Sequence record: OL631481.1
Reading direction: 5' to 3' (one strand)
From: Escherichia phage ECML-183-2
Length of the DNA: 64,000 bases
In this document: piece by piece, positions 1 to 64,000 of the stretch
Numbering within the stretch: the first letter of the stretch is position 1
How the letters are laid out: the number at the start of each line of letters is the position of its first letter
Notes under the pieces: generated by a model
The model's input: only the letters and a program-made list of their open reading frames with translations
What the model was told of the DNA's origin: nothing
Database searches by the model: none
Made by a program: the position numbers and the translations under genes

Positions 1-422
1 AGGATCTCGTCCGTGTCGTAAGTATAACCTGGAACACCAAGTTCACATTTCTTAAGATAGCTTTCTAACCAGCGGTGATAATTCTTAACCCATTCATACT
101 GTGCTACCTTTTCTTTTACCCAATCTACACGATCTTTATCATAATGTTGAGTGCCAAGGAAAAAACCATTGTGGAAACTTTCCTCACCGAAAGGATAAAT
201 TGGATCTAAACCATCTTCTTCAAATAACATTTTTAATCTGTTTGATGTAGATTTCTTAGTTTCTGAATTGTAGTTTGTGGTTATAAGCCAATCTTCCAAA
301 CAACGACACAAACCTTGACGAGAATCCCAAGGAAAAACACAATCTCCGACAGGAGCTTGTTTCGCCCATTTCAACCAGCCTTTAAAAAAGTTATACAGTA
401 TGTAGTCTTCAGTGTAATACAT
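1..422 (-). CDS. paralog family A protein, partial (continues beyond window start)
   Basis: ATG at 422 preceded by AAAGGAGGAG; frame checked open down to position 3; N-terminus shares W/Y-L-W..AP and GLC..L motifs with five other copies in window. Confidence 0.5.
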   Translation of the reverse strand, partial: MYYTEDYILYNFFKGWLKWAKQAPVGDCVFPWDSRQGLCRCLEDWLITTNYNSETKKSTSNRLKMLFEEDGLDPIYPFGEESFHNGFFLGTQHYDKDRVDWVKEKVAQYEWVKNYHRWLESYLKKCELGVPGYTYDTDEI

Positions 423-473
423 TATCTCCTCCTTTACGTATACAATAACACCCCGAAGAACGGGGTGCAACTG

Positions 474-1085
474 TTATTTAATCTGTTTGAAAATTTCGTT
501 TGGAACGGTACCGTTTAAAATACCTTCTACGATCTCTTGTGCAGATGTGTAAGAGAGTCCAAAAGAAGCTACGCCTAAAATTGCCTCCTTCAAAGGATCT
601 GGCAGGGGTTCAAAATTACCTGCAACAAAGCCACCTGCACAAGCAGCGCCTTCATCATCCCAGAAAACAACTGCTACATCGTTACCATGCGAAGTTGTGC
701 GATGTGCAATAACTTCAACTTCGGTGCCTTCTTTAGGAACAGAATAAGAACTGTCCCAAGAATATCTTTCCAAGTCAGGAACAAAGATAACCTTTTCACC
801 TACTGGCGGCAGTTCACAACGATAATACCAAGAATTTTTTTCGTTCATTGCTTTATTTTCCTCCACGTCTTCAAAAGTAACGATCCAATCGTAGCCGTAA
901 GAAAACGGATATTTTAGATCTAAAGAATAAGTTTGACCTAGATCGTCCTCAACAAGAACCATCCTGTCAAAGTTTGCGATGTTAGGATTATGTTTAATGA
1001 CAGGGTATGTTTCCCCTACAGTAAATTGTCCTAAATGGTAAAGTTCATCTCTCCAAGTAATTTGGACATAAGTGCATTGAATCAT
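474..1085 (-). CDS. hypothetical protein (203 aa)
   Basis: long ORF in minus-strand block; GGGGGTG upstream of ATG. Confidence 0.5.
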   Translation of the reverse strand: MIQCTYVQITWRDELYHLGQFTVGETYPVIKHNPNIANFDRMVLVEDDLGQTYSLDLKYPFSYGYDWIVTFEDVEENKAMNEKNSWYYRCELPPVGEKVIFVPDLERYSWDSSYSVPKEGTEVEVIAHRTTSHGNDVAVVFWDDEGAACAGGFVAGNFEPLPDPLKEAILGVASFGLSYTSAQEIVEGILNGTVPNEIFKQIK

Positions 1086-1089
1086 AAAA

Positions 1090-1362
1090 TCACCCCCAAG
1101 AAATATTTATATATCTTACAATGTTTGCACTGTCTAAAGCCATGTTTGCACCACACCCACGCTCGCGCCAGTAACTAACAATACCTTCACAGATACTCTC
1201 TTGTATCTTCTTATCACTTGGCATTTCTAGTATAAGACTTGGGTTGTGGATGTTTATGTTATAATATCCTTCCTCTGCGGCTTGAGCTACCAATTTACTT
1301 ACTTTTTCAAAGTACGGGGAATTAGTGGCATCTGCTATTGTTTTTAAGGTTTGTCTATCCAT
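1090..1362 (-). CDS. hypothetical protein (90 aa)
   Basis: ORF tightly packed in minus-strand block. Confidence 0.45.
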   Translation of the reverse strand: MDRQTLKTIADATNSPYFEKVSKLVAQAAEEGYYNINIHNPSLILEMPSDKKIQESICEGIVSYWRERGCGANMALDSANIVRYINISWG

Positions 1363-1727
1363 TATTCTGCCTCATCATAGAAGAAATCCAACTCTTGTTC
1401 CAGTTGTTTAACTTGATCCTTAACCCACTGTACACGTTTTTCATTAAACATGCAACGTTTTTCCTTACACTCTTGCTCAAAAGATTTTGCTGTGTTAAAC
1501 GGGAAAGTTGTATCTAAACCAGCATTTTCAAAACTGGCTAATTGCATACCATAAACAGAATATGCTAAAGAATGATCGGCTCGAAATTCATCACTTATAT
1601 ACATACGTAGACCTCGGCATAAGCCAACATCAGCGTAACCACTTTCTCTTGGAAAGAGACGGAGGTGTTCTAACCAATTATTATAGAAATCTAAAAGAAT
1701 CCTCTTACACTTCAAATCGATTGTCAT
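1362..1727 (-). CDS. paralog family A protein
   Basis: start moved to internal ATG (MTIDL) with GAAGGAGA RBS; motifs DFY..WL, GLC..L, FPFN, WVKDQ. Confidence 0.5.
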   Translation of the reverse strand: MTIDLKCKRILLDFYNNWLEHLRLFPRESGYADVGLCRGLRMYISDEFRADHSLAYSVYGMQLASFENAGLDTTFPFNTAKSFEQECKEKRCMFNEKRVQWVKDQVKQLEQELDFFYDEAE

Positions 1728-2127
1728 AAAAAGTTTCTCCTTCATCGAACAAGTTGGCAAGATTGTTCACGGCAATCTGGGTGGAAAGAAGACAACTGTT
1801 TGCAGACACATAAGCACGAGCTATTTTGTAAACATAGGCTTTCGTATTACAATTGTCTAGGATCGGAAGACTTTCGTCGATAGCATCTATAACACTAAAC
1901 ATCACATCTAAAACTTTAATTGTAAGTATTGTATCTATATCTTCGTAACCTTTTTCAATCCGACCTGAATAGAAAGCATAGTCCTCAACAGTTCGTCGTT
2001 TAAACTGGCGCATAAAATCGGAACCATCTGTAGTAGAATTGAACAAATTTTCAAAAAATACCTCCCATCCGGCAAAAAGGGCTGACAGCATGATTAAGTG
2101 ATCTACAGATTCATTTTCTTGTTTCAT
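1705..2127 (-). CDS. hypothetical protein (140 aa)
   Basis: ORF with AGGAGAGG RBS. Confidence 0.5.
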   Translation of the reverse strand: MKQENESVDHLIMLSALFAGWEVFFENLFNSTTDGSDFMRQFKRRTVEDYAFYSGRIEKGYEDIDTILTIKVLDVMFSVIDAIDESLPILDNCNTKAYVYKIARAYVSANSCLLSTQIAVNNLANLFDEGETFYDNRFEV

Positions 2128-2135
2128 ATCCTCTC

Positions 2136-2807
2136 CTATTTAATGTTCAATCTAGCACACAAGCGAGAAACAGTTTTAGCATCCCACTTACCACCACGTG
2201 CTGTTGCGATTTTCTTACTATTGAATTTTTCAGCAATAGTTTTGTAAGGTGTATTTAAATCTCTAAGGATCTCCAAGCGTTCACGAAATGTCTCTGCAAA
2301 AGCGTCTGCTTTAACAGAATTGTATTCCATTTTTCCTTTTCTACGTGCAGCGGCAGTTTTAGGATTAGCACTGCCTAACAAAACACCTTTGCTTTTTGCT
2401 ACAGCAAGACCCTTTTTAATACGATCAGCAATACCTCTAACTTCTTGTTCAGCCAGAACAGACAGAAGCTGTATAACCATTTTATCTGCGTCTGGCATGA
2501 TGGCTATCTTAACATCGATCATTTCTAGAAGAGTTGCTACGGAGGCGTTGTTACGACCCAAGCGGTCAACTTTAGCTACCAATAAAGTTGCTCCGGTAGC
2601 TTTACACATTTCAACCGCTTTAACCAGTTCCTTACGTTGCTTCCAATCGCCCTTACCAGAATAGTATTCAGAAAATTGACCAATAACTTCAGCATCAGGC
2701 ACAGAGTCTAAGAAGTAACGGATATCGTTCTCTTGGCTCTCCATACCATATTGTGCCTCACCTTTTTTCTGTTTAGAAAGACGACTGTAAACAACAAACT
2801 TTTTCAT
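2136..2807 (-). CDS. serine recombinase (resolvase/invertase family)
   Basis: N-terminal YSRLSKQ serine-nucleophile motif, DRLGRN motif, C-terminal HTH-like region; AGGAG RBS before ATG 2807. Confidence 0.7.
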   Translation of the reverse strand: MKKFVVYSRLSKQKKGEAQYGMESQENDIRYFLDSVPDAEVIGQFSEYYSGKGDWKQRKELVKAVEMCKATGATLLVAKVDRLGRNNASVATLLEMIDVKIAIMPDADKMVIQLLSVLAEQEVRGIADRIKKGLAVAKSKGVLLGSANPKTAAARRKGKMEYNSVKADAFAETFRERLEILRDLNTPYKTIAEKFNSKKIATARGGKWDAKTVSRLCARLNIK

Positions 2808-2836
2808 AACCACTCCTAAACCATTGCTGTATTCTC

Positions 2837-2865
2837 ACTTTACAAAACGAATAAACACTTGTCAA
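2837..2865 (-). promoter_or_regulatory. sigma70-like promoter for recombinase gene
   Basis: minus strand TTGACA-N17-TAAAGT. Confidence 0.5.
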
Positions 2866-2877
2866 GGTATTTATTAT

Positions 2878-3090
2878 TTACAGCCATTCTACTTTTAAGC
2901 AGTATTCTTCGACATGTTGTTTACGCTTGTTTTTGTCTATGTAAGTGTATTCAACAAATGTCCCAAGATAATCCTTGTCCACATTGTGTTGGCTATTAAT
3001 TGGACATTTAGTACGACAAACCCGTTGCCACTGACGAAGAATTACGGCTTTGTTTTTAGGATCAAAGGGATGAGGGTAATGTGCCTTCAT
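2878..3090 (-). CDS. hypothetical protein (70 aa)
   Basis: ORF with GGAGG RBS. Confidence 0.4.
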   Translation of the reverse strand: MKAHYPHPFDPKNKAVILRQWQRVCRTKCPINSQHNVDKDYLGTFVEYTYIDKNKRKQHVEEYCLKVEWL

Positions 3091-3414
3091 TCACGCCTCC
3101 TGTTTTAGTCGAAAAATATTTTGAATAACGAGAGATGTATAGTTATCACTTAGTCCCATAAGTTCTACTTCCAAGTTTCGAATATCTTCCACCGTAGGAG
3201 GATATGTTGGTAAAAATGCTTGAGCATTGCCAGATCCAACCTCATTGCTGTAAGCAGTTGTAAAATTGTAAGATACAAAACATGAAACACCTTTTTGTCG
3301 GTACCCGATTAATCGACGAATACACCAGATAAGAGCCAAACCTATGAGAACACCTCCTAAACCAGCTAACAAGAAGGATAAGTTCATAATAGCTTCGTTA
3401 ACAACTGCTTGCAT
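3091..3414 (-). CDS. hypothetical membrane protein (107 aa)
   Basis: hydrophobic N-terminal helix; AAGGAGA RBS. Confidence 0.5.
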   Translation of the reverse strand: MQAVVNEAIMNLSFLLAGLGGVLIGLALIWCIRRLIGYRQKGVSCFVSYNFTTAYSNEVGSGNAQAFLPTYPPTVEDIRNLEVELMGLSDNYTSLVIQNIFRLKQEA

Positions 3415-3424
3415 TCTTTTCTCC

Positions 3425-3724
3425 TTAGTTATGTAAACCCAAATGTGCTACAACTTCTCTACGATAAGATAACTGCATAGCGATTTTATAGCCAGGATGA
3501 AAACCATTTACATCAATGTCATCAAACCAAACCTCAAACGAACCGTGCTTAAGAGTCATTAAGTTGATATACCATTCGATAATATAATGATCGTCAGCAA
3601 TACCTTCGATGTAAAATTCTCGGCAACAGTGAGATAGGTCTTCACTTGTTTCACGTTTCCAGTCTTTGATAGCACCCTTCTCTTTGGCTTTATTCAGAAT
3701 CTTGATCAGGTCTTCAACTTGCAT
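3425..3724 (-). CDS. hypothetical protein (99 aa)
   Basis: ORF with GGAGAGA RBS. Confidence 0.5.
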   Translation of the reverse strand: MQVEDLIKILNKAKEKGAIKDWKRETSEDLSHCCREFYIEGIADDHYIIEWYINLMTLKHGSFEVWFDDIDVNGFHPGYKIAMQLSYRREVVAHLGLHN

Positions 3725-3753
3725 GTTTCTCTCCTTTTGTGGTTAATCTTTAT

Positions 3754-3782
3754 ATTTTAAATATTGTACCGTCTTCTGTCAA
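3754..3782 (-). promoter_or_regulatory. sigma70-like promoter
   Basis: minus strand TTGACA-N17-TAAAAT upstream of 3425-3724. Confidence 0.45.
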
Positions 3783-4192
3783 ATAGCCTCTTTCTCTAAA
3801 ACAACTCTTTGGATCACAACATCTTCAATGTTTGCCAAACAATGACCCAAAGTCAATCCTGCCTTGAAAGGTGCTTGTAGTTTGGATTCGGCTTCTACGC
3901 GAACAGAATGTTCCGCTCCGCACATGGTGTAATCTACACGGTAAACATTTAAACCTAAGAACATAGATTCTTCTTCTTCACAACAAGGATTGAGTTCAGC
4001 CCATTCCCAAGCATCTCCTTCTAAAGCAAATGGAGTGTTGTAATTGAAGAAAGTGCAGCGCGGATATTCCCCGTTGAAAGAATCTTTCAACAGGATATAT
4101 TTCTTACCATTTGCATGGAAGAGTTCTCCTTTGATAACCTTACCTACAAGGATATCACTGTTAGTGGAACGGGTGCAAATAAATTTTTTCAT
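3779..4192 (-). CDS. hypothetical protein (137 aa)
   Basis: ORF with GAGGAGA RBS. Confidence 0.5.
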   Translation of the reverse strand: MKKFICTRSTNSDILVGKVIKGELFHANGKKYILLKDSFNGEYPRCTFFNYNTPFALEGDAWEWAELNPCCEEEESMFLGLNVYRVDYTMCGAEHSVRVEAESKLQAPFKAGLTLGHCLANIEDVVIQRVVLEKEAI

Positions 4193-4221
4193 GATTTTCT
4201 CCTCTCTGTTTCGATGAGATG

Positions 4222-4250
4222 ATTATGACAAAGACAGATCCTTCTGTCAA
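4222..4250 (-). promoter_or_regulatory. sigma70-like promoter
   Basis: minus strand TTGACA-N17-CATAAT upstream of 3779-4192. Confidence 0.4.
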
Positions 4251-4567
4251 CCAATTATTTCTTCTGCTACACGTTCTTTTACCCAGTTCACACGATCCAC
4301 ATTCAAATGACAACGGCTTTTTTCCGCTTCTAAGGTGTACTTTCCAAAATTACTGTTGAAAGGCAACACCATAACCAAACCTTTGAGGTAGAACTGCTCA
4401 TGCATTTCATCCAGTACAGGTTCGTATCGTTCGCTTTCTCCTATGTCGTAAAAATCATAGAGGTTCGTGCACAAACCTGTGCAACGGGTGAACGGTTCAC
4501 CTTCAGGAGCACCAGCTTCCAACCATGCCAAATACGTGCGGTAAAATGTTAATAGTTCTTCGCTCAT
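4247..4567 (-). CDS. paralog family A protein
   Basis: AAGGAGA RBS before ATG 4567; motifs FY..YL.WL..GAP, GLC.NL, PFN, R.NWVK.R. Confidence 0.5.
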   Translation of the reverse strand: MSEELLTFYRTYLAWLEAGAPEGEPFTRCTGLCTNLYDFYDIGESERYEPVLDEMHEQFYLKGLVMVLPFNSNFGKYTLEAEKSRCHLNVDRVNWVKERVAEEIIG

Positions 4568-4776
4568 TTCCACTCTCCTTCGTGATAGTAAACCTCAAAA
4601 GAATAGTAAGTGAACATGCTCATTGTAACACCTGCCATTTCTGGATCAAAGGGGGTGTTGTTATACATGTCAACTACTGCCTGACCCGCTGCTTTGGCAT
4701 GTGCTGCTGAATCACAGGCACAAACATCTTTCTCCCACGGAAACTTGCCATCATACTTAAGACGGACAATCCACAT
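4564..4776 (-). CDS. hypothetical protein (70 aa)
   Basis: ORF with GGAGG RBS. Confidence 0.45.
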   Translation of the reverse strand: MWIVRLKYDGKFPWEKDVCACDSAAHAKAAGQAVVDMYNNTPFDPEMAGVTMSMFTYYSFEVYYHEGEWK

Positions 4777-4778
4777 GC

Positions 4779-5006
4779 TTATTCCTCCATCTCAAACCAT
4801 TCAGGGAACACTTTATGGAAGACACGGGTTGTTTCCAAAAGGAATTCCAATTCTTTTTCCAGATCTGCGTTCCAATCGTGCACTTTAACATTGATTGCCA
4901 ATGCACTTGCACGGCGACTTAATTCTTGACAGATTGGATCACGCAGAACTATTGAGTCGTAAAACTGACAAACAGCTTCAAGTTCATACCAGTTATAATC
5001 CGACAT
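4779..5006 (-). CDS. hypothetical protein (75 aa)
   Basis: ORF with GAGGAGG RBS. Confidence 0.45.
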   Translation of the reverse strand: MSDYNWYELEAVCQFYDSIVLRDPICQELSRRASALAINVKVHDWNADLEKELEFLLETTRVFHKVFPEWFEMEE

Positions 5007-5332
5007 TATTCATCCTCCTCTGCAATACGATCTCTTACCCAATTAATTCTGTCCACGTTCAGGTGACAGGCATCTGCATCTGACTCTAAGACATATGCAT
5101 CGTAGTTCTCATTGAAAGGGAGTTCTTGATTCAACACTTTATGGTAAAACTGTGCGTGCATTTCATCTGACAAGGTTGTTATAATGGGGTTGTAATTACC
5201 TCTGTGCACATAATCGAACAAGTTGGCACACAAACCACAATCCCGCCGAAAAGGTTTACCATCAGGAGCACCAACATCAATCCATGCTAGATAAATTTTA
5301 TAAAACTCCATCAACCTTGCGCTTGTTTTCAT
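5006..5332 (-). CDS. paralog family A protein
   Basis: GAGGTGG RBS; same motif set as other family A copies. Confidence 0.5.
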   Translation of the reverse strand: MKTSARLMEFYKIYLAWIDVGAPDGKPFRRDCGLCANLFDYVHRGNYNPIITTLSDEMHAQFYHKVLNQELPFNENYDAYVLESDADACHLNVDRINWVRDRIAEEDE

Positions 5333-5570
5333 TTAGCCACCTCGTTAGTTTTTCTTGCTCTTTGTTTGCGCGTTCTAAGCTTCTGAACTTTAAACAGAGG
5401 GAACGAGAATCCCTACCCATGCACAAGCTTTCATCTAAGCTGTGCTCCCCAACCAACCAAAGAGAGTATGTTTGAACATCTAACCCATAGTTTCTGTCTT
5501 TCCATAATCTCACCCCAAGAACATCAAAAGGAGCTTCCGCGACTAAAGAAAGGAACCGATCTTTATTCAT
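5298..5570 (-). CDS. hypothetical protein (90 aa)
   Basis: ORF with AAGGTGG RBS. Confidence 0.45.
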   Translation of the reverse strand: MNKDRFLSLVAEAPFDVLGVRLWKDRNYGLDVQTYSLWLVGEHSLDESLCMGRDSRSLCLKFRSLERANKEQEKLTRWLNENKRKVDGVL

Positions 5571-5601
5571 ATTACACCACCTTACTCACGTTGATAATGT
5601 A

Positions 5602-5629
5602 TGTATACCATACATAAAATAAATGTCAA
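5602..5629 (-). promoter_or_regulatory. sigma70-like promoter
   Basis: minus strand TTGACA-N16-TATACA upstream of 5298-5570. Confidence 0.4.
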
Positions 5630-5632
5630 GGC

Positions 5633-5833
5633 TTATCGACACAGATAGTTGTAACGATCTGCTTTATCCTCTGCTTCAGCAAAGTCAGCAATCAAGGAAG
5701 TTTTAAGTTCTTCCAACTCTTTCACCCAAGAGTCGTAATCGTTCTGTGTTTCTCCAATAGTTTGGAGAAAACAATCGTCGTAGCCAATAGACATGGCTAA
5801 CTCGATAATACGTTCCAGTTTTTCTTCCATCAC
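5633..5833 (-). CDS. hypothetical protein (66 aa)
   Basis: ORF with AAGGAGAG RBS. Confidence 0.45.
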   Translation of the reverse strand: MMEEKLERIIELAMSIGYDDCFLQTIGETQNDYDSWVKELEELKTSLIADFAEAEDKADRYNYLCR

Positions 5834-6192
5834 TTCTCTCCTTCTACAGACTTCTGTTTAACATAGAAGTAAGCACCACGAGCAAGATACAAATCATGTT
5901 CAATATCGCTCACAGGAAAACCATTTGGATTTTTAAAACCATCTTCTACAGCCAAAATGAGAGATCGTAAACTGATAGCTAACAACTCCATTTGATCTTG
6001 TAGTTTTCTATTTTCTGCGTAAAGGTTTTTGCATTTTTGTTCTGCATTTTTCCATTGTTCTAATGCATGATCATAGCGGTGCATAAGAATAGCTTTTTCT
6101 TGTTCACGCTTAAAAGTTTCTTCACAAATGAAACCTGTGCCTAAACCAGTTTCTTCGTCTTTGACAAACACTTCAACAAAATCTTTAGACAT
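5830..6192 (-). CDS. hypothetical protein (120 aa)
   Basis: start moved to internal ATG (MSKDF) with AGGAGA RBS, removing overlap with upstream ORF. Confidence 0.45.
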   Translation of the reverse strand: MSKDFVEVFVKDEETGLGTGFICEETFKREQEKAILMHRYDHALEQWKNAEQKCKNLYAENRKLQDQMELLAISLRSLILAVEDGFKNPNGFPVSDIEHDLYLARGAYFYVKQKSVEGEK

Positions 6193-6193
6193 A

Positions 6194-6484
6194 TTATCTC
6201 CTATTTGCTTTCGGATACTCCCAACCCTCTGGGAGATCTTCTTTACACATCCACTCAAAAGGCCAGCGACAATAACTGTGCCACTTTCCATCGAGATACA
6301 AACAATCTTCATCTACTGGTCCACAAGGGTTGATAACTACAACACACCCTTTCGCTCGCCAATATTGAACTATTTCAGGGTAAAAACAAGAAACGTCGGT
6401 CCACTCCCAAATACGTTCATCATTCAGACGGTAGGCTGCTGGTAATGTTTCTTTCATAGTATTAAACCTGAGCCAAGGAGTCAC
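6194..6484 (-). CDS. hypothetical Cys/Trp-rich protein
   Basis: ORF; start codon uncertain (GTG at 6484 or ATG at 6457). Confidence 0.4.
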   Translation of the reverse strand: MTPWLRFNTMKETLPAAYRLNDERIWEWTDVSCFYPEIVQYWRAKGCVVVINPCGPVDEDCLYLDGKWHSYCRWPFEWMCKEDLPEGWEYPKANRR

Positions 6485-6698
6485 GCCAATTACGGCTATC
6501 TCCTTCTCCTAAATACCAGTAATCCGCAGCATTAAAAACTTGATAAGGAATACGCCACGCATAAGCGAAATCTGGAATCTCCGGTTTATGACTGTAACCA
6601 TAACGCTCGCCACTCGAATCTGTTGCAATATAATTAACAAATTCAGGAACCTCTAAAATTTCACCTTGATACTCTACACGCTTGAAGCCATCTTCCAC
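6462..6698 (-). CDS. hypothetical protein (78 aa)
   Basis: GTG start with GGGGGAGG RBS. Confidence 0.45.
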   Translation of the reverse strand: MEDGFKRVEYQGEILEVPEFVNYIATDSSGERYGYSHKPEIPDFAYAWRIPYQVFNAADYWYLGEGDSRNWRDSLAQV

Positions 6699-6918
6699 TT
6701 GTTCCTCCCCCTTCTACCAGAAGGGCAAGAAGTTTGATGTGAGGGCAAGTGAAATCTTGTCCTGGATAACGTGAACGGATATCAGTTAACAATGCGATCA
6801 CAGCATCCGATAACTCTTTATAATCCTCATATCTTACAAATGTGCCTTCTGTCGGATCATCAGGACACAAACGCCAAACATCGTTGCAGTTTACAGCATA
6901 ATGTCGCACTTTAGTCAT
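6661..6918 (-). CDS. hypothetical protein (85 aa)
   Basis: ORF with AAGGGG RBS. Confidence 0.45.
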   Translation of the reverse strand: MTKVRHYAVNCNDVWRLCPDDPTEGTFVRYEDYKELSDAVIALLTDIRSRYPGQDFTCPHIKLLALLVEGGGTSGRWLQACRVSR

Positions 6919-6927
6919 AAATACCCC

Positions 6928-7326
6928 TTATCGTTGCGTACAATCAGCTTCTAGAGTAAGAACATTCGTTATTGTTTTATCATTTTTTAGAAATGCAAAC
7001 CAAGCCAAAGTGTCTCGATACTCTGTGCGCATCATTACTACTTCAGTAGTGCCAATAAATTGTTGTGAACCGTACATAGCACTACCATCTTTACTTTTTT
7101 CTCCTGTGTATTGCAGAATGCCACTCATCAAAGCACCGCCTGAATTTTTAAGGATAAAGGAGTTATCTTTATTAATGACAACAGAAGCCATTTTCTTAGG
7201 ACCAGAAATCACTTCACCTTTCAGATTTTTAACAACCACATCTGACACACACTCATAAACTTGAGACGCACTTGCTGTTCCAAGTGATGCAATGAGTAAC
7301 AACAAACCTACGATGATCTTTTTCAT
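6928..7326 (-). CDS. secreted protein with N-terminal signal peptide (132 aa)
   Basis: MKKIIVGLLLLIASLGTASA signal-like N-terminus; AGAGGAGAG RBS. Confidence 0.5.
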   Translation of the reverse strand: MKKIIVGLLLLIASLGTASASQVYECVSDVVVKNLKGEVISGPKKMASVVINKDNSFILKNSGGALMSGILQYTGEKSKDGSAMYGSQQFIGTTEVVMMRTEYRDTLAWFAFLKNDKTITNVLTLEADCTQR

Positions 7327-7422
7327 ATAAACTCTCCTCTTTGTTTACCCGATGCGCCCCCTGTTGGGCGGAAAGGGTTGTACGCAAAATTTTTAGCTCC
7401 AATCGTCGGGTGTCCCGACTCC

Positions 7423-7629
7423 TTACGCTTTTAATGTTTTAACAGAATGACAAGCTTTGCAAACAATAACCGGAACAAGTTCATCTCCATTATCCGCATA
7501 AATCACTGTTTTCTTCATTCTGCCACCACATGAACAATACTCTGTATGATCCGCTGGAATATTAAATATTCCGTAATCACTTTCATACTGTTTCTTACAT
7601 ATGGACACTGCTTTCGTAAAACAAGACAT
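7423..7629 (-). CDS. small zinc-ribbon-like protein (68 aa)
   Basis: two Cys pairs (C..C.....C..C); GGAGTAGG RBS. Confidence 0.45.
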   Translation of the reverse strand: MSCFTKAVSICKKQYESDYGIFNIPADHTEYCSCGGRMKKTVIYADNGDELVPVIVCKACHSVKTLKA

Positions 7630-7631
7630 GC

Positions 7632-7853
7632 CTACTCCGCAAGAACCTTCACTTCGTCAGAGAAGAATACGTAATCACAACCTTCCCAAACATCTTCTTC
7701 AAACCACTCCCATCCCTCGACTTTGGACATTTCTTCTATCGTAACAAAGAATGTTGTCATATCCTCACTAACAAGATGTGCTTCAACAACAAAAGGAATC
7801 TGAACATTCTCAAAACCAACATAACCCAATACATCACAAACTCTAATTTTCAT
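7632..7853 (-). CDS. paralog family C protein (73 aa)
   Basis: shares W.WFEEDV.EG.DYVFF motif with 11967-12188. Confidence 0.45.
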   Translation of the reverse strand: MKIRVCDVLGYVGFENVQIPFVVEAHLVSEDMTTFFVTIEEMSKVEGWEWFEEDVWEGCDYVFFSDEVKVLAE

Positions 7854-7854
7854 A

Positions 7855-8043
7855 TTATGCTCCTCTGTAGATTATGTTGGTGCGTTCACACTCTGCTACC
7901 AGCAAGCGATTAGCAATGTTATCCATAGGAACATCAATCTCTACACTCCAGGCATTGATACACACTTCTTCAATCTTTGCTCCCAACGTTTGTGCGATCA
8001 GAGCAACAGCCCCAGCATATTCAAGTTTAATCTCAATTACCAT
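7855..8043 (-). CDS. hypothetical protein (62 aa)
   Basis: start moved to ATG with GAGGTG RBS. Confidence 0.4.
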   Translation of the reverse strand: MVIEIKLEYAGAVALIAQTLGAKIEEVCINAWSVEIDVPMDNIANRLLVAECERTNIIYRGA

Positions 8044-8057
8044 TTTGCACCTCAAGG

Positions 8058-8288
8058 TTATTTGTCTTGCTTGTATCTTACAAGGCGATCACACTCCAGG
8101 TCAAGAAATTTCTCCGCATTTCGTTCATGTTTGAGCACAATACATTGTTCTTTCCAGTCTGTAGCTCTTTGCTGCGCTGCTCCTGGGTCAAAATCCCAAA
8201 GCCATGCCGCGAAAAGAACAACTACCCAAAGCCATACCGCGAAAAGAACAACTATAACAATTACTAAGAAACTAAACACTATTGGCAT
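8058..8288 (-). CDS. small membrane protein with internal tandem repeat
   Basis: hydrophobic; AGGAGG RBS before ATG 8288; contains about 30-bp tandem duplication. Confidence 0.4.
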   Translation of the reverse strand: MPIVFSFLVIVIVVLFAVWLWVVVLFAAWLWDFDPGAAQQRATDWKEQCIVLKHERNAEKFLDLECDRLVRYKQDK

Positions 8289-8593
8289 TGCACATCCTCC
8301 TGTGTAGCATGATCTTTTACCCATTTTATACGGGCAGCATTCAAATGCAATAGCCCGTTTCTTTGTGCAAAATCATATTTAAACCAGTCTCCGTCATCAA
8401 ACGGGTATTCTTCAGACAACCCTGCTTCTCGAAATTGCATTTGCATTTCATAATTTAGATCATCGTAACCACCAGTCCAAAGGTAGAGGCAACTGCACAA
8501 ACCTTTATCGTGCCAGAAAGGATTATTATCTGGAGCACCAGCTAACAGCCAATTATGATAGGCTTGATAAAATTCTTTAAGTTCTTCTGACAT
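8279..8593 (-). CDS. paralog family A protein
   Basis: AGGGGGT RBS; motifs FY..Y..WL.AGAP, GLC, PFD, WVKD. Confidence 0.5.
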   Translation of the reverse strand: MSEELKEFYQAYHNWLLAGAPDNNPFWHDKGLCSCLYLWTGGYDDLNYEMQMQFREAGLSEEYPFDDGDWFKYDFAQRNGLLHLNAARIKWVKDHATQEDVQCQ

Positions 8594-8770
8594 TTAACCC
8601 CCTGTGTACAGTGTTGAAAGATACACAGCAAAAGCATTCTCGGCTGTTTTAACCTCCTCTTCAAGATCTTCACGCTCTGTTGGCGTTAGCGCATTTCGCA
8701 CAGCAGCGTCTGCTTCTCGGATTTTTCTTACTAAACGTGAAACATCTTTCAGTTGTTGAAAAGTAGCCAT
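8594..8770 (-). CDS. hypothetical protein (58 aa)
   Basis: start moved to ATG after AAAGGAGG RBS. Confidence 0.4.
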   Translation of the reverse strand: MATFQQLKDVSRLVRKIREADAAVRNALTPTEREDLEEEVKTAENAFAVYLSTLYTGG

Positions 8771-8783
8771 AATCTTCCTCCTT

Positions 8784-9017
8784 TTAGTCAAACCAGTTGT
8801 ATTCGGAAGGGTAACGAGCGTAGTTTGGCTTGTACCCCAGTCTTTTCATCTTAACAGACATACGAGTGAAGCCAAAGGTTGTTTTGCCCTTAGACATAAA
8901 CTTCTTCCCACTCTTCATTGGCTTCTTAGGGTTTTTGATCGTCTGGTGTAACGCTCGCGCAAGCCACAGAGTGTATGCGCTCGGCACTTGATTAACTTTC
9001 ATCTTGTTACCTTTCAT
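8784..9017 (-). CDS. small basic protein (77 aa)
   Basis: start moved to ATG after AAGGAGG RBS; K/R-rich. Confidence 0.4.
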   Translation of the reverse strand: MKGNKMKVNQVPSAYTLWLARALHQTIKNPKKPMKSGKKFMSKGKTTFGFTRMSVKMKRLGYKPNYARYPSEYNWFD

Positions 9018-9027
9018 CGAAACCTCC

Positions 9028-9237
9028 TTAGTGAACTTCGTGCCAAGTGCCAAACTCTTCTGCTGATACTTTAGGAACGGCATGAGTTTCTCGATATTTG
9101 TTTAAAGCTTTCTCAATGGCTGTAGCAAAAACATCTTGTGATTTATAAGGCATATAATAAGAGCGTCCCATGTATGCCACTGCATCACGTAATTCTTCTG
9201 CTTGCTCTTGTGTAACTGTCAATGTGATAGTAACCAT
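9028..9237 (-). CDS. hypothetical protein (69 aa)
   Basis: start moved to ATG after GGAGGTG RBS. Confidence 0.4.
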   Translation of the reverse strand: MVTITLTVTQEQAEELRDAVAYMGRSYYMPYKSQDVFATAIEKALNKYRETHAVPKVSAEEFGTWHEVH

Positions 9238-9536
9238 TATTTCACCTCCGACCAATCAATAGTGATCCACTCGTATGCCCCGTTCAGATCCATTTCTTTA
9301 TAAACAATAAGCCCACGCTCACGAAGAATTGCTACTGCTTCATCCATCCACTTCACCTGATTGTAGATCGCCCCTGGGTGGGTAGGGGAATTATCTAGAC
9401 CAAAATCAGATGGCGTGAAATTTCTTGAAGAGTTTCCCGCTCGTGCTTCAGCAAAACATGTCTCGATCACTTCTTCAACAGGGAAGTTGAAGGAAGCTTC
9501 TTTTGCAATACGGCGTAACTGTTCAGTCAGATTCAT
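9237..9536 (-). CDS. hypothetical protein (99 aa)
   Basis: ORF with AAAGGAGA RBS. Confidence 0.45.
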   Translation of the reverse strand: MNLTEQLRRIAKEASFNFPVEEVIETCFAEARAGNSSRNFTPSDFGLDNSPTHPGAIYNQVKWMDEAVAILRERGLIVYKEMDLNGAYEWITIDWSEVK

Positions 9537-9563
9537 CTTATTCTCCTTTCGTTGTGTGAAACA

Positions 9564-10001
9564 TTACAGCAGATCTAATGCTTTCAACTCTTCTTTCAAT
9601 GATTCAGGCAGGTCACATTCAATGTCAATCAGAGATAACAAGTGACCAACAATGCCTTCCAGATGTTGATACTCACTATAACTTATAAATTCAGAATTGT
9701 AAACAGAAACATCCTTAGTTTCTTTCACAACTTCCCCCGCAGACACACACATAAAAAAGTTACGCTCTCCGCGAGCTAACAATATCTCCCAACTCCTGAA
9801 CGGATACTGTCCAGCTTCAATAATATCTCCGCTGTCCAATAAAGTCAATGAGCAAACAGACCCTGATTCACTAACATCTTCGACGCGGAAACAAGACCCT
9901 TCAATCAAAGCTGCCATTTTGAAATTTTCATCAGAAATCATAGAGAAAGCTTCACATGCAGCTTTGCTTTTGAAACAGTAAACAGCATTAACTTTGAACA
10001 T
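9564..10001 (-). CDS. paralog family B protein (145 aa)
   Basis: N-terminus MFKV..Y.FKS shared with 10011-10796 and 10809-11264; AAGGAG RBS. Confidence 0.5.
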   Translation of the reverse strand: MFKVNAVYCFKSKAACEAFSMISDENFKMAALIEGSCFRVEDVSESGSVCSLTLLDSGDIIEAGQYPFRSWEILLARGERNFFMCVSAGEVVKETKDVSVYNSEFISYSEYQHLEGIVGHLLSLIDIECDLPESLKEELKALDLL

Positions 10002-10010
10002 AATAGCTCC

Positions 10011-10796
10011 TTATTTTATTACCGCAGTAGGCTCAATACTAACAACACCAATACGCTCATAGATCTCAACAGTAGAAATTGGATATTCTTCCTTCATCTT
10101 TTTTGCTTCCGTGGCGATCTCTTCATAAGAATGTGACACCAATTGGACATTCATGCCTTTAACAATAGCATAGTGTTTAAAATTCGCTGCGGATTCCTCT
10201 TGTTTAGGCTCAACAACATCTTTAATATTTTTAAAATAAGGGTTATCGCTTTTGATTAGCAGTGCACAAGCTTCCTTGAACCAGCCTTCACCTGCTACAT
10301 GATTTGTATTACATACAAGCCTACGGATTGCTGTTACATCTTGTCCAACCATCTTTGTGATCACGAAAGGATCATCGCCAATAAGATCGGAAATTTTTCG
10401 GTTTACATTGTTTGTCGTTTGTCCTCCGTCAATATAATTGGCGAAAAGCTTACGATCTTGTTCACTTGCAAACTTATAGACACCACCTTCTACAAAGACA
10501 CAGCCTCCTGTAGGAGAATCTTCATAATCTTCAGGAGTATGTTCTTCAAAACGAGCATAATCCATACAACTTACAAGCTTATAACCTTCAGGGAAAAGCC
10601 CAGAACCAGCTTCGATGATTTTATTTGTGTCTAATACCTTCACCTTAGATACAGAACCAAGAAAATCAACATCCAAAACTTTAAACTTGCTATCTTGAAT
10701 GCAACCTACAAAGAAAGCGTTACCAATACTAGCTTTACCAAAATTCTTTTTGGTATCTTCCGATTTGAAATTATAAATAAAACCTACTTTAAACAT
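10011..10796 (-). CDS. paralog family B protein (261 aa)
   Basis: MFKVGFIYNFKSED N-terminus and IIEAG motif shared with family members; AAGGGG RBS. Confidence 0.5.
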   Translation of the reverse strand: MFKVGFIYNFKSEDTKKNFGKASIGNAFFVGCIQDSKFKVLDVDFLGSVSKVKVLDTNKIIEAGSGLFPEGYKLVSCMDYARFEEHTPEDYEDSPTGGCVFVEGGVYKFASEQDRKLFANYIDGGQTTNNVNRKISDLIGDDPFVITKMVGQDVTAIRRLVCNTNHVAGEGWFKEACALLIKSDNPYFKNIKDVVEPKQEESAANFKHYAIVKGMNVQLVSHSYEEIATEAKKMKEEYPISTVEIYERIGVVSIEPTAVIK

Positions 10797-10808
10797 AACA
10801 TTCCCCTT

Positions 10809-11264
10809 TTAAACAAAAGATACGCCGATGGTAGCAACAACCATACGTTTATAAACTTCAACCTCTTCTGTAGGATTAGCCATTTTATGCTCTGCTGCTT
10901 CTTTCAAAGCTTCTTCATAACTTTCAAATCCAGAAATACAGGTGTCATCAGTCATTACAACATACCACTCTTCTTTTGTTGTATCAACAGGTTCTTCTTG
11001 GGGTTTTCCACGACCACCACGAACACCACCGTCAACAAAATAATCTATATGAGCAGAATTGATTATGTAACGATCCCCATCACTAGCAGTGATAATACCG
11101 TCTCTCCCTATCACAACAATTGACAAGATATTACCATTTGCATCAGTGCTCAACACCTCGAAAAAATTCTCTCCAATGATAGCAGCAATACTGTTATCAA
11201 AGGTAGAATATAATCGCATATAGTCTTCATCCTGGAAACGGTAGACATGACCTTCTTTAAACAT
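10809..11264 (-). CDS. paralog family B protein (151 aa)
   Basis: MFKEGHVYRFQDED N-terminus; AGGAGGAGAG RBS. Confidence 0.5.
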   Translation of the reverse strand: MFKEGHVYRFQDEDYMRLYSTFDNSIAAIIGENFFEVLSTDANGNILSIVVIGRDGIITASDGDRYIINSAHIDYFVDGGVRGGRGKPQEEPVDTTKEEWYVVMTDDTCISGFESYEEALKEAAEHKMANPTEEVEVYKRMVVATIGVSFV

Positions 11265-11718
11265 TGCTCTCTCCTCCTAGTTCATCATACCATTTCAAAG
11301 CGTCTTTTGGAAGCATACCAAAATCTTCTTTTAGTTCTTTTTCAATCTCTTCTTGCATTTCCATCAGCATTTTCAATTGACGAACTTTTTTGTGCATAGC
11401 CACATTTCTTTCATTAAGATTTGTCACTACATTATTTGCACGACTTGGTGGAAATGACAAAGGTTTCACGGGAAGATAATCTTCAATATTATCTAGTGCG
11501 TTACGAAAATTATGATCCAAGAAACGCACATCTACACGATTGTAATCGGCAGCTACAACAGTGAACACTTTAAACGGCACATTGGATAAAGTATGTTGCA
11601 CACAGACAGTACCCATATTACCTTCAATTTTACTGGTAACTTCCAGCAAACCTGTATGAGCACTAACATAATCGTGAACACATTGCACATAAGCTGCCAG
11701 TATAGTGAATTGTCTCAT
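11257..11718 (-). CDS. hypothetical protein (153 aa)
   Basis: ORF with GGGGAGG RBS. Confidence 0.5.
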   Translation of the reverse strand: MRQFTILAAYVQCVHDYVSAHTGLLEVTSKIEGNMGTVCVQHTLSNVPFKVFTVVAADYNRVDVRFLDHNFRNALDNIEDYLPVKPLSFPPSRANNVVTNLNERNVAMHKKVRQLKMLMEMQEEIEKELKEDFGMLPKDALKWYDELGGESNV

Positions 11719-11963
11719 TTTCTACCTCCCCATAATGCTAACATTTTATTGAAAATGGAAACGCGTCGTGCGCGAGATGCCATATCATAATTCATTCTTT
11801 CCGTCTCTGCAAGAAATTGATCTACGGTAATCAACGCTTCTGTCTTCTCTTTCAGAGTTTGCATATTCATCCATTCACATTCAGAGTACCAATTATCGAA
11901 ATACAAACTATCAAGAAGATCCATTGCTGCTTCATTCTGTTGTGGTGTGATCATTGCACACAA
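11715..11963 (-). CDS. hypothetical protein (82 aa)
   Basis: ORF overlapping neighbours by 4 nt. Confidence 0.45.
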   Translation of the reverse strand: MCAMITPQQNEAAMDLLDSLYFDNWYSECEWMNMQTLKEKTEALITVDQFLAETERMNYDMASRARRVSIFNKMLALWGGRK

Positions 11964-11966
11964 CCC

Positions 11967-12188
11967 TTAATAGACAATTTCATATTCGTGAGGAAAGAAA
12001 ACATAATCTTCCCCTTCTCGTGCATCTATCTCGTCCCAAAACCATTCCTGCACTTCCATCATCTTCGAGAATCGCACATGAGCAAGCCCACTGTATTCCA
12101 CAGTAGCTTCCAACACAAGTGGAAATTTTGCATGGACAAGTCCTTTATAACCACCATCATTCTCAATACGAATTTTCATGCGTTTCAT
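11967..12188 (-). CDS. paralog family C protein
   Basis: W.WF..E.D..EGEDYVFF motif shared with 7632-7853; start position approximate. Confidence 0.4.
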   Translation of the reverse strand: MKRMKIRIENDGGYKGLVHAKFPLVLEATVEYSGLAHVRFSKMMEVQEWFWDEIDAREGEDYVFFPHEYEIVY

Positions 12189-12189
12189 G

Positions 12190-12399
12190 TTATGCATCCT
12201 TCAGACCCTTAATAAAGTAACGACCAACCGGATTCCCTCGGAAGTATTCGTTAATGAAATCGATAACACACGTTTCACTGCCTGTCACAACGGACGGCTT
12301 AAAGTTTTGGAATTCTACAGCTACACGGCTGGCTTTAGCCAGTGCTTGCACACGTGTAGGATCAGTCAAGAACATTGTGACAGTTTTCAAATTCTTCAT
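12190..12399 (-). CDS. hypothetical protein (69 aa)
   Basis: ORF with GAGGAGA RBS. Confidence 0.45.
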   Translation of the reverse strand: MKNLKTVTMFLTDPTRVQALAKASRVAVEFQNFKPSVVTGSETCVIDFINEYFRGNPVGRYFIKGLKDA

Positions 12400-12448
12400 T
12401 TCATCTCCTCATTGGCTATCTGTTATGTCGTCCATTATACAAACATCT

Positions 12449-12787
12449 TTATTCAATGCAAGCATTATTTGCATCTTCAATGCGATCTTTCACCCACTGA
12501 AGACGTAACTCGTTGGTATGACACGCTAAACCTATGCACTCTGAAAGGTAATCCATGCAATCTGCATTAAACGGGAAATTGTAATCTAGTCCTGCACCAA
12601 TAAACTGGGATTTCATCTCTTGTTGTAGACGAGGTAACAGTTCATCAGGGTATGTTCCCTCTACATACTTAATCAAACATATGCACAAACCACTCGTTGT
12701 GTGACCTTCTACCTCACCAGCAAGCCAAGCTTTGTAAAACTTCATTAGACGTAAACTACTTAACGGAACATTTTTACTCTCTTGCAT
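12449..12787 (-). CDS. paralog family A protein
   Basis: GAGGAG RBS; motifs FYKAWL, GLC.CL, FPFN, WVKDR. Confidence 0.5.
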   Translation of the reverse strand: MQESKNVPLSSLRLMKFYKAWLAGEVEGHTTSGLCICLIKYVEGTYPDELLPRLQQEMKSQFIGAGLDYNFPFNADCMDYLSECIGLACHTNELRLQWVKDRIEDANNACIE

Positions 12788-13130
12788 GACAATCTCCTCT
12801 CATCGTTAGCCATCTTTCATGGCAATCATCAATCACCAACATCATACGATCAATCTTAAGGAATTACAATCGAATTATCATAGGGGATTCCTATCAATTA
12901 TCCCATATATACCGATTATTTTTGACACCCCATTCTTGTATAAAAAGTAACCCAAAATATCCACGGGGAGAGATTATTTCGACACACCCTGTTTCATGGC
13001 AATCATGGCAAGAATATCTAATAGAATCAATATCATATGGCAAAAATCATGGCGCATACGTAAGAAGTGCTTAACGCGAATTTTCGGGCCGTCAGGTCCA
13101 CGCAGCGACAATTCCCAAATATCATGCGAA

Positions 13131-13149
13131 TGAGAATAATTATCATTCG
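13131..13149. promoter_or_regulatory. Fur-box-like palindromic site
   Basis: GAGAATAATTATCATTCGT, 12 of 19 matches to GATAATGATAATCATTATC. Confidence 0.25.
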
Positions 13150-13310
13150 TATTCAATGACTTATGCAAGGCTCATGCCAACATAGCGACAAGGTGGGCCA
13201 CCTGATTATAAATCACACAAACACTTATTTATCAATGGTTTGGCAACTTCATCATATGACGGAACAATGTCAACTAATCCCGCTCATGACAGACGGACTA
13301 TTATTTATAT

Positions 13311-13329
13311 GAGAATGATTATTATTTAA
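13311..13329. promoter_or_regulatory. Fur-box-like palindromic site
   Basis: GAGAATGATTATTATTTAA. Confidence 0.25.
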
Positions 13330-14363
13330 ACGTTTATTAACATATAAACTAAAATAAATCAAGAATTTTCTGATTTTATTTACGTTTAAGAGAAGGTGCT
13401 CAACATCCTACCGGATCGCCGTTGGCAATCCTCGGATATTTACGCCCCCATGATTAAGGTTTATCTCTTTTATAGCTCAACATTCCCGCCTGTGGCGGTA
13501 ACATTTCGCCCCCAAAATTATTGACTTTTATTCTATTATGTGCATAGTGTGCAATGTATCGGAATGATGATAATCATCCTCCCATTGCCCCCATAATTAT
13601 TGCCATGCTAATTGTTTCATTACGTAATTATTACAATGACTATTGTTATTGCGCTAATGTTATGATCTTGGTAATTACATATAATGCTAATAATAAGCCA
13701 GCGCAATAAGTGTAAGCGTCATTACGCTTGCAATTATTGCAAGCTACGCAGTAACAAGAAATAACCATCACCGATGGTTATGATTGTTGGGGTGTAGTTG
13801 GCTTATTATTAGCTCGCTATGTGTCCGGCATAGCGTGCTAATGATGACTCTGTGAATGATTCGTTTTGTAATGATTTCATTCAGGCACTATTTTGCTAAT
13901 AGTTATTATTTTAATGGTTTCGTTTGTTATTGTTCGTTAGTTGGTTGTTTTGTCGTGTTATCGTTATTTTGCTTAGTATTTATCATGGTTTGATTGTTTG
14001 TCGTTATCAATCATCTTGCTATTATTCCTTTGATTATGATTAGTTTGCTTATTGTTTTATGTTGTTTGTTGGTTAGTTGTTGCGAACTATTATCAACATT
14101 ATAATTATGCGCTTATATTGCATAGATAATCATGGGTAGATGATAATGGTTATCATTGCACTAGAAAGGAGGTAAAAGGGTGTTTTTGATGGTTTGTTGT
14201 TGGTTGTTGATCGATTTTAACCGCTCTAAATAGCTCTCTAACAGCCTGTTGCCCTGGGATGTATGGTTATTCGTTTAATGGTCGATTAGCTCGATACCGT
14301 GATTTATTCAGTTTTGTTCTGTGTCGGTTTTTCATAGGCGAAAGCTATCAACATTGTTCGGGC

Positions 14364-14390
14364 AAAAAGAAAGGGCGCTTTGTGCGCCCT
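14364..14390 (-). terminator. rho-independent terminator closing the minus-strand array
   Basis: hairpin AGGGCGC-tttgt-GCGCCCT followed on the minus strand by TTTCTTTTT. Confidence 0.55.
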
Positions 14391-14405
14391 GGTATGAAAT
14401 GTTAT

Positions 14406-14788
14406 TTACTGATAAGCTGGATCGTTTGTTATATCAATCCAATGAGATAAATTAATTTTATTTTTTGCTTTCATTTTCTCGATCAAACGTTCGGCTAATG
14501 TCTCGGAACGAATATAAACGTTTTCGCTAAAATCTTGCCCCGTTTCTTCGTCGATCATCTCACGATATTCGATTTTTCCGATAAACGCGTGATTCAGCGC
14601 ATAAGTTTTACCCGTGTACCAGTTATGCAAATGGATCTCACATTTATAATCATCGCTATACCCTTCGGTTGTTCTAACTTCAACCAGGTCGCCTTTAAAC
14701 ACTGATAAGCACCACATAGGATCACGGTCTACAGCGCCGTTAAAGTCTTTACCGTTTACAGTCGCTGCCAGGTTGATGATATTGCTCA
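14406..14788 (-). CDS. hypothetical protein (127 aa)
   Basis: start set at ATG downstream of promoter 14822-14864; GAGG RBS. Confidence 0.5.
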
Positions 14789-14821
14789 TGGTGATTCCTC
14801 GTTTACCGTTTAAAATGATTT

Positions 14822-14864
14822 GCCCTACGTGATAAATAATAATGCAAGCGTGATCCGGTGTCAA
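14822..14864 (-). promoter_or_regulatory. early promoter cassette (variant without GC hairpin)
   Basis: minus strand TTGACA-N17-TATTAT then conserved ttatcACGTAGGGC leader. Confidence 0.55.
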
Positions 14865-15038
14865 TAGGTAAAATTGTAAAGATTTGATAGTTTGTTCCTT
14901 TGATGTTTTGTTGTTTGATAGGCGTTAGTTATCAATATATAGCGGGGTCTTCCGGTGATTATCTTCCCCTGCTCCCAGGTGCCGCCCGTTCAATAAGTAT
15001 AACAAAAAATAGGACTATTGCAAGCCCTATTTATTATC

Positions 15039-15173
15039 TTAAAACCAGGTGCCAACCGTTTCCAATAGGTCACTGACTACAAGGACAACACTGATCAGCA
15101 CATGTTCAACCATGAAAGGGATAAGCGCCAGCGTTGCTACTACGATCCCCATTGTGATGATTACCTTTCTCAT
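15039..15173 (-). CDS. small hydrophobic peptide (44 aa)
   Basis: ATGA start/stop overlap with upstream gene; hand-translated, two hydrophobic segments. Confidence 0.3.
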   Translation of the reverse strand: MRKVIITMGIVVATLALIPFMVEHVLISVVLVVSDLLETVGTWF

Positions 15174-15460
15174 TGTTGGCGGTTTACGTAAGCTTTACCG
15201 TTTACGGTCATCGGTATGGCCTCAAGGTCTGGATCTTCCTTAAGGTCGCGTGCAAGCTCACCGCAGCGGATACCCTCGAATCCGTAGTACTCTGTTGTGC
15301 CGTCCTGGAAAGTTTTAGCGGCAAGGCATAGGCGATAATTAACGCCGATCCGGTTTATTGCGTTGATATCGGTTAGCGTGATGGATTCTGGCAACTCATT
15401 AGCCAGTACAGGCGCGTTAATACCAACAACCAGGGCAACTACTGCGATCATCTTTTTCAT
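15170..15460 (-). CDS. secreted protein with signal peptide (96 aa)
   Basis: MKKMIAVVALVVGINAPVLA N-terminus. Confidence 0.5.
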   Translation of the reverse strand: MKKMIAVVALVVGINAPVLANELPESITLTDINAINRIGVNYRLCLAAKTFQDGTTEYYGFEGIRCGELARDLKEDPDLEAIPMTVNGKAYVNRQQ

Positions 15461-15514
15461 GCGTCTATCCTCTTCCTATTGCGTTTAATGGGGCGTTACC
15501 GCCCCGCTTATGGT

Positions 15515-15751
15515 TTATTGATTGATGTTATGATGAAAGTTATTTTCTTCAATAGCTTTTAAAATAAAAGCCGTGATCGCTTTCGTGTCTACTTGTTCGA
15601 ACGTATCAGAATAAGCCCAATAATAATCATCCCCTACTTTCGGCGGGTAAACCTGGACAAGGAGATCGCCACCTGGTTGATCTATAAGCTCAACATGTAA
15701 GCCGGATGATTCAGCGGTTTTAACGGCGTTTAATACTGTTGCAATACTCAT
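15515..15751 (-). CDS. hypothetical protein (78 aa)
   Basis: AAAGGAAAAG RBS; preceded by GC hairpin. Confidence 0.5.
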   Translation of the reverse strand: MSIATVLNAVKTAESSGLHVELIDQPGGDLLVQVYPPKVGDDYYWAYSDTFEQVDTKAITAFILKAIEENNFHHNINQ

Positions 15752-15795
15752 AATCTTTTCCTTTCTGATGTGGGGCGTTGCCGCCCCTTTGTTGA

Positions 15796-16095
15796 TTAGA
15801 TCGCTGTTTCCAGTAGTTCGGCTAACGTCTTACCGCCTGATAGTTGGTCTAACGTTTGCTCTTCTGGCAAGAAATTAGCTGATATTAATCCGACTTGATT
15901 TCCTTTGTGCCAATTAGCTTGACGGATGATTCCATCCTTTAAAGATTTTACCGCCATTGTGCAACCGTCGCCAAATGATTCATTTTTATGATCCATTACT
16001 TCATAAGCGCCCAGCTTGCTGCTGTTAGGCACCATTAACGCGAATACATCACCAACAACCAGCTTTTCTACGGTAACAATAGCGATAGTTTCCAT
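15796..16095 (-). CDS. hypothetical protein (99 aa)
   Basis: first gene downstream of cassette 16115-16170. Confidence 0.5.
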   Translation of the reverse strand: METIAIVTVEKLVVGDVFALMVPNSSKLGAYEVMDHKNESFGDGCTMAVKSLKDGIIRQANWHKGNQVGLISANFLPEEQTLDQLSGGKTLAELLETAI

Positions 16096-16114
16096 TTTAC
16101 TTTCCTCATTATCG

Positions 16115-16170
16115 GCGGCACCATTGCCGCCCTACGCATTAAATATAAGTTATCTAAGAGATTAGATCAA
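16115..16170 (-). promoter_or_regulatory. promoter plus leader-hairpin cassette
   Basis: minus strand TTGATC-N16-TTATAT, leader GCGTAGGG and hairpin GCGGCAATGGTGCCGC. Confidence 0.55.
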
Positions 16171-16173
16171 GGA

Positions 16174-16365
16174 TTATTTTGTAAAGATTACAGCTTCATC
16201 AAAATTTTCAACATAGTAAGCAAGCTCTTCATTTGCTGCAACCATTCCTAAAAGTTGGCTATAAGATAAACCTTTGATCCCTTCCTCGTTGTTTAATGCT
16301 TCGATGATTTCATCAACGGGCGCAAAAAACATGTTATTCGATTCCAGGTAGGAGATGGTTTTCAT
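16174..16365 (-). CDS. hypothetical protein (63 aa)
   Basis: downstream of cassette 16387-16442. Confidence 0.5.
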   Translation of the reverse strand: MKTISYLESNNMFFAPVDEIIEALNNEEGIKGLSYSQLLGMVAANEELAYYVENFDEAVIFTK

Positions 16366-16386
16366 AATGTTTACCTTTTTCGGGGA

Positions 16387-16442
16387 GCGGCACCATTGCC
16401 GCCCTACGTGGTAAATATTAGCACACTGGCGATCTGTGTCAA
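16387..16442 (-). promoter_or_regulatory. promoter plus leader-hairpin cassette
   Basis: TTGACA-N16-TAATAT, ttaccACGTAGGG, hairpin GCGGCAATGGTGCCGC. Confidence 0.6.
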
Positions 16443-16448
16443 TACTTT

Positions 16449-16835
16449 TTATTCAATATAAATCAAATTATCTTCACCAATGTAAGCCGACACGTTCGGC
16501 ATAAACTTAGCTGCATTGGTTAGGCGGTTCGCCGTGTTAGTGGTGTATATTTCAGGGCGATCCCAAAAGCCTACGCCGTGACCGTTACGGGTAAAATGTA
16601 AATCATTCCCGATCTGGTTGGCTGTTGCGCCGTCGCTCATTGCCTCAGAGATAGCGGCAAGATTAGCATTAATAAAGGCTGTTACATCCTGGGCGATCCG
16701 TTGATGGGCTTGATCTGAAAAATCATAATCAGTCATGTCATCTATAAAATTACCTTCATGATCCCTTGCGGATTCAGCAAAAATAAAGGCTTCTTTATAA
16801 CCGTTGATGATTTCAATAATGATTTCTGTTTTCAT
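16449..16835 (-). CDS. hypothetical protein (128 aa)
   Basis: ATGA-coupled to upstream ORF. Confidence 0.5.
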   Translation of the reverse strand: MKTEIIIEIINGYKEAFIFAESARDHEGNFIDDMTDYDFSDQAHQRIAQDVTAFINANLAAISEAMSDGATANQIGNDLHFTRNGHGVGFWDRPEIYTTNTANRLTNAAKFMPNVSAYIGEDNLIYIE

Positions 16836-17056
16836 GCTGTACGCTCGACAATAATAATAGTTTGCGGGATCTCGTTTTCTACTACTAACAAGGCTTTTTT
16901 CTGTGTGATAGATATTTTAACACGTTGTAAAGTAGCGGTGAAATCTTTCATTTCATTATGCGCGGACTTCGTGCAATGCCAGATCTCAGGCTTACCAACT
17001 TGTAAGCCGCGTAAAAATTCCGTTTTGCCTGTTTTGTTCGTGATCATTTGTTTCAC
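16832..17056 (-). CDS. hypothetical protein (74 aa)
   Basis: AAGGTGA RBS. Confidence 0.5.
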   Translation of the reverse strand: MKQMITNKTGKTEFLRGLQVGKPEIWHCTKSAHNEMKDFTATLQRVKISITQKKALLVVENEIPQTIIIVERTA

Positions 17057-17057
17057 C

Positions 17058-17162
17058 TTAACCGATACCGTGGGAAGATAGGATCATGTTAGCCATAGTT
17101 GCAACCACTCCAACCGATAACGCCAGGCCCACTATTACAACCGTGAAAATTTTCTCTAACAT
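17058..17162 (-). CDS. small hydrophobic peptide (34 aa)
   Basis: track ORF trimmed to ATG downstream of the cassette; GAGGG RBS. Confidence 0.35.
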   Translation of the reverse strand: MLEKIFTVVIVGLALSVGVVATMANMILSSHGIG

Positions 17163-17180
17163 GATTCTACCCTCATTAAT

Positions 17181-17242
17181 GGGCGTTGCACCATTGCCCC
17201 GCCCTACGTAATACACTTTACCAGATAACAAATTATTGTCAA
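17181..17242 (-). promoter_or_regulatory. promoter plus leader-hairpin cassette
   Basis: TTGACA-N16-TAAAGT, ACGTAGGG, GC hairpin. Confidence 0.55.
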
Positions 17243-17306
17243 GGTTTATTTTACTTCCCAAACGGAAAATTCACTGCGTGGCGGGAAGTATTCCCCGCCT
17301 TATTAA

Positions 17307-17477
17307 TTACTCTTCATCGTCGCCGTTATAGTATTCAATGCCGTTTTCATCGGTTACGGTGATGTTAACGCCACCGATAGCAACACGATCACGGGCAAAC
17401 GTCATAGCTTCATTTAAATCTTCAGACCAAAAAATATTGTGACCTTTGCGCGATACATAAAACATAGTCGGGATCAT
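17307..17477 (-). CDS. hypothetical protein (56 aa)
   Basis: track ORF trimmed to ATG (MIPTMF) downstream of hairpin. Confidence 0.45.
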   Translation of the reverse strand: MIPTMFYVSRKGHNIFWSEDLNEAMTFARDRVAIGGVNITVTDENGIEYYNGDDEE

Positions 17478-17499
17478 GATTTGTTTCTCTTCTGTTGTG

Positions 17500-17561
17500 A
17501 GCGGTGGACCATTCCGCCGCCCTATGTGGTAAACTTTACTACGTTGTTTGCCTGTTGTCAA
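17500..17561 (-). promoter_or_regulatory. promoter plus leader-hairpin cassette
   Basis: TTGACA-N17-TAAAGT, ttaccACATAGGG, hairpin GGCGGCGGAATGGTCCACCGC. Confidence 0.6.
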
Positions 17562-17562
17562 A

Positions 17563-17847
17563 TTATTTTTTAATGTTTTGCCCTACAAAATTGATCACTT
17601 CCTTAAGCTGTCTCTCTGTCATGATCGTACCTGGTAACTCTTCTTTAATTTCTTCCGGTAAATAGATATTACCGCGCCAGGTTAACAAACAACCGTTTTG
17701 ATCTTCGCAGATAGAATAAGAAAACATCCACTCGCAATCATTTTCAAGCTCCCAAAAACACAAAAAGTCTTCTTTCCCTAAGTTTTCAACGGTTAAACAT
17801 AATCCGCGACGTGCTGCATAATTAGTCAGGCTTTTTGTGATTTTCAT
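17563..17847 (-). CDS. hypothetical Cys-rich protein (94 aa)
   Basis: track ORF trimmed to ATG (MKITKS) downstream of hairpin. Confidence 0.5.
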   Translation of the reverse strand: MKITKSLTNYAARRGLCLTVENLGKEDFLCFWELENDCEWMFSYSICEDQNGCLLTWRGNIYLPEEIKEELPGTIMTERQLKEVINFVGQNIKK

Positions 17848-17869
17848 GATTTTTCTCTCTTCTTGTGAG

Positions 17870-17924
17870 CGGCACCATTGCCGCCCTACAAGATACATAT
17901 TATCAGACTAGGCGGACTTGTCAA
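17870..17924 (-). promoter_or_regulatory. promoter plus leader-hairpin cassette
   Basis: TTGACA-N16-TAATAT, hairpin GCGGCAATGGTGCCGC. Confidence 0.6.
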
Positions 17925-17925
17925 A

Positions 17926-18036
17926 CTATTTTTTCTTTTTCTTTGCTTCCAACCGTCTAAGGTTACGGCTTGACTTATTTCGCAAGGCGCTTAGATCGTC
18001 GTACCCTTTCCATGCTTGCATATCTTTCGGATTCAT
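17926..18036 (-). CDS. small basic protein (36 aa)
   Basis: hand-translated MNPKDMQAWKGYDD...; AAGGGG RBS. Confidence 0.3.
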   Translation of the reverse strand: MNPKDMQAWKGYDDLSALRNKSSRNLRRLEAKKKKK

Positions 18037-18045
18037 GTTATCCCC

Positions 18046-18207
18046 TTACTTGTTAGCCGGATCATATACCAGGACCGCGCCGCTTGCTTTCACGCTTTCC
18101 GCTTCATAGTTGCGCAGATCGTTTTCTGTAAGGTTGAGCGCGATCACTTCCTCGATCTCAACGTCAGCGGCAAGGGCGATCTCTTTGATAATGTCTGTTG
18201 TTTTCAT
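18046..18207 (-). CDS. small protein (53 aa)
   Basis: hand-translated MKTTDIIKEIALAADVE...; AAGGTG RBS. Confidence 0.35.
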   Translation of the reverse strand: MKTTDIIKEIALAADVEIEEVIALNLTENDLRNYEAESVKASGAVLVYDPANK

Positions 18208-18217
18208 AGTACGCACC

Positions 18218-18337
18218 TTATAAGATGATTGATAAGATAGTGATAACGAAAGCGATTATACTGATGGCAAATGTCATCTTTTTACCTTCGGATACTGCCG
18301 GATTTTCTACCGTGTATTCTACTGTGTACTTGCTCAT
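18218..18337 (-). CDS. small membrane-anchored peptide (39 aa)
   Basis: hand-translated; GAGAGG RBS; C-terminal hydrophobic helix. Confidence 0.3.
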   Translation of the reverse strand: MSKYTVEYTVENPAVSEGKKMTFAISIIAFVITILSIIL

Positions 18338-18360
18338 CGTGTAATCCTCTCGTTTGCTTT

Positions 18361-18418
18361 GGGAACTATTCCCGCCGCCTTATGAATTAAATATACACTA
18401 TCTCAAAATGATTGCAAG
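18361..18418 (-). promoter_or_regulatory. promoter plus leader-hairpin cassette
   Basis: TTGCAA-N16-TATATT, hairpin GGCGGCGGGAATAGTTCCC. Confidence 0.5.
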
Positions 18419-18434
18419 CCTTTTTCTAAATTAT

Positions 18435-18719
18435 TTATGCAGTAAACAAACCATCATTTACAACGGCGGCGATGATCTCCCGTGCCATTGATTCAGGGAA
18501 AGGGGCGCTATAGTCCTGGCTTGTCTCATCGGTATCAGTGATCCAATGATAAGCTAACGAGTAAAAGCCTTTACTAACTGTTTTCAGTGAGATGATGATC
18601 ACTCGGTCAAGCTTATTGGTGAATGTTGCCGTTAATGTGTTACCCTCCTGCGTCATGTTGGACAAGTAAGCGGGATCATTAATCAGGGAAAACATTAGCA
18701 CGGTGTTAGCTTTACTCAT
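18435..18719 (-). CDS. hypothetical protein (94 aa)
   Basis: track ORF trimmed to ATG (MSKANTV) downstream of hairpin. Confidence 0.5.
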   Translation of the reverse strand: MSKANTVLMFSLINDPAYLSNMTQEGNTLTATFTNKLDRVIIISLKTVSKGFYSLAYHWITDTDETSQDYSAPFPESMAREIIAAVVNDGLFTA

Positions 18720-18737
18720 GATTGCATCCTCAAAGGG

Positions 18738-18794
18738 GCGCGGCACCATTGCCGCCCTACACGATAACTATAACACAATGTAAAACAGGATCAA
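18738..18794 (-). promoter_or_regulatory. promoter plus leader-hairpin cassette
   Basis: TTGATC-N16-TATAGT, hairpin GCGGCAATGGTGCCGC. Confidence 0.55.
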
Positions 18795-18997
18795 CCTTTA
18801 TTTTTCCACGGTGTCAGCTTGTTAATCATTGGTGATAAATAGCGTTTACCAACGTAAAACAGTACGCCAACTGATGCAACGGCGGCGATCTCATGTAAGG
18901 AGGAAGGTCGCGCGGTGTCATAATAGGTACCAATAATAGCAATAGCGGCTACTGCGGCAATGTCTGTAATAATTTTTTCTTGTTTTGCGGTGATCAT
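18791..18997 (-). CDS. small membrane protein (68 aa)
   Basis: track ORF trimmed to ATG (MITAKQ); two hydrophobic segments. Confidence 0.45.
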   Translation of the reverse strand: MITAKQEKIITDIAAVAAIAIIGTYYDTARPSSLHEIAAVASVGVLFYVGKRYLSPMINKLTPWKNKG

Positions 18998-19019
18998 AAT
19001 ATTTACCTTTTTGTATGGT

Positions 19020-19078
19020 GGGGGAACTATTCCCCGCCTGATGTAATACAGTTTAACAGGTCCGGTTATGGTGTCAAC
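19020..19078 (-). promoter_or_regulatory. promoter plus leader-hairpin cassette
   Basis: TTGACA-N16-TAAACT, hairpin GGCGGGGAATAGTTCCCC. Confidence 0.55.
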
Positions 19079-19083
19079 CACTT

Positions 19084-19269
19084 TTAAAGATATTTTATAT
19101 TGATAACGTTTTCAGGTTTAACCTTGTTGTGATGTGCATCAACATAGATCAAACCATCGTCAGAAAAGCCCAGGATCACGCCCTGCGCAATAAAACCGTA
19201 TTCGTCACGGTAACGCACGGCTATTTTTAACGTTGCGTTGTAGGCTGTTTTAAGCTCGTTTAAAGTCAT
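19084..19269 (-). CDS. hypothetical protein (61 aa)
   Basis: AGAGGA RBS. Confidence 0.45.
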   Translation of the reverse strand: MTLNELKTAYNATLKIAVRYRDEYGFIAQGVILGFSDDGLIYVDAHHNKVKPENVINIKYL

Positions 19270-19290
19270 TTTTGTTTATCCTCTACATGT

Positions 19291-19318
19291 AAAAAGAAAG
19301 GGCGCTTGGTGCGCCCTT
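19291..19318 (-). terminator. intra-array terminator or attenuator hairpin
   Basis: hairpin AAGGGCGC-accaa-GCGCCCTT followed by TTTCTTTTT on the minus strand. Confidence 0.4.
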
Positions 19319-19324
19319 GTTATG

Positions 19325-19471
19325 TTAATCCTCTAAATCCATCCAATTATATTTGTCACTCTTCCCGCGCTTTGTTTTATTACGCTTGTCGCCTTTTCGG
19401 ATCACTTCCTCGTTCCAGGCCTTGCGGATCTTGGAAGATTGAATTTTTTCTGCGCGATTAGATGTATTCAT
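19325..19471 (-). CDS. small basic protein (48 aa)
   Basis: hand-translated MNTSNRAEKIQSSKIRK...; AAGAGGA RBS. Confidence 0.35.
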   Translation of the reverse strand: MNTSNRAEKIQSSKIRKAWNEEVIRKGDKRNKTKRGKSDKYNWMDLED

Positions 19472-19491
19472 TTTGTTTCCTCTTTATATGA

Positions 19492-19544
19492 GCGGCACCA
19501 TTGCCGCTATATTATTAATTTAAACTGTTTTGTAAAATTGTCAA
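19492..19544 (-). promoter_or_regulatory. promoter plus leader-hairpin cassette
   Basis: TTGACA-N16-TAAATT, hairpin GCGGCAATGGTGCCGC. Confidence 0.5.
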
Positions 19545-19550
19545 GGTTTA

Positions 19551-19904
19551 TCATTGATAAGAGCAAGCAAGGATCACGCCTGCAATATAAAGCCAATAAT
19601 TTTCCCTTTCTCGTTGGATTTTATCATCGCTGCTATTCTCTTTAATGTATCCCCAGGATGTTAACAGGCGATCAATTTCCCAATATTCGAAAGCGATATT
19701 GATATCTGATGGCAAGCCTTGTAACCATGATGCAAGTGCTTTAACAATACTATAATTAAAACGTGATTGGTTATCAGGGTACCAGTACTCGGAATTAAAA
19801 CGGTGCATCAATTCCGCGATCTTCTCTTTTTCGGTTGTAATACCGTAATCATTAAAATCGATAGCGGCAAGGATGTACTCTTTAATTGCATTTTGTGCTT
19901 TCAT
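19551..19904 (-). CDS. hypothetical protein (117 aa)
   Basis: AAGAGAGAAAG RBS. Confidence 0.5.
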   Translation of the reverse strand: MKAQNAIKEYILAAIDFNDYGITTEKEKIAELMHRFNSEYWYPDNQSRFNYSIVKALASWLQGLPSDINIAFEYWEIDRLLTSWGYIKENSSDDKIQRERENYWLYIAGVILACSYQ

Positions 19905-19922
19905 GGTCTTTCTCTCTTTTTG

Positions 19923-19979
19923 AGCGGGAACTATTCCCGCCCTACGTGTAACAGTTTACTAAAAATTAAATCCGTGTCA
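19923..19979 (-). promoter_or_regulatory. promoter plus leader-hairpin cassette
   Basis: TTGACA-N16-TAAACT, ACGTAGGG, hairpin GCGGGAATAGTTCCCGC. Confidence 0.6.
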
Positions 19980-19983
19980 AGCT

Positions 19984-20205
19984 TTATTTTGTTACTACCA
20001 TTTGGTACCCTGTTTCAATGTTAGTAAATACTGTTATCCCGTCCTGGCGTTCACTCATTAGCATACAAGGCGCTAACATCCTTTCTACTGCCTTGCACTC
20101 ATTGTAAACGGCGGTTATGTCTCCTGCGGCCTTGTCTTCTGTGGTGAATGTATCGTTTACGTAAACCTGACCAGCGACAACGGCGACAATAGCGAAAGTG
20201 ATCAT
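19984..20205 (-). CDS. hypothetical protein (73 aa)
   Basis: starts MITFA; AAGGAA RBS. Confidence 0.45.
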   Translation of the reverse strand: MITFAIVAVVAGQVYVNDTFTTEDKAAGDITAVYNECKAVERMLAPCMLMSERQDGITVFTNIETGYQMVVTK

Positions 20206-20240
20206 GATGTTTCCTTGTTAGTAGTGGTTTCTCTTCTCTA

Positions 20241-20276
20241 TAGCGCCCATTGTAAGGCGCTATAACGAAAAGTCAA
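20241..20276 (-). promoter_or_regulatory. variant promoter with -10 inside a hairpin
   Basis: TTGACT-N16-TACAAT; hairpin TATAGCGCC....GGCGCTATA. Confidence 0.4.
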
Positions 20277-20279
20277 CGA

Positions 20280-20447
20280 TTATTTTTTAAGGCTTAAAGT
20301 ACCTAACTTGTCAGCATGACGCAGACCAGGGAAGATCCATTTGCCTGATTCATCTTTCACCGGGGCTTTAAGCGTAGCGCCCAGGTTGGCGGCGTTAACT
20401 TTACGTGCAACGTTGCGAGCGGCTTCACGGGTAGCGAAAGTGATCAT
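20280..20447 (-). CDS. small protein (55 aa)
   Basis: hand-translated MITFATREAARNVARK...; AGAGGA RBS. Confidence 0.35.
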   Translation of the reverse strand: MITFATREAARNVARKVNAANLGATLKAPVKDESGKWIFPGLRHADKLGTLSLKK

Positions 20448-20471
20448 GATATTTTCCTCTTCTCTTTGTTA

Positions 20472-20533
20472 GGCGGTGGACCATTCCGCCGCCTTGATGT
20501 AATACAGTTTACTTTATTTTTGCAGTATTGCAA
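20472..20533 (-). promoter_or_regulatory. promoter plus leader-hairpin cassette
   Basis: TTGCAA-N16-TAAACT, hairpin GGCGGCGGAATGGTCCACCGCC. Confidence 0.5.
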
Positions 20534-20539
20534 GCGGTT

Positions 20540-20752
20540 TTATGAAATAATCGTCAAAGTAAAATTGTAATCACCTGATTGATACAATACTTTATCACCG
20601 AACGTTCCAACACGTTTAACATTGCAATATATACCCATAACACTTTTTACATCTTTGATATTCTTCACGCCTGTAATATCTTTATTAAAATGATCGTGAT
20701 CAGAAAATAAAACTTGTTTTGCATTTTTCAACAAGGTGCGGATATTAGCCAT
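20540..20752 (-). CDS. hypothetical protein (70 aa)
   Basis: downstream of cassette. Confidence 0.5.
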   Translation of the reverse strand: MANIRTLLKNAKQVLFSDHDHFNKDITGVKNIKDVKSVMGIYCNVKRVGTFGDKVLYQSGDYNFTLTIIS

Positions 20753-20775
20753 CGTGATAATCTCTCTTCTGTTGT

Positions 20776-20833
20776 GAGCGGCACTATTGCCGCCCTACGT
20801 AATACAGTTTACTCTTTTTCTTTCCCGTGTCAA
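20776..20833 (-). promoter_or_regulatory. promoter plus leader-hairpin cassette
   Basis: TTGACA-N16-TAAACT, ACGTAGGG, hairpin GCGGCAATAGTGCCGC. Confidence 0.6.
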
Positions 20834-20842
20834 CAATCTTTT

Positions 20843-21070
20843 TCAGATTAATTCATCCAGGCATAACAGGCGATCAACGTTGAGATCGGTTAGGCTGATG
20901 GTTGGCACCTGGTAGGATTCGATGTACTCGACGCTCGCATATTCTCCAAAATTAGCAATAGCCCACTTATTCAAGATCTCACATACATCATTAATCTTTT
21001 TGTTTGTTACAACTGCTACAACCTGGGAACTGCCAACGGTGCCGGATACACGAACAATATTGATAGCCAT
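20843..21070 (-). CDS. hypothetical protein (75 aa)
   Basis: downstream of cassette. Confidence 0.5.
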   Translation of the reverse strand: MAINIVRVSGTVGSSQVVAVVTNKKINDVCEILNKWAIANFGEYASVEYIESYQVPTISLTDLNVDRLLCLDELI

Positions 21071-21092
21071 AATCTTTAATCTCTCTGTTGTT

Positions 21093-21152
21093 GGCGGGAA
21101 ACCATTTCCCGCCCTATGTGATACATCTTACACTAATTTTAAACGTTGTCAA
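21093..21152 (-). promoter_or_regulatory. promoter plus leader-hairpin cassette
   Basis: TTGACA-N16-TAAGAT, gtatcACATAGGG, hairpin GGCGGGAAATGGTTTCCCGCC. Confidence 0.6.
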
Positions 21153-21162
21153 CTGTTTTTTA

Positions 21163-21402
21163 TTACATTCCAACCATCGCGGCACGGATCGCAGTAGTGC
21201 TATATTTGAAACCGTCTGGAGTTTTATCTTGTCCAGTTTGTTCCAGAAAAAGCATCATATCCCGCGCCGCATCATTACGATTAGCATTAGCGTTAATAAA
21301 ATCCAAGGCCAACCGATACAATGATTCATCGTTATTAATCCAAAGGCTTACATTCCAATGAGTTTTGTTTTTGTGACCGTTGTACATTTTAGATTTAGCC
21401 AT
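21163..21402 (-). CDS. hypothetical protein (79 aa)
   Basis: downstream of cassette. Confidence 0.5.
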   Translation of the reverse strand: MAKSKMYNGHKNKTHWNVSLWINNDESLYRLALDFINANANRNDAARDMMLFLEQTGQDKTPDGFKYSTTAIRAAMVGM

Positions 21403-21426
21403 GATTTTTCTCTCTTTTTCAGTGAG

Positions 21427-21485
21427 GCGGGAAGTGTTCCCGCTCTCTATGTAATACAGTTTACTCTTTTTATTCGTGCTGTCAA
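21427..21485 (-). promoter_or_regulatory. promoter plus leader-hairpin cassette
   Basis: TTGACA-N16-TAAACT, hairpin GCGGGAACACTTCCCGC. Confidence 0.55.
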
Positions 21486-21491
21486 TGCTTT

Positions 21492-21857
21492 TTATAAATC
21501 TTTTTTACGTTTTACATCGCTTGCATGACTGTATACAGTGATCCCATTGTCACGGCAAAAACGGGAAAGATACGCGCCGCGTGAAAATTCCTTGCCCTCA
21601 AGGTTGATAACCTTGCTAAATTCTTCCAGGGCGACGGTATCAAAATGATCACCATAGCCATATTGAAACGGAACGTTAACCACCTCGATCAGTTTACCGC
21701 CGATCTCAACGTCAACCAGTAAAGAAAAATATGTGTTACCGTAGGACTGTTGAAACCAGCGACGGGCACTAATATGCACCGCCTCAATGCTGGATAATTC
21801 AATTTTAGCCGTGTTAGCCAGGGTAGCATAAGCGGAAACATTGATATTAATAGCCAT
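21492..21857 (-). CDS. hypothetical protein (121 aa)
   Basis: downstream of cassette. Confidence 0.5.
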   Translation of the reverse strand: MAININVSAYATLANTAKIELSSIEAVHISARRWFQQSYGNTYFSLLVDVEIGGKLIEVVNVPFQYGYGDHFDTVALEEFSKVINLEGKEFSRGAYLSRFCRDNGITVYSHASDVKRKKDL

Positions 21858-21883
21858 GGTGTCACTCTCTCTTTTTGGTTAGT

Positions 21884-21935
21884 GGGAAGTATTCCCGATA
21901 AAAGTTATTATGCTTATACTATCACTCATTGTCAA
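21884..21935 (-). promoter_or_regulatory. promoter plus leader-hairpin cassette
   Basis: TTGACA-N17-CATAAT, hairpin GGGAATACTTCCC. Confidence 0.5.
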
Positions 21936-21954
21936 TAGTATAAGACTAAAACTT

Positions 21955-22134
21955 TTAACGATAATCATTATAGGCTTTATTGACCTGGCGAATGTAACAT
22001 TCGAAAGCAAGATCAATGTATTCGTATTCACGCACATAATCACCATAGGTCACTACATACATTTTTAAAGTTTCCTCATAAGCCAGGAGGATCGAATCTA
22101 AACCTATAATCTCAGTTTTTGCAATGATAGCCAT
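21955..22134 (-). CDS. small protein (59 aa)
   Basis: hand-translated MAIIAKTEIIGLDS...; below the 60-aa cutoff of the supplied track. Confidence 0.4.
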   Translation of the reverse strand: MAIIAKTEIIGLDSILLAYEETLKMYVVTYGDYVREYEYIDLAFECYIRQVNKAYNDYR

Positions 22135-22155
22135 GATGTTAACCTTTTATTGTTG

Positions 22156-22211
22156 GCGGCACCATTGCCGCCCTACGTGATAAACTATACCAGAAGTTTA
22201 AACAGTGTCAA
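22156..22211 (-). promoter_or_regulatory. promoter plus leader-hairpin cassette
   Basis: TTGACA-N16-TATAGT, ttatcACGTAGGG, hairpin GCGGCAATGGTGCCGC. Confidence 0.6.
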
Positions 22212-22217
22212 CCGTTT

Positions 22218-22580
22218 TTATTCGTAAATTTTACCGCTTTCGGCCCATACCATAACGCGGCGCATACTATCCCAAGTGTTTTGATCCAGGTTTAAGCCGT
22301 GCAACTCTTCGGTACTTCCCAGACCAGGTACCGCTTTGTTGTAAGTCGCATATAAGCGCCCTTGATACTCATACGCCAGAGTAAGATCCGTTTGAATCAT
22401 CTTTTTAAGCATAGCATTAAGCATCATATTAGCGGCATGTTGATCACGTTTTAGCGGTAACATGTCAATAAGGGCGCGATAAGCTGAAACATGAATATCA
22501 ACCGTTTCACGTGGTAAATTTTTCATATCATCGCGGAAGGACACCAGGTTTAACATGATAGTATTGATTTGCTTGCTCAT
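22218..22580 (-). CDS. hypothetical protein (120 aa)
   Basis: downstream of cassette. Confidence 0.5.
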   Translation of the reverse strand: MSKQINTIMLNLVSFRDDMKNLPRETVDIHVSAYRALIDMLPLKRDQHAANMMLNAMLKKMIQTDLTLAYEYQGRLYATYNKAVPGLGSTEELHGLNLDQNTWDSMRRVMVWAESGKIYE

Positions 22581-22601
22581 TGTGTTACCCTTTTTTGTTT
22601 T

Positions 22602-22662
22602 GGCGGGGAAGTATTCCGCCGCCCTATGTGATACATCTTATCAGATTAAAAAACGTTGTCAA
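22602..22662 (-). promoter_or_regulatory. promoter plus leader-hairpin cassette
   Basis: TTGACA-N16-TAAGAT, gtatcACATAGGG, hairpin GGCGGCGGAATACTTCCCCGCC. Confidence 0.6.
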
Positions 22663-22670
22663 GAATATTT

Positions 22671-22766
22671 TTAGAAAATAATAGCCGCTACTACAATCCA
22701 AAATGGAACGGCTAGAATGATAGCGTTAATCGTTCCAACCGTCAAGCTATTTTCTTTATTAATCAT
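22671..22766 (-). CDS. micro membrane peptide (31 aa) with its own cassette
   Basis: hand-translated MINKENSLTVGTINAIILAVPFWIVVAAIIF; AAGAGG RBS. Confidence 0.25.
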   Translation of the reverse strand: MINKENSLTVGTINAIILAVPFWIVVAAIIF

Positions 22767-22795
22767 TGTAAGCCTCTTGCATAATTTCACTATGA

Positions 22796-22852
22796 GCGGC
22801 ACCATTGCCGCCCTACGTGGTAAATATTATGCCAGTGGCGGCGATATGTCAA
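22796..22852 (-). promoter_or_regulatory. promoter plus leader-hairpin cassette
   Basis: TTGACA-N17-TAATAT, ttaccACGTAGGG, hairpin GCGGCAATGGTGCCGC. Confidence 0.6.
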
Positions 22853-23406
22853 AGACTATTTTCAAAGTTTTCTAGTGCGATCCTTTTTTCTTCCTCTGTC
22901 GGCTGATAATCAGGAAAAGCATCAACACACAACAACGGCGGGATCTCTTCGTACTCTTCCTCTTCCGTTGTCTCCTCGTCTTCCTCCTGGGCTATGGCTG
23001 CAATTTTGGCTAATTTTCTTTCAGCTTGAATCAATTTACCATCAAGTACGTTTTTTGCCATGTTGTAAGCGGTCCAGGTGATGCGCTTACTTTCCAGTGC
23101 TTGATCAAGCGCCGCTATCTTGCTGGGGTATTCATCCAGGACACGAAAAGCCGGATCAACTTTGTACAAAGGATTATCTTTCGCGCCGTCGCTCGCATCT
23201 TCCGCACTGGATAAATCAGCGTTACCATTTGCCAGCCAGCCAGGGCGCACATAACGCGCTTTTACGTTGCCGTTACTACGTGCTAATCTGTTACCTATTT
23301 GCTCACCACTATATCCCGTGGATTCATCGATAAGATGATCGGGAATGATGCGCGGATCATCTGCTTCATGTTTTACCCAAGACTGGATCACATATTCGCG
23401 GCCCAT
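22849..23406 (-). CDS. hypothetical protein with acidic C-terminal tail (185 aa)
   Basis: start moved to ATG (MGREY) after GGTGG RBS. Confidence 0.5.
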   Translation of the reverse strand: MGREYVIQSWVKHEADDPRIIPDHLIDESTGYSGEQIGNRLARSNGNVKARYVRPGWLANGNADLSSAEDASDGAKDNPLYKVDPAFRVLDEYPSKIAALDQALESKRITWTAYNMAKNVLDGKLIQAERKLAKIAAIAQEEDEETTEEEEYEEIPPLLCVDAFPDYQPTEEEKRIALENFENSL

Positions 23407-23407
23407 A

Positions 23408-23665
23408 TTAACCACCTTTTTTCAACAATTGGCATACTTTAAAAAGACTTGCTGAATCCTTGCAAGGGTAGAAAGATGTACGATAATCACGTACGCCAAC
23501 CTTGCGGATCTCGATGTTCTCGCATGTTGTTTGATCAAAGATATTTATTTCATCACGCCCCCTTATATAAACATAGTGGGGATGTATTAACGCATATTTT
23601 GCTAATCTGTAAAAAGCGTTATCTTTGAACGCGATCACGTGACCTTTTAATTTGATGTAAAACAT
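23408..23665 (-). CDS. hypothetical protein (85 aa)
   Basis: GGTGG RBS; downstream of cassette. Confidence 0.5.
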   Translation of the reverse strand: MFYIKLKGHVIAFKDNAFYRLAKYALIHPHYVYIRGRDEINIFDQTTCENIEIRKVGVRDYRTSFYPCKDSASLFKVCQLLKKGG

Positions 23666-23683
23666 TCTACCACCTTACAAATA

Positions 23684-23738
23684 GCGGGAACTATTCCCGC
23701 TTTATGTAACATATTAACAAATTATTCGTTAATGTCAA
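23684..23738 (-). promoter_or_regulatory. promoter plus leader-hairpin cassette
   Basis: TTGACA-N16-TAATAT, hairpin GCGGGAATAGTTCCCGC. Confidence 0.55.
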
Positions 23739-23741
23739 ACC

Positions 23742-24014
23742 TTAAAGCAAAAACGCTACATCTTGCGCTTTTAGTGTAGTATCAACCATTTTCGGGCTTT
23801 TATAATCAACAAAGCGCGCGGTTTTTTCAATAGCGAAACCGAGATAATCTTGTTTATTGAATTTACATTCTTTCTTAAATGTTTCCCGCGCCACGGTGAT
23901 CGCTGCGTCCAGGGATAAACGCCCGTCAATGTTGATATTTGCGAAAGATCCGCCACCGCTCATAGGTTTACCAGTGGTGCCAGCTACGATCATTGTTGCG
24001 CTATATGATGCCAT
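23742..24014 (-). CDS. hypothetical protein (90 aa)
   Basis: track ORF trimmed to ATG (MASYSA) downstream of hairpin. Confidence 0.5.
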   Translation of the reverse strand: MASYSATMIVAGTTGKPMSGGGSFANINIDGRLSLDAAITVARETFKKECKFNKQDYLGFAIEKTARFVDYKSPKMVDTTLKAQDVAFLL

Positions 24015-24038
24015 GATTATAATCTCTCTTCTGTTGTG

Positions 24039-24100
24039 AGCGGCTGGACCATTCCGCCGCCCTATGTGATACATCTTATCAGGTTGTTGTTTGTTGTCAA
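24039..24100 (-). promoter_or_regulatory. promoter plus leader-hairpin cassette
   Basis: TTGACA-N16-TAAGAT, gtatcACATAGGG, hairpin GGCGGCGGAATGGTCCAGCCGC. Confidence 0.6.
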
Positions 24101-24106
24101 TACTTT

Positions 24107-24304
24107 TTATTCTATTCCTGCAATTTGATTAACGCGCTTGCATTTTGTAGCGTGCTGGTCTTCTGTAATGACTCCCATTTCTAACAGGGAATCAATGAAA
24201 GATAAAACCGTTTCATGATCATCCTGGGGATGACTGAACTCAGTAAAACCGTTTACCACGACGCTGATTTGTCCTGCTTTCGCTACTATGTGCAATGTTG
24301 CCAT
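24107..24304 (-). CDS. hypothetical protein (65 aa)
   Basis: track ORF trimmed to ATG (MATLHIV) downstream of hairpin. Confidence 0.5.
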   Translation of the reverse strand: MATLHIVAKAGQISVVVNGFTEFSHPQDDHETVLSFIDSLLEMGVITEDQHATKCKRVNQIAGIE

Positions 24305-24325
24305 GATTTTAACTCCAAATAATGA

Positions 24326-24382
24326 GCGGCACCATTGCCGCCCTACGTGGTAAATATTATGCCGCCACCTGGCGAACGTCAA
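24326..24382 (-). promoter_or_regulatory. promoter plus leader-hairpin cassette (first of array)
   Basis: TTGACG-N17-TAATAT, ttaccACGTAGGG, hairpin GCGGCAATGGTGCCGC. Confidence 0.55.
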
Positions 24383-24491
24383 TCACTTTTTCAATCTTTT
24401 TTATTTTCTTTTTGCTTGCTATATATAAAAGAAAGGGCTATCATCTTTCTACCGCGCCAACCAGGGCGCACATCAAAGAAAGGGCGATACC

Positions 24492-24758
24492 ATGACAAAT
24501 ACTACATTACACCTTATGCACTCATTGGGCTGGCAAGGCGGCACGGTGCACCAGGTAGCAAGCGCAACGGGCTTAAAGGTTGAAACAGTTCTCAACCTGG
24601 GCGATCATAAGGTGGAAGAAATAGATCATTTTGATACGTTCGCAAATGGTTATCTATGGGCTTGCAGTGGCGGCGGGGAAAGCAAGATACCACCAGGGGC
24701 GCGGGGCGATATGTATTTTTGGTTAGGTGTCCTATCCTGGCAAGAAAACAAAAAATAA
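24492..24758 (+). CDS. hypothetical protein (88 aa), possible small DNA-binding regulator
   Basis: only plus-strand ORF at the head of the array; AAGGG RBS; candidate extended -10 (TGcTATATA) upstream. Confidence 0.4.
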   Translation: MTNTTLHLMHSLGWQGGTVHQVASATGLKVETVLNLGDHKVEEIDHFDTFANGYLWACSGGGESKIPPGARGDMYFWLGVLSWQENKK

Positions 24759-24760
24759 TC

Positions 24761-24789
24761 TTGACAAGCCCAGGGATCGGGCTTATACT
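24761..24789 (+). promoter_or_regulatory. sigma70-like promoter with no CDS downstream
   Basis: TTGACA-N17-TATACT on the plus strand. Confidence 0.5.
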
Positions 24790-24795
24790 GTTTTA

Positions 24796-24900
24796 CATAC
24801 AGAAGAGGAAGCGCCACCCCACGGCGTAAAGGCGGGGCTAACATACCAGGGGGGGCACTGGTTGGAAGGTTGATCGCCGGTAGGCTGGGCGCTATATATT
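24796..24900 (+). ncRNA. candidate small structured RNA (GC-rich island)
   Basis: begins after promoter 24761-24789; GC-rich with paired GCGCC / GGCGC ends, followed by TATATATTT; no ORF with RBS. Confidence 0.3.
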
Positions 24901-25023
24901 TGTAAAGAAATGTAAAGATAAAATAATCGCTTGCTTTCCTGGCTGGATCTGTTATTCTTATTACATGGCGAGGGGACACGGGAGCGCGAGACAAACACCG
25001 CCCCTGCGCGTCATTCTCTAAAT

Positions 25024-25042
25024 GAGAATGATTATCATTTAC
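25024..25042. promoter_or_regulatory. Fur-box-like palindromic site
   Basis: GAGAATGATTATCATTTAC, 15 of 19 matches to Fur consensus; flanked by inverted repeat TCATTCTC / GAGAATGA. Confidence 0.3.
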
Positions 25043-25081
25043 CTTATCAAATAAGAATCAATCTCATTTATAAACCTAAAT

Positions 25082-25100
25082 GCGAATCATTATCATTTGC
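25082..25100. promoter_or_regulatory. Fur-box-like palindromic site
   Basis: GCGAATCATTATCATTTGC. Confidence 0.25.
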
Positions 25101-25145
25101 ATTTCCATATGAGAACTCTTCTCATTCCCATCTGCATAAATTTTT

Positions 25146-25328
25146 GTAAACTTTAAATTTTGCTTTTGTACTTTCATTTTTGTAAAAGCAAAAAAACTTT
25201 AAATACTGTGGGCGCGCAAAATTTTTAAAATTTTCCTTGACTTTTGAGTTTTGTTTTGTATCTAACATTTTAAGATAATTTTCCTAAACTTTAAATTTTG
25301 GTTTTCAACTTTCACTTTTGTAAATTCT
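25146..25328. repeat. AT-rich direct repeats (two copies of about 43 bp plus shorter reiterations)
   Basis: aactttaaattttgcttttgtactttcatttttgtaaaa repeated as aactttaaattttggttttcaactttcacttttgtaaat; tttgagata reiterated at 25350-25390. Confidence 0.5.
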
Positions 25329-25566
25329 TAAAAAGTTTAAATAATTTGAGGGATTTTTGAGATAATAGGTAGTGGGAATTTGAGATAACCTTTAATCTTA
25401 TTAGTAGACCTTCAGGAACCCACTCAGATCGAATCCTAGTGATGCAAACTGAAAAAGACAAGGGTTTGTATAGGACAAAATAACAGGCTCTCTACGGTGC
25501 TGTAGGAGCCTTATTTCTGTGCTACAAAGTGACACCTTTGTTCTAAAAATGAAAAAAGTTAAAATA

Positions 25567-26109
25567 TCACAAATATCGTCTTTGCGGTATTTTGTCTGGG
25601 AAAAGTATTTCGATCAGTTTGTTATGATATTTACCTAAAAGATTTTGCCCTTTCCAGTTGACCGGATTTAGCACCCCTGGTTCATACATTCCCATTCCAA
25701 TACCGTAAACCTTATCGTAAGGACTTGCTTCAACAAACGTTTTGTATTGGTAAAGGTGTAAGTCTGCATACAAATCTGGATTCTGTACATATTTCAAGCA
25801 TAAACCTCGCATAACAATACGCTCACGGTTCTCTTCCCATACGTTGTTATCAAAATCCGACACTGCCCTACCCATACGTTTGTAATAAGCTTGAATCTTC
25901 TCATCTTTCCGTATCAAACTATGAGTCAGAATAGCCTGTGCAGTGTTGTGATCATTAAAAAGCAAAGCTTTACGCCACATTATGTATTGTTCGACACAAT
26001 TAAATGTCTGATTGTAACCTGGTTCGGTTTCTGTAAAGGGTGCAATATACCAATTACTAAAAACATCTTTATGTGAAAAGAAGAATACATAATCATCAGT
26101 TATTCGCAT
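25567..26109 (-). CDS. NADAR-domain protein (YbiA-like, DUF1768)
   Basis: YVFFFSHKDVFSNWYIAPF and EQYIMWRKALLF motifs typical of NADAR N-glycosidase domain. Confidence 0.6.
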   Translation of the reverse strand: MRITDDYVFFFSHKDVFSNWYIAPFTETEPGYNQTFNCVEQYIMWRKALLFNDHNTAQAILTHSLIRKDEKIQAYYKRMGRAVSDFDNNVWEENRERIVMRGLCLKYVQNPDLYADLHLYQYKTFVEASPYDKVYGIGMGMYEPGVLNPVNWKGQNLLGKYHNKLIEILFPDKIPQRRYL

Positions 26110-26284
26110 TTTTCATACTCTCCAAAATTTCACGTTGCCCTTGCTGATAGGCTTTCATCAGAACTACTTTAAGGTTTGTCTCCAAGAGGTCTTCATTGTA
26201 ATTATACCGCTCCACAACATATGTCAATTCATCATAAAGATGAAGAACGGGGTAGAATACAGGGTTATCTGCTAAACGTGCCAT
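26096..26284 (-). CDS. hypothetical protein (62 aa)
   Basis: start moved to ATG (MARLAD) after AAAGGAGA RBS. Confidence 0.4.
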   Translation of the reverse strand: MARLADNPVFYPVLHLYDELTYVVERYNYNEDLLETNLKVVLMKAYQQGQREILESMKNANN

Positions 26285-26297
26285 AGTTTCTCCTTTG

Positions 26298-26663
26298 TTA
26301 ATCCATCCACCAGTAGCCATAAACTGCGTCTGCGTCGATGAGTTTGTGTTTGTTGTTCCGCATGTAGTCTAAGATAAGTAGACGTTTATTGTATCTGGAG
26401 AGATTATGACCCTCTTTTCCGCCATAGTCAAAATATTTTGCAAGATCTTTACACTCAAACAAAATCAGTTCGGGAGTTTCTTCACACTGGTCTGTCTGGT
26501 ACACTTGACGAATGATCATGTATACATCGTCGTCTTCCGCTAAATGCTCTACTGGTCCACATCCAGCAGGAACAAATTCATAGTCCCATCTGATCAGATG
26601 TTTCTCTACTGCTTCAAAGAAGTCCATTCTTTCGTTGCGCATAATTTGAACGTCAACTAACAT
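26298..26663 (-). CDS. hypothetical protein (121 aa)
   Basis: AGGAGG RBS. Confidence 0.5.
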   Translation of the reverse strand: MLVDVQIMRNERMDFFEAVEKHLIRWDYEFVPAGCGPVEHLAEDDDVYMIIRQVYQTDQCEETPELILFECKDLAKYFDYGGKEGHNLSRYNKRLLILDYMRNNKHKLIDADAVYGYWWMD

Positions 26664-27841
26664 GTTTCCTCCTGTAATGTTCCACCATAAAGTTTATAAA
26701 TGTTTTGTATTGATGCCATGCAAGATAACTCCGCTGTCTCTGTGTAGCCATCTGGCATAGCATATTTGCTCACTGCTTCCGTGTGAAGGACACGCTTACA
26801 ACGCTTTTCTGCATCTTTGCATTGCTTCACAGTAGGGAAGTGCCACACTTGGCCCTGTTTCATAGTAAACACATTACGACTATTTTGTTCTTTGATACGG
26901 CGATTACTATTATTAGCAATACCAAACTTCAGTGCACAGATAATATCTTGCTCATCGTAAATATAATTAATGTAGGCTTGTTGTTGATTTTTGTTAGCAC
27001 ACTGCGGACAACCTTGTCCTATGTTTAAAAGGTTGTTTGCAGTTCCTTTTTGTTCCCCATGACTCTTACATACGTATTTAAACTTACCTATAGAAGATGG
27101 TTTGGTAATCCATCCTATCCAAACATACCCTTTCTTTTCTATTTTCTTTCTTACTTTATACGTAATCTGTTCCGCTGTATACCTATAAGATGCAGAGCAA
27201 CGGCAGGGTAAGTGTCCATATTTAAGATTGCTACGCGTCATATAAAACTTACCATCACATAGTCCAGCTTTAACATATTCATCATGAGAACAAACAGGAC
27301 ACTGAACCATCCATACTGGATCACACCCTTTACGTTCCCCCGTGTTGGTGAAAATAGTGCCTTCCTTAAACTTCCCTGTAGAAAAGAAATCTGCAATATG
27401 TTGATCGTCGGGTATTGTTTGTGACCTCCTTGTGTTCTCATACCTACATATAAGACAACCACTGCCATGTTTAAAACTATCAAAACTACATGTATTCCAT
27501 TCATGACCATACCTACAACGTAGCATCATTTTCGTACGCGCACCTTTAAACGGTTCTACGATACCTATGATGGTAATCCCCTTAGCTTCCGCTATTGGTT
27601 TACATTCAGTAAGGTATGTTTTTAAATCTTTAATTTGACCTGCACACATAGGACAACCACTACCACGTTTAAAACTGTTAATACTTGTAGTATCCCATTT
27701 ATAACCACAATGACACAACAAATCAAGTTTTGTATTAACCCCTTTCCATTCTCCCGTCCATCCTAAGATTTGGATTTGCTTACTCTCTGCTATTGGTTGA
27801 CACTCTTCTTTATATTGTTCCCATGATTTTGGTGCTGCCAT
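26657..27841 (-). CDS. zinc-finger repeat protein with C-terminal GIY-YIG-like (T5orf172-type) domain
   Basis: three repeats of C.{2,3}G..W.T.S..SFK.GSGCP.C treble-clef-like units; C-terminal YINYIY...KFGIAN...R...E pattern; AGAGGAG RBS. Confidence 0.5.
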   Translation of the reverse strand: MAAPKSWEQYKEECQPIAESKQIQILGWTGEWKGVNTKLDLLCHCGYKWDTTSINSFKRGSGCPMCAGQIKDLKTYLTECKPIAEAKGITIIGIVEPFKGARTKMMLRCRYGHEWNTCSFDSFKHGSGCLICRYENTRRSQTIPDDQHIADFFSTGKFKEGTIFTNTGERKGCDPVWMVQCPVCSHDEYVKAGLCDGKFYMTRSNLKYGHLPCRCSASYRYTAEQITYKVRKKIEKKGYVWIGWITKPSSIGKFKYVCKSHGEQKGTANNLLNIGQGCPQCANKNQQQAYINYIYDEQDIICALKFGIANNSNRRIKEQNSRNVFTMKQGQVWHFPTVKQCKDAEKRCKRVLHTEAVSKYAMPDGYTETAELSCMASIQNIYKLYGGTLQEETC

Positions 27842-27916
27842 CTGTTGCTCCTCTTATTAATCTGATATCCATACAAGAGAAAACCCGCCGAAGCGGGTTT
27901 AATAAATCTCAACTTA

Positions 27917-29056
27917 TTAGAACACGCTACCTAATGTGGTGGAACGTTGTGTTACAGGCTCCAGCACCACTCGCAGAGTGTTTCCTGGTGTAGTGCTCAT
28001 CACCAGGATCTTACCACCTTCAATCAGATCACAAGTTAGACCATCAGCAGTTGCACATAGATCAATATGTGGATCACCATCTTCATCCAGGATAACATAA
28101 CTGTTGGTTTCCATTGCTTCAACTTCATCATCTTTCAAGCTTTGCAGATAGATGTTCAGGGAACAAGCACCCGACAAAAACTTAGTAGGGGTGAAGTCGT
28201 GCCAGTTATTGATCCAATTCACCTTCAGAGTTTTGCCATTAGCTACGATAGAAGCCACATTCCATTTAGCATCATTGCCTAAAGAAATACCCATCATTTC
28301 AAGGCATTCTTTAAAAGTCATTTTTGGATAGAAATTCAATTCTTCTACAATGCCTTGAATAACATCGAAAGACAACTCTGTGCTAACATCCCATAAACGT
28401 TGGAAGTTATCTACGTGTTTTTTATTTACCAAGTTCTTATCCAAGTAATCTAACATAGTTTCACTAGACAGTTTATCGTAATTGAAACTGTAATAGATAC
28501 GACTAGGACGGTTTACAAAATATTCCGAGATATAGCCGCTATTTTTAGTGAGGATGTAAAGTTTATTTCCACTTCCTGTTCCATCCAACAAGGTCAACAG
28601 TGCTTCCTGATCTTCTTTCTTAGCGTACACTTTATCAAATTCGTCAAATAAAACAACAGCACGATCTGTAATTTTACTCATAAATTCTAAGAATCCAGCA
28701 TCTGTGTAAGGCTGTGTCACCAAAATGGTTGGAATACCTAAACCTTCTGTGGACATTAGGGACATGCTAATTAGTTTAGCCAACATCGTCTTACCACTGC
28801 CTTTTGTCCCTGTCAGTAACACCCCAGTATTTTTACCTTCTTTACTACGACGAGCAAATGTTTTAATAACATGTGCGGCGCGATCTTTAGTTTCCCCATA
28901 AAGAGTGTTCGGAAGAGAGAAACTTTCACCACGCACTAAAGAGTAGTTACCGTGCGGATCGCAGTTGACAACCCAAACTCCAGCAGGAAGTTTATTAGCT
29001 TCAACGCCATATTCCTTATTTACAACAGCTACATCTCCAAAAATAGTGTATTTCAT
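27917..29056 (-). CDS. AAA+ family ATPase
   Basis: Walker A GTKGSGKT and Walker B VVLFDEFD. Confidence 0.65.
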   Translation of the reverse strand: MKYTIFGDVAVVNKEYGVEANKLPAGVWVVNCDPHGNYSLVRGESFSLPNTLYGETKDRAAHVIKTFARRSKEGKNTGVLLTGTKGSGKTMLAKLISMSLMSTEGLGIPTILVTQPYTDAGFLEFMSKITDRAVVLFDEFDKVYAKKEDQEALLTLLDGTGSGNKLYILTKNSGYISEYFVNRPSRIYYSFNYDKLSSETMLDYLDKNLVNKKHVDNFQRLWDVSTELSFDVIQGIVEELNFYPKMTFKECLEMMGISLGNDAKWNVASIVANGKTLKVNWINNWHDFTPTKFLSGACSLNIYLQSLKDDEVEAMETNSYVILDEDGDPHIDLCATADGLTCDLIEGGKILVMSTTPGNTLRVVLEPVTQRSTTLGSVF

Positions 29057-29412
29057 TAGAACGTTTCTCCTTTTAAAATAATTACTGTAAACTTTGCAGT
29101 TTTTTCACTCTTAATATTCTTGACTAATAAGTATTCTCCTCCAAGGGCATCTTTGTATTGTTTAATAGCTACTATTTCATTTTTGCAAGTAGCTATAATC
29201 GAATAAAAAGGACGTTCCGTGTTATCTTCTTTTCCTGTATATGCCTCAACATCTTTGCACTCTTCTAGAACACCATTCCCAGGTGTATAGTAAAACTTGT
29301 TGCCTGTGATCACAACATCTTTACCAATATCCGTTTTAACTGCTACAAATTTTTGAGCGTAAGTGGTGAAGCTTACGGTAGCCAGCAATGTGGCTAAGAT
29401 TAATTTTTTCAT
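29056..29412 (-). CDS. secreted protein with signal peptide
   Basis: start at ATG after AGGAGGG RBS; MKKLILATLLATVSFTTYAQ signal-like N-terminus. Confidence 0.5.
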   Translation of the reverse strand: MKKLILATLLATVSFTTYAQKFVAVKTDIGKDVVITGNKFYYTPGNGVLEECKDVEAYTGKEDNTERPFYSIIATCKNEIVAIKQYKDALGGEYLLVKNIKSEKTAKFTVIILKGETF

Positions 29413-29423
29413 AAACTTCCCTC

Positions 29424-29588
29424 CTATTCCCACAACATACAAATCGCAGCGACAAACATATTAGCAATAGCCGCACCAAGAACTATAAACATCGCCAGTT
29501 CAGAACAATATTCACCAACCAGAGGGGATACTATTGCACAAAGTAGTCCCAATGTCAAACACAAATTGATGATGAAGTTTAAAATCAT
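29424..29588 (-). CDS. small membrane protein (54 aa)
   Basis: hand-translated MILNFIINLCLTLGLLCAIV...; AAGGAGAG RBS. Confidence 0.35.
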   Translation of the reverse strand: MILNFIINLCLTLGLLCAIVSPLVGEYCSELAMFIVLGAAIANMFVAAICMLWE

Positions 29589-29597
29589 ATTCTCTCC

Positions 29598-29762
29598 TTA
29601 CAACCAACCCTTTGCCTGGTAGCCTTTAGAAAATCCATCTTCCCATTCTTCGAATTCCTTTTTGTGTGTCATTGGACAATATGGATTTACTTTATTAAAC
29701 ATACCAAACTTGAACCCTGCGGTATACCCCTTCTTAAAAGCTATTGATTCTAAAGAGATCAT
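29598..29762 (-). CDS. hypothetical protein (54 aa)
   Basis: start moved to ATG (MISLES) after AGAGGAGA RBS. Confidence 0.4.
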   Translation of the reverse strand: MISLESIAFKKGYTAGFKFGMFNKVNPYCPMTHKKEFEEWEDGFSKGYQAKGWL

Positions 29763-29775
29763 ATTCTTTCTCCTC

Positions 29776-30027
29776 TTAGAACTCGACAATTATTTTGTCT
29801 AAGTGTTCTGCTTCAACTTGGGATAATGTTAACACCTGCACCAAACCTCTGTCAATGCCTAATTTGATCACTTGCAAATAATCGCCAAAAAGATCAGAGA
29901 TTTCAATCTGGTGTTCAGTAACCACCACGACCTCGTTACCCTTGGTATACTCTCTCCAGATTCGTCCACACTTGTAAATGAAATCTTTCTGGTCTTCACT
30001 GATCATCTTAGGCTTAACGCTTAACAT
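29776..30027 (-). CDS. hypothetical protein (83 aa)
   Basis: TAATG stop-start overlap with upstream gene. Confidence 0.45.
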   Translation of the reverse strand: MLSVKPKMISEDQKDFIYKCGRIWREYTKGNEVVVVTEHQIEISDLFGDYLQVIKLGIDRGLVQVLTLSQVEAEHLDKIIVEF

Positions 30028-30365
30028 TACATACTCCCGTATTCTGGTTCAATATTATGTTTACGACAAATGGTATCCCAACGTTCATTACCAAAACTTC
30101 TTCCATGTAGAGCGTTAAATGCGAAATGCTCTGCCAACCACAATACTACATCATCAGGATCTGTGTCAAGAGGAATTCTAAACTCTCGATCATAACGCAT
30201 ACGCAGAATAAAATCCTTATCATCTTCAAGGAGATACATGTGACTTTTAGCCCGTGATGCCAAATCAAAGAAAGGAGGCTCGTCTTTCCAAACGTGACGC
30301 TCAACTTCAACACCATGATCAACTACCAGAGTAGCGATCACCTCTCTCATTTCTTTACTAAACAT
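30027..30365 (-). CDS. hypothetical protein (112 aa)
   Basis: start moved to ATG (MFSKEM) after GGAGGT RBS. Confidence 0.45.
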   Translation of the reverse strand: MFSKEMREVIATLVVDHGVEVERHVWKDEPPFFDLASRAKSHMYLLEDDKDFILRMRYDREFRIPLDTDPDDVVLWLAEHFAFNALHGRSFGNERWDTICRKHNIEPEYGSM

Positions 30366-30375
30366 ATTACCTCCA

Positions 30376-30552
30376 TTAACCAATTAGTTCAACCGATTTG
30401 CAAATGTAGATCCAAACTGGAGTGAGCATAAGAGTTATACCGAATGCACAATTCCACTTAATTCCCATTTCCTCTATTAGAGACATGATTAAGCCAACAG
30501 CACTAATAATCAGATAAATCCCTAAGAAAGCCATTGTGAAGAATTCAGACAT
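30376..30552 (-). CDS. small membrane protein (58 aa)
   Basis: start moved to ATG (MSEFFT) after GGAG RBS; hydrophobic. Confidence 0.4.
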   Translation of the reverse strand: MSEFFTMAFLGIYLIISAVGLIMSLIEEMGIKWNCAFGITLMLTPVWIYICKSVELIG

Positions 30553-30554
30553 AT

Positions 30555-30911
30555 TTAGCTCCAAAGATTATCAAAATAACTAGCGAATAAAAGACGGCCC
30601 TCTAACCGTGCCTTCCTTTGATCTTCAGCATACACGATTTCTGGATTACCACTATCAATAAAAGCATTCTCCATCTTTTCTAAAATATTTAACCACTCTC
30701 TTCTACCTGTCTCCTCTTCTTCATCTGTATACGGCGCACTTCTATTTGGATACAAAACACGCATCAGTTTAGTGGGGATCATGACAAACGTGCTATTGTT
30801 TGTCTTCTCACGGAAGGCTTTAATTCCTGCATAGATTACCTTCCCCAAAGCTGCATCCAAATCCATCAGGTCACTTTCTTCTATTTGAATTTCATCGTGT
30901 ACAATTTTCAT
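30555..30911 (-). CDS. hypothetical protein (118 aa)
   Basis: GGGAGAAGG RBS. Confidence 0.5.
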   Translation of the reverse strand: MKIVHDEIQIEESDLMDLDAALGKVIYAGIKAFREKTNNSTFVMIPTKLMRVLYPNRSAPYTDEEEETGRREWLNILEKMENAFIDSGNPEIVYAEDQRKARLEGRLLFASYFDNLWS

Positions 30912-31195
30912 CGTGCCTTCTCCCGATCTGCATCTAATTTCAACAAGAAAGCTGTATACTCTTCCGAACCTTGGTGTAAAAACATGTGATAAGAGCTTAC
31001 CAGTTTCTTCGTTGTCGTATAACGTTCCATTTCCCCAACAACACCTCCACCTAGTGTGTAGAGCACAATACCTTCAACTCCAACATGGGTTACTACTTCA
31101 ACCAAATCTCTGTTATCCCAATAGTAGTTAGGTGACACAATAAGATCTCCCACTGCCAGTTTAATGTTTGCTACTTCGTCTTGTGAATAGTACAT
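30908..31195 (-). CDS. hypothetical protein (95 aa)
   Basis: GAGAGGAGA RBS. Confidence 0.5.
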   Translation of the reverse strand: MYYSQDEVANIKLAVGDLIVSPNYYWDNRDLVEVVTHVGVEGIVLYTLGGGVVGEMERYTTTKKLVSSYHMFLHQGSEEYTAFLLKLDADREKAR

Positions 31196-31207
31196 TTTGT
31201 TCTCCTC

Positions 31208-31501
31208 TCACATTAAGACACGTTTTGTATCGATGGGTGCATTATCAAACATGTTAAGAACATTGTCAAGCAGTTTTACTAATTCATTTGTAATTTGTTC
31301 TTTTGAACGGGAGGAAGTGAGCACTTTGCTTTCACCAATGATATGCATAACTTTTATAGGGGCATCTAAAATAATGTTGTGTTGACGATCCTCTTCAAAA
31401 GAAGCCAACCATTTCTCATTGTTACCGTGCAAGGCTACAATCACACCAAAACCGTTAATTGTTTCAGAAATATTCTTAGTTGCTAAAGTAATGTTCATCA
31501 T
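31208..31501 (-). CDS. hypothetical protein (97 aa)
   Basis: AGAGGTAG RBS; first gene of minus-strand operon. Confidence 0.5.
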   Translation of the reverse strand: MMNITLATKNISETINGFGVIVALHGNNEKWLASFEEDRQHNIILDAPIKVMHIIGESKVLTSSRSKEQITNELVKLLDNVLNMFDNAPIDTKRVLM

Positions 31502-31557
31502 CTACCTCTCTTGTTAATGTTCATACATGATACCTGAAAATAATTTCAGATCAAGTA

Positions 31558-31585
31558 TTGACATACTTTTTAATCTTGTTAAGAT
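31558..31585 (+). promoter_or_regulatory. sigma70-like promoter opening the plus-strand module
   Basis: TTGACA-N16-TAAGAT then AAAAGGAG RBS and ATG 31616. Confidence 0.6.
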
Positions 31586-31615
31586 CAACTCCTACCAAAC
31601 AAAAGGAGAAAACAA

Positions 31616-32059
31616 ATGCAAAACATCCAAAACATCAAACTGACTTGGCCCGAAGCTAAAGAAGCAATGAAGGAAGGTAGACGTGTTGAGCACCGCCATT
31701 TTTGTGGTGGCGAATGGTTTGAGATGCGAGATGGTGTTATTCTCGACGAACAAGGTTATAACATGGAAACTTGGTTCAGAGGGGAAGCTTGGCAGGAAGA
31801 GGGTTGGTCTGTAATTGAAAAAGAAGACAGTAAGGAAGAAGGCGTGTTGTCTAATGTAGAACGCGAGATGAGGGAAACAAAGATACCTGCTTTGGATTTT
31901 GTATACCTGGAAGAACTTGTGGCAGCATCTTTTGTAGCAGGAAACCTTTGGAATACACCTGTTAGCCGACTGGAGAACCAAAATAACCCGTCTACTCGTA
32001 ATCACAAGCTTTATAAGGGTAAAGGTCACAACAAATTAAAGAAAGGAAAGAAGAAATGA
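31616..32059 (+). CDS. hypothetical protein with lysine-rich C-terminus (147 aa)
   Basis: first ORF after promoter. Confidence 0.55.
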   Translation: MQNIQNIKLTWPEAKEAMKEGRRVEHRHFCGGEWFEMRDGVILDEQGYNMETWFRGEAWQEEGWSVIEKEDSKEEGVLSNVEREMRETKIPALDFVYLEELVAASFVAGNLWNTPVSRLENQNNPSTRNHKLYKGKGHNKLKKGKKK

Positions 32060-32202
32060 TCTACAAAAACAAGTTCACTGGTTGTCTTCGTAAATTTATC
32101 GATAAGAAAGGGTATGTTTCTCTTGACAACGGGGCTACATGGATAGAGAATGGCGCTTCAGAACAATTGATTAAAGCTTTGCCTTACTACGAGGAGGTTT
32201 AA
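32056..32202 (+). CDS. small protein (48 aa)
   Basis: ATGA overlap with upstream gene; fills gap exactly to next gene. Confidence 0.35.
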   Translation: MIYKNKFTGCLRKFIDKKGYVSLDNGATWIENGASEQLIKALPYYEEV

Positions 32203-32526
32203 ATGTCAAACAGTCTGTTTAGCGTGTCAATTGCACCACGTGTCAATATCCGTTGTCAGTTTGTTACTTTACCTGGTGTAACGCATATCACATTAGAATA
32301 CGATCCTCGCTCACGAGACAACCCAATCACAGGGAAAATTGATTGTGCTTATGGAGACTTTGTTATGGATCACCAAACCCTCTTATGCTGTGTGCAACGC
32401 TTACAGGCAGGATCTTTATACATCTTTAAGAAAACAGTGTTCCAAGAGATTGCTCAAGCAGTTGAAAGCGGTATGGAGACTCTTAACGTTATGATTGAAG
32501 CAGCCAACAAGAAGGAGGTTTTATGA
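32203..32526 (+). CDS. hypothetical protein (107 aa)
   Basis: GAGGAGG RBS. Confidence 0.5.
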   Translation: MSNSLFSVSIAPRVNIRCQFVTLPGVTHITLEYDPRSRDNPITGKIDCAYGDFVMDHQTLLCCVQRLQAGSLYIFKKTVFQEIAQAVESGMETLNVMIEAANKKEVL

Positions 32527-32783
32527 CACTTTATCACGTAACTACAGAAGGCGACTGTGAAGGCCGCACTACAAAAGATTTGGGGTATGTTGAAGCAGAT
32601 TCACCTGAACATGCTATCAAATACCTGCATTCCATCGGGAAGTATGCGGGTTATGAGTATACTATCTACGAGGTTGAAATTATTAACCTTATACAAGTGG
32701 CAACTCCTATGGCAGAGTTGAAACATCTTAAGGCAAAAGTAAGACCTGGTATAGTGTCCGATTACAAAGGGGAAGTAAAGTGA
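32523..32783 (+). CDS. hypothetical protein (86 aa)
   Basis: GAAGGAGG RBS. Confidence 0.5.
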   Translation: MTLYHVTTEGDCEGRTTKDLGYVEADSPEHAIKYLHSIGKYAGYEYTIYEVEIINLIQVATPMAELKHLKAKVRPGIVSDYKGEVK

Positions 32784-32992
32784 GTGGATGGATTAAAGTA
32801 TCTGGTACCGAGGATGTTCCTATCGGAGAGTGGCTTGTAATCATGGCAAACGGCAAGAAGGGATTCTGTGAAGTTAACAAAACACGCAATGGCACGATAG
32901 CTGTTATCAATGGTCATTTTTATTTTGACTTGGCACCTGTGATCGCATACCATGCACTACCAACATATGAAGAGGAGATTAACAATGGCTAA
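32780..32992 (+). CDS. hypothetical protein (70 aa)
   Basis: GTG start after AAAGGGGAAG. Confidence 0.45.
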   Translation: MSGWIKVSGTEDVPIGEWLVIMANGKKGFCEVNKTRNGTIAVINGHFYFDLAPVIAYHALPTYEEEINNG

Positions 32993-33302
32993 CAAAGAAC
33001 CACATGTATATACTGCACTGGTAAAGCACTTGAACAAAGAACGTAACAGGATCATTGCAGATTATCGTAAATTTAAACGTAGTAGTCTAAATCGTAAATA
33101 CATGCCACATGCAGCTTTTGACGCTACACGTGCAGTATTTCGTGCAAAGATTGCGGAAATGGATAATCTGCTTAAGCTTGCACGATTATCTATTCATGCA
33201 TCCAAAGTAACAGGAGTCACTCACTTCTTTGACTTCGATACTAAAGCACTATATGCACCAGAAGCAGGTGAACAATTGATTTATCTACTTACCAAAAAAT
33301 AA
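32985..33302 (+). CDS. hypothetical basic protein (105 aa)
   Basis: start at ATG (MANKEP) after GAAGAGGAG RBS. Confidence 0.5.
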   Translation: MANKEPHVYTALVKHLNKERNRIIADYRKFKRSSLNRKYMPHAAFDATRAVFRAKIAEMDNLLKLARLSIHASKVTGVTHFFDFDTKALYAPEAGEQLIYLLTKK

Positions 33303-33304
33303 GT

Positions 33305-33478
33305 GTTGACTTTTTTCAAAAAATATGCTACCCTAACCCCGAAGGGTCGAGCGATAGCGAGTATAGATTATGTAATAGATTAATCTCTATCGTTAGATGT
33401 TCGAAGAACAGAGATTTAAGTACTTGTTCTTATCGGTAGATGATCGTAAGATCAAGAACAATAATAGGAGAGTGTGTT
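33305..33478 (+). promoter_or_regulatory. candidate promoter plus long structured leader
   Basis: TTGACT-N17-TACCCT; leader has AAGAACA (x3) / TGTTCTT complementary segments and GATCgtaaGATC palindrome. Confidence 0.35.
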
Positions 33479-33676
33479 ATGTTAGTCAGTGAAATACTAC
33501 CTGACTCTAATGGTAATCAGATCACTGTTGATTGGTTTCCTGGTACTGGTACACTAGATCTAACTGCTGAATGGTCTGGTGATATTTATGGAGAAGGTGT
33601 ATTATCATTGTCTACAGAACAAATGATCATCCTTCGTGACTTCTTAATTAGTTTAGATCTAGGAGAAAACAAATGA
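33479..33676 (+). CDS. hypothetical protein (65 aa)
   Basis: start at ATG after AGGAGAG RBS. Confidence 0.45.
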   Translation: MLVSEILPDSNGNQITVDWFPGTGTLDLTAEWSGDIYGEGVLSLSTEQMIILRDFLISLDLGENK

Positions 33677-33942
33677 GTAAAACTTCTGTTGAGTTTATCG
33701 AGAAATCCCCTGTTCCAAAGTTATACCGTTTATCTGAAATTGAACCTATGTCTGTTTTCTACTATTACATTGCAGAAGTAGATGAACAAGAACGGGAATA
33801 CTATTTGGCTACAGATACAGGTGCAGTGTGCTTAACAGGTTCTCGTGCAGGAGAATACATTGTGAATAGTCGTTTTAATGAAGCAGACTCCTGTTGGGCT
33901 AAGGTTGAAACTAAGATTGTCATCAACATCACCAATCATTAA
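33673..33942 (+). CDS. hypothetical protein (89 aa)
   Basis: AGGAGAAAA RBS. Confidence 0.5.
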   Translation: MSKTSVEFIEKSPVPKLYRLSEIEPMSVFYYYIAEVDEQEREYYLATDTGAVCLTGSRAGEYIVNSRFNEADSCWAKVETKIVINITNH

Positions 33943-33964
33943 GACTAATCTGACAAAGAGTTAC

Positions 33965-33994
33965 TTGACATGTGCAAAGCTCTTTGTGTAGAAT
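33965..33994 (+). promoter_or_regulatory. sigma70-like promoter
   Basis: TTGACA-N18-TAGAAT. Confidence 0.5.
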
Positions 33995-34024
33995 AAAGAT
34001 TCACTTACTAAGGAGATTTTATAA

Positions 34025-34222
34025 ATGGCTACAAAGAAACAGAAAATGAAATGTCTTACTCTCACTGAACTGGGTCAAGCTTCCAACTGCGTTACTGTTG
34101 GTAAGATTTATTCTACAGTTCTTGATAAAGACAACAACAGTTTTACTTTCAAAGATGATAACGGAAACCCTCAAGTTGGAATCTACCCTTCCTGTGCTTT
34201 TGGTACTTGGGAAAAAGTTTAA
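34025..34222 (+). CDS. hypothetical protein (65 aa)
   Basis: AAGGAGA RBS. Confidence 0.5.
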   Translation: MATKKQKMKCLTLTELGQASNCVTVGKIYSTVLDKDNNSFTFKDDNGNPQVGIYPSCAFGTWEKV

Positions 34223-34241
34223 TTAACTGATCGGAGGGAGT

Positions 34242-34415
34242 ATGCAAGACAAGAAAAACAATGTTCGTTATGCTTTGTACGGACGTATGGGCGTAGACTG
34301 TGAATGGAGACTTCTGTTACAGCGTATTCCCTCTTATCAAGAAGCTATGACGAAGCGAGAACATTATAAGAAGACGTGGAGACACGTTGTTTGCAAACAT
34401 TACGAGGAGGCATGA
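34242..34415 (+). CDS. small basic protein (57 aa)
   Basis: GGAGGGAG RBS; hand-translated MQDKKNNVRYALYGRMGVDCEWR... Confidence 0.4.
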   Translation: MQDKKNNVRYALYGRMGVDCEWRLLLQRIPSYQEAMTKREHYKKTWRHVVCKHYEEA

Positions 34416-34723
34416 TGAGCACATTATCAACAGCAGTCAAGTTCCACCAGGATTATGAAGAAGCTGTCAAAGATGCTGACAATCCTTCCTCATTAGTGTT
34501 TGAGGATCGTACAGGTTTGAAGTGGGTTAAATCTTTCGATGAGATCTATTTCTGGTATCCGCAGGGAGCCACAAGCGATAGTTCTCTGTATAGCTACGAA
34601 CTGGAATACCGTGGCCCTGTAGACGAAGATGAAAACTTTATCATGTATTTCGTAAATAATGGTTGCGGTGAAACGTTTAATGTTGTATTCTCTAAAGCAG
34701 ATGAGTCTGACGAGGAGGTGTAA
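34412..34723 (+). CDS. tandem-paralog protein 1 (103 aa)
   Basis: GAGGAGG RBS; shares FIM..VN.G.GE...VVF motif with 34723-35028. Confidence 0.5.
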   Translation: MMSTLSTAVKFHQDYEEAVKDADNPSSLVFEDRTGLKWVKSFDEIYFWYPQGATSDSSLYSYELEYRGPVDEDENFIMYFVNNGCGETFNVVFSKADESDEEV

Positions 34724-35028
34724 TGTTGTATAATCCGACTTTAAGCTTGGCAGTTGCAGCCCACATGCTGTACAATGATTCTGTGAAGGATGAGTTGTCG
34801 CCTGTGAGTTTAGCTTTCTATCTGATAGACAGGGATTGGATGTTCTCTGGTGAGGATGAAATCTACTACGTAAATTCACGAGGTTTTATTGAAAGTTTTG
34901 AACTTGAACATCGCGCACCAACAGCAGAAGATGATCGTTTTATTATGTTCTGTGTAAATGATGGTTACGGAGAGGTATATGACGTAGTATTCTTCAAAAA
35001 CCGACAGAAGACTGAAGAGGAATTCTAA
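34723..35028 (+). CDS. tandem-paralog protein 2 (101 aa)
   Basis: TAATG overlap; paralog of 34412-34723. Confidence 0.5.
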   Translation: MLYNPTLSLAVAAHMLYNDSVKDELSPVSLAFYLIDRDWMFSGEDEIYYVNSRGFIESFELEHRAPTAEDDRFIMFCVNDGYGEVYDVVFFKNRQKTEEEF

Positions 35029-35391
35029 ATGAAAAGGCTACTTTGTGTCCTGATGTTGATGATTGCCACCAATGCTACAGCCGCCCGTGATGGTTTCAAG
35101 ATTGGGGTGGAAGGTAGCCAATTCTTCACTTGGTATGGTGGTGAAGCTGTCTACCAGGTGGATGATAAAAAGTATAACTGCAAGTTTGATCGTATAGATC
35201 GTGGAGTGGATAATTGGGGTGACGCTTACAAAGCCACAGGTTTCTATTGCACAAAAGATTTATATATTACAGTCAAAGAACCACAAGACAATAGAAAGGT
35301 GTTGTTCATTGTGGTAAACCCTGCTAAATTTGAAGAACGTAAAGCTTACTATGCAGATATGTTCATTGAATACAAAAAGGAGGAAAAATGA
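35029..35391 (+). CDS. secreted protein with signal peptide (120 aa)
   Basis: MKRLLCVLMLMIATNATAA N-terminus. Confidence 0.5.
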   Translation: MKRLLCVLMLMIATNATAARDGFKIGVEGSQFFTWYGGEAVYQVDDKKYNCKFDRIDRGVDNWGDAYKATGFYCTKDLYITVKEPQDNRKVLFIVVNPAKFEERKAYYADMFIEYKKEEK

Positions 35392-35750
35392 GAGAAACAA
35401 TCGTAGATGTTGTTATTAATGGTCAACGTTATGTGCCTGTTGTAGAGAAAGCTGAACCAGACGCTTTAGATGTTGTTTTTGAAGACGATGATCTTGGAAC
35501 TGTTACTGTGCGTGAATATTTCAGACGACTGCTCTCTACACTTTGGGAAGAAGAAGATAGTTTCAGTGGTAAACGTCCATTCGGTAACTCTTGCTGGCAG
35601 TTTGATTTGATTATCGGTTTGATCGATGCTGGTTATCTGGAGGGTAAAGTTTATCGTGATGAAGATGGTGGTATAGAAGATACCGACTATGATCGTGAAG
35701 AAGCAGATAAACTCATCCAAGGTCTGATCGCACGTATGTGTTTAGGTTAA
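35388..35750 (+). CDS. hypothetical acidic protein (120 aa)
   Basis: AAAAGGAGGAAAA RBS. Confidence 0.5.
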   Translation: MRETIVDVVINGQRYVPVVEKAEPDALDVVFEDDDLGTVTVREYFRRLLSTLWEEEDSFSGKRPFGNSCWQFDLIIGLIDAGYLEGKVYRDEDGGIEDTDYDREEADKLIQGLIARMCLG

Positions 35751-35751
35751 T

Positions 35752-36120
35752 ATGAAGGTATTAAACTTTTACCATTTAGGCAAAACAATCCCAGAAGGTG
35801 CTGTTTATATTGGTAGAGCTATGCCTCACATGGGGCTAAAAGCCTCCAAGTTCGCAAATCCTTTTAAGTTAAAAGAGGATGAACCACGAGGATCAACTAT
35901 ACAAAGGTATAAAGAGTGGTTGTGGGAGCAAATTCGTTGTGGTAAGATCACTCTTGAAGATTTATTAGAGTTAGAAGGGAAAGATTTAGTTTGCTTCTGC
36001 TCACCTCAACCTTGTCATGGAGATGTATTGGTAGCAGCCGTAGCTTGGGCTAGAAAAGAGTGGGACAAAAGGCATCCTACTTATGTAGACAATTATTGGA
36101 TTTGGGAGGAGAATTTTTGA
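35752..36120 (+). CDS. hypothetical protein (122 aa)
   Basis: ORF in operon; no family assigned with confidence. Confidence 0.45.
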   Translation: MKVLNFYHLGKTIPEGAVYIGRAMPHMGLKASKFANPFKLKEDEPRGSTIQRYKEWLWEQIRCGKITLEDLLELEGKDLVCFCSPQPCHGDVLVAAVAWARKEWDKRHPTYVDNYWIWEENF

Positions 36121-36470
36121 AAAATATTATTGATGTAGATGTGTTTGGTATCACAACACTACAAGACAAACAAGCAACATTGTATTATCATAAAAAAGAG
36201 GACCAAGCTTACATCTACATCGGGGCAGAAAAGTTTGGTGTCGGAGATATGGTTTTAAATGTTGAAGGAGATCTTCCTTTAGAACAAAAGTTGAAAGTTT
36301 TTCGTTTCACAGGAGATGTTAAACTAGACGGCGTTATCGCAATCCTACAAGAAGACCATTATTATATGGTAACTTTCGTTACTCCTGCTTTCTCTGGCCT
36401 TAATGGAGAAGACGCTCTTAATGATGTTATTATCTTAAAGATTGGTAATGCTCTAAACGATGTAAACTAA
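36117..36470 (+). CDS. hypothetical protein (118 aa)
   Basis: TTG start after GGGAGGAG RBS, overlapping upstream stop. Confidence 0.4.
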   Translation: MKNIIDVDVFGITTLQDKQATLYYHKKEDQAYIYIGAEKFGVGDMVLNVEGDLPLEQKLKVFRFTGDVKLDGVIAILQEDHYYMVTFVTPAFSGLNGEDALNDVIILKIGNALNDVN

Positions 36471-36483
36471 AGGGGGAGTGAGT

Positions 36484-36993
36484 ATGTTCTTTGATGCAAA
36501 TTCTCTTTTTGTATCTACAGCAGGGCAGTCTGCTGTTAATGCAGAATTTGAGGAAAGAGAAGAATGGATTGATAATCACAACTACGATCCAGGTAATTTA
36601 AACTGGTGCAGTTTGGATGTTGGTAATCTTAGTCGAGATAATGCACTTAGAGCATACTACTCTGTATATACTGTTGACAATCTTTATCAATACTACGTGT
36701 TTCGTAGTCTTATTGTTAATCTTAATTTAGCTGGACGTTTAAAGAACAATAAGGCATTCACATTGGGACATTATATTCCCTTCCGTAAAGGGGGTGTGCA
36801 TTTTCCATGTAATTGGATCATTCAAACACGAAAAGAAAACAGTTTAGCAGGAGACACCATGCCAAGATTTAAAGATAAGTGGACATGGGAAAAACAAATG
36901 GGATACATTAATGCACATTTGCCACCTAATCTAAAAGAACCTTACGCCAGCAGAGCTAAGGAAATGATGAGGATTGTCAAGAGTTTTTATTAA
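36484..36993 (+). CDS. HNH endonuclease
   Basis: GHYIPFRKGGVHFPCNWIIQTRKEN fits the HNH H..P..GG...N....N pattern. Confidence 0.6.
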   Translation: MFFDANSLFVSTAGQSAVNAEFEEREEWIDNHNYDPGNLNWCSLDVGNLSRDNALRAYYSVYTVDNLYQYYVFRSLIVNLNLAGRLKNNKAFTLGHYIPFRKGGVHFPCNWIIQTRKENSLAGDTMPRFKDKWTWEKQMGYINAHLPPNLKEPYASRAKEMMRIVKSFY

Positions 36994-37007
36994 GAGAGGA
37001 GAAATAC

Positions 37008-38600
37008 GTGTCTACACAATTGAGTTTTACACCTACCGATGAACAATACGCTATTGAAAGTGGGTATCAAGAAAATCGTTTCGTTACAATTCAAGCTAAA
37101 TCTGGATCAGGTAAAACGTCAACACTGTATATGTTGGCTAATGGCACAAATGATAGTATTCTATACTTGGCGTTTAACAAAAGTATGGCAGAGGAAGCTC
37201 GACGTAAAATGCCGCCTAATGTTATGTGCCGAACGCTACATTCAATCTGTTACCAGCGTCTTCCACAAAACCTTCGACACAAATTGTCTCGTCCAGAAGG
37301 TCAATATGTTAACGTAGCTGGAACTGGTAGTGAGATTGCCAAAAAATTCAAGATTCAGAATTTGATTGATAAGAATGGTAAAGTGCTACTGACTCGTGCA
37401 ATGATCGGGTTAATGGTAAAACAAACTTTAGCTAAATATGAGTTTTCTGACGATGAACATATTGGACATAAACATTTTCCTAAAGTGCATATGTCAGATC
37501 TTAAACGTAAGAACATCAACGAACAAAAACTTATTAATGAAGTTGTTAAATATGCGAAGCAACTTTGGCGTGAGCGTATTGATCCTAAATCAGAAACCAT
37601 TATGACTCATGACACCTATGTGAAACTCTTTGAATTGAGTAAAGAAGATTTAGGATACGATATTATTTTTGGAGATGAATTCCAGGATGTTAACCCTGCA
37701 TTCCTGTCTATCCTTCGCAATGCTAAATCGGCTAAACGTATTGTTGTTGTGGGTGATGAATTTCAGAGTATTTATCAGTTCCGTGGAAGCCAGAACATGA
37801 TGAAGCAAACGGCTACATATGGGGTTGAGTTGCCTCTGACAGCTTGTTTTCGCTTTGGTCCTAAAGTTGCGGACATTGCCAATGCGATCCTTTCTGATCG
37901 CTCACCTCTGAAGCATCCGCTGGTAGGCAAAGGTTATGATACTGTCACTGGAAGTTTTCATTCTGATGTGGTAGATTATAGTAAACCTTACACCATTATT
38001 TTCCGTAAGAATTTGACCCTGTTGCTCGAAGCTATGGATCGAATCGCTAACGGAGAAGAGATTATTATTAACGTAGATACCAAAGATTTCATTTCTATGG
38101 TTGATAGTGTTAATGCTTTACGTAGAGGTGATTTGGACAAAGTTAAGCATGAGACAGTTCTACCTTACACTTCTTGGGAAGAATTTGTAGAGTGTGCAGA
38201 ATCAGATCCTGATGCAAAACGACTTTTAAACATTGTTGTTTCTGGTAAAGCTAATAATATTGCATACACTTTACGTATGCACCGTAACTCTCCAACGGCT
38301 AAAGTTACTTTAACTACGGCCCATAAATCAAAAGGTTTGGAGTGGGATCAGGTTATTGTTGCAAATGACTTTCCTTCTAATTATGATAAGAAGGGTGAGT
38401 GGGTAGGTCTTGAAGAATCAGAACGAAATCTTCTGTATGTTGCACATACACGTTGTATTAAATGTCTACAATGGAACCGGACTGTTCAAGAGATTCTAGA
38501 CATGCATCGTTTAGGTAAGAGCACGGCTCCTGTATCCGAAGAAGATAAACTTATAGCTGCCCTTGCTCGTAAGATTAATCAAATCAGAGAGGATCGTTAA
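37008..38600 (+). CDS. SF1 DNA helicase (UvrD/Rep-like)
   Basis: GTG start; Walker A GSGKTST, motif II IFGDEFQD, motif III VVGDEFQSIYQFRGS. Confidence 0.75.
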   Translation: MSTQLSFTPTDEQYAIESGYQENRFVTIQAKSGSGKTSTLYMLANGTNDSILYLAFNKSMAEEARRKMPPNVMCRTLHSICYQRLPQNLRHKLSRPEGQYVNVAGTGSEIAKKFKIQNLIDKNGKVLLTRAMIGLMVKQTLAKYEFSDDEHIGHKHFPKVHMSDLKRKNINEQKLINEVVKYAKQLWRERIDPKSETIMTHDTYVKLFELSKEDLGYDIIFGDEFQDVNPAFLSILRNAKSAKRIVVVGDEFQSIYQFRGSQNMMKQTATYGVELPLTACFRFGPKVADIANAILSDRSPLKHPLVGKGYDTVTGSFHSDVVDYSKPYTIIFRKNLTLLLEAMDRIANGEEIIINVDTKDFISMVDSVNALRRGDLDKVKHETVLPYTSWEEFVECAESDPDAKRLLNIVVSGKANNIAYTLRMHRNSPTAKVTLTTAHKSKGLEWDQVIVANDFPSNYDKKGEWVGLEESERNLLYVAHTRCIKCLQWNRTVQEILDMHRLGKSTAPVSEEDKLIAALARKINQIREDR

Positions 38601-38852
38601 ATGGCAGGGTATCACATAACAGACATTAAGAAACAACCTTATGGCAGCATAGAAAAGATTAAAGAGGAAGTAGAAGAACTTTTTGATGCTGTTGAACAGG
38701 ATTGCAAAATAATGCAACTTGTTGAATTATCAGATATTATAGGGGCTGTTGAAGGAGTTTTAGAACAACAGTTCCCAGATATGACTTTACAAGATTTAAT
38801 CATTATGTCCGGCATTACTAAACGCGCTTTCCGCACAGGAGGAAGATCATGA
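38601..38852 (+). CDS. MazG-like nucleotide pyrophosphohydrolase (small all-alpha type)
   Basis: EEVEEL...ELSDIIGAVEGVLEQ pattern; 83 aa. Confidence 0.45.
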   Translation: MAGYHITDIKKQPYGSIEKIKEEVEELFDAVEQDCKIMQLVELSDIIGAVEGVLEQQFPDMTLQDLIIMSGITKRAFRTGGRS

Positions 38853-39403
38853 ACGTAGCTGTTATTGCTCAAGCTATTGATTACTACGGGCGATTTGCGG
38901 AGATGTTGGAAGTCCCTTATCTTGTAGATGCGGATATCCTTGCATATACATTACCAGAAGGTAAAGAGGATCGCCCCTTGGGGCATCCTAATGGTAAGTT
39001 CTACGTAGCCAGTGCAGAGCAGTCTTTCCTCCAGATGGAGAAAGATGGGTTTGAATTTTCAACAGATCATCCTTATATGGCTCTAACACCTTGCTACCGA
39101 ACAGAAGAAGAGTTGGATGATGCTCATTTTAACATTTTCTTAAAGTTGGAAATTATTGAGTTTTATCCAGGAGCGTCCGTCAAAGAATATGCCGAAACTA
39201 TGCGCTATTTCTTTTGGACGTATTACAAAGTTCAAACTCAAATCATAGAGACAGATATTGGTCTTGACGTGGAAGATATGTATGGGTTAGAATTAGGTTC
39301 GTTTGGGATGAGAACTTCTCCACAAGGTCATCCATATTTATACGCCACTGGTATCGCAGAGCCTAGGGCATCTATTGCAATAAAACGAGGAGGGTTATTA
39401 TGA
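38849..39403 (+). CDS. hypothetical protein (184 aa)
   Basis: CAGGAGGAAG RBS. Confidence 0.5.
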   Translation: MNVAVIAQAIDYYGRFAEMLEVPYLVDADILAYTLPEGKEDRPLGHPNGKFYVASAEQSFLQMEKDGFEFSTDHPYMALTPCYRTEEELDDAHFNIFLKLEIIEFYPGASVKEYAETMRYFFWTYYKVQTQIIETDIGLDVEDMYGLELGSFGMRTSPQGHPYLYATGIAEPRASIAIKRGGLL

Positions 39404-40761
39404 ATGTATATGCACATAAGCAAGATTTGGTAACAGCGGCAAACAATCGGGGCTTGTTCGATAGGCTTTGCAAAGCTATTGAGATTGCATATGGTTGGAC
39501 TAAAGAGACAGATCCTAAACTTACAGGACAATATGCTCTTTTACACGGTTGCACAAATTTTCCATACATCTGTCACACAGTCGGGACCGATGAATTTTCT
39601 GGAGAGCCGACAATAGGAGATAATGAACTACGTTTTACAGGAGATGCAATGCTAGATTTAATTTTTAAGAAAACTAAAATGCTAAAAATTGAAGATGTTT
39701 ACACAGACACTAGTAACCTTTCTGAAGAAGAAATTGGAGAAATGATTACTACTTTCAATAATACAACAGGGAAGAGTTTTTGGACTAAAAGCGATGCTTC
39801 CCGTCTTAAACGAGTAGACCCTGCTATTCCAGAAGACGGTAAGAAGTATCGAAAAGTTATCTTTTACGATAAAATGGCAGGTCTGGATGCTCTACATCTT
39901 GAGTGTGGAAGCCTTGTGCCTCCGGCTGTTAGAGAACATGAATTTGCAGTTGAGGTTGAAGCACAGGAGTTTAAAGATATGTTTTATACTAAGCATGTAA
40001 GAAAAGTGGAAGATGTGGAACAACAAAAAGAGACTTTTGAACCAGAAGACACAGAGCCTACCTATATTCCTAATACAGGTGTTATGCCTTCAGAAGATTT
40101 CGTGCAGGTTCGCTTCAACAACGGTAAAACAGAGGTTGCTAAGGGGACAGTATTCAACTGGAGTGTTGACAATAATCACGATCTGGAAGAATGGGCGATT
40201 AAAGAATACTTCATTCTCCCGCGCACGGCAAAATACAACTATCATAATGGTGGACACCGCCCTTGTGGTGGTCACGTAGAAGTTCTCTTCCGTGACGGAA
40301 CTACGGATAGTGGATCGGCTACGCATTTCACTTGGGGTCATCATGAACAGGATCGGGATATTGTTGGTTGGCTTCCAACTAACAACCCTAAACCACGTTA
40401 CCGCAAGCGTCGTCAGAAGCCGCCAGTAGGTAAGAAGAGTGTCGTTCGTGTCCTCTACACTACACAACAGACCTACACATTTAAAAATGTGGTAGACGTG
40501 CAAGTGACTGAGGAGCGAGTTTATATCCAATATGATCGTGAAGTTACAGAGGGTATCAAAGAATCGGTTACTACCGAAATTGAAAATAAGCTTGTTATGG
40601 CGATCATTGTGGAAGAAAGTAAAGTAGAGAACGGTAAAGCCTACACTGTTCGTGATAGCTTCTTGCGTAATATCGATGGAACTTGGGATTATAATGGACA
40701 TGATGGGACCGCTGTAAAGAACGGTAAGATTATGGGAAGACAATTCCTCTCCAAACGATAA
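39400..40761 (+). CDS. hypothetical protein (453 aa)
   Basis: long ORF; GAGGAGGG RBS; no recognised motif. Confidence 0.55.
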   Translation: MNVYAHKQDLVTAANNRGLFDRLCKAIEIAYGWTKETDPKLTGQYALLHGCTNFPYICHTVGTDEFSGEPTIGDNELRFTGDAMLDLIFKKTKMLKIEDVYTDTSNLSEEEIGEMITTFNNTTGKSFWTKSDASRLKRVDPAIPEDGKKYRKVIFYDKMAGLDALHLECGSLVPPAVREHEFAVEVEAQEFKDMFYTKHVRKVEDVEQQKETFEPEDTEPTYIPNTGVMPSEDFVQVRFNNGKTEVAKGTVFNWSVDNNHDLEEWAIKEYFILPRTAKYNYHNGGHRPCGGHVEVLFRDGTTDSGSATHFTWGHHEQDRDIVGWLPTNNPKPRYRKRRQKPPVGKKSVVRVLYTTQQTYTFKNVVDVQVTEERVYIQYDREVTEGIKESVTTEIENKLVMAIIVEESKVENGKAYTVRDSFLRNIDGTWDYNGHDGTAVKNGKIMGRQFLSKR

Positions 40762-40767
40762 AACTTA

Positions 40768-40792
40768 AAGGCGCACTTTGCGCCTTTTTTTG
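40768..40792 (+). terminator. rho-independent terminator
   Basis: GGCGC-acttt-GCGCC hairpin followed by seven T. Confidence 0.7.
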
Positions 40793-40862
40793 ATTTTACT
40801 CAAAGCTTTTTTCGGTTGGAAGAGGTAGAATAATAGTTCTACTCACAAAATAAGGATTAATA

Positions 40863-42677
40863 ATGAAAGATTTGTACCAAGATGTTTTTTCTTTTTTAGA
40901 TCGTACTTCAGAAACATACACTAGAGAGAATGCAAACAAACCTTCCCACCTCGTTAACACGCATAGGGATCTCTTGGCGGGGATTTTAAGCAAACATATG
41001 GCAATGACACAGATACTGCCAAAAAACTTGTCAGAGTGGCATACAGAAGGTTTTGGACATATTCACGACTTGGATTATCTACTCTCTCCTCTTACAAACT
41101 GTTGTCTTGTTAATTATCAAGATATGTTAGAGAATGGTTTTAAGATCGGAGCCGCACAGATAGAAAAACCAAAATCTATTGGGGTAGCTACCACAGTACT
41201 AACTCAAATTATCCAAGCTGTTGCCTCCAGTCAGTATGGAGGTCAGACGTGTGCGCACATTGATAAAGGTCTTAGTCCTTATGTTGAAGCTAGTTTCCTT
41301 AAAAACATGGAGATAACCAAACGTCGCTACGGTTGTTATGCAAGGAAAGAAGCCCTAGAAATGACCGAACAAGATGTATATGATGCTATGCAAACTCTCT
41401 TGTATCAGGTTAATACTTTAATGAGTGTTAATGGACAATCTCCTTTTATTACAATCAGTATGGGTCTGGATACCTCTGTTTTTGGCAGAATGATCACAGC
41501 TAACTATCTTAAAGTGCATAGTAACGGTCTAGGCAAAGATCATGTAACACCTGTATTCCCTAAAGTTATTTTCTTTTTACAAGAAGGTGTTAACATGAAA
41601 CCTAGTGATCCTAATTATGACCTTAAGCAACAAGCTTTGGCATGTTGTGCTGATCGTATTTATCCAGATTTTATTTCTGTTCCTTTGAACAAAGAAGTTA
41701 CGGGATCAGCAGATGGTACTGTTACGAGTATGGGTTGTCGTTCCTTTTTGTCGTACTATGCCACCGAACAAGGAGAAAAATATGATGGACGATTCAACCT
41801 TGGAGTAGTTTCTATCAATTTACCTCTGATGGCTGCGGAAGCGAGAAGTAAAGGAGAATCTTTCACCGACCTCCTTAATAAACATATGGAGATAGCCTAC
41901 GATGCTCACATGTTACGTGTAAACCGTATTAGGCATACCAAAGCATCTGAAAACCCTATTCTTTTCATGGAAGGGGCTTTAGCGCGTTTAAATGCCAATG
42001 ATGAAATTGGTGTTTTGTTTGAAGGTGGTTATGCTTCTATTAGTATTGGTTATGTAGGTCTTGCCGAAGCTTTGGAAATCCTTTATCCAGAAGAAAAAGA
42101 TAAAAAGGAACTTGGTAAAAGCATTCTGCAACATATGAAAGATGTGTGTGCTGTGTTTAAAGAACGATCTAATTTGGCGTTTAGTCTTTATGGAACTCCA
42201 GCAGAATCCTTGTGCTATAAGTTTGCAACAGCTTTAAATGAAAAATACCCAGGTTTGGTAGAAAGAGACTATCTTACCAACTCTTTTCACCAACCTGTAT
42301 GGTTGGTAACAAATCCTTTTGAAAAATGGGATTATGAAGCAGGTTTTGCACAGATTAGCAATGGTGGTAACATAAGTTATGTCGAAACACCAAACTTAAA
42401 GAATAACTTAGAAGCTTTGGAGACTTTAGTGGACTACGCTTATGAACATATTCACTATTTTGGTATTAATCAGCCCGTGGATCAATGCTTTAAGTGTGGT
42501 TTTCATGGAGAATTTAAGGCAACGGCTAAAGGGTTTGAGTGTCCTGATTGTGGCAACCATGAAGAAGAAACTATTTCTGTAGTTAGACGTGTGTCAGGGT
42601 ATCTTTCTGCCCCTAATTCACGCCCTTACAACAAAGGTAAAATGCAGGAAGTTTTGCAAAGGGAGAAACATCTTTGA
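40863..42677 (+). CDS. nrdD: anaerobic ribonucleoside-triphosphate reductase (class III)
   Basis: 604 aa; C-terminal Zn-ribbon CFKCG...CPDCG and glycyl-radical motif RRVSGYLS; followed by activase gene. Confidence 0.8.
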   Translation: MKDLYQDVFSFLDRTSETYTRENANKPSHLVNTHRDLLAGILSKHMAMTQILPKNLSEWHTEGFGHIHDLDYLLSPLTNCCLVNYQDMLENGFKIGAAQIEKPKSIGVATTVLTQIIQAVASSQYGGQTCAHIDKGLSPYVEASFLKNMEITKRRYGCYARKEALEMTEQDVYDAMQTLLYQVNTLMSVNGQSPFITISMGLDTSVFGRMITANYLKVHSNGLGKDHVTPVFPKVIFFLQEGVNMKPSDPNYDLKQQALACCADRIYPDFISVPLNKEVTGSADGTVTSMGCRSFLSYYATEQGEKYDGRFNLGVVSINLPLMAAEARSKGESFTDLLNKHMEIAYDAHMLRVNRIRHTKASENPILFMEGALARLNANDEIGVLFEGGYASISIGYVGLAEALEILYPEEKDKKELGKSILQHMKDVCAVFKERSNLAFSLYGTPAESLCYKFATALNEKYPGLVERDYLTNSFHQPVWLVTNPFEKWDYEAGFAQISNGGNISYVETPNLKNNLEALETLVDYAYEHIHYFGINQPVDQCFKCGFHGEFKATAKGFECPDCGNHEEETISVVRRVSGYLSAPNSRPYNKGKMQEVLQREKHL

Positions 42678-43144
42678 ATTTTGCAGGATATGAACCTGTA
42701 GATCTTATTAATGGTGAGGGAGTTAGGTGCTCCCTCTGGGTTAGTGGTTGTAGCCACGGTTGTCGTGGCTGTTTTAACCAAAAAGCCTGGTCTTATTCTT
42801 ATGGGAAACCGTTTACTGACGAAAATGTAGAGCAAGTTTTAAAAGATTTGTCAAGACCGTTTGTAAAAGGTTTAACAATTTTAGGAGGAGAACCATTAGA
42901 TCCGCAGAATATTCACAATGTTAAAAGCCTTATAGAAAAGGTTAGAGACGTTTATGGGTCAAGCAAAGATATAATGGTGTATACAGGATATACTTTTGAG
43001 GAAGTGCCTTTGTATATTAAAAATCTTGTTGACATTATTGTAGACGGAAAGTACGAAATAAACAATCCAACTACAAAACCTTTCAGAGGGTCAGATAATC
43101 AAAGATTATGGACCAAAACGGCAAGTGGTTGGCAATCAGATTAA
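42674..43144 (+). CDS. nrdG: anaerobic RNR activating protein (radical SAM)
   Basis: CSHGCRGC radical-SAM cysteine motif; TTG start overlapping nrdD stop. Confidence 0.75.
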   Translation: MNFAGYEPVDLINGEGVRCSLWVSGCSHGCRGCFNQKAWSYSYGKPFTDENVEQVLKDLSRPFVKGLTILGGEPLDPQNIHNVKSLIEKVRDVYGSSKDIMVYTGYTFEEVPLYIKNLVDIIVDGKYEINNPTTKPFRGSDNQRLWTKTASGWQSD

Positions 43145-43157
43145 CTTAGGAGGTTTC

Positions 43158-43349
43158 ATGGTTACATATTTTGCTGTAGGAGATAGAGTAGGGACGGCAG
43201 GAGAACTGTTGAAGAACAGTAATCGGGACGTTAAGGAGATTCTTGCAACCCTTGTGGATATTTTACAAAGAAAAGAGTTGCTTTCTGATCGAGATGTTGC
43301 TAAATTACTTGATATCGGAGGAGATGAACTTCAAAGACTTCCATTTTAA
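43158..43349 (+). CDS. hypothetical protein (63 aa)
   Basis: AGGAGG RBS. Confidence 0.45.
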   Translation: MVTYFAVGDRVGTAGELLKNSNRDVKEILATLVDILQRKELLSDRDVAKLLDIGGDELQRLPF

Positions 43350-43364
43350 GTGAGGAGATAAGTA

Positions 43365-43970
43365 ATGCAACATAGTGTAGTAGTCAACATGCCGAACAGC
43401 GGGGATAAATCTTTTGGTGTCCCTGCTAAAAAAGTGTGGAAAGCCCATTTTCATCTTACTTTATCTAACGTTAGTTCTGAAGAGTTGATGAAAGCAGCTA
43501 AGATTATTGGTGCCAAATGCACAACAATTGATTTACATCGGGATACAAAGTCTCAACGTGATCGTATGTTAACAAAGTATCAAAGCGATTTCGACACTAC
43601 TTTAATGTTGCAGTGTGTAGAAAAACTTGAGAATGCAGGTTTCAATGTTGTTCGTTACAAACTGGAACGAATGTTTAAACATGTTGCCTGTGTTCTTTTC
43701 ATGGATCTAAGCAAAGAAAATTATGGAGAAGTTCACATTAAGACTTCAGCAAGTGATCCCGAAGTAGAAACAAACTTCTTCCGTATTTCTTCTAATGCTG
43801 AAGAAATTGATTACCGATTTTATAATGCTCGCTTATATTCCGCAGAAGACAAGTTGCGTTTCAATGAAGCATATGATATGCTCTTGAACAGTGGGATACA
43901 GATAAAAGGCTACCACATAGAACAAGTTGTGGTAGACAGTAATCTTAACTTAGACGCATGGTGGGCTTAA
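43365..43970 (+). CDS. hypothetical protein (201 aa); weak 2H-phosphoesterase-like hint
   Basis: GAGGAGA RBS; single H-x-T-x motif (HFHLTL) only. Confidence 0.5.
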   Translation: MQHSVVVNMPNSGDKSFGVPAKKVWKAHFHLTLSNVSSEELMKAAKIIGAKCTTIDLHRDTKSQRDRMLTKYQSDFDTTLMLQCVEKLENAGFNVVRYKLERMFKHVACVLFMDLSKENYGEVHIKTSASDPEVETNFFRISSNAEEIDYRFYNARLYSAEDKLRFNEAYDMLLNSGIQIKGYHIEQVVVDSNLNLDAWWA

Positions 43971-43971
43971 T

Positions 43972-44628
43972 ATGACTATTAAACATATCTCTTTTGATGT
44001 ATGGAACACACTGATCACAGCAAACTCCAATTACGCAGACATGCGAGCCTGGACTATCGCAAAATATGGAGATATTACGGAAGTGGAAGCAAGAGCAGCT
44101 TATAAGAAGATCAAAAAGGAACTGGATAATGCAGCACTTCAAGGCAAAGCCGAGTGTGCAGCATACGCTTGGGAAAGACTTGGTTCTGAACTTGGGATAA
44201 CGCCTTGGAAGTCTGCAAAACTTCGTTTCGAGTGTGAACAGTGGTTCCTTAAGTTTCCACCACACGTAGCCGTGGATCTGCCGATGTACTTGCTGTATCT
44301 TTCAGGGCGTTATGATTTGAGTATTAAGAGCAATACCAACTTCATATCAGGGGATATCCTGCGTCGTGCTTGTAAGTTTGATAGTTGGAATTGTTTTGAG
44401 TTCACCCATTTCTCGGATGAAGCTTTACTTTGTAAACCAGATCCGCGATTCTTTGCTCGCACGCTCACGTATTCTCCGATCCCTCTGTTAGGGCACGAAG
44501 TATTGCACGTAGGCGATAGTGAAGAATATGATGGAAAATGTGTTGACTTAGGATTTAACTTCTGTCATATTAAGAACCCTAACGACTTACTAGAGAAACT
44601 TAAAAGAGGAGAAATTGTAAATGCGTAA
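43972..44628 (+). CDS. HAD-superfamily hydrolase-like protein
   Basis: motif I-like ISFDVWNTLI, motif III KPDPRFF, motif IV HVGDSEEYDG. Confidence 0.55.
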   Translation: MTIKHISFDVWNTLITANSNYADMRAWTIAKYGDITEVEARAAYKKIKKELDNAALQGKAECAAYAWERLGSELGITPWKSAKLRFECEQWFLKFPPHVAVDLPMYLLYLSGRYDLSIKSNTNFISGDILRRACKFDSWNCFEFTHFSDEALLCKPDPRFFARTLTYSPIPLLGHEVLHVGDSEEYDGKCVDLGFNFCHIKNPNDLLEKLKRGEIVNA

Positions 44629-45448
44629 TCAAACTCAAATTTTTGCAAATAAATTTGATGACCTGGAAACTGCTACTTTTGATATCCAAGATTATTCAAA
44701 ATTGAAATTTGGTAGTAACCAAGCTGCGCGTCGTATGGGTAAAGAATTGGCACTTCAGTTTTTTGCTCAAGTGGCAATGAAACATATTGGGGAACAATTT
44801 GTTATCATCCCTTCTCCTTATAACCATGTGCATAATGCTGCAACAATGATGACAGATCATTTTATTAATTACTTTAATATGTTGCAAGCACAATATGATC
44901 AAGGTCGTTCAGCAGAACTGGATATTATTCATCGTAAAGTTAGCTATATCAACGATTATGGTTTCTTGGATAAAGCTAGTCGTAAGAAACTTATTGATGG
45001 GGATACATTCTACTGCAACAAAGAATTCTGGGGTGATAAGAAGCTTGTGTTCATTGATGATGTAAATATCACCGGAACTCATGAAGACAAACTGATTGAG
45101 ATTCTTGATGAAAATCAAGTTAAAAATGATGTTTACTTCTTGTATTTTGCAAAATATGAAGGTAATCAAGCAGATACTGAAGCTAAACTGAATTTTAACT
45201 ACATCAATACACCAGAAGCGTTTGTTAAAATGATTAATGAAGAACGTGATGCACAGTGTCTTGTTCGTCCTATTAAGTATCTTATGGGCCAAAATCACGA
45301 AGACTTCAAAATCATTCTTAGCCAATTGCCACACTACTATGTAGAGCAACTTTTCTTCGGATGTTTGGGAGAAGGCTATAATCGAATTGCAAAGTATACT
45401 GAAAACTTTGAGTTCTTGGATCGCTACACAAAACAACATATTCTATAA
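44621..45448 (+). CDS. phosphoribosyltransferase (PRTase type I)-like protein
   Basis: KLVFIDDVNITGTH matches the PRPP-binding loop pattern of type I PRTases. Confidence 0.5.
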   Translation: MRNQTQIFANKFDDLETATFDIQDYSKLKFGSNQAARRMGKELALQFFAQVAMKHIGEQFVIIPSPYNHVHNAATMMTDHFINYFNMLQAQYDQGRSAELDIIHRKVSYINDYGFLDKASRKKLIDGDTFYCNKEFWGDKKLVFIDDVNITGTHEDKLIEILDENQVKNDVYFLYFAKYEGNQADTEAKLNFNYINTPEAFVKMINEERDAQCLVRPIKYLMGQNHEDFKIILSQLPHYYVEQLFFGCLGEGYNRIAKYTENFEFLDRYTKQHIL

Positions 45449-45457
45449 GGAGGAAAA

Positions 45458-45940
45458 ATGTTGAAGGTTGTTACTGGGAATCTGATCGATGCAGCGAAGA
45501 ATGGGGAAGTGAACGTTATAGCCCACTGTTGTAACTGTATGTGTAATATGGGTGCAGGGATTGCTCCGCAAATTAAACGAGCATTTCCTTATGCATATGC
45601 AGCCGACTTGGACACATCCGCAGGTGATCAAAGTAAGCTGGGTTCTTTTAGTTTAGGTGTGCCGGAGGAGGTGTCTGGCCCACTGGTTTATAACCTATAC
45701 GGACAGTACCGTTACGGGTATAACGGTAAAGGTCGTCAGTTGGACTATGATGCGCTGTATGATGCTCTTGAGGCTATGGCAAAGGATCTCCACAAATGGG
45801 TGAACACATCTGCCGAACATAAGATTGGTTTACCTATGATCGGAGCAGGGTTGGCAGGAGGTAATTGGGCTATCATCGAAGTGATGATTGAAGAAACTTT
45901 AGTAAAAGCAGGTCACGATGTGACTATTTATAAACTTTAA
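45458..45940 (+). CDS. macro-domain protein (ADP-ribose binding/processing)
   Basis: VNVIAHCCNCMCNMGAGIA and IGLPMIGAGLAGGNW resemble macro-domain ligand-binding loops. Confidence 0.65.
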   Translation: MLKVVTGNLIDAAKNGEVNVIAHCCNCMCNMGAGIAPQIKRAFPYAYAADLDTSAGDQSKLGSFSLGVPEEVSGPLVYNLYGQYRYGYNGKGRQLDYDALYDALEAMAKDLHKWVNTSAEHKIGLPMIGAGLAGGNWAIIEVMIEETLVKAGHDVTIYKL

Positions 45941-45952
45941 GAGGAGATTAGT

Positions 45953-46174
45953 ATGGGTGTTTTTGCAGGTATTGTTGCAGTGGTAAGCTTTTTTGTTATT
46001 GCTTTTATGCTTAGTTTGATTCCAGCTTGGTTACTGTTGCTGGCTTACAACTATGTTGCTGAAGTTATGGGTCATGCAGATATCACTGTCCCAGTAACCT
46101 TCTGGACCGTGGTTTGTGTTTCGTTTATTCTGGCGGTATTACGAGGAATCTTTTCCTCTCATTCAACAAAATAA
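45953..46174 (+). CDS. small membrane protein (73 aa, two TM helices)
   Basis: AAGAGGAGA RBS; hydrophobic. Confidence 0.5.
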   Translation: MGVFAGIVAVVSFFVIAFMLSLIPAWLLLLAYNYVAEVMGHADITVPVTFWTVVCVSFILAVLRGIFSSHSTK

Positions 46175-46177
46175 GTG

Positions 46178-46236
46178 TTGACATAGTTCTTAAAAAGAGT
46201 AAGATATATCACATGAAGCGGGGAATAGTTCCCCGC
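46178..46236 (+). promoter_or_regulatory. promoter plus leader-hairpin cassette (plus-strand copy) in front of TerC gene
   Basis: TTGACA-N16-TAAGAT, atatcACATGAAG, hairpin GCGGGGAATAGTTCCCCGC; same architecture as minus-strand array. Confidence 0.6.
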
Positions 46237-46253
46237 AAAGAGAGGAGAAAAGA

Positions 46254-47228
46254 ATGCAACTTGGTTTCCCAATTATCGATGTAGTTGTTTTAGTTGGTAT
46301 TTTGGCATTGTCTATTGGTATCGATTTCTTTGGTCATAAAGAGAATAAAGAAATTGGAATTAAATCTGCTTTGCTTTGGTCTGTTTTTTGGATTGCTTTA
46401 GCTTTAGGATATTACGCATTCATTTGGGTAGAACATGGTAAAGAGTTTGCCGCGCTTTTCCTAAGTGGCTATGTGTTGGAAAAGAGTCTTTCTGTAGATA
46501 ACCTAATGGTGTTCATGGCAATTTTTGCAAGCTTTGGAATTAAGAGCACACATCTCCAACATAAGATTTTACTTTGGGGTATTGCAGGTGCCATTGTCTT
46601 CCGAGGTGTTTTTGTTGCAGCAGGGACAGCTTTGTTTAACCTGCATTGGTCGGTCCAAGTGTTGTTCGGTTTGATTGTAGCTTGGTCTGCCGTTGCTATT
46701 ATCAAAGGTGGTGACGAAGAAGAGGATATTGATTACTCTAAGCATTGGGCTGTTCGTTTAGTAGGTAAAGTTCTGCCTGTTCACAATGCACTGGATGGGG
46801 AAAAGTTCATCACCATTAAGAATGGTATTAAATATGCAACTCCTGCTCTTCTTTGTGTGTTTGTTATCGAGCTTACAGATATTGTCTTCTCTTTTGATTC
46901 AGTTCCGGCTGTGATCGGTGTGACACAAGAACCTCTGCTAGTTTATTCTGCAATGCTGATGGCTGTTCTTGGTTTACGTGCACTTTTCTTTGTGTTAAGT
47001 GTAGCTGTGAAATATCTGGTTCACTTAGAGAAAGCTGTTGCTGTGGTTCTGGTGTTTGTTGGTGCTAAACTTATGTATCACCCGTTCGGTGAAACACTTC
47101 ATGCCAAGTGGTCATTCCTCCCGCATGATATTTCCCCTAACGTAAGTCTGATGATTGTTCTAGGCACATTAGCTCTTGGTGTTATTGCAAGCTTTATCTT
47201 CCCTGAAAAAGAAGAAGCTGCTGTTTAA
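46254..47228 (+). CDS. TerC-family integral membrane protein
   Basis: multiple TM helices; EKSLSVDN and ELTDIVFSFDSVPAV motifs. Confidence 0.75.
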   Translation: MQLGFPIIDVVVLVGILALSIGIDFFGHKENKEIGIKSALLWSVFWIALALGYYAFIWVEHGKEFAALFLSGYVLEKSLSVDNLMVFMAIFASFGIKSTHLQHKILLWGIAGAIVFRGVFVAAGTALFNLHWSVQVLFGLIVAWSAVAIIKGGDEEEDIDYSKHWAVRLVGKVLPVHNALDGEKFITIKNGIKYATPALLCVFVIELTDIVFSFDSVPAVIGVTQEPLLVYSAMLMAVLGLRALFFVLSVAVKYLVHLEKAVAVVLVFVGAKLMYHPFGETLHAKWSFLPHDISPNVSLMIVLGTLALGVIASFIFPEKEEAAV

Positions 47229-47234
47229 TAGATG

Positions 47235-47259
47235 AGCCTCCTTCGGGAGGCTATTTTAT
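47235..47259 (+). terminator. rho-independent terminator
   Basis: AGCCTCC-ttcg-GGAGGCT hairpin followed by ATTTTAT. Confidence 0.6.
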
Positions 47260-47270
47260 AGGAGAGACTT

Positions 47271-47621
47271 ATGAATAATTTTGATGAAATTCAAGAACTT
47301 GTTTGGGATTTATCTGGTGATGTGGATTACGTTTTAGATTATCTTTCAAAAGTTTACCCTGGGGTAAGCGTTATGATCGTGACCAAAGATCCAATTAATT
47401 TGCCTCCTAATGTTGTAGCTTGTTGTGGAAGTGGTTCAGGAGAAGTAGAGCCTGTATCTCGTTGGGAATTAACTAAAGCTGTTTCAAAACGAAACGGTGA
47501 AGTTTTGAATATTGATATCGAACAAATATGGACTTCTCCAGCAGCCAAATGGAACGATCCAAATGGTTGGGATTTGTTCTTCTGGGATAATGAAACTGAT
47601 GATGAGGTATTTTTAAAATGA
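47271..47621 (+). CDS. hypothetical protein (116 aa)
   Basis: AGGAGAGA RBS. Confidence 0.5.
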   Translation: MNNFDEIQELVWDLSGDVDYVLDYLSKVYPGVSVMIVTKDPINLPPNVVACCGSGSGEVEPVSRWELTKAVSKRNGEVLNIDIEQIWTSPAAKWNDPNGWDLFFWDNETDDEVFLK

Positions 47622-47863
47622 AATACTTGTTGGTTGTGTTTGAAAATATCTGTTTTGCAATAGGGTTGTTTGTTGTAATTTTTGTATTGACAAGCGTAAT
47701 CAACGGCAGTAAAGTGAGTTTATACCGAGATGGAGAGCAACTTTATTGCTTCTCTGGAGATTTCAAACACAGATGTATTAATAGCCAAAACGAGGAAAGC
47801 AAATATGAAAAAACTAGCCCTGATTTTAATTGGTTGTATCTTTTTAACAGCTTGCGAGGATGA
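47618..47863 (+). CDS. small membrane protein (81 aa), overlaps next gene
   Basis: N-terminal TM helix; weak RBS; 59-nt overlap with lipoprotein gene. Confidence 0.3.
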   Translation: MKYLLVVFENICFAIGLFVVIFVLTSVINGSKVSLYRDGEQLYCFSGDFKHRCINSQNEESKYEKTSPDFNWLYLFNSLRG

Positions 47864-48242
47864 AACAAATCCTGCACAATACCAACAACCTCCTCAACAA
47901 TACGCTCAACAAGGATCTGACGGAGATACAACTATTATCAACAATGGTGGCGGTTCTAGTAGTAGCGGTGTTGGTGAGTTTGCTACAGGTATGTTGTTAG
48001 GGCATATGATGAGTGGCGGTAGTAATCGTAGCAGTGGGGATTATAACGATAACAGAACGATTATTAATAAGCATTATAATACACCTAAACCGAAAACTAA
48101 TTTTTATAGTAAGCCTAAACAAGAGATAAAAACTTATGAAAAGCCGAGACAAACTTTTAAAACAAATAGTAGCTATACAACTCGTAAATCTTACAATAGC
48201 CCTTTAAGTAAAAAGAGTTCATCTCGTAGCAAGCGACGTTAA
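47805..48242 (+). CDS. lipoprotein, low-complexity Q/S/G-rich with basic C-terminus
   Basis: MKKLALILIGCIFLTAC signal peptide with lipobox LTAC; GAGGAAAG RBS. Confidence 0.6.
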   Translation: MKKLALILIGCIFLTACEDETNPAQYQQPPQQYAQQGSDGDTTIINNGGGSSSSGVGEFATGMLLGHMMSGGSNRSSGDYNDNRTIINKHYNTPKPKTNFYSKPKQEIKTYEKPRQTFKTNSSYTTRKSYNSPLSKKSSSRSKRR

Positions 48243-48256
48243 TAAGGAGAAAAACA

Positions 48257-48850
48257 ATGACAATTTCTATTCGTACTTCCATTACAGGTGTTAAAAGTTT
48301 GCCTAATGCTTTGCAAATCACACGTGCTTTGAGGGATACGTTCTCTGCTGTGGATGAGCATAAGATGCTCGATAATCTCTCAAATTGGCCCTATTTTCAT
48401 TATTTTAAAAATGAAGACGACGAGTTTATAGACGCTGTTTCTTACGGTTATGATTTCGGTAAGGAGGTTTCTCCTGAAGAATTTGTAGCTACGGTATTTC
48501 CAAACGGTTTGCCTACTCGCAGTAAACGTAAAAAAGGACCAAAAAACAAGAAACGTGCTACTAATAAAGCTACCATTTTCTTTACTGATGGCACACAATA
48601 TACGATTAAAGATTTTGAAGAGGTATCTTATACAGCAGGTGGGAGTCTTTCTTTCTACACCATCAAAAAACAAAACTATACGTTCAGCCATGTTTCTAAC
48701 ATGATTGAAATGTTAGTAGAAGATATTGAAAGCGTGGCTGTGTTAGGTATGCATAAAAGCTTTTTAATTACAAATATTTCAGATTTCAGTGCAAGTTTAT
48801 CTGGCCCTGATTTTGAAGCCACGACCACGTATTTCGCTTTTAAGGTGTAA
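48257..48850 (+). CDS. hypothetical protein (197 aa)
   Basis: AAGGAGAAA RBS. Confidence 0.5.
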   Translation: MTISIRTSITGVKSLPNALQITRALRDTFSAVDEHKMLDNLSNWPYFHYFKNEDDEFIDAVSYGYDFGKEVSPEEFVATVFPNGLPTRSKRKKGPKNKKRATNKATIFFTDGTQYTIKDFEEVSYTAGGSLSFYTIKKQNYTFSHVSNMIEMLVEDIESVAVLGMHKSFLITNISDFSASLSGPDFEATTTYFAFKV

Positions 48851-48853
48851 GTT

Positions 48854-49444
48854 ATGCATACCGAGAGAGACTTGCAACTCTTGTGGTGGGAAGTGATGCA
48901 GGAAATAAAAGAAGATTTTCCTGTTTACTACAACATGTTACGTGAAGCAGGATATAAAGCTTGTGTTAGAAACAAAGTTAATAACTCTTTCGGTTGGTGC
49001 AACTACCGAGATAAAATTGTTGTTGTAAATTGGCACTTGCATAAGAACTCTACAAGAGATATGATCGTGGATACAATGAAGCACGAAATTGCTCATGCTA
49101 TTGATGGTTGTATGGGTAAGTTTAGTCGGCACGGTGCTCATTGGCAAAAACTGGCAGCAGAATTAGGAGCTAATCCTAAAGCCACTTCCAAAGAGCCGTT
49201 GAACCACGAATATAAATATGTTCTTGTTCTGGTAGATAGGTTTGCGACAAGATGTGTTAGAGGTTATAATCGTAAACCTAATCGCATGTACCCAGGCAAG
49301 CAACCTAACATGTGGTTGAAATCAGATAAAGAAGGAACTGAAGGAAAATTATGGTTGTATAAATGGGATGATTGGGTTAAAGTAGCTAAAGAGTACGGTG
49401 TTTCACCATATATAAGAGATGCAGAAGAGGAGAATGAAGAATGA
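48854..49444 (+). CDS. SprT-like zinc metallopeptidase-domain protein
   Basis: HEIAHAI HExxH motif followed by GAHWQKL. Confidence 0.55.
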   Translation: MHTERDLQLLWWEVMQEIKEDFPVYYNMLREAGYKACVRNKVNNSFGWCNYRDKIVVVNWHLHKNSTRDMIVDTMKHEIAHAIDGCMGKFSRHGAHWQKLAAELGANPKATSKEPLNHEYKYVLVLVDRFATRCVRGYNRKPNRMYPGKQPNMWLKSDKEGTEGKLWLYKWDDWVKVAKEYGVSPYIRDAEEENEE

Positions 49445-50553
49445 CAAGTCCATTTTTAAAAGCAGCTACTGGTGGTCAGAAGAAGTCTGAAATGAGTGTA
49501 TTCGCTGCAACAACAGATGCAAGTAAATCTGTATTTGCTCCAAGTGTGTTAGATGCCAGTCCTGTTTATGCACCAGCAGCACCGCAAGAAGTTCCAGTTT
49601 TACCTTCTATGACCCGACAAGAGATCGAAGAGATTGGGGCAGAGGCAGGCACAACCTTGCGTTCCTTGAATGCCGAGGTATTAAAACATCAACGTAGTAA
49701 TCAAGGCGATCAGATGAGTGAACGACTCACAGCTTTGATTAAACAGGCAAAACAACTTGATCCAAACTCTATTAAACAAAGCAAAGGTATTACTAAACTC
49801 ATTAAAAAAGTTATGGGTATGAAAGAAGACCTGTTTGGGGAGTTTGATAATGTTAATAACCGTATTGAAGAGTTGGTAAAGAACCTTCAAATGGATATTC
49901 GCAAAGAAGAAGATTCCTTGGTATATCTTGAAAAACTACATCAAGCTATTGGACAATATGCTGCAAGTTTGAACCGAGATATGCAGCTTCTAACAGCAAC
50001 CTATGAAAAAGAAGAACAAGCTTTAGCTGCTCTTCCAGAAGATGCAGTAGAACAGCGACAAGTGATCCGAGACACTTTGGATCTTCTGGAGATTCGTATT
50101 GCAGATTTAAAGGCATTGCGTCTACTGTGTGTCCAAATGGGACCGCGTGTACAAGGTATGCAAAAAGTTTCTGCAAGCTTAATGCGATCTGCGCGTAACA
50201 TAGTAAATAATGTTATTCCTGCTTACTCTGCTAACTTCTCAATGTATATTGAAAGCTTACGTCAAATGAAAGCCGCAGAGACGCAGAATAACGTTCTTGA
50301 TGAATTTAACCTGGCAATTAAACTGGGTAGCGATCTTGCCACACAGAATCAGATCGAAGCAGCAGCCCTGGCTAACCGTCAAGTGCTCGATATTGAAACT
50401 CTGCGTCACGATCAGGAAAACTTGGTTAAAATGTTGGAAGAAACTAACCGCATCAATACGGAAGCCCGTGCTGCTCGTGTTGATTATATTAATGAAGTTC
50501 AATCTCTGGAAGACGGGATGGTAGCTGCTGTGAAACGAGGGCTTGGTAAATGA
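49441..50553 (+). CDS. TelA-like (toxic anion resistance family) protein
   Basis: 370 aa, all-helical; conserved-looking RQVLDIETLR segment; neighbours TerC/TerD/vWA genes. Confidence 0.5.
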   Translation: MTSPFLKAATGGQKKSEMSVFAATTDASKSVFAPSVLDASPVYAPAAPQEVPVLPSMTRQEIEEIGAEAGTTLRSLNAEVLKHQRSNQGDQMSERLTALIKQAKQLDPNSIKQSKGITKLIKKVMGMKEDLFGEFDNVNNRIEELVKNLQMDIRKEEDSLVYLEKLHQAIGQYAASLNRDMQLLTATYEKEEQALAALPEDAVEQRQVIRDTLDLLEIRIADLKALRLLCVQMGPRVQGMQKVSASLMRSARNIVNNVIPAYSANFSMYIESLRQMKAAETQNNVLDEFNLAIKLGSDLATQNQIEAAALANRQVLDIETLRHDQENLVKMLEETNRINTEARAARVDYINEVQSLEDGMVAAVKRGLGK

Positions 50554-50744
50554 GAATCCGTATCTATATAATTGATGAAGACATTGGTGTCCGTTATGAT
50601 GACGAAAAACGATTCGCACCGATGGGAGGTATATATCCCCCAAGTGTTCTAGCAGTTTGTCGTGATTGTTATATTTATGAAGGTTGTCGTAACTTCCGTA
50701 AATTCCAACTCCTTGCAGATATTGACTTCAATGAGGAGGAGTAA
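50550..50744 (+). CDS. hypothetical Cys-containing protein (64 aa)
   Basis: ORF overlapping neighbours. Confidence 0.45.
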   Translation: MRIRIYIIDEDIGVRYDDEKRFAPMGGIYPPSVLAVCRDCYIYEGCRNFRKFQLLADIDFNEEE

Positions 50745-50917
50745 TGAAAATATTACGAGTGAATATTGAAACTGCTTGGTGTGGATGCAATGAGGTTGTG
50801 GATATCGAAATTGAAGATGATATGTCTCAAGAGGATATAGAAGATCTTGCGCACGAAACCTTTCAGGACTATTGTAATTACGGGTTCCATATTTTAGAGG
50901 AGGAAGAGGATGTTTAA
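50744..50917 (+). CDS. small acidic protein (57 aa)
   Basis: GAGGAGGAG RBS; below the track cutoff. Confidence 0.4.
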   Translation: MKILRVNIETAWCGCNEVVDIEIEDDMSQEDIEDLAHETFQDYCNYGFHILEEEEDV

Positions 50918-51113
50918 CTACGATAACGACCCTAATATTATCCAGTTAACCCGACAAGAACTGATCACAATCATTGAAGATGCTTTTATTGATGGCTGGA
51001 ATACACAAGACAATGATTGGGGTGGACCCGAAGCTTTTCTGGAACATCATAAAGCTTATGGAGAATTTTGTGAAACCACTGTAGCTCTTGATAATCTGAA
51101 GGAGGGTTTGTAA
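50910..51113 (+). CDS. hypothetical protein (67 aa)
   Basis: AGAGGAGGAAGAGG RBS. Confidence 0.5.
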   Translation: MFNYDNDPNIIQLTRQELITIIEDAFIDGWNTQDNDWGGPEAFLEHHKAYGEFCETTVALDNLKEGL

Positions 51114-51676
51114 TGGGTTGTTTTAGTTTTTTGTGCAAAGAATCGGGCAAAGCTGCCCTTTCTACTTCTTTCGACGGATCACCTTGCTACCTCTTTCTTT
51201 TGAAGGACGGTGTTGTTATTGAAGAGATGTATGGCAACTATGATAGTTATGGTTGTGTTTTCTCTGGGAAGGAGGATGAAAATGGTGTTCGTGAACGATT
51301 TGAATGGGCTATGGATTGGAGTAAGGTTTGTGATTTGATGCATTCCTCAAATCCAAGGGACGGTATCGCTATGGTGCTGGAAGAGTACTTTACAGGTGAA
51401 ATCCCTACAGAACAATCTGACGGAGATCCTAACCAAGGTTGGGGTGATGGTGAAGAAGATCCAGATTGTTTTTTCAGCACAGAAAAGAATAAGTTTAAAC
51501 GTGTTGACAACCCTTATCACAAAGTGCATAATACTCTCATTGAAACAGAAGATGACAAGATGGAAATTGAAGAAGATGATCCTCTTGTAACACTTCCTAT
51601 AAGTGAGTTACAAAAGATCACTAAGGAAGCTTACGATTTGGGCTTCAAAATTGGTAGAGGAGGTATGCGTGTTTAG
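51113..51676 (+). CDS. hypothetical acidic protein (187 aa)
   Basis: GAAGGAGGG RBS. Confidence 0.5.
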   Translation: MGCFSFLCKESGKAALSTSFDGSPCYLFLLKDGVVIEEMYGNYDSYGCVFSGKEDENGVRERFEWAMDWSKVCDLMHSSNPRDGIAMVLEEYFTGEIPTEQSDGDPNQGWGDGEEDPDCFFSTEKNKFKRVDNPYHKVHNTLIETEDDKMEIEEDDPLVTLPISELQKITKEAYDLGFKIGRGGMRV

Positions 51677-51947
51677 ATTCAATATTCAAGAAGAAAAAAG
51701 TCAGGATTTACCTATTGCTTTCGAAGATCTTGACGTAGGGGCCACATTTATGTATTATGATGCCTATGAAGACGCAGGGTTGGATACCTACCGTAACTTG
51801 GTGTTCATTAAAAATTCCACAAACAGTGCGATTTGTATTAATGGATCACTAGCACAACGAGGCTATACTCATTGCATCCCACCAGATACAAATATGGTGG
51901 AAGTAGATTTAGAAGTTACCAATATTACACTTAAGAAGGAGAAATAA
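51669..51947 (+). CDS. small paralog protein preceding vWA gene
   Basis: GTG start after AGAGGAGG; shares DLDVG.TF.Y..A..E.GLD motif with 52969-53238. Confidence 0.45.
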   Translation: MFRFNIQEEKSQDLPIAFEDLDVGATFMYYDAYEDAGLDTYRNLVFIKNSTNSAICINGSLAQRGYTHCIPPDTNMVEVDLEVTNITLKKEK

Positions 51948-51948
51948 T

Positions 51949-52743
51949 ATGTCCGAGAAAATCAGCCTGAAAAAACGTCAAGAAAACCTTGCTTTCTCTC
52001 TGAAAAAGAATAAGAACCTGAATGAAGGTAAGATTGTTCTTCGTGTAGCATGTGCTCTAGATATTTCTGGTAGTATGCACGGTCTATATTCTAGTGGGGT
52101 AGTGAGTGATTTTGTAGGTAAACTGCTTCCTTTTGGTATGCTGTTCGACGATAATCAACAAATTGATATGTGGGCCTTCAATACGAGTTCCCAAGAGCTT
52201 ACTCCAGCAACAGCAGACGTTTACGATGACTATGTTGGTAAATGTATGCGTAATGTTCGTATCGGAGGTGGAACAAATTACGCCCCTGTAATGGCAGATA
52301 TCTACGATGAGTATTTTGGCACTGTTACCAAATATATTACCACTAAACAAGTGGTACAAGAGGAGGCTCCAAAGAAAGGCTTCTTTAATCGTCTGCTTGG
52401 TAAAACTGAAACAGTGTCTGTAGAGCGTGAAAAAGTTGTAGCTGTATCTGAACCAGGTGCTGATGTTACCCCTGGTGTTGTATTCTTCCAGACGGATGGT
52501 GAGAATGGTGATCCTAGTGCTGTTCGTCGTCTTATTGAAGAGAATAAGAATAAACCTATTTATTGGTTCATGGTTGGCGTTGGTAATGAGAAGTTTGGCT
52601 TCCTGAAAGAACTGGCAAATGCTTATGATAATGTTGGTTTTATTGGCATTAAAGATTTAGACTTGACAGATTCAGAACTTTATGACAAACTCTTATCTGA
52701 GGAGTTCGGAGAGTGGGTTGTTAAAGTAGGTGCTAAAAAATGA
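51949..52743 (+). CDS. vWA-domain protein (TerY-like)
   Basis: MIDAS motif DISGSM; GGTNYAPVM; sits in ter-like cluster. Confidence 0.65.
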   Translation: MSEKISLKKRQENLAFSLKKNKNLNEGKIVLRVACALDISGSMHGLYSSGVVSDFVGKLLPFGMLFDDNQQIDMWAFNTSSQELTPATADVYDDYVGKCMRNVRIGGGTNYAPVMADIYDEYFGTVTKYITTKQVVQEEAPKKGFFNRLLGKTETVSVEREKVVAVSEPGADVTPGVVFFQTDGENGDPSAVRRLIEENKNKPIYWFMVGVGNEKFGFLKELANAYDNVGFIGIKDLDLTDSELYDKLLSEEFGEWVVKVGAKK

Positions 52744-52988
52744 TCGACGAGCTTGCCTCTCAAGTCGTAGAAAATTATTGGCGCGAGAGAGAAGCTTTCA
52801 TTATGCGCAGTCTCAAAGAGTATTTCATTGGGACTGTGCGAATGGAAGATATTGTAAGTAGAGTAGAGATTCATGTATGGCCCGATTATGAAGAATGGGT
52901 TGACAAAGAAAATGAAAATGCTATAATTCTTCGTATATACAAACCGGAGATAACATTAGGAGGAAGAAGTGTTAAACTTCGAAATTGA
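52740..52988 (+). CDS. hypothetical protein (82 aa)
   Basis: AGGTG RBS. Confidence 0.45.
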   Translation: MIDELASQVVENYWREREAFIMRSLKEYFIGTVRMEDIVSRVEIHVWPDYEEWVDKENENAIILRIYKPEITLGGRSVKLRN

Positions 52989-53238
52989 TGAGCAAAAAGT
53001 AAATAAACGATGCCTTACCATTAAAGATTTGGATGTAGGAGATACTTTCGTCTATGAAAATGCATTTGACGAAAATGGTTTAGACCTTAGTGAAATCATT
53101 GTTTATTTAAAAGTAGATGATGGGGAAAATGATTATTCTGCTGTAGAACTAAACCATCATGCACAATTAGTATCAATCCAAAACACATCTAAGCTTTTGG
53201 AAGTAGAATTGACTGTAACTGGTATTACACTTAAATAA
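52969..53238 (+). CDS. small paralog protein preceding TerD gene
   Basis: GTG start after AGGAGG; paralog of 51669-51947. Confidence 0.45.
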   Translation: MLNFEIDEQKVNKRCLTIKDLDVGDTFVYENAFDENGLDLSEIIVYLKVDDGENDYSAVELNHHAQLVSIQNTSKLLEVELTVTGITLK

Positions 53239-53253
53239 TAGAGGAGACAAAAG

Positions 53254-53856
53254 ATGACTGATAAAATTTCCCTGAAAAAAGGCTCTAGCGAAAAAATTTC
53301 CCTGAAGAAAGTTGCTCCGGCTCTGAAAGAACTGCGCCTGGAATTCTCTTGGAAATCTGATTCTAAACTGGATCTGGATGTAAGTGCACTGGTTTGTCGT
53401 CATAATGCCGCTGGCAATCCTGAAATGCTGTCCGCACGTCATCTGGTTTGCTATGCTAACAAGTTTGATCCTGAACGTTCTACCTTCGCTGGTGACGATG
53501 TTCGTGATGGAACTGGGAGCATGGAGCAGATTGATATTACTCTGGCTAAAATCTCTCCTGATGCACAAGAGATTGCCTTTGTTCTGACCATTGATGATGA
53601 TACAGGTCTGAAACGTTTTGGTCATGCTTCTGAAGGTATGCTTAAAATCTTCGATTCCGAGCGCAATGTGGAAATTCTGGATTTTGACTTCCTGGCTCCT
53701 GAAGTAGCTGGCAACACAATCTGCCACGTGGCTTCCCTGGTTCGTGAAGATGGGGAATGGAAGCTGAAAGCATATGGTGTAGGTAAAGCTGGTCTGGATA
53801 TTTGCGATGTGGTGATGGCCTTCGGTGGTAAAAAAGAATGGTATGAATGTCCATAA
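53254..53856 (+). CDS. TerD-domain protein
   Basis: ISLKK...LDLDVSALV...GDDVRDGTG...FVLTIDD pattern typical of TerD; strongly host-like codon usage (CTG, AAA, GAA). Confidence 0.75.
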   Translation: MTDKISLKKGSSEKISLKKVAPALKELRLEFSWKSDSKLDLDVSALVCRHNAAGNPEMLSARHLVCYANKFDPERSTFAGDDVRDGTGSMEQIDITLAKISPDAQEIAFVLTIDDDTGLKRFGHASEGMLKIFDSERNVEILDFDFLAPEVAGNTICHVASLVREDGEWKLKAYGVGKAGLDICDVVMAFGGKKEWYECP

Positions 53857-53874
53857 TAATTAACAAATGATTTT

Positions 53875-53894
53875 GAGGGGGAGAAATCCCCCTC
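53875..53894 (+). terminator. strong hairpin, probable terminator
   Basis: GAGGGGG-agaaat-CCCCCTC followed by TTGCAAT (imperfect U-tract). Confidence 0.4.
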
Positions 53895-53923
53895 TTGCAA
53901 TAAAGCCTCTATCGTGTTATACT
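53895..53923 (+). promoter_or_regulatory. extended -10 promoter
   Basis: TTGCAA ... TGtTATACT upstream of cell-wall hydrolase gene. Confidence 0.45.
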
Positions 53924-53955
53924 AGAAGTTCGTTAACTTAAAAAGGAGGCAAAAT

Positions 53956-54477
53956 TTGCTGATAAAAAACTTTGTAACAGTTGCGTTACTATCCTTAACT
54001 GCTTTTACATTTACACCTGTTGTGGCGAAAGCCGAAGCTGCAAACGTAAAAACCGCTAAAGTAGTTCACAAATGTACAAAGCAATATAATGATAAAATTC
54101 TATTAGCTTGTGCAATTTACGCAGAAGGTCGTGGTCTGGGTAAAAAAGGAATGAATGCCGTTGGGAATGTGGTAATCAACAGAAGAAATGATGCCTACTT
54201 CCCTAACACAGTCAAGGGAGTCTTGTTCCAGAAAGGGCAATTCTCATATGCGAAAACTTTTAACGTAACAGAGAAAGATAAGTGGCAGGAAGCAAAAGCA
54301 ATAGCGGAGCGTTTACTTTATTTAGAGAAACATTTTCCTGAATTGCGGTCTGTTTTAGATGTTACTAAAGGTGCTCTATACTTCAAGAAACGGAATATAA
54401 GGACACACTGGGAACGTGATATGCGTCTTGTTTATCGAGATAAAGTGCATGGTTTCTATCTACCAAAGGGGAGTTAA
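53956..54477 (+). CDS. secreted cell-wall hydrolase (SleB-like)
   Basis: TTG start after AAGGAGG; signal peptide; CAIYAEGRG...VVINRRND...FQKGQFSY pattern. Confidence 0.6.
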   Translation: MLIKNFVTVALLSLTAFTFTPVVAKAEAANVKTAKVVHKCTKQYNDKILLACAIYAEGRGLGKKGMNAVGNVVINRRNDAYFPNTVKGVLFQKGQFSYAKTFNVTEKDKWQEAKAIAERLLYLEKHFPELRSVLDVTKGALYFKKRNIRTHWERDMRLVYRDKVHGFYLPKGS

Positions 54478-54478
54478 A

Positions 54479-54763
54479 ATGCAAGAAGATAATACTGTTG
54501 TTGTAGCAAGTTACCTGGTTGTCGGTCTTACCGAAGAGGATGTATACTACACCCGTAAGCATTTAGAAGCATACGCTACTTTGTTTATGGAAGATGAAAA
54601 GGATGTAGATAAATATAGCATTGATATGATCAACGACAGTATTTATCCTTGTATGGTTCTTAAAGTAGATGCTGTATTGTGGGAGCGTTTTGCAAGGACT
54701 CATGATGCTGTAGAATGCTCCGCAGTAATGTCTCAAAACAATATTTTAGGGGAGATTCACTGA
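54479..54763 (+). CDS. hypothetical protein (94 aa)
   Basis: start at ATG after AAAGGGGAG RBS. Confidence 0.45.
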   Translation: MQEDNTVVVASYLVVGLTEEDVYYTRKHLEAYATLFMEDEKDVDKYSIDMINDSIYPCMVLKVDAVLWERFARTHDAVECSAVMSQNNILGEIH

Positions 54764-54993
54764 TGGGAGAAGTCATTGAAGTCAATTTTCGCACTAAACA
54801 GAAAGTGCAAAAATATGTCGTTATTAAAAACATTTGCGTTGTCTGCTTCAATACAGTAATATACGATTCACGACGCGGAGAAAACGAAAATGAACCTTAC
54901 ATTGAAATTTCTAAAAACAAAGGTCAATGTATTTGTAAGAACTGTGCAGTAGCTATTAAGGAGGTTGTAAATGAAAACGCTTGGGACCAATGA
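54763..54993 (+). CDS. small zinc-ribbon-like protein (76 aa)
   Basis: ATGA overlap; CVVC ... CKNC pairs. Confidence 0.45.
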   Translation: MGEVIEVNFRTKQKVQKYVVIKNICVVCFNTVIYDSRRGENENEPYIEISKNKGQCICKNCAVAIKEVVNENAWDQ

Positions 54994-55162
54994 AACTGGC
55001 GAAATCTCTCTTCAAGAAGTGACAAACGACAAACTGATTAAGCTACGAGACGTAGCTCGTGACCATCTTCAAGAATCTTTTAAAGAATACATGGAAGCAC
55101 GAGATCGTGTCATCCAGATTCAACAAGAAATGATTAAACGTGGGATTGTAGCCGACAGTTAA
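54971..55162 (+). CDS. hypothetical protein (63 aa)
   Basis: AAGGAGG RBS. Confidence 0.45.
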   Translation: MKTLGTNETGEISLQEVTNDKLIKLRDVARDHLQESFKEYMEARDRVIQIQQEMIKRGIVADS

Positions 55163-55178
55163 TATAACGGAGGGGAGA

Positions 55179-55742
55179 ATGATTTATTATATTACTCCCT
55201 ATCTGACAGGAAATATCGGCAAGGCTATCAATGAAGCCATTGCCGTTCTTCCAGATGATAGTTGGGTGTGTTTAAGAGATACCGATACAATGTTCCTCCT
55301 ACCTGATCAACCATCTATGCTTGAAGAGCTTGTTATGTCAAACCCGCCTTTTGATGTAATAGGTGCAACTTGTAACAGGTTAGGTAGTGGTTATCAGCTT
55401 TTCTCTAACCAAATTAACGATGATCCAGATATTCTAAACCATATAGAATATGCTAAGATTGCAAGAGAATATCATAAAGTGAGTGTTGAAGAAGTTCCTT
55501 TCGGAACACCTCTGGCAGGTTTCTTTTTGCTTTTTAGAAAATCATTGTGGAATGAAATTCCTTTCGAAGAAAAATCTATCCAATTCGACTTAATTTTCTC
55601 TCGCACTTTACATGAAAAAGGAAAGAGGTTAGGATTGATGCGGGGAATGTATCTGTTTCACATTTACAGATTAGGTCAAACAAATCCTCAACGGTCTATA
55701 CATCATTTATTACACTGTCATGATCACAGTAAAACTATTTAG
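55179..55742 (+). CDS. putative glycosyltransferase (GT-A-like)
   Basis: LRDTDTMF DxD-like motif; GGGGAGA RBS. Confidence 0.4.
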   Translation: MIYYITPYLTGNIGKAINEAIAVLPDDSWVCLRDTDTMFLLPDQPSMLEELVMSNPPFDVIGATCNRLGSGYQLFSNQINDDPDILNHIEYAKIAREYHKVSVEEVPFGTPLAGFFLLFRKSLWNEIPFEEKSIQFDLIFSRTLHEKGKRLGLMRGMYLFHIYRLGQTNPQRSIHHLLHCHDHSKTI

Positions 55743-55750
55743 GAGAGAAA

Positions 55751-56434
55751 ATGGAAAATATTAAAATCGGAGTGGGTGTTATCACTGTAGGTGTCCGTCC
55801 GCTTAAAGACTACCTTGTAACAGATCCACGTGCAGATTTTCGAGTATTCAACGATCCAGATCGTAAAGGTGTAGCTTATGCCAGGAATGAACTTATGCAC
55901 CAGTTTTATGAAGAAGGTTATGATTATTGGTTTATTTTTGACGACGATTGCTACCCAGTCATGGAAGGATGGGAAACATACTTTGTAGATCAAGCTGTTT
56001 CTGGAGGATGGGATTTCTTTGGTATGCCGGAGTACTTCAAAGATAAAGTTGTTGGAAGCAAAGGAGAAGTTATTCTCTGGGAACTTGCAATGTGTCAATT
56101 TGCAATGTATTCTCGTGCCGTTGTTGAGAAGATGGGTTATTTCCGCCCTTACACTCACGGTTATGGTTTTGAAGATGCCGAATGGGGACACCGTTTGAAA
56201 GCTGCTGGTTTGAATCATGGTATTCAGGCAACACCTTGTCCGCTTCGTATCATGGCTTATATCCACCCAGACGATGTTTTTGGAAACAATCCTATGCCTT
56301 TTGCTAATCTGACAAAAGAAGAGAAAGAAGCTGCTATTGGGATTAACTGGGAAGAATATAAAGCATCTTTAGAGGATATTAAAAATGGGAAAATCCGAAT
56401 TTCTTATGAGGAGGCACTAGCACATGTCAAATAA
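55751..56434 (+). CDS. glycosyltransferase family 2-like protein
   Basis: FIFDDDCYP (DxD) and GYGFEDAEWGHRL motifs. Confidence 0.6.
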   Translation: MENIKIGVGVITVGVRPLKDYLVTDPRADFRVFNDPDRKGVAYARNELMHQFYEEGYDYWFIFDDDCYPVMEGWETYFVDQAVSGGWDFFGMPEYFKDKVVGSKGEVILWELAMCQFAMYSRAVVEKMGYFRPYTHGYGFEDAEWGHRLKAAGLNHGIQATPCPLRIMAYIHPDDVFGNNPMPFANLTKEEKEAAIGINWEEYKASLEDIKNGKIRISYEEALAHVK

Positions 56435-57371
56435 AAAATGGACTAAACTGAAAATTGATGCAAAACCCCACAGTGGTTGTGATTATCATCGTATTGTTAT
56501 ACCATTTAACAACAATAATTTTCAGCCTAAGAAAGATGTTGTCGTGTTTAACCGTATTCATTCTAAAGGGGCAGAATACGTTCTGTCCCTGAAACGTCAA
56601 GGTGTTAAGATTGTTGTAGATTTAGATGATTTCTACCAACTTAATCCAGAACATTATTTAGCAAGTTTATATGAGTCAAACACTCGTGCTATTGTAGCTA
56701 TGGTTAAGCTTGCCGATGTGGTCATTGTGACTACGGAATATTTGGCATATAAGATCCGTCACTTAAATAGGAATGTTGTTGTAATCCGAAATGCACTTCC
56801 TTTTGATAGCGGACAATTTACTTTGTCAAATGACCGTTCATCCGGTACCCCTATTGTATGGGCTGGAGGTGCTAGTCATGAACCTGATTTACGACTAGTC
56901 TCTAACACTTTTGATGATGAACTTCTTACTATTGCGGGGTATGAAGCTTCGCAGAGTATCACAGGGCAAGAGTGGATTAAGATCCGTAGAAATTTACCAA
57001 ATGCCAAATATAAAGCTGCTGTAAAAGATTTAGATAATTACATGAGTGTTTACGAAAGTCATGCTATTGCTATAGCTCCTTTGGTAGACAATGATTTTAA
57101 TAATTGTAAAAGTAATCTCAAAATCCTTGAAGCTGGGGCAAAAGGTATTCCGATTGTTTGTTCTAAGGTATTACCTTATTTTAACCCTGTAGATGCTCGC
57201 GCTGTTGCTTATGCAGAGAATAAAGCAGAATGGCATTACGAAATTGTTAAGCTTCTTCGCAATCCGAACTATCGGGAAGATCGCGGCTTGTTCTTAGCGG
57301 AACATGTTCGAACACATTATAATCTGGCAGATGCAAACGAATTGCGACGCCAGGTTATTGAAAGTTTGTAG
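56424..57371 (+). CDS. GT-B fold glycosyltransferase (paralog 1)
   Basis: C-terminal NNCKSNLKILEAGAKGIPIV motif; paralog of 57379-58323. Confidence 0.55.
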   Translation: MSNKKWTKLKIDAKPHSGCDYHRIVIPFNNNNFQPKKDVVVFNRIHSKGAEYVLSLKRQGVKIVVDLDDFYQLNPEHYLASLYESNTRAIVAMVKLADVVIVTTEYLAYKIRHLNRNVVVIRNALPFDSGQFTLSNDRSSGTPIVWAGGASHEPDLRLVSNTFDDELLTIAGYEASQSITGQEWIKIRRNLPNAKYKAAVKDLDNYMSVYESHAIAIAPLVDNDFNNCKSNLKILEAGAKGIPIVCSKVLPYFNPVDARAVAYAENKAEWHYEIVKLLRNPNYREDRGLFLAEHVRTHYNLADANELRRQVIESL

Positions 57372-57378
57372 GTGAAGT

Positions 57379-58323
57379 ATGGGACAAATAATTCTTGACA
57401 ATCGTAACGGAATCAATTATAGTGTCTGCGATTTCCATAGGGTATTGCTGCCTTACTCAAGGCAGTTCTCTTCACAACCTAAACACAACGTTTTCGTTTT
57501 TAACGGAGTGCCAACAAAAGGTAAAGAGGGCTTTTTAGCCCTTAAAAACCTAGGTTTTAAAATGGTTATGGATTTGGATGACTCGTTAGTTATTCCAAAA
57601 GGACACATGTTAGAAGGTATTTTTGAATCAGGTATTCGTGAACATTTAAAATGGTTTTTAGAGCACAGCGATCTTGTTACAACTACGACACCTGCTTTGC
57701 AAGTTGAACTTTCACAATACAATGATAATGTGCACATAATCCCTAATGGACTTCCTTACGATGAAGGTCAATTTGTGTTGACCCGTGATCGCTACTCCAA
57801 AACTCCATTAGTCTGGGCTGGAAGTGAAACACATAAACAAGATTTGGCTATCTTGCCCGATTTTGGTAAAGATCTTACAATATGTGGTTTTCGTAGGGAT
57901 TCTGAAGTTTTAAGTAGTCGTGAATGGTCTGTAATCAGAGAAAATGTAGCACCAACTTGTGTTTATGAAGGTGTAAGACCATATGCCAACTACATGGAAT
58001 CTTACGATGGTCATCAAATCAGTCTTGCACCATTGATCGATAACGTGTTTAATAATGCAAAAAGCAATCTTAAAATTCTTGAGGCAGGTGCTAAGGGTTT
58101 ACCTTTAATCTGCTCTCCTCGTGAGAATTATCATACACAAGAGTTTAAAGATTTGTTATTCTTTGCTGAAACACCTTCCGAGTGGAAAGATATTACGGAA
58201 TACTTATTAAGTGCTCCCGATGTTTGCATGGAGAAAGGATTAGCATTAGCTAAGTATGTCAGGACTCATTATCACATTGATGTGTTGAATGAGCGTCGTA
58301 GACTTTTATTTGAGGAGCTATAA
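57379..58323 (+). CDS. GT-B fold glycosyltransferase (paralog 2)
   Basis: NNAKSNLKILEAGAKGLPLI motif; collinear similarity with 56424-57371. Confidence 0.55.
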   Translation: MGQIILDNRNGINYSVCDFHRVLLPYSRQFSSQPKHNVFVFNGVPTKGKEGFLALKNLGFKMVMDLDDSLVIPKGHMLEGIFESGIREHLKWFLEHSDLVTTTTPALQVELSQYNDNVHIIPNGLPYDEGQFVLTRDRYSKTPLVWAGSETHKQDLAILPDFGKDLTICGFRRDSEVLSSREWSVIRENVAPTCVYEGVRPYANYMESYDGHQISLAPLIDNVFNNAKSNLKILEAGAKGLPLICSPRENYHTQEFKDLLFFAETPSEWKDITEYLLSAPDVCMEKGLALAKYVRTHYHIDVLNERRRLLFEEL

Positions 58324-58601
58324 TGATTAACACTTTTGATTTTGAATACACCACTCGTAACGGGAAAGCCTTGGTTGTGGAGGTGGATTACTATTATGAA
58401 GAACCTAATCCACTTTCTCGTGAAAGCGATTGGGATTACCACGGAGGGCTTTTAATTGACGGTATTCGTTTTTATGAAGGATCTACAGAAGTTTTTGAAA
58501 AAGATTTAAATGTAACTGTAGCAGAAATTGCTTTCCAATTTAGAAAGCACATGGAAGAACTAGAAGCAGAATATATGATGGAGACTAACGAACCATTTTA
58601 A
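58323..58601 (+). CDS. hypothetical protein (92 aa)
   Basis: GAGGAG RBS. Confidence 0.5.
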   Translation: MINTFDFEYTTRNGKALVVEVDYYYEEPNPLSRESDWDYHGGLLIDGIRFYEGSTEVFEKDLNVTVAEIAFQFRKHMEELEAEYMMETNEPF

Positions 58602-58613
58602 CAGGAGAACAAA

Positions 58614-60392
58614 GTGTCGCACATTATAACTAAATATGGATTTGATGTTGATCTTAGCAAGGAAGGGCATACAGGTTGTCCGCGCTGCATGAAAAATGGC
58701 AAGGATCGCTCTCGTAATAACCTGATGGTTTATGGATTAGATTCTAATGGAGAGCATAAAGGTGCTAAGTGCTTTGCGTGTGAATACACTATTCCTAGCG
58801 TAGAATGGTTACGAGAAAATGGTGAAGTTTTAGAAGAAGAGGAGGAGATTGTGGGTTCGGAATTTAATAAACAGATTCATCGTAAAATTGTTCAAGAAAC
58901 ATCAACCAACCCACGTGGTTATCGAGGCATTAAAGAAAAAGTTTCATCTTTCTATGGTGTTCGTTATGAATATCGTCAGGAAGGGGATCAGATGGTAGTA
59001 GAAAGTTGTTTATATCCAACTACTATCGGTAAAGAATTGGTTGGTTTTAAGCGTCGTATTCATCCTAAAGATTTCAGTAAACCTATTGGTCAAGTAGGTA
59101 AAGATGTAGATCTTTTTGGACAAATTCGTTTTGCAGACCGTTCTCATACTGTGGTAATTACAGGTGGTGAACACGATGCTCTGGCAGCTTATCAAATGCT
59201 GTCTGAAAACTTGGACAACAAATATGAACTTCCAGCAGTAGTTAGTGGCACAACTGGTGAAACCAGTATGTATAAACAAGTTCAGGCACAATACCCTTTC
59301 TTTGAAAAATTTAAGAAGATTATTGTTTGCATGGATAATGACAAAGCAGGTAATGAGGCATTTGAAAATATTGTTAAGGTGCTGCCTCGTAACAAAGTCT
59401 ACCGTATGCAGATGGATCTTAAGGATGCCAATCAGTATCTGGAAGAAGGTCGTGCAAAAGATTTCGTAAAAGCTTTTTGGAGTGCTCGTCTATACACCCC
59501 AGCAGGTGTTTATGCTTCTAATGTCTTGTATGAAGCTGCATTAGAATGCTTGGAATCCAAGATGATTACCTTGCCTCCTTTTATGCGTGTTGCTGCAAAT
59601 ATGCTGGGTGGTGGTTTAGTAGAGGAAGAGATTACAGTCATCCTGGCAAAGACCAGTATCGGTAAAACTTTGATGGTGAACGAGATCACCAAACATATTA
59701 TCGTTGCACACCCAGAACATACCCTCGGTATTCTGTCATTGGAAGCAACTTATAAGAAATATTCTCGTAACCTGTTGTCCTCGTTCCTGCATATTCCTCT
59801 ACACAGGAAAACACCGGAAGAGAAATTTCAAATCTTGGAAGAGAATAAAGAAAAAATCCTAGATTTTTACGAAAGAGAAGATGGATCACCACGTTTTTAT
59901 GTGTGTGATGATCGTGGAGCAGATGTGGAGTCTATCAAAGAAAAAGTTTTGGAGATGATCATCTATTTTGGAGTAACAATTCTTGTTATCGACCCTTATT
60001 CTGATTTGCTTTCTGGTATGGATGTTCAAGCCCAGGAAGAGTTAGCAACATGGTTGAAGCGCATCATGAAAGAGTATGCTATAACTATTATCGTCATCTC
60101 ACACGTTAAGAAATCGGCTAATGGTGGCAATGAACACTTAACAGAGGACGATGCAATGGGTAGTAGTTTCTTGGCTAAAGGTGCTGGTATTACCTTGGCT
60201 TTGGAACGAGATAAAGCCGCTGAAGACCCTGTAGAACGCAATACGACTCATTGCTTTATCCTAAAAAACCGTGAGTTCTCGGAAACGGGTCCGGCAGGGC
60301 AGTTTTACTATGATATTAGAACTGCAACTCTGCATGACAAAGAGCAGTATTTCAACAATCCTGCTAATTTGCCTACGGATAGCAATTATTAA
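58614..60392 (+). CDS. bifunctional DNA primase-helicase (T7 gp4-like)
   Basis: GTG start; N-terminal CPRC...CFAC zinc ribbon, TOPRIM-like TGGEHDALAA, helicase Walker A AKTSIGKT and Walker B VLVIDPYSD. Confidence 0.8.
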   Translation: MSHIITKYGFDVDLSKEGHTGCPRCMKNGKDRSRNNLMVYGLDSNGEHKGAKCFACEYTIPSVEWLRENGEVLEEEEEIVGSEFNKQIHRKIVQETSTNPRGYRGIKEKVSSFYGVRYEYRQEGDQMVVESCLYPTTIGKELVGFKRRIHPKDFSKPIGQVGKDVDLFGQIRFADRSHTVVITGGEHDALAAYQMLSENLDNKYELPAVVSGTTGETSMYKQVQAQYPFFEKFKKIIVCMDNDKAGNEAFENIVKVLPRNKVYRMQMDLKDANQYLEEGRAKDFVKAFWSARLYTPAGVYASNVLYEAALECLESKMITLPPFMRVAANMLGGGLVEEEITVILAKTSIGKTLMVNEITKHIIVAHPEHTLGILSLEATYKKYSRNLLSSFLHIPLHRKTPEEKFQILEENKEKILDFYEREDGSPRFYVCDDRGADVESIKEKVLEMIIYFGVTILVIDPYSDLLSGMDVQAQEELATWLKRIMKEYAITIIVISHVKKSANGGNEHLTEDDAMGSSFLAKGAGITLALERDKAAEDPVERNTTHCFILKNREFSETGPAGQFYYDIRTATLHDKEQYFNNPANLPTDSNY

Positions 60393-60412
60393 GGGCTTCG
60401 GCCCTTTTATTA
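60392..60412 (+). terminator. rho-independent terminator
   Basis: AAGGGC-ttcg-GCCCTT followed by TTTATT. Confidence 0.6.
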
Positions 60413-60423
60413 AAAAATACCTG

Positions 60424-60452
60424 TTGACAACTTTACGGAAGGGACTTATACT
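60424..60452 (+). promoter_or_regulatory. sigma70-like promoter
   Basis: TTGACA-N17-TATACT. Confidence 0.6.
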
Positions 60453-60485
60453 TGTCTCATCAACCAAACAAGAGGAGAAGTAAAA

Positions 60486-60917
60486 ATGCGTATGACAATC
60501 GATCTGAATGCAAAAGTTAAAGCTGCTGGTGCTCTGGGTGCTGGTGTTATTAAACACAAACAAGCGTTGGCATTTGCCATCCCACATATGATTGTTGAGG
60601 ATCATCCTGAAGAGTTTGCTGTAAAAGTTGTTGAGAACAATGTCTCTGTTATTGAACATCTTCCAACTGGACGTTCTTACCGTGTTGTTTCTTCTAAAGG
60701 TTTCCGTTTCGATGTAAGCCCTTCTTTCACAAAAGGTGCTGGTCGTAGTAAAGTGGGTATTCTTTCTTACAAATATTATATCGATAAAGTTGCAGATGGT
60801 GTTGCATTCTGTCGTGTAAGTGAAGGTAAAGTAGATATCATCTTTAAAAATACCAAAAACATGGTTATTTCTGACGATGGTAAAGTTGACCTCACTATTG
60901 AGTTCGCTAACAACTAA
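60486..60917 (+). CDS. hypothetical protein (143 aa) with host-optimised codon usage, probably abundant
   Basis: dedicated promoter and upstream terminator; AGAGGAGAAG RBS; CTG/GGT/AAA-biased codons. Confidence 0.6.
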   Translation: MRMTIDLNAKVKAAGALGAGVIKHKQALAFAIPHMIVEDHPEEFAVKVVENNVSVIEHLPTGRSYRVVSSKGFRFDVSPSFTKGAGRSKVGILSYKYYIDKVADGVAFCRVSEGKVDIIFKNTKNMVISDDGKVDLTIEFANN

Positions 60918-60926
60918 GGAGGACTA

Positions 60927-61721
60927 TTGAGCAAGTTGAACACACTTGATCAATATTACACTAACCCCGCTTATGCGGGGTTCTTATGTGATAAGATCAA
61001 AGAAATTTTTGGAGAGGAAGCTAACTACGTAGAACCATCTGCGGGAGAAGGAGCTTTCTCTTCTTGTTTTAAAAACATAACTTCTTTTGATATTGACCCT
61101 AAGTTTGAAGATTGTATTGAGGCAGATTTTTTAGCTCAATCTGTTGAGTCTGTTGGTAGTGTAACTGCTTTTGTCGGTAATCCTCCGTTTGGAAAAAATG
61201 CTAGTCTTGCCATTAAGTTCTTTAACCATTGTGCTGAAATGTTGGATAACGAAGGTGGTATTTGTTTTATCTTGCCTCGCACATTTCAAAAAATCTTTTT
61301 TGCACACAAATTAAATCCCCATATGCATCTTCTTTACGAAGAAGAATGTCCAAAAGGATCTTTTATTCTTCATGGAGAACCTTGGGATGTTCCTTGTGTA
61401 TTCCAGATATGGATTAAACGCAATGAGAAGCGTTCTCCTGTTGTTTTAGGAGAGAATCGACTATTCGTATTAGGCAACAGTAAAGACTACGACATAGCCG
61501 TTAGGAGAGCGGGAGCAAGTGCAGGTAAAGTGTTATCAGAAGAAGATTCTTTATCTGAAGCATCTACCTATTTTTTAAAAGCCTTGACTTCTGATCTTAA
61601 AACGCGTATCATTGAGGCTTACCCGTTACTTAAAGCTGAAGCTAGTAAAACTGCGGGAGTAAGAAGTTTAAGTTTAAAAGAACTTCAGTGGGTTCTGGAG
61701 AACATTAGAAAGGAGGAATAG
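60927..61721 (+). CDS. DNA methyltransferase (amino-methyltransferase with NPPF motif, probably N6-adenine)
   Basis: TTG start after AAGGAGG; motif I EPSAGEGAF and motif IV NPPF. Confidence 0.7.
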   Translation: MSKLNTLDQYYTNPAYAGFLCDKIKEIFGEEANYVEPSAGEGAFSSCFKNITSFDIDPKFEDCIEADFLAQSVESVGSVTAFVGNPPFGKNASLAIKFFNHCAEMLDNEGGICFILPRTFQKIFFAHKLNPHMHLLYEEECPKGSFILHGEPWDVPCVFQIWIKRNEKRSPVVLGENRLFVLGNSKDYDIAVRRAGASAGKVLSEEDSLSEASTYFLKALTSDLKTRIIEAYPLLKAEASKTAGVRSLSLKELQWVLENIRKEE

Positions 61722-64000
61722 TGAGTAAGTTTACATGGGATATTGAAGCAAACGGATTGTTGAATAATGACACTATCGATTATTTAGCTAGTCCTTATCG
61801 TCTCAAAGATACATTTCAAATGCACTGTATTGTCTTAGAGAACCATGAAACAGGAGAAATAGTAGCTTTCCACGATGGCCCTAAATACATCTTTGATGGG
61901 CGTCCTTATGAAGAGTCAGATGGTAAATACACATATGTTCTTAAAGAGTATGTGGCGCAGGATTACACGCATTTTCAACTAAAAGATTTCCCAGACTTTA
62001 TTAATCATGAAGGTTATTTTAAAGACAAGCCTGAATATCTGGTTGAAATGGCTGTGGCTCACAACGGTATCAACTACGACTGGTTGGCTACAAAACTGTT
62101 TTATGGATTAGATTACAGTGTTAAATATAATACGTGGGGCAAAAATAAGGTAAAACTTATTGACTCCTTGATTTTGAGTAAAGTGTTAAACCCAGATCGA
62201 AAGATTGAGGGCAAATCAGGACATAGCTTGGCAGCACTTTCTCGAAAAGCAGGTGGTGATGTAAAAATAGATTTCCGTAAAGAGATTCCAGAAGAAGATC
62301 GATTTAAGACTTTTGCTGCGGATATGCTTTATTACTGTATCTATGACAACAAAGCTAATACGAGCGTATATAATTACCTTATGGAAGAATGGGGCGATTA
62401 TCACAAATGGGAAGGTCCATTTGAACTTGAACAACGTGTAGCAGACATTATTACACGCCAGGAACACCGTGGGTTTGCTTTTAACATGAAACAAGCAGAA
62501 GAGAACCTTGCTTTTTTGGATGCAGAAATGGAGCGTCTTCGTTTACTCGTTGAGCCTATTTTGCCACCTAAACCAGCAACAAAAGGTTATCTTAAAGCTT
62601 TTATTCCACCTAAGTTGCAAATTAAAAAGAACTTAGAGCCAACTAACCATATGATCAATTTTGCTAAAAAACATGATGGTCGTTTGGAAGAGAGGGATGG
62701 AGATTGGTGGTTAGTTATGCTGGGGAAAGAGTGGAAACTGCCAGTTGCAGCAGATGAACCTCTATGTGATCCTCACATCCCTGCAACATTGAACGATACA
62801 ACCCATATTAAAAACTGGCTTGTAGGATTAGGTTGGGTACCGTCTGAATATAAAGATAAAGACTTGACTCTTAAATCTGGCACCAAGATTAAAAAGAGCG
62901 AGGAAGAACTTCAGAAAGGTATTCGAGCTTACGTTGAGCAAACTTTATCTTCTAATTTTTGTCAGGACCGTTGTGATCATCTGGAGTGCACACCGGAAAC
63001 CTTGGAAAGGAAGATTCAAGAGCGTATAGCAAAAGGTAAAGGTCGCGGTCTTAAAGTATTGACTAACCCATGTTTTACCAAAGGTCAGGAAAAAGAAATC
63101 TGTCCTAACCTGCAAGCTTTGGGTGAGAAATTCCCTTATGCTACACAGATTGTAGAATACTTAACGTATAAGCATCGTAGGAACTCTATTTTAGGTGGCG
63201 GTGCTGATTGGGAAGAAGATGAAGAAGATCAAGAATACGATAAAGGTTTCTTAGCCGCAGTAAGGGCGGATGGTCGTATTCCTACCCCAGCAGCTACATG
63301 TGATGCTGCAACCTCTCGTATGAAGCATAGGTCTGTAGCTAACATTCCTCGTGTCACATCTTTGTTTGGATGGGAGATGCGTAACTTGTTTGGTGTAGAG
63401 GTTCCTAAATACTTCCAGATCGGCTACGACTTCGACTCTTTGGAAGCAAAAATTGAATCACACTACTGTTGGCGGTACGAGCCGGAGCCACATGAATATT
63501 GTAACGCTCTGTTGTTAGAGAAACCTAACGATGTTCACACAATGATGGCAAAACGTATCACTGAAACTATTGGACGTAAATTTGAACGTAGTCCTGCTAA
63601 ATCTGTTAAGTATGGTATTACCTATGGTGCACAAGCCGACAAGGTTGCTAAAACAATTGGTAGCGATAAGTTTACAGGTCAATTGGTGTTTGATGCTTTC
63701 TGGGAAGCTGCATTCCCACTGGCACGTCTTAAAGAACGTTTAAACGATTTCTGGGTTAAGACTGGTAAACAGTATGTTTTGGGTATTGACGGTCGTAAGG
63801 TTCCTACTCGTTCTGCTCACGCGATTCTTAACTCTCTGTTCCAAAGTGGTGGGGTTATCTGCGCTAAACGTGCAATGGTTATTTATGACGACATGATCGA
63901 AGAAGAAGGGCTAAGTGTTGACTTCTTTAAAGATGACTGGAAGAATAAAGACTTCGTGCAACAAATGATTGCATACCACGATGAAGCCCAGCTTGAAGTT
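61721..64000 (+). CDS. family A DNA polymerase (T7-like), partial, continues beyond window
   Basis: GTG start overlapping methyltransferase stop; exonuclease motif WDIEANGL; motif B-like RSPAKSVKYGITYG; no stop before window end. Confidence 0.8.
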   Translation, partial: MSKFTWDIEANGLLNNDTIDYLASPYRLKDTFQMHCIVLENHETGEIVAFHDGPKYIFDGRPYEESDGKYTYVLKEYVAQDYTHFQLKDFPDFINHEGYFKDKPEYLVEMAVAHNGINYDWLATKLFYGLDYSVKYNTWGKNKVKLIDSLILSKVLNPDRKIEGKSGHSLAALSRKAGGDVKIDFRKEIPEEDRFKTFAADMLYYCIYDNKANTSVYNYLMEEWGDYHKWEGPFELEQRVADIITRQEHRGFAFNMKQAEENLAFLDAEMERLRLLVEPILPPKPATKGYLKAFIPPKLQIKKNLEPTNHMINFAKKHDGRLEERDGDWWLVMLGKEWKLPVAADEPLCDPHIPATLNDTTHIKNWLVGLGWVPSEYKDKDLTLKSGTKIKKSEEELQKGIRAYVEQTLSSNFCQDRCDHLECTPETLERKIQERIAKGKGRGLKVLTNPCFTKGQEKEICPNLQALGEKFPYATQIVEYLTYKHRRNSILGGGADWEEDEEDQEYDKGFLAAVRADGRIPTPAATCDAATSRMKHRSVANIPRVTSLFGWEMRNLFGVEVPKYFQIGYDFDSLEAKIESHYCWRYEPEPHEYCNALLLEKPNDVHTMMAKRITETIGRKFERSPAKSVKYGITYGAQADKVAKTIGSDKFTGQLVFDAFWEAAFPLARLKERLNDFWVKTGKQYVLGIDGRKVPTRSAHAILNSLFQSGGVICAKRAMVIYDDMIEEEGLSVDFFKDDWKNKDFVQQMIAYHDEAQLEV

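Follow-up and report, generated by a model that had tools for sequence, protein, structure and literature searches.

The AT-rich repeat block at positions 25133-25352 of the Escherichia phage ECML-183-2 window (the whole 64,000-nucleotide stretch analysed, from sequence record OL631481.1) appears to be a cis-acting DNA element and not a gene, and is most likely a protein-binding site. It is the right half only of a larger conserved non-coding locus (24400-25566), the rest of which the initial annotation had missed. The reading preferred for the block, held tentatively and with somewhat less than even confidence, is a transcription-activated replication origin that would act in cis as a nucleoprotein array.

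The window region matches 143 phage records, the closest being phAPEC8-like Escherichia phages at 93-98% identity, and by these closest records it belongs to the genus Phapecoctavirus of the subfamily Stephanstirmvirinae, with a genome of ~150 kb. The locus is a 1.1-kb ORF-free region between two co-directional minus-strand protein-coding units. On the right, the minus-strand operon running from 31501 to 25567 terminates just right of the repeat block (ORF list and annotated relatives). Its last gene encodes a NADAR-domain protein, and upstream of this gene lie an HNH/CapR endonuclease and an AAA ATPase (Pfam, PHROGs). On the left, the small early genes form a minus-strand array that begins near 24382, ~750 bp further left, and runs leftward, driven by host-type promoters according to a promoter scan. 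The flanking units had at first been described as converging; the ORF list and the annotated relatives place both protein-coding units on the minus strand, and convergence is limited to that of the 31501-25567 operon with the plus-strand units inside the locus, namely the 88-aa ORF and promoters P1 and P2. Small plus-strand units, including the 88-aa ORF at 24492-24758, thus sit within the otherwise non-coding locus, over which several GenBank records carry spurious CDS annotations. Genes for a T7-gp4-like primase-helicase and for a PIF1/RecD-type helicase are present elsewhere in the window. Searches of 5,426 E. coli genomes and of PLSDB gave no meaningful matches, and borrowed host or plasmid DNA was rejected on this ground; a known RNA family was likewise rejected, with no Rfam match at E<=1 within 23000-27000. 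The features of the locus, from left to right, are as follows.

24492-24758, plus strand: 88-aa ORF from the ORF list, opposite in direction to both flanking gene arrays
24761-24789, plus strand: P1, a predicted sigma-70-type promoter (TTGACA-17-TATACT, 11/12) facing the repeats
24797-24895, plus strand: Module 1, GC-rich and highly conserved, GAAGAGGAAGCGCCACCCCACGGCGTAAAGGCGGGGCTAAC...GATCGCCGG, ~100 nt
24899-24958, plus strand: two tandem copies of TGTAAAGA, then the promoter-like element P2 (TTGCTT-16-TATTCT), read from the sequence
24967-25017, plus strand: Module 2, GC-rich, around an invariant GAGACAAACACC (24988-24999)
25021-25126, no strand assigned: four 19-bp palindromes at 29-bp spacing, at 25021, 25050, 25079 and 25108 (repeat families D1/I1)
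25139-25210, plus strand: repeat unit 1, with sub-motifs AACTTTAAAT, ACTTTCATTTTTGTAAA and AAAAAACTTTAAATA
25216-25276, plus strand: degenerate middle unit of family D3, holding AAAATTTTTAAAATTTT, TTGACTTTTGAG and TTTAAGATAA
25277-25348, plus strand: repeat unit 3, 82% identical to unit 1
25356-25388, plus strand: two exact TTTGAGATAA motifs, 23 bp apart
25486-25510, both strands: predicted bidirectional intrinsic terminator, with a 9-bp stem and a T-rich run on both strands

The repeats are well supported statistically. Two copies of ~43 bp had been noted initially, and they are present (25146-25189 versus 25284-25327, 37/44 identical), the pair extending to 72 nt (25139-25210 versus 25277-25348, 59/72 identical) at a spacing of 138. 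The ungapped repeat score of 34 compares with 9.9 +/- 1.2 (maximum 15) in 200 dinucleotide shuffles of 25100-25560. Both copies are real, and the actual number of units is three, with the degenerate middle unit lying between them; it is revealed by a 29-nt repeat family (D3, at 25139, 25229 and 25277) jointly with comparison to relatives. The reiterated short motifs reported alongside the two copies were also found. The first, AACTTTAAAT, has three exact copies (25149, 25195 and 25287) and a fourth that differs at one position (25333), all within 190 bp, and no exact copy elsewhere in the 64 kb. At up to one mismatch it occurs 15 times window-wide against 16.5 expected, which is not above chance, and the signal therefore lies in its clustering. 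The second, TTTGAGATAA, has two exact copies (25356 and 25379) and a third, at 25269, with a single mismatch. Neither motif is enriched elsewhere in the 64 kb, and other genes are preceded by ordinary sigma-70 promoters, so that a general phage promoter motif was rejected. Motifs of the ACTTT type show a strong orientation bias, with 7 versus 1 in the same orientation. The block also holds 4 of the 10 AAAATTTT tract matches found over both strands of the 64 kb (2 of 5 distinct sites), and these tracts resemble UP elements and bending sequences.

Conservation of the block within the genus was assessed in a 2.2-kb alignment of nine Phapecoctavirus genomes, which share 92-95% identity with the window. 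Among these nine the repeat block is the best-conserved segment of the locus, with 6 of 223 columns variable (2.7%), compared with 17.5% in the NADAR gene, 18.6% in the next genes, and ~16% both in the palindrome zone to the left of the block and in the spacer to its right. Such a low figure indicates that nearly every base of the block is under constraint. Only 2 of 62 columns vary in the middle unit and 1 of 76 in unit 3, and the terminator hairpin segment varies at 2 of 87. A more distant comparison is provided by phiWec186, whose locus is 73% identical to that of the window. Unit 1 is 86% identical to unit 1 of phiWec186, and unit 3 is 85% identical to its counterpart, whereas units 1 and 3 within one genome are 77.5% identical in the same comparison. 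Orthologous units thus resemble each other more closely than paralogous ones, indicating an old duplication whose copies have been maintained separately and without concerted evolution. Features specific to single units are likewise retained between the two phages, for example the unit 1-specific hairpin TTTTGCTTTT/AAAAGCAAAA, and the TTTGAGATAA motif is kept in phiWec186 as TTTGAGATA(G/A).

Beyond the genus, the layout of the locus is shared with Justusliebigvirus (alia, KKP_3264, FKP3), with an unclassified Stephanstirmvirinae Klebsiella phage, and with Vequintavirinae (PVP-SE1, rV5_ev158, phiTE), and further IMG/VR contigs carry it. A scan of IMG/VR with a degenerate AT-rich pattern returned chance matches only and was uninformative. 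Three units are present in 15 of 15 loci from Stephanstirmvirinae and Vequintavirinae, with the first-to-third distance held at 138-142 bp and divided as 75+67, 67+75, 74+65, 63+78 or 67+74 (63-78 bp); in the other clades three full units follow one another at 63-78-bp spacing. The sequence of the units, in contrast, is clade-specific and turns over completely between subfamilies, the unit ends reading AAAAA(C/G)TTTAAATA in Stephanstirmvirinae and GAAAAC..GATCGAG(T)AC in Vequintavirinae. Fixed spacing combined with free sequence points to the constraint of a DNA-protein complex, since an RNA or a spacer would not show such a pattern. As far as could be found, this three-unit geometry is undescribed. 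A lack of conservation in relatives had been named at the outset as the outcome that would count against a function; the repeats are kept, near-invariant in the genus and with their geometry in two subfamilies, and conservation together with the retained geometry supports a functional iteron-like protein-binding array. A non-functional AT-rich spacer with a relic duplication is hardly credible on these grounds. Intergenic DNA of phages is often AT-rich, and the short motifs alone are not above chance window-wide, as such a spacer would predict, but the conservation data contradict it: no other segment of the locus is as conserved as the block, its unit-specific features are kept between phages, and its three-unit geometry is kept across two subfamilies.

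The description of the region as very AT-rich is borne out by a GC content of 25% at 25100-25400. By nearest-neighbour energies this is also where, at a scale of 200-300 bp, the duplex is least stable within the 64 kb, ~3.7 sd from the mean. The block is likewise the least stable stretch in most relatives' loci. Its GC content ranges from 17-30% in Stephanstirmvirinae to 32-33% in PVP-SE1 and rV5, and the homologous block of phiTE reaches 53%, which exceeds the GC content of the DNA around it. Ease of melting is thus not what has been conserved in the units as such. A second ORF-free zone of low stability, at 12.8-14.4 kb, carries the same Fur-like palindromes as the present locus (described below). 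The block had also been called ORF-free, and no ORF within it is kept in the relatives examined. A small protein was considered and rejected, the 48-aa minus-strand ORF annotated in one record not being conserved.

Upstream of the palindromes the locus contains a series of conserved plus-strand elements. The 88-aa ORF is annotated in tuntematon, ASO2A and ESCO13 and matches PHROG 19316 (E 2e-59). Its N-terminal motif LGWQGGTVHQVASATGL, which is common to phiTE_079, looks like a helix-turn-helix. P1 is the best promoter match in 23500-26500, and the element is also present in alia, phiWec186, FKP3 and phiTE. Module 1 is almost invariant, with 23 distinct versions in relatives, and its consensus fold has one compensatory pair (A-U in 9, G-C in 6) and a hairpin loop of variable length; it is probably a structured RNA made from P1. 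The position of the P2-like element is kept in all clades, with equivalents in PVP-SE1, rV5_ev158, phiTE and FKP3. In the window P2 scores under the promoter-scan threshold, and it is best regarded as a weak promoter-like element whose designation as a promoter is inferred. A further promoter match, TTTATA-18-TATCAT, overlaps palindrome 3 and faces the block. The core of Module 2, the 12-mer GAGACAANCACC, is invariant save for one free position in 17 loci, while its flanks vary. A single-sequence fold of 24964-25045 gives a z of -3.5; despite this no consensus RNA structure was found for Module 2, and it was rejected as a consensus-structured RNA. GC skew is +0.17 to +0.25 across 24500-25000 (~+0.2), against a negative skew in the surrounding background.

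Downstream of the repeats, the terminator hairpin folds at -20.2 kcal/mol (z -4.1) on the plus strand and at -19.1 (z -4.3) on the minus strand, a GC-rich hairpin being followed by a U-run on both strands (tails UUAUUUCU on the plus strand and UGUUAUUUU on the minus strand). The phAPEC8 and ASO2A records annotate a terminator here, and the hairpin is predicted to end the minus-strand operon as well as any plus-strand transcript crossing the repeats. The proposal of a bidirectional termination zone thus applies to this separate hairpin and not to the repeats themselves.

The presence of promoter-like elements on one side of the block and a terminator on the other raises the prospect of a plus-strand non-coding RNA, transcribed from P2 or from the palindrome-overlapping promoter (in which case it would be iron-regulated) to the bidirectional terminator, with its AAAAACUUUAAAUA units sequestering an RNA-binding protein or RNase in the manner of a sponge or decoy. 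P1, P2 and the TTTATA-18-TATCAT match all face the block, the motifs are strand-asymmetric, and the terminator has its U-run on the plus strand too, all of which would fit such a transcript. Such an RNA is nonetheless unlikely. The block gives no RNA-fold signal on either strand (z +1.2 and +0.4 versus shuffles), an unstructured RNA needs no conserved spacing of its units, and the unit sequence turns over completely between subfamilies. A terminator-like hairpin also lies on the P2 transcript ahead of the block. The known decoy of the group, the pseudo-ToxI of phiTE, is at 106.7 kb and not in the homologous locus near 39.5 kb. A pseudo-ToxI or type III antitoxin decoy was accordingly rejected: the escape locus of phiTE, an rV5-like phage, is at 106,714-106,772, 67 kb from the homologous locus at ~39.5 kb, and the expected 34-45-nt head-to-tail pseudoknot repeats differ from the present units, which are ~70 nt long, 82% alike and devoid of fold signal.

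The palindromes to the left of the repeats, the fourth of which falls within the block region 25100-25560 as originally delimited, resemble the E. coli Fur box and are putative Fur sites. The 19-bp Fur operator GATAATGATAATCATTATC has its best match in the whole window at the first palindrome (16/19 at 25024), as does its 7-1-7 form TGATAATnATTATCA (13/14 at 25023). Matches to the 7-1-7 motif with up to two mismatches number 6 against 0.70 expected in shuffles, 5 of the 6 falling in the two ORF-free zones, and the palindrome consensus of the phage, AATGAGAATNATTCTCATT, has 6 matches against 0.10 expected. The palindromes are therefore clustered and match the operator far above chance; they differ from it in the replacement of the Fur T by G in the phage consensus (TGAGAAT). 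The same Fur-like palindromes occur in T5-like phages (HASG4), where they lie in the terminal repeat at its repeat-rich end, accompanied by DnaA boxes and a LexA-like box. In T5 the palindromes have been described without Fur being named, and the repeat-rich end of the terminal repeat has been discussed as an injection stop signal (bioRxiv 10.1101/866236). Fur-like palindromes common to rV5-like and T5-like phages are, as far as could be found, undescribed.

This likeness to T5 bears on the initial suggestion that the region is a packaging or terminus region. Repeat Region 3 of T5, the injection-stop region, and the present locus are both ORF-free for ~1 kb and combine AATGAGAATGATTCTCATT-type palindromes with direct-repeat arrays. 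They differ in that the units of the block bear no relation to the T5 direct repeats (GTCGGATTTGCACA, about eight copies), that the DnaA boxes and LexA-like box of the T5-like region are both absent from the present locus, and that the T5 region sits at the inner boundary of a terminal repeat. A packaging recognition site or genome terminus, or a signal of the injection-stop type comparable to the non-coding, repeat-rich end of the T5 terminal repeat, would fit the combination of direct repeats and palindromes that is typical of pac and cos regions, as well as the sharing of these palindromes with HASG4. Such a role is highly unlikely here. None of the records starts, ends or splits at the locus (144 places in 143 records), with the reservation that record starts are partly a copied convention, and many record ends fall instead at 12.8-14.4 kb (170 places in 139 records), those starting or ending in that zone including ESCO13, BI-EHEC, phi92 and VEcB. 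No terminase is found among the seven neighbouring genes scanned (24107-29442). phiTE has been reported to be circularly permuted, and, palindromes excepted, the T5 repeats bear no sequence relationship to those of the locus. The WPEC1 record was considered as evidence for a terminal repeat and set aside as uninformative, since it is not collinear with the window.

A protein-binding array need not be concerned with replication, and a regulatory or architectural role is the main, if doubtful, alternative. The block might be an insulator between the upstream operon and the early region, a platform for a regulator of the early-to-middle switch, or a platform for a host nucleoid protein on curved AT-rich DNA. 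Such an array would draw on the same evidence of conservation and fixed spacing as a replication origin, and it is also consistent with the position of the block between the terminator and the early region, with its UP-element- or bending-like AAAATTTT tracts, and with the presence in the same locus of a conserved small HTH-like ORF and tandem TGTAAAGA sites. The nearest promoter of the early array, however, is ~750 bp away with plus-strand units in between. Sigma-70-like hexamers do occur inside the units (TTTACA-18-CAAAAT on the minus strand and TTGTAA-16-AATAAT on the plus strand) but they are not kept in Justusliebigvirus or Vequintavirinae, being absent from alia, FKP3, PVP-SE1 and rV5. 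Binding of the H-NS or Fis type would leave the near-invariance of almost every base unexplained.

A replication origin, one of the roles suggested in the initial annotation, remains the best single guess, and the conservation of the repeats speaks for it; the lack of DnaA and IHF sites, the lack of a recognisable initiator nearby and the phiTE block that is not AT-rich speak against it. It is placed first on the anatomy of the locus and because the origin of rV5-like phages is unmapped. For rV5 itself, skew analysis failed to locate the origin and tracked changes of transcription direction only, and a box labelled "non-coding" stands without explanation on the published map (PMC3606486). Nothing specific on an origin in rV5-like phages emerged from literature searches. 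In the proposed mechanism the three ancient ~70-bp units, each with A-run and CTTTAAATA-type motifs in the same orientation, would jointly provide a scaffold of fixed length (~140 bp) to which a sequence-specific DNA-binding protein attaches. Host RNA polymerase would fire rightward from P1 and P2 to give G-rich transcripts. The bound array and the transcript would then help to open the AT-rich DNA, the most easily melted of the region, and the phage T7-gp4-like primase-helicase and a family-A polymerase would take over. In this scheme the binding of a protein, the activity of the promoters and all steps of replication initiation are inferred.

The candidate origin combines elements of two known types. 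Transcription-activated origins include the primary origin of T7, in which promoters phi1.1A/B are followed by an AT-rich stretch, oriF and oriG of T4, in which a promoter and a downstream unwinding element provide an R-loop primer, and ColE1 with its RNA II. The present locus resembles these in having tandem promoters that lead into the least stable DNA, a G-rich transcript strand and a gp4-type primase-helicase; by sequence, promoters recognised as consensus matches face the AT-rich region, and the G-rich transcript strand lies upstream of it. It differs in that its promoters are of the host sigma-70 type and that the AT-rich block starts ~170 nt past the P2 start, with palindromes in between, and the three long repeat units have no counterpart in T7 or T4 oriF/G. 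Iteron origins, as in lambda ori, T4 oriE and the plasmids pSC101, RK2, P1 and R6K, carry 17-22-bp iterons in runs of 4-7. Like these, the block has direct repeats in the same orientation, by or in DNA that is AT-rich here, if not in phiTE (three units, two of them 82% identical and the middle one degenerate, with the 7:1 bias of the ACTTT-type motifs), and its layout is kept while its sequence changes between lineages, as is expected if repeats co-evolve with their binding protein. The differences are that there are three units of ~70 bp, that no adjacent gene of Rep/O type was found, and that DnaA and IHF sites are lacking.

Several observations weigh against an origin. The units are about three times longer than classical iterons. 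No known Rep/O family is represented among the neighbours of the block, that is, the NADAR protein, the HNH/CapR endonuclease, the AAA ATPase and the 88-aa ORF (Pfam, PHROGs). Within 24300-25600 there are 0 matches to the DnaA box (TTWTNCACA) and 0 to the IHF site (WATCAANNNNTTR), and GATC is not enriched in the locus. P2 is weak by consensus, and RNA started there may already terminate at the first palindrome, 100 bp short of the block. The ORF-free low-stability zone at 12.8-14.4 kb is equally a candidate for an origin.

A broader form of the origin proposal takes in the whole locus at 24.4-25.6 kb as an rV5-like replication origin of undescribed type, made up of host-polymerase transcripts, structured modules, an array of palindromes bound by host Fur, and the protein-bound ~140-bp scaffold of three units, with the Fur sites either coupling initiation to iron status or titrating Fur. 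The phage does carry iron-dependent ribonucleotide reductases. This extended version is quite unlikely; if it were true, the palindromes in the T5 terminal repeat would point to a shared and unrecognised use of Fur by unrelated virulent coliphages. Should the palindromes bind Fur, phage development would be linked to the iron status of the host in both rV5-like and T5-like phages, a link of which no description was found in the literature searched. As phages of broad host range, the rV5-like phages (Vequintavirinae and Stephanstirmvirinae) have found wide use in therapy and biocontrol. Their origin and cis-acting sites are generally unmapped, and the locus described here offers a precise candidate with defined units.

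The promoter-proximal part of the non-coding locus carries two GC-rich modules:

24797-24895, plus strand: module 1, a GC-rich element of ~100 nt lying 3' of a strong sigma-70 promoter.
24967-25045, plus strand: module 2, the second GC-rich module, built round the invariant 12-mer GAGACAANCACC.

Module 1 occurs in 23 distinct versions across the Stephanstirmvirinae and Vequintavirinae and is almost invariant among them; one base pair shows compensatory change, and the loop of the hairpin varies. No match to the element was found in Rfam. In the IMG/VR locus L022, module 1 sits immediately 5' of a ribosome-binding site and ATG, in the manner of a leader. Module 1 is a candidate new structured RNA. 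The flanks of the 12-mer in module 2 are variable while the 12-mer itself is not, and the module is preceded on its 5' side by a conserved promoter-like element and two tandem copies of TGTAAAGA. A single-sequence fold of module 2 gives a z of -3.5, and a search for a consensus structure found none. The promoter-module-palindrome unit is present in two copies in rV5_ev158. The non-coding locus of this rV5-like phage (L009, ~2631-2645) also holds a near-palindrome, TTAGCACGCTAA, which is found again in the terminal-repeat non-coding region of the T5-like phage HASG4 (L011, ~1921-1935).

Annotation of this part of the locus in relatives is contradictory. An 88-aa plus-strand ORF (24492-24758), with an HTH-like motif common to phiTE_079, has been called in tuntematon, ESCO13, and ASO2A, whereas in phAPEC8 a 114-aa minus-strand ORF (24650-24994), which is probably spurious, has been called over the promoter and the RNA-like modules. 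Tiny CDSs within the non-coding locus have also been called in several records (the WPEC series, Ec-G1). The product of the neighboring minus-strand gene at 25567-26109 is given in some records as "GTP cyclohydrolase II," a name that is probably wrong because Pfam assigns the sequence a NADAR domain (E 1.6e-34), and NADAR is a family that processes ADP-ribose. Elsewhere in the window, at 2136-2813 (minus strand), this virulent phage has a serine recombinase/DNA invertase-like gene (PHROG 125).

A further annotated element, the "PHIRE promoter" of phAPEC8, corresponds to a conserved hairpin:

24324-24343, minus strand: "PHIRE promoter" element, hairpin GGGCGGCAATGGTGCCGCTC.
330-349, 1184-1203, 2200-2219, 3089-3108 and 3728-3747 of the compared locus L002: equivalent sites.

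The hairpin lies directly 3' of the -10 box of host-type early promoters and is found at the 5' end of every early transcript. An RNA 5' stem-loop, acting in stability or processing, is a more likely identity for it than a promoter.

Fur-box-like palindromes, AATGAGAATNATTCTCATT, are concentrated in the window's two ORF-free zones, where the best Fur match is 16/19:

25021-25126; 13129-13147; 13308-13326; 14141-14155: Fur-box-like palindromes of the window.
1490-1680 and 1998-2025 of L011 (HASG4): Fur-box-like palindromes.

The second zone, 12800-14400, is T/G-rich and of odd composition, and its duplex stability is the second lowest in the window. Within it fall the starts or ends of many GenBank records for related phages (ESCO13, BI-EHEC, phi92, VEcB, PD06, and others), and therefore it may be a packaging/terminus region or another origin. 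At the homologous locus, Fur-box-like palindromes are present in all rV5-like phages examined. In HASG4 they are located at the terminal repeat's non-coding end; a perfect LexA-type box (TACTGTATAAATATACAGTA) adjoins them, as do DnaA boxes. Through such palindromes, virulent coliphages may make a previously unrecognized use of host Fur.

Follow-up and report, generated by a model that had tools for sequence, protein, structure and literature searches.

The gene at positions 25567-26109 on the minus strand of the window, by which we mean the whole stretch of 64,000 nucleotides from Escherichia phage ECML-183-2 that was analysed, raises the question of whether this phage carries an enzyme that removes ADP-ribose marks placed by host immunity and, if so, which marks it removes. 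By megablast, the window belongs to a phAPEC8-like myovirus (Phapecoctavirus, Stephanstirmvirinae), and the 3.4 kb used as query matched phage nepoznato with 97% identity. The first-pass annotation had described the gene as a NADAR gene closing a minus-strand operon and had proposed a role in counter-defence against DarTG-like or other ADP-ribosylating immunity, together with a macrodomain gene located elsewhere in the window. Our results suggest that it probably encodes a stand-alone NADAR-fold ADP-ribosylglycohydrolase, the Phapecoctavirus counterpart of AdfN^Bas60, which would reverse DarT1-type marks.

Family, fold and active site of the NADAR protein

As the first-pass annotation had it, the interval 25567..26109 (-) is a single ATG-started ORF of 180 aa in the ORF listing. 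Both NADAR patterns that had been quoted for its product occur in it letter for letter, FFFSHKDVFSNWY spanning residues 9-21 and EQYIMWRKALLF spanning residues 40-51, which far exceeds chance. The family assignment was borne out by the Pfam NADAR profile PF08719 (DUF1768), which matched strongly (E 1.6e-34; 119.9 bits, gathering score 35.1 bits) from position 3 to position 154 of its 163 positions, and phrog_1017 matched with E 4.9e-51. In a sequence search of solved structures, the sole match was the Phytophthora nicotianae NADAR 8BAU (E 4e-15). The AF2 model of the protein reached a pLDDT of 95.9, and its significant structural matches in the PDB were NADAR structures only (8BAU, 2B3W and 8BAT), the closest being the stand-alone PnNADAR, ahead of DarG1. 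The protein is therefore predicted to adopt the NADAR (YbiA-like) alpha+beta fold. Among the PADLOC models, the best one was PDC-M42C (E 1.2e-34), not DarG; PDC-M42 is a candidate defence system and PDC-M42C its NADAR component. The profile of the DS-32 NADAR anti-phage protein (NCBIfam NF053876) gave 16.6 bits only, with a cut-off of 240. The family is common in phages: tblastn found it in 718 phage records, and NADARs were previously reported in about 27% of myoviruses (Iyer et al., 2022). The gene was intact across every relative compared, and its dN/dS of 0.026-0.15, measured against Bas60 as well as four relatives from Phapecoctavirus, shows that it is under purifying selection.

Residue roles were taken from the PnNADAR-ADPr structure (Schuller et al., 2023; PMC11543638) and were mapped via sequence alignment to 8BAU, whose chain numbering in the alignment equals the paper numbering plus 2. 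E43, K50, R79, W89, R93, E125, D130 and W133 of PnNADAR corresponded to E40, K47, R81, W91, R95, E127, D132 and Y135 of the window protein, respectively. In an alignment of 57 homologues, E40, K47, W91, E127 and D132 were invariant, and R81 was kept in 55. E40 and K47 also aligned with E88 and K95 of the E. coli C7 protein and with E36 and K43 of T4 gp30.3, the two residues mutated by Johannesman et al. (PMC11825919). Thus, the catalytic glutamate, whose possible absence had been raised as an objection, is not missing: E40 is invariant and aligns with both Pn E43 and T4 E36. Position 127, equivalent to Pn E125, is an invariant Glu in the clade. Glu at this position is the 'YbiA/NADAR-type' state, while DarT1-associated NADARs have Asp and T4-type phage NADARs have His (PMC11543638). 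Two features call for caution about the function of the window protein. One is the replacement of Trp by Tyr at position 135, near the ADP-ribose site, which the window protein shares with 11 others of the 57 sequences. The other is an insertion of 7 residues, located around residues 64-76, in the window protein and its closest relatives. Both features are present in the active AdfN^Bas60.

Position in the leftward array and the region beyond it

A series of 14 co-directional ORFs on the minus strand runs from 31501 to 25567, and the NADAR gene comes last among them. The first ATG of this leftward array lies at 31501, and the divergent intergenic region heading it contains promoter-like sites at 31527..31582 (-), which are consensus matches only. 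At the other end, the array is closed by an intrinsic terminator at 25474..25511 (-), in which a GC-rich hairpin (25485-25511) beginning 56 bases past the NADAR stop codon is followed by UGUUAUUUUGU. The RNA fold of this terminator had a z of -4.53, none of 200 shuffles folded as well, and its position coincides with an ARNold terminator annotated in phAPEC8. Furthermore, the NADAR ATG overlaps the stop codon of a small upstream ORF at 26096..26320 (-), which suggests that the two genes are translationally coupled. The ORF layout, the start overlap and the hairpin with its U-tract at the phAPEC8 terminator position support the earlier reading that this gene ends an operon. Judging by gene position, early expression of the NADAR gene seems plausible.

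The small upstream ORF has 74 aa in its longest form and 62 aa (189 nt) from about 26284 in relatives; its match to phrog_22330 (E 6e-21) begins at residue 13. Beyond it lies a 121-aa ORF at 26298..26663 (-), assigned to phrog_24465 (E 6e-87), which synteny showed to be missing between the endonuclease and NADAR genes of Justusliebigvirus. The endonuclease-like gene itself, at 26657..27841 (-), has CapR homology and a treble-clef zinc finger (Pfam CapR PF21817, E 1.6e-35; DUF4379; phrog_681), and its length varies from 1008 to 1404 nt in relatives. An internal terminator-like hairpin at 27881..27900 (-), AAACCCGCTTCGGCGGGTTT followed by a T-rich tail, lies between this gene and an AAA+ ATPase gene at 27917..29056 (-), which matches Pfam AAA, is annotated as ATPase in relatives and is a conserved neighbour in both genera. 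A Pfam scan of the flanking ORFs of 26096-29056 revealed no ART or DarT domain, the upstream neighbours of the NADAR gene carrying CapR, AAA or no Pfam domain. Similarly, we found no ART or toxin partner beside the closest NADAR relatives on bacterial or metagenomic contigs, and the DNA around these relatives resembles that of prophages or jumbo phages. Orphan NADARs of this lineage seem to circulate among phages.

The stretch of approximately 1.4 kb past the NADAR terminator, for which relatives carry few or conflicting gene calls, is not empty, and it is unrelated to NADAR function. Its block at about 24400-25040 was 92-99% identical between Phapecoctavirus and Justusliebigvirus, whereas nucleotide identity between the NADAR genes of these two genera was only 60%. 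The block contains a real 88-aa gene at 24492-24758 (+) (phrog_19316; dN/dS 0.06-0.14). The following part, at about 24760-25040, is non-coding, yet it kept 72-82% nucleotide identity in Vequintavirinae (Seunavirus, Mydovirus and Certrevirus), and in one Klebsiella phage the conserved non-coding stretch lies inside a tRNA cluster. A near-consensus sigma-70 promoter (TTGACA-17-TATACT) was found at 24761-24789 (+), with conserved hexamers and a variable spacer. The non-coding core of about 95 nt has many invariant positions and a hairpin with a loop of variable length. In this hairpin, one pair changes from AU to GC (12 versus 7 sequences, no mismatches), and 94% of cells were paired overall versus 37-47% in slid controls. 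At 25018-25126, there are three Fur-box-like palindromes at 29-nt spacing. One of them matches 16 of 19 positions of the 19-bp E. coli Fur-box consensus and is the sole match within 3 mismatches in the window, where 0.04 would be expected by chance. An Rfam search of the conserved region gave nothing relevant, ARAGORN gave no tRNA or tmRNA, and RNAalifold gave weak structures only on either strand. We found no description of the region in the literature; the only Fur box met there was an unrelated one, in the lambda sit operon. The region may give rise to a stable RNA or to a sense/antisense pair, or it may serve as an origin-like region or an operator array.

AdfN^Bas60, other NADARs and competing readings

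The nearest tested relative comes from the study in which the NADAR of T4 was named AdfN and was shown to strip DarT1-installed ADP-ribose from DNA (Johannesman et al., 2025, Nat Commun; PMC11825919). Two unrelated phage NADARs were assayed in the same study, and one came from Bas60-62. In uninfected E. coli, this AdfN^Bas60 neutralised DarT1, and on DarTG1 hosts it restored plaquing of RB69, T5 and Bas25. It did not counter DarTG2, and it was grouped with bacterial NADARs that are neither YbiA nor DarG1 (PMC11825919). Bas60-62 were called 'Vequintavirinae' in that paper; they are actually phi92-like, and GenBank classifies them in Justusliebigvirus, Stephanstirmvirinae, the same subfamily as the window phage. 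The AdfN^Bas60 test used ectopic expression (PMC11825919). We found no published report in which deleting the gene made a phi92-like or phAPEC8-like phage sensitive to DarTG1, and the second BASEL paper mentions neither DarTG, NADAR nor Stephanstirmvirinae.

By tblastn, AdfN^Bas60 was located as bas60_0111 (QXV83846.1) of phage Bas60/PaulScherrer. It is 58% identical to the window protein over 172 aa (E 4e-68). The two proteins belong to the same PHROG (1017), match the same PADLOC model (PDC-M42C) and share the catalytic residue set, the Tyr at the position of Pn W133 and the 7-residue insertion. Their genes are both orphans with no DarT partner, and they stand in a common order of ATPase, CapR-type endonuclease, NADAR and then about 1.3-1.5 kb without annotated genes. 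The window gene is therefore a phage NADAR gene without an adjacent DarT which agrees with a validated AdfN in both homology and position. The counter-defence role proposed by the first-pass annotation thus gains support from homology and synteny with AdfN^Bas60, and a guanine-ADPr hydrolase activity may be expected from the same resemblance. However, about 42% of residues differ between the two proteins, the C-terminal tails are unlike, and the endonuclease and NADAR genes of the window phage are separated by two small ORFs that are absent at this place in Bas60. An identity of 58% leaves room for a change in specificity.

If the window protein acts as AdfN^Bas60 does, the NADAR gene would be expressed from the leftward array of small non-structural genes while a DarT1-type toxin of the host transfers ADP-ribose from NAD+ to guanine N2 of the phage DNA. 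The ADP-ribose moiety would be bound via K47, R81, W91, R95, D132 and Y135, and the N-glycosidic ribose-guanine bond would be cut by E40 and E127. Unmodified DNA would thereby be regained, so that replication and transcription could go on. The reversal of the toxin would be enzymatic, without toxin binding. Enzymatic activity, guanine specificity, expression timing and DarTG1 as the natural target are all presumed in this scheme. What chiefly limits this scheme is that a NADAR active in vitro need not protect in vivo, as both E. coli YbiA and T4 gp30.3 hydrolyse a model substrate yet alone give no DarT1 rescue (Cihlova et al., 2024; PMC11125620).

Comparison with other known NADARs helps to place the protein. 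PnNADAR (PDB 8BAU; Schuller et al., Mol Cell 2023) is eukaryotic, has N-terminal and internal extensions of its own and carries W133 where the phage protein has Y135. DarG1 (E. coli C7; G. lovleyi, PDB 8BAT) is of the same superfamily and has the same chemistry, taking ADP-ribose off guanine, and by undoing DarT1 it would be a functional analogue of the window protein. However, DarG1 is encoded beside DarT1, whereas the scanned ORFs next to the window gene hold no ART. In addition, DarG1 has a basic N-terminal extension before its YbiA-like core that is absent from the window protein, and at the position of Pn E125 it has a catalytic Asp (D171 in E. coli C7) instead of Glu127. A DarG1-type antitoxin was ruled out on these grounds, namely no DarT partner, no N-terminal extension and Glu rather than Asp. 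AdfN^T4 (gp30.3) is likewise a phage-encoded orphan NADAR that counters DarTG1, and its catalytic Glu and Lys align with those of the window protein. It nevertheless falls in another NADAR clade, in which His replaces the conserved Glu, and it requires a T-even-specific factor and alone did not rescue DarT1 toxicity (PMC11825919). We rejected the window protein as a relative of T4 gp30.3, since there was no detectable pairwise similarity (BLASTP E 4.4) and residue 127 is Glu, not His.

A wider role partly overlaps with that of an AdfN. The protein could be a broad nucleic-acid de-ADP-ribosylase that takes ADP-ribose off guanine, possibly also cytosine, in DNA and RNA, with natural targets among ARTs other than DarT1, such as pierisin/ScARP-like or YarT-like toxins, RNA-targeting ARTs or the PDC-M42 effector. 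We regard this as possible but unlikely. [quoted passage not shown] The structure closest to the window protein is that of the stand-alone PnNADAR and not of DarG1, its top PADLOC model is PDC-M42C (E 1.2e-34) and not DarG, and Johannesman et al. suggested that such enzymes act whatever toxin placed the mark (PMC11825919). However, these phages are not known to be attacked by any other ART defence, and AdfN^Bas60 demonstrably handles DarT1 (PMC11825919), which makes DarTG1 a sufficient target, if perhaps not the only one. Somewhat more doubtful is the proposal that the Stephanstirmvirinae NADAR clade as such is a generalist eraser (G and C, DNA and RNA) and not a dedicated anti-DarTG1 factor. 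This clade combines the Glu-type active site with the 7-residue insertion and the Tyr in place of the ADP-ribose-stacking Trp. If the proposal were true, these unusually broad-host-range phages would be shielded from several ART defences at once, PDC-M42 perhaps included, and the NADAR protein with an AdfM-like macrodomain would cover G-, C- and T-linked marks.

The remaining alternatives are all unlikely. The enzyme could act on soluble ADP-ribose derivatives (immune second messengers, by-products of NAD+ or RNA-repair metabolism) and not on modified DNA, in line with a proposal by Iyer et al. (2022), and one close relative of the window gene does lie near NAMPT and PRTase genes on a jumbo-phage-like contig. 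For the window protein this role is improbable, since the window gene adjoins no NAD+ salvage gene and the proposal is older than the DNA de-ADP-ribosylation shown for every NADAR class tested (PMC11825919, PMC11125620, PMC12945103).

Still less probable is a housekeeping N-glycosidase of the YbiA type that destroys reactive riboflavin-pathway intermediates, the role behind 'GTP cyclohydrolase II / ribA-ribD-fused' annotations. The protein did pass NCBIfam TIGR02464, 'riboflavin biosynthesis intermediates N-glycosidase' (111.1 bits, cut-off 73.7), and several GenBank labels read 'GTP cyclohydrolase II' or 'YbiA-like N-glycosidase', but TIGR02464 is a domain-level model. E. coli YbiA (PDB 2B3W) is a housekeeping N-glycosidase from a LexA-controlled operon that gives no DarT1 protection in vivo (PMC11125620), and it shares only 29% identity over 96 aa with the window protein, for which PnNADAR is the better match both structurally and by sequence. 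Glu at the position of Pn E125 does not discriminate in favour of YbiA, because it is common to the broader stand-alone 'NADAR' family, and the published phylogeny places AdfN^Bas60 outside the YbiA group (PMC11825919). Moreover, no riboflavin genes are close by, and a lytic phage has no obvious need of such an enzyme. That the protein is a non-enzymatic inhibitor binding an ADP-ribosylated host immune effector, as a different phage NADAR reportedly does in acting on Retron-Eco1, is hardly credible, since nothing places that NADAR in this clade and the strict invariance of the catalytic residues in 57 homologues indicates selection for catalysis.

The macrodomain gene and two probable erasers

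The first-pass annotation had paired the NADAR gene with a macrodomain gene as two independent erasers. This gene is indeed present at 45458..45940 (+), in a separate transcription unit from the NADAR gene, and encodes 160 aa. The Pfam Macro match was barely above threshold (22.9 versus 22 bits), but solved macrodomains matched clearly: 5E3B (E 9e-13), 5M31 (E 1.6e-7), a DarG macrodomain entry, and TARG1/OARD1 (4J5R and related). Furthermore, the PADLOC DarG model matched the protein with E 6e-12. The 5E3B protein, SCO6735, has been listed, alongside DarG2 and TARG1, among the proteins that reverse DarT2-type thymidine-ADPr (Toxins 2026; PMC12945103). In T4, the macrodomain protein Tk.4 was described as AdfM, an anti-DarTG2 factor (2025 preprint, bioRxiv 10.1101/2025.11.20.689424). 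Tk.4/AdfM is 34% identical to the window macrodomain protein (E 1e-21), and both belong to phrog_335 and match the PADLOC DarG macrodomain model. Because of these matches to Tk.4/AdfM, phrog_335 and the PADLOC DarG model, the macrodomain protein is likely a second ADP-ribose eraser, and homology thus favours two independent erasers in this phage, a set that parallels the AdfN and AdfM of T4. The genomic contexts differ, however. T4 Tk.4 lies beside tk and vs, whereas the window gene belongs to a PRTase_3 / HAD-like / TerC / TelA cluster, where it is flanked by a ComF-like PRTase and TerC; a weak match to a HAD-like hydrolase, a SprT-like gene and TelA are found close by. Given this location, the macrodomain gene might instead be metabolic, making or processing a ribosylated metabolite, and this caveat should be kept in mind. 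We had also considered ICP1 AdfB as a comparator but dropped it, as AdfB binds DarT and is no macrodomain eraser.

The counter-defence function of phage NADARs is not a new idea, as it was published in the 2025 literature, and the NADAR gene of the window is an expected member of this published family, with its nearest tested relative in a sister genus. Both mechanism and family being already published, the gene opens no new question. Its value lies partly in annotation: GenBank labels for the gene include 'hypothetical protein', 'GTP cyclohydrolase II' and 'DNA methyltransferase', and our analysis corrects this widespread mislabelling. Beyond that, the results suggest that one genome holds erasers against two DarTG types, with the NADAR protein directed at guanine marks and the macrodomain protein at thymine marks. 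The prediction is that phAPEC8-like phages would resist both DarTG types and would plate on DarTG-positive E. coli.

Non-coding DNA between the NADAR gene and the 88-aa gene

A non-coding segment (24760-25040, with a core at about 24795-24890) showed conservation far above that of the flanking DNA. Copies were present in the compared loci of relatives L005 (the phage Bas60 locus), L009-L013 and L015-L029. Identity between Phapecoctavirus and Justusliebigvirus was 92-99%, and in genera of the Vequintavirinae, where the segment mostly lacks annotation, it was 72-82%. In one Klebsiella phage, the counterpart was located within a tRNA cluster. A conserved, near-consensus sigma-70 promoter on the plus strand (TTGACA-17-TATACT, 24761-24789) lies within the segment, together with a hairpin that has a variable loop and one pair covarying between AU and GC. 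An invariant stretch could form a pseudoknot. The segment had no match in Rfam.

Three palindromic boxes with a 29-nt spacing were found at 25018-25126, and related sites occurred at 13129-14157 and 21957. The E. coli Fur-box consensus is GATAATGATAATCATTATC. The box at 25024-25042 (minus strand) agreed with this consensus at 16 of 19 positions and was the only match of such quality in the 64 kb, where 0.04 would be expected by chance. With at most two mismatches allowed, the 13-nt core AATGATAATCATT occurred 25 times compared with 5.4 expected, and a second cluster of these occurrences was situated at 13.1-14.2 kb. The array could be a Fur-regulated promoter, a Fur decoy or an operator motif specific to the phage. 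Between the terminator of the NADAR gene and the palindromes there is an AT-rich stretch (25139-25348, GC 0.27) with direct repeats that resemble iterons, are about 30-72 nt long and follow the pattern AATTTT..AAACTTTAAATTTTG.., and a similar repeat region was found in Justusliebigvirus. This stretch may serve as an origin or have a regulatory function.

An ORF of 88 aa (24492-24758, plus strand) is oriented opposite to the flanking arrays, with a promoter-like site upstream and a hairpin directly after its stop codon. Some relatives carry an annotation for it, whilst in phAPEC8 a conflicting minus-strand call takes its place. Nucleotide identity between genera was 94-96%, and from its dN/dS of 0.06-0.14 and its assignment to phrog_19316 the ORF behaves as a real gene.

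Neighbours and annotation of the two ADP-ribose-related genes

The NADAR gene adjoins a gene for a CapR-homology/treble-clef zinc-finger 'endonuclease' (26657-27841, minus strand), which is called 'homing endonuclease' in some records and differs in length among close relatives (1008, 1185, 1194 and 1404 nt). This gene may be mobile and influence exchange of the neighbouring NADAR locus. In GenBank relatives, the NADAR gene itself was labelled hypothetical protein, GTP cyclohydrolase II, DNA methyltransferase, swarming motility protein, YbiA-like N-glycosidase or NADAR family protein. Several records named 'Campylobacter phage' (MG0656xx series) were near-identical to these E. coli phages, which suggests mislabelled hosts or contamination.

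The macro gene belongs to a plus-strand cluster (43972-50553) that lies just downstream of the genes for anaerobic ribonucleotide reductase. Within the cluster it stands between a ComF-like PRTase_3 and TerC, and the other members are a gene whose match to a HAD-like hydrolase is weak, an SprT-like gene and TelA. This cluster resembles the bioinformatically described Ter-associated 'nucleoside-like metabolite' gene sets. If this likeness holds, the role of the macrodomain could be metabolic, beside or in place of one like that of AdfM, the anti-DarTG2 macrodomain factor of T4.

NADAR proteins in candidate defence models

The PADLOC model PDC-M42C, a component of a candidate anti-phage system, was matched by both the NADAR protein of the window (25567-26109) and its homologue AdfN^Bas60 (L005:4001-4552), with E about 1e-34. 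The NADAR of the window did not match the NCBIfam model NADAR 'DS32_2 anti-phage protein'. Since PADLOC and NCBIfam include NADARs among their models of candidate anti-phage proteins, and phages carry NADARs as well, they appear to be on both sides of the conflict.

Follow-up and report, generated by a model that had tools for sequence, protein, structure and literature searches.

Two adjacent open reading frames of Escherichia phage ECML-183-2, one for a protein with zinc fingers and a nuclease-like C-terminus (ORF1) and one for an AAA+ ATPase (ORF2), raise the question whether they form a functional pair or whether ORF1 is a mobile endonuclease gene beside a conserved neighbour. An earlier note, made from the sequence alone, had suggested a homing-type endonuclease with a remodelling factor, or a host-takeover pair. 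The window, that is, the whole 64,000-nucleotide stretch of DNA that was analysed, is that of a phAPEC8/nepoznato-like coliphage (Phapecoctavirus). The ORF listing confirmed both frames at the coordinates given in the earlier note and placed them on the minus strand (Table 1).

Organization of the locus

The protein encoded by ORF1 is 100% identical to gp115 of nepoznato and matches PHROG 681 ('endonuclease') with an E-value of 6e-81. Its gene is preceded by the ribosome-binding site (RBS) AAGAGGAG, located about 6 nt ahead of the ATG, and is separated from the ATPase gene by a spacer of 75 nt, with the two genes adjacent on the same strand throughout Phapecoctavirus and Justusliebigvirus. A terminator scan revealed an intrinsic-terminator-like hairpin in this spacer, and an independently annotated terminator is present at the equivalent site in phage ASO2A. 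No sigma-70-like promoter was detected in the spacer by a promoter scan, and the region gave fewer promoter-like matches than shuffled sequence did. No tRNA or tmRNA is present in the window, an Rfam scan of positions 23500-29600 gave no match, and tBLASTn found no ORF1 paralogue in the whole window. Searches of NCBIfam and PADLOC with ORF1 produced no match, and a PDB sequence search returned just two chance matches to Fab heavy chains (E 0.24-0.58).

Table 1. Positions of the genes, domains, motifs and junctions discussed in the text
Feature	Position	Strand	Description
Downstream 121-aa gene	26298..26663	-	PHROG 24465, function-unknown category
Right junction	26657..26672	-	RBS GGAGGAAAC and ATG of the 121-aa gene encode the final ORF1 codons (…EETC*)
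ORF1	26657..27841	-	394 aa, architecture A-A-B-A-T (zinc-finger array and T5orf172-type nuclease domain); putative free-standing homing endonuclease
T5orf172-type (GIY-YIG superfamily) nuclease domain	26660..26989	-	aa 285-394; Y290, K305-F-G307, R315, E345, E368
Mobile cassette	26673..27913	-	~1241 bp; no copy in phiWec188, different allele in ASO2A
Module A3	26990..27181	-	aa 221-284; proposed ligands C258, H261, C278, C281
Module B (CapR core)	27188..27376	-	aa 156-218; C181-x2-C184 ... C213-x-C215; all four Cys invariant
Module A2	27437..27631	-	aa 71-135; proposed ligands C109, H113, C129, C132
Module A1	27635..27829	-	aa 5-69; proposed ligands C43/C45, C63, C66; HMM dissection
Intrinsic-terminator-like hairpin	27881..27900	-	Between the 3' side of the ATPase gene and the upstream side of ORF1; terminator scan
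ORF2	27917..29056	-	379 aa, classic-clade AAA+ ATPase
Second-region-of-homology arginines R183-P-S-R186	28499..28510	-	Invariant; aligns with p97 RPGR
Walker B VVLFDEFD	28634..28657	-	aa 134-141; D138, E139, F140 invariant
Walker A GTKGSGKT	28787..28810	-	aa 83-90; G83, K85, G86, G88, K89, T90 invariant

Zinc-binding modules and nuclease domain of ORF1

The Pfam CapR homology domain was found in four stretches of ORF1 (E 1.6e-35, 121.6 bits, cutoff 24.2), and the DUF4379 model ('probable treble-clef zinc finger') scored 27.9 bits (cutoff 24.5). HMM dissection of the protein gave the order A-A-B-A-T, in which the nuclease domain (T) is preceded by four zinc modules of the CapR/DUF723/DUF4379 type, three of kind A and one of kind B. 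Two pairs of candidate Cys/His ligands per module can be read directly from the ORF1 sequence. Thus, the fingers reported in the earlier note are real, but they number four instead of three, and their arrangement is not strictly tandem. Of the four Pfam CapR stretches, the best (aa 156-216) corresponds to module B, which carries the CxxC...CxC motif described for CapR (PMC8096241). The satellite protein itself, the capsid repressor of the Vibrio cholerae satellite PLE, shares this module with ORF1 but is a 15.5-kDa single-domain repressor without a nuclease domain; zinc and sequence-specific DNA binding have been demonstrated solely for PLE CapR (PMC8096241).

The CapR model is matched by all 62 ORF1 homologues, and the number of modules differs across the family, with zero to three additional A units placed before a constant B-A-nuclease core. 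The architectures resolved by HMM dissection were A-B-A-T (24 proteins), A-A-B-A-T (23), A-A-A-B-A-T (6), B-A-B-A-T (6) and B-A-T (4), and module A1 is missing from, or fused with A2 in, the alleles of 326-332 aa. This spread matches the repeat-mediated gain and loss of modules reported for gp174 of Vibrio phage ICP1 (PMC10448857).

For the C-terminal domain, ORF1 alone remained below the Pfam cutoffs of T5orf172 (PF10544, 15.2 bits, cutoff 20) and MUG113 (PF13455, 16.3 bits, cutoff 22.3), whereas T5orf172 was matched by 34 of the 62 homologues at E ≤ 0.01 (best 3.8e-5) and MUG113 by 12. The AlphaFold model of ORF1 has a pLDDT of 93, and its C-terminal domain has the GIY-YIG alpha/beta fold with a beta-beta-alpha-beta-alpha core. 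Residues Y290, K305, G307, R315, E345 and E368 are invariant in the 62 sequences, which are as little as 24% identical, and Y290, R315, E345 and E368 are proposed to be catalytic. The likeness of this segment to T5orf172/GIY-YIG nucleases, pointed out in the earlier note, is genuine, though below the Pfam threshold for ORF1 alone, and both the domain and its proposed catalytic residues are in place, so that the outcome named there as a refutation did not arise.

The same catalytic domain occurs in ICP1 Odn (Gp88, origin-directed nuclease), which shows that the T5orf172 type cuts DNA and needs E180, since the E180A variant has lost activity both in vitro and in vivo (PMC8263062). Residues Y, K-V-G, R, E180 and E202 of Odn align with Y290, K305-F-G307, R315, E345 and E368 of ORF1, placing E180 opposite E345; with the single Odn sequence, hhalign gave a weak match (E 0.019), which was used for residue mapping only. 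In contrast to ORF1 with its zinc fingers, Odn has a RepA_N DNA-binding domain, and it acts as a domesticated weapon against satellites instead of a homing element.

Judged by its sequence, ORF1 appears to belong to the known type of CapR-zinc-finger/T5orf172 homing endonucleases described in ICP1 (among them ORF165/gp165 and gp174; PMC10448857, PMC8096241), with which it shares 30.9% identity over aa 77-321 (tBLASTn, E ~1e-24). Like ORF1, these proteins have repeated N-terminal CapR/DUF723/DUF4379 modules followed by a C-terminal T5orf172 domain, their repeat number is altered by recombination, and their genes are free-standing, have conserved genes as neighbours and undergo allele turnover at fixed sites. 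ORF1 differs from them in its lineage (Stephanstirmvirinae coliphages), in its longer array of four modules of two kinds (A-A-B-A) and in its site, the junction between the AAA+ ATPase gene and the 121-aa gene.

Intergenic, free-standing genes beside conserved genes are also typical for the Seg proteins, the free-standing GIY-YIG homing endonucleases of phage T4, and for I-TevI, which show co-conversion of flanking markers and presence/absence polymorphism in related phages; I-TevI in addition represses its own gene. However, these enzymes bind DNA with modules of the NUMOD/HTH kind, to which I-TevI adds a linker zinc finger, and I-TevI has its nuclease domain at the N-terminus, whereas ORF1 has a C-terminal T5orf172 variant with Lys replacing the Tyr of YIG.

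Insertion boundaries and allele replacement

The BLASTN breakpoints (27914 and 26672/26673) and the junction sequences place the cassette exactly between the terminator of the ATPase gene and the RBS of the next gene. Phage phiWec188 (breakpoints 27914 and 26672) has no ORF1 gene, and in such empty-site genomes the 121-aa gene comes straight after the ATPase gene. In the near-isogenic phage phiWec179, whose flanks are 98.0% and 95.6% identical to those of phiWec188, a 1007-bp cassette stands in place of 9 bp between terminator and RBS. Further empty sites were found in phiWec190 and in three Klebsiella phages. Phage ASO2A carries an allele of 486 aa, which is 38.8% identical to ORF1 and has the same boundaries, next to an ATPase that is 100% identical. 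The empty sites in otherwise near-identical genomes indicate that the ORF1 gene is dispensable. At the same time, an allele is present at this site in nearly all Phapecoctavirus and Justusliebigvirus records, and the element may thus be largely fixed instead of actively homing. Distant homologues of ORF1 sit in unrelated contexts, in one case beside a NUMOD4 gene.

The earlier note had proposed looking for an interrupted conserved gene; none was found, as the insertion is intergenic, and a reading of the element as an intron or intein was rejected for the same reason. Phage EP57, considered as an isogenic empty site, was also rejected: its junction is a deletion joining the ATPase and 121-aa genes in one reading frame, the record (130 kb) carries several other deletions, and we treat this junction as a secondary loss or an assembly problem. 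The ATPase type does not decide the presence of the homing endonuclease gene (HEG), because phiWec179 combines a phiWec188-type ATPase with a HEG. Six synonymous changes are clustered at the 3' end of the ATPase gene; not all of them are common to ASO2A, and as a pointer to the target site they are only suggestive.

The history of ORF1 is decoupled from that of its flanking genes, as seen in allele replacement, a low-divergence tract and low dS. In the same genome pairs, dS was 0.009-0.035 for ORF1 and 0.10-0.13 for the ATPase gene, a synonymous divergence approximately 4-12 times lower in ORF1. The tract from 26700 to 27999 contains 2-3 differences per 1.3 kb compared to ~2.2% on its left side, and the region of the locus is unsuited to phylogeny. 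The dN/dS ratio of ORF1 is 0-0.18. An ATPase protein of at least 99% identity is found in 62 records, whereas ORF1 reaches this level in only 3, and the identity of the ORF1 allele found beside an invariant ATPase ranges from 38% to 100%. Together with the nuclease domain and its residues, the empty sites, the allele turnover at fixed boundaries and the low-divergence tract give good support to the part of the earlier note that spoke of a homing-type endonuclease.

The ATPase neighbour and the reading of the locus

ORF2 matches PHROG 2376 (E 3.9e-111) and the Pfam AAA family (29.9 bits, cutoff 21.2). An N-terminal beta domain (aa 1-55) is followed by the AAA core and lid (~aa 56-255), a beta-rich C-terminal domain (~aa 260-370) and a disordered aromatic tail. 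The ATPase motifs and the C-terminal extension recognized in the earlier note both hold. The protein shares the Walker A and B motifs, the sensor-1 Asn (N172, invariant) and the SRH-like R-P-S-R with the classic-clade AAA+ proteins (p97/Cdc48 D2, NVL/Rix7, AFG2, FtsH, Rpt, Bcs1), but has a single AAA module with family-specific N- and C-terminal beta domains on either side. A PDB profile search pointed to p97/Cdc48/NVL/AFG2, and Foldseek to Bcs1/Rpt/FtsH/Cdc48 (E 1e-8 to 1e-6 over ~250 columns); the AlphaFold model has a pLDDT of 84. ORF2 has no clear canonical Ar-Hb-Gly pore loop and no protease or other effector domain; position 117 (in Y117-T-D) is aromatic and semi-conserved. Searches of NCBIfam and PADLOC gave P-loop-level matches only, far below threshold. 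Both sequence and model show a classic-clade AAA+ ATPase resembling protein unfoldases, with no likeness to DNA-remodelling enzymes or DNA motors. ORF2 is under extreme purifying selection; it is conserved in virulent phages of very different kinds, and its protein sequence is fully constrained.

The domains, fold, conserved residues, insertion boundaries, empty sites, allele turnover and divergence contrasts, all obtained by computation, are most probably explained by ORF1 being a free-standing homing endonuclease gene of the CapR-zinc-finger/T5orf172 class, which reads DNA with four modules, cuts with its C-terminal T5orf172 domain and moves as a cassette of ~1.24 kb, with ORF2 as an unrelated protein-remodelling ATPase and a mere conserved neighbour. 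From this, we infer its cleavage activity, target position, homing and expression as follows. The zinc modules (A-A-B-A), each of ~65 residues, would recognize DNA, and the T5orf172 domain, which represents one branch of the GIY-YIG nucleases, would cut it. In a mixed infection, the enzyme would cleave the cassette-free allele near the junction, with the final ~20-100 bp of the ATPase gene or the short spacer as the candidate cut site. Recombinational repair off the cassette-bearing genome would then copy in the cassette with a short flanking stretch, the ATPase gene serving as a source of flanking homology and possibly as the target. Expression of ORF1 would depend on read-through of the terminator, and recombination among the repeated modules may shift their number and probably also the target specificity.

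A functional two-gene system, in which ORF2 would act as a remodelling or loading factor for the finger nuclease, appears very improbable. Its support is the constant adjacency, orientation and 75-nt spacing of the genes in the two genera, but the ATPase family occurs without an endonuclease neighbour in five distinct phage groups (GAP32, EF24C, Aeromonas 4_4572, phiWec188 and Klebsiella phi1_175008), and distant ORF1 homologues are found without an AAA gene nearby. A terminator separates the two genes, they evolve in opposite ways (an invariant ATPase protein adjoining ORF1 alleles of 38%-100% identity), the ATPase resembles protein unfoldases rather than DNA motors, and neither protein matches a system in PADLOC or NCBIfam. 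On these grounds the nuclease with a remodelling factor, or host-takeover pair, is not supported: ORF1 and the ATPase are neighbours by insertion, and the unrelated contexts of the distant ORF1 homologues leave the pair unsupported while supporting a homing-type endonuclease.

The other alternatives concern ORF1 itself, which could be a domesticated nuclease or repressor, no longer actively homing and kept for the benefit of the phage as a weapon against co-infecting phages or satellites (like ICP1 Odn) or as a DNA-binding regulator (like PLE CapR, or I-TevI repressing its own gene). We consider this rather unlikely, although nearly all records of the two genera hold an allele at the site, purifying selection acts on the catalytic and zinc-binding residues, the 3' end of ORF1 runs into the RBS and ATG of the next gene, an overlap that could couple expression of the two, and domestication of exactly these domains has precedents (PMC8096241, PMC8263062). 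Near-identical genomes with empty sites show the gene to be dispensable, its homologues are scattered over unrelated contexts, and the turnover of alleles at fixed boundaries, with an allele younger than its flank, indicates mobility, unlike a fixed host function. Domestication and homing of ORF1 are not mutually exclusive. It is very improbable that ORF1 is an inactive relic, which would still bind DNA through its zinc fingers but would have lost cleavage by its GIY-YIG-like domain. In favour of this reading, K305 stands where canonical YIG has its second Tyr, the nuclease domain is below the Pfam thresholds and none of the ICP1 relatives has the canonical motif, as noted by those who described them (PMC8096241). 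However, K-x-G is the norm for T5orf172, the active nuclease Odn carries this variant, every proposed catalytic residue is invariant over 62 diverged homologues, dN/dS is at most 0.18, and the recent spread of the ORF1 allele implies activity.

With ORF1 read as a homing endonuclease gene, the locus represents a clean natural case in which a HEG has been inserted, lost and replaced by other alleles outside the ICP1 and T4 models, in a genus widely used in E. coli biocontrol, and phiWec179 (HEG+) and phiWec188 (HEG-) are near-isogenic partners suited to direct homing tests. The zinc-module array may interest engineers of DNA-binding specificity. We give a small probability to the further idea that the string of modules is a modular DNA-recognition code, with each module reading one sub-site; this would make the proteins re-programmable zinc-finger nucleases of natural origin, retargeted by gain, loss or swap of modules to different alleles of the neighbouring, otherwise invariant ATPase gene, and they could serve the phage in allelic exclusion of competitors beyond selfish homing. 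The AAA+ ATPase, though outside any nuclease system, is the more interesting unknown of the two. The analysis also corrects the database labels 'hypothetical protein', 'Hda', 'FtsH-like protease' and 'GTP cyclohydrolase II'; the labelling of the SKA64 protein as Hda is explained by a sub-threshold match of the ATPase to Hda (19 bits, cutoff 194.8).

Domain architecture of the ORF1 protein

This locus holds two independent elements: ORF1, a putative free-standing member of the known CapR-zinc-finger/T5orf172 class of homing endonucleases, and ORF2, a conserved classic AAA+ ATPase, which flanks the insertion site by chance. Both ORFs were confirmed at the coordinates in the earlier note and lie on the minus strand. 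Window positions 26000-29500 matched 126 phage records (megablast), with the Phapecoctavirus (subfamily Stephanstirmvirinae) members Escherichia phages nepoznato (98.7% identity), TSP7_1 (97.3%) and phAPEC8 (96.5%) as best matches. The two proteins are labelled 'endonuclease' (gp115, ORF1) and 'ATPase' (gp114, ORF2) in the nepoznato RefSeq record.

Features of the locus and its surroundings (window positions or protein residues)
Feature	Position	Strand	Size or basis
ORF1	26657-27841	-	394 aa
ORF2	27917-29056	-	379 aa
121-aa gene	26298-26663	-	121 aa
Module A1	aa 5-69 of ORF1		HMM dissection
Module A2	aa 71-135 of ORF1		HMM dissection
Module B	aa 156-218 of ORF1		HMM dissection
Module A3	aa 221-284 of ORF1		HMM dissection
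Nuclease domain T	aa 285-394 of ORF1		HMM dissection
Segment corresponding to 31 bp of phiWec188	26673-27913		1241 bp
In-frame gap in tuntematon and SKA64 alleles	27608-27788		~180 bp
Terminator-like hairpin	27881-27900
GTKGSGKT motif	aa 83-90 of ORF2
VVLFDEFD motif	aa 134-141 of ORF2
Disordered ATPase tail (aa 370-379 of ORF2)	27917-27950	-	pLDDT below 50
Small divergent gene	26096-26320	-
NADAR-domain ORF	25567-26109	-	Pfam E 1.6e-34
ORF-poor region with iteron-like repeats	25018-25350

ORF1 matched the Pfam CapR homology domain in four stretches (E 1.6e-35), DUF4379, a 'probable treble-clef zinc finger' (27.9 bits, cutoff 24.5), and PHROG 681 'endonuclease' (E 6e-81). The CapR domain is named after the capsid repressor of PLE, a Vibrio cholerae satellite. 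This DNA-binding protein has a zinc finger (CxxC...CxC) and is a relative of the N-terminal domains found in putative T5orf172 homing endonucleases of phage ICP1 (PMC8096241). HMM dissection gave the order A1-A2-B-A3-T; therefore ORF1 contains four zinc modules of two kinds, and the zinc fingers seen earlier stand, but not their arrangement as three tandem units.

Four lines of evidence agree that the C-terminal domain of ORF1 is a nuclease domain, upholding its proposed T5orf172/GIY-YIG-like character. The AlphaFold model, built on a 62-sequence alignment, has a mean pLDDT of 93. ORF1 itself matched Pfam MUG113 (E 0.015) and T5orf172 (E 0.03) below threshold (aa ~293-359), and 34 of the 62 family members matched T5orf172 at E<=0.01 (best 3.8e-5) and 12 MUG113. 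Residues Y290, K305, G307, R315, E345 and E368 are invariant in the 62 homologues, down to 24% identity, as are all four module-B cysteines. For comparison, we chose the ICP1 origin-directed nuclease Odn (Gp88; L013:9828-10508, minus strand), the only T5orf172 protein whose active site has been probed by mutation; its E180A substitution eliminated in vitro cleavage as well as in vivo function (PMC8263062). The hhalign match between Odn and ORF1 was weak (E 0.019), and this alignment pairs Y, K-V-G, R, E180 and the Glu of 'VETF' in Odn with Y290, K305-F-G307, R315, E345 and E368. Thus, a nuclease domain is present with its proposed catalytic residues aligned to those of Odn, and the lack of either, named in the earlier note as grounds for rejection, was checked and not found. 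The ORF1 model matched 217 viral models in BFVD (E<=0.001) with names such as CapR-homology, zinc-ribbon, GIY-YIG and 'homing endonuclease', and ORF1 therefore belongs to a large phage family.

Probable mobility and module shuffling of ORF1

The proposed homing-type endonuclease is supported by empty sites, allele turnover, decoupled history and other genomic contexts. Phage phiWec188 has the 121-aa gene immediately after the ATPase gene, and the BLASTN breakpoints against the window lie at 27914 and 26672, so the intervening segment corresponds to 31 bp. Further empty sites were revealed by single-piece matches across the junction in phiWec190 and the Klebsiella phages phi1_175008, KP13-26 and KP2025. 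The near-isogenic phiWec179 (flank identity to phiWec188 98.0% and 95.6%) carries a 1007-bp cassette in place of 9 bp, bounded precisely by the ATPase terminator hairpin (GATGCCCCGCAAGGGGCATTT) and, on the other side, by the RBS of the 121-aa gene (GGAGGAAAA). In the window, the ATPase stop codon is followed by a hairpin, whose position matches an independent terminator annotation in ASO2A, then by the RBS AAGAGGAG and ORF1; the RBS and ATG of the next gene double as the final ORF1 codons (…QEETC*).

ASO2A encodes an ATPase 100% identical to that of the window and, between the same two breakpoints, a 486-aa endonuclease only 38.8% identical to ORF1. Across the phage collection, 62 records encode an ATPase sharing 99% identity or more with that of the window, and only 3 an ORF1 of such similarity. 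The dS values of ORF1 against nepoznato, TSP7_1 and phAPEC8 are 0.013, 0.009 and 0.035, compared with 0.099, 0.108 and 0.133 for the ATPase gene 75 nt away. In 100-bp bins, positions 26700-27999 (1300 bp) contain 3 differences from nepoznato and 2 from TSP7_1, against 42 and 45 (~2.2-2.4%) at 28000-29899 (1900 bp; P ~1e-9 for nepoznato by our own Poisson estimate). This low-divergence tract reaches ~80 bp into the 3' end of the ATPase gene, the pattern expected of a co-conversion tract.

In the comparison of phiWec188 with phiWec179, substitution density rises toward the insertion point: the ~275 bp of left flank closest to it hold 14, versus ~1 per 100 bp farther out. Six of these are synonymous and lie at the very end of the ATPase gene, in its final six codons plus the stop (phiWec188 locus L009, 4622-4639). 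This cluster offers no more than a lead; either target-site immunity or the border of a conversion tract might explain it.

The architectures of 72 ORF1 homologues included A-B-A-T (24), A-A-B-A-T (23, the window's included), A-A-A-B-A-T (6), B-A-B-A-T (6), B-A-T (4) and A-B-A-T-A-B-A-T (one, P0022, a tandem fusion of two complete genes). The gap in the tuntematon (332 aa) and SKA64 (326 aa) alleles equals one module length and spans A1 and A2. Two C-terminal allele types, '…QEETC' and '…YSKEM/V', are each joined to differing N-terminal arrays, which is domain shuffling of the ICP1 kind; ORF1 shares 30.9% identity with ICP1 ORF165 (aa 77-321, E ~1e-24). Among 229 T5orf172 HEGs (homing endonuclease genes), ~87% have zinc-finger domains of the CapR, DUF723 or DUF4379 type, frequently in several copies, with modules duplicated or deleted via recombination between repeats; these HEGs adjoin conserved genes and can be replaced at one site by a distant homologue or another HEG class (PMC10448857, Barth et al. 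2023). We found no published account of locus-level mobility evidence for ORF1 in Stephanstirmvirinae.

In the metagenomic P0022 (669 aa), a single ORF comprises two whole endonuclease units fused head-to-tail. The EP57 record (vB_EcoM_EP57, L010, 2048-3553) shows an in-frame fusion of the ATPase and 121-aa genes with the HEG and last ATPase codons deleted; this 130-kb record has several further deletions relative to the window, and the fusion is either a real loss or an assembly artefact. The small gene near the HEG differs from phAPEC8 and TSP7_1 by 26-31 positions per 100 bp, with 0-3 per 100 bp on both sides, and is a second allele-replacement patch.

The ATPase and its relation to ORF1

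Both ATPase motifs reported earlier are present in ORF2, its AAA identity is supported by Pfam AAA (29.9 bits, cutoff 21.2), and the C-terminal extension proved to be a beta-rich domain after the AAA lid. ORF2 also matched PHROG 2376 'ATPase' (E 3.9e-111). Its family (735 proteins at E<=0.001) extends over Stephanstirmvirinae, GAP32-like jumbo phages, Aeromonas, Microbacterium and Agrobacterium phages, Herelleviridae and crAss-like phages, with invariant residues including Walker A, D138/E139, N172 and R183-P-S-R186. The family profile matches p97/Cdc48 D2, NVL/Rix7, AFG2, NSF and PEX1 (RPSR aligned with RPGR), and the model (pLDDT 84) structurally matches Bcs1, proteasomal Rpt subunits, FtsH, AFG2, Rix7, Cdc48 and NSF; therefore ORF2 is a classic-clade AAA+ enzyme of the type that remodels or unfolds proteins. 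None of these profile, structure and comparison results links it to DNA. Compared with six relatives, the ATPase shows 21-30 synonymous and no nonsynonymous differences. It is a strongly constrained protein common to very different virulent phage groups, and we infer an essential or near-essential early-region protein-remodelling enzyme.

The earlier suggestion that nuclease and ATPase form a pair lacks support. The ATPase occurs without an endonuclease neighbour in five phages (GAP32, EF24C, Aeromonas phage 4_4572, phiWec188 and Klebsiella phage phi1_175008), and in GAP32 ~60 kb separate the two homologues. Two distant ORF1 homologues lack a nearby AAA gene: P0066 is flanked by lysozyme/baseplate genes on one side and a ribonucleotide reductase gene on the other, and P0047 adjoins a NUMOD4 protein in the vicinity of terminase and portal genes.

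Elsewhere the ATPase is labelled 'DnaA regulatory inactivator Hda' (SKA64, L003 4719-5858) or 'FtsH-like protease' (EmilieFrey record); the Hda model reaches 19 bits (cutoff 194.8), and a protease domain is absent. A hydrophobic-aromatic motif (…SVF, …LLY, …RLFK, …MFDGK) is conserved at the very end of the ATPase tail, with F, W or Y within the last six residues in 114 of 117 full-length homologues (~50% expected by chance). Speculatively, the tail is reminiscent of docking tails in proteasomal and HslU-type ATPases. tRNA genes lie ~0.5-2.5 kb from the ATPase homologue in GAP32 (L004), EF24C (L005) and Aeromonas phage 4_4572 (L006), and none were found in the 64-kb window.

Neighbouring features and annotation of relatives

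The NADAR-domain ORF, labelled 'GTP cyclohydrolase II' or 'YbiA-like N-glycosidase' in relatives, may encode an enzyme that removes ADP-ribosyl groups and acts in counter-defence. The iteron-like repeats comprise a palindromic unit of ~22 nt (TAAATGAGAATGATTATCATTT; three or four copies, spacing 29 nt) and an AT-rich unit (AATTTT..TAAACTTTAAATTTTG; three copies). A repeat_region is annotated at the equivalent place in Tuntematon, and the repeats could represent an operator, a promoter array or an origin.

Public records include relatives labelled 'Campylobacter phage' (MG065650, MG065645, MG065639), 'Acinetobacter phage' (OP562383) and 'Pseudomonas phage' (OR584014). Those comparable (MG065650, OP562383 and OR584014) share ~92-94% nucleotide identity with this E. 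coli phage group, MG065645 and MG065639 encode Justusliebigvirus-type proteins, and the host labels of all five look doubtful.
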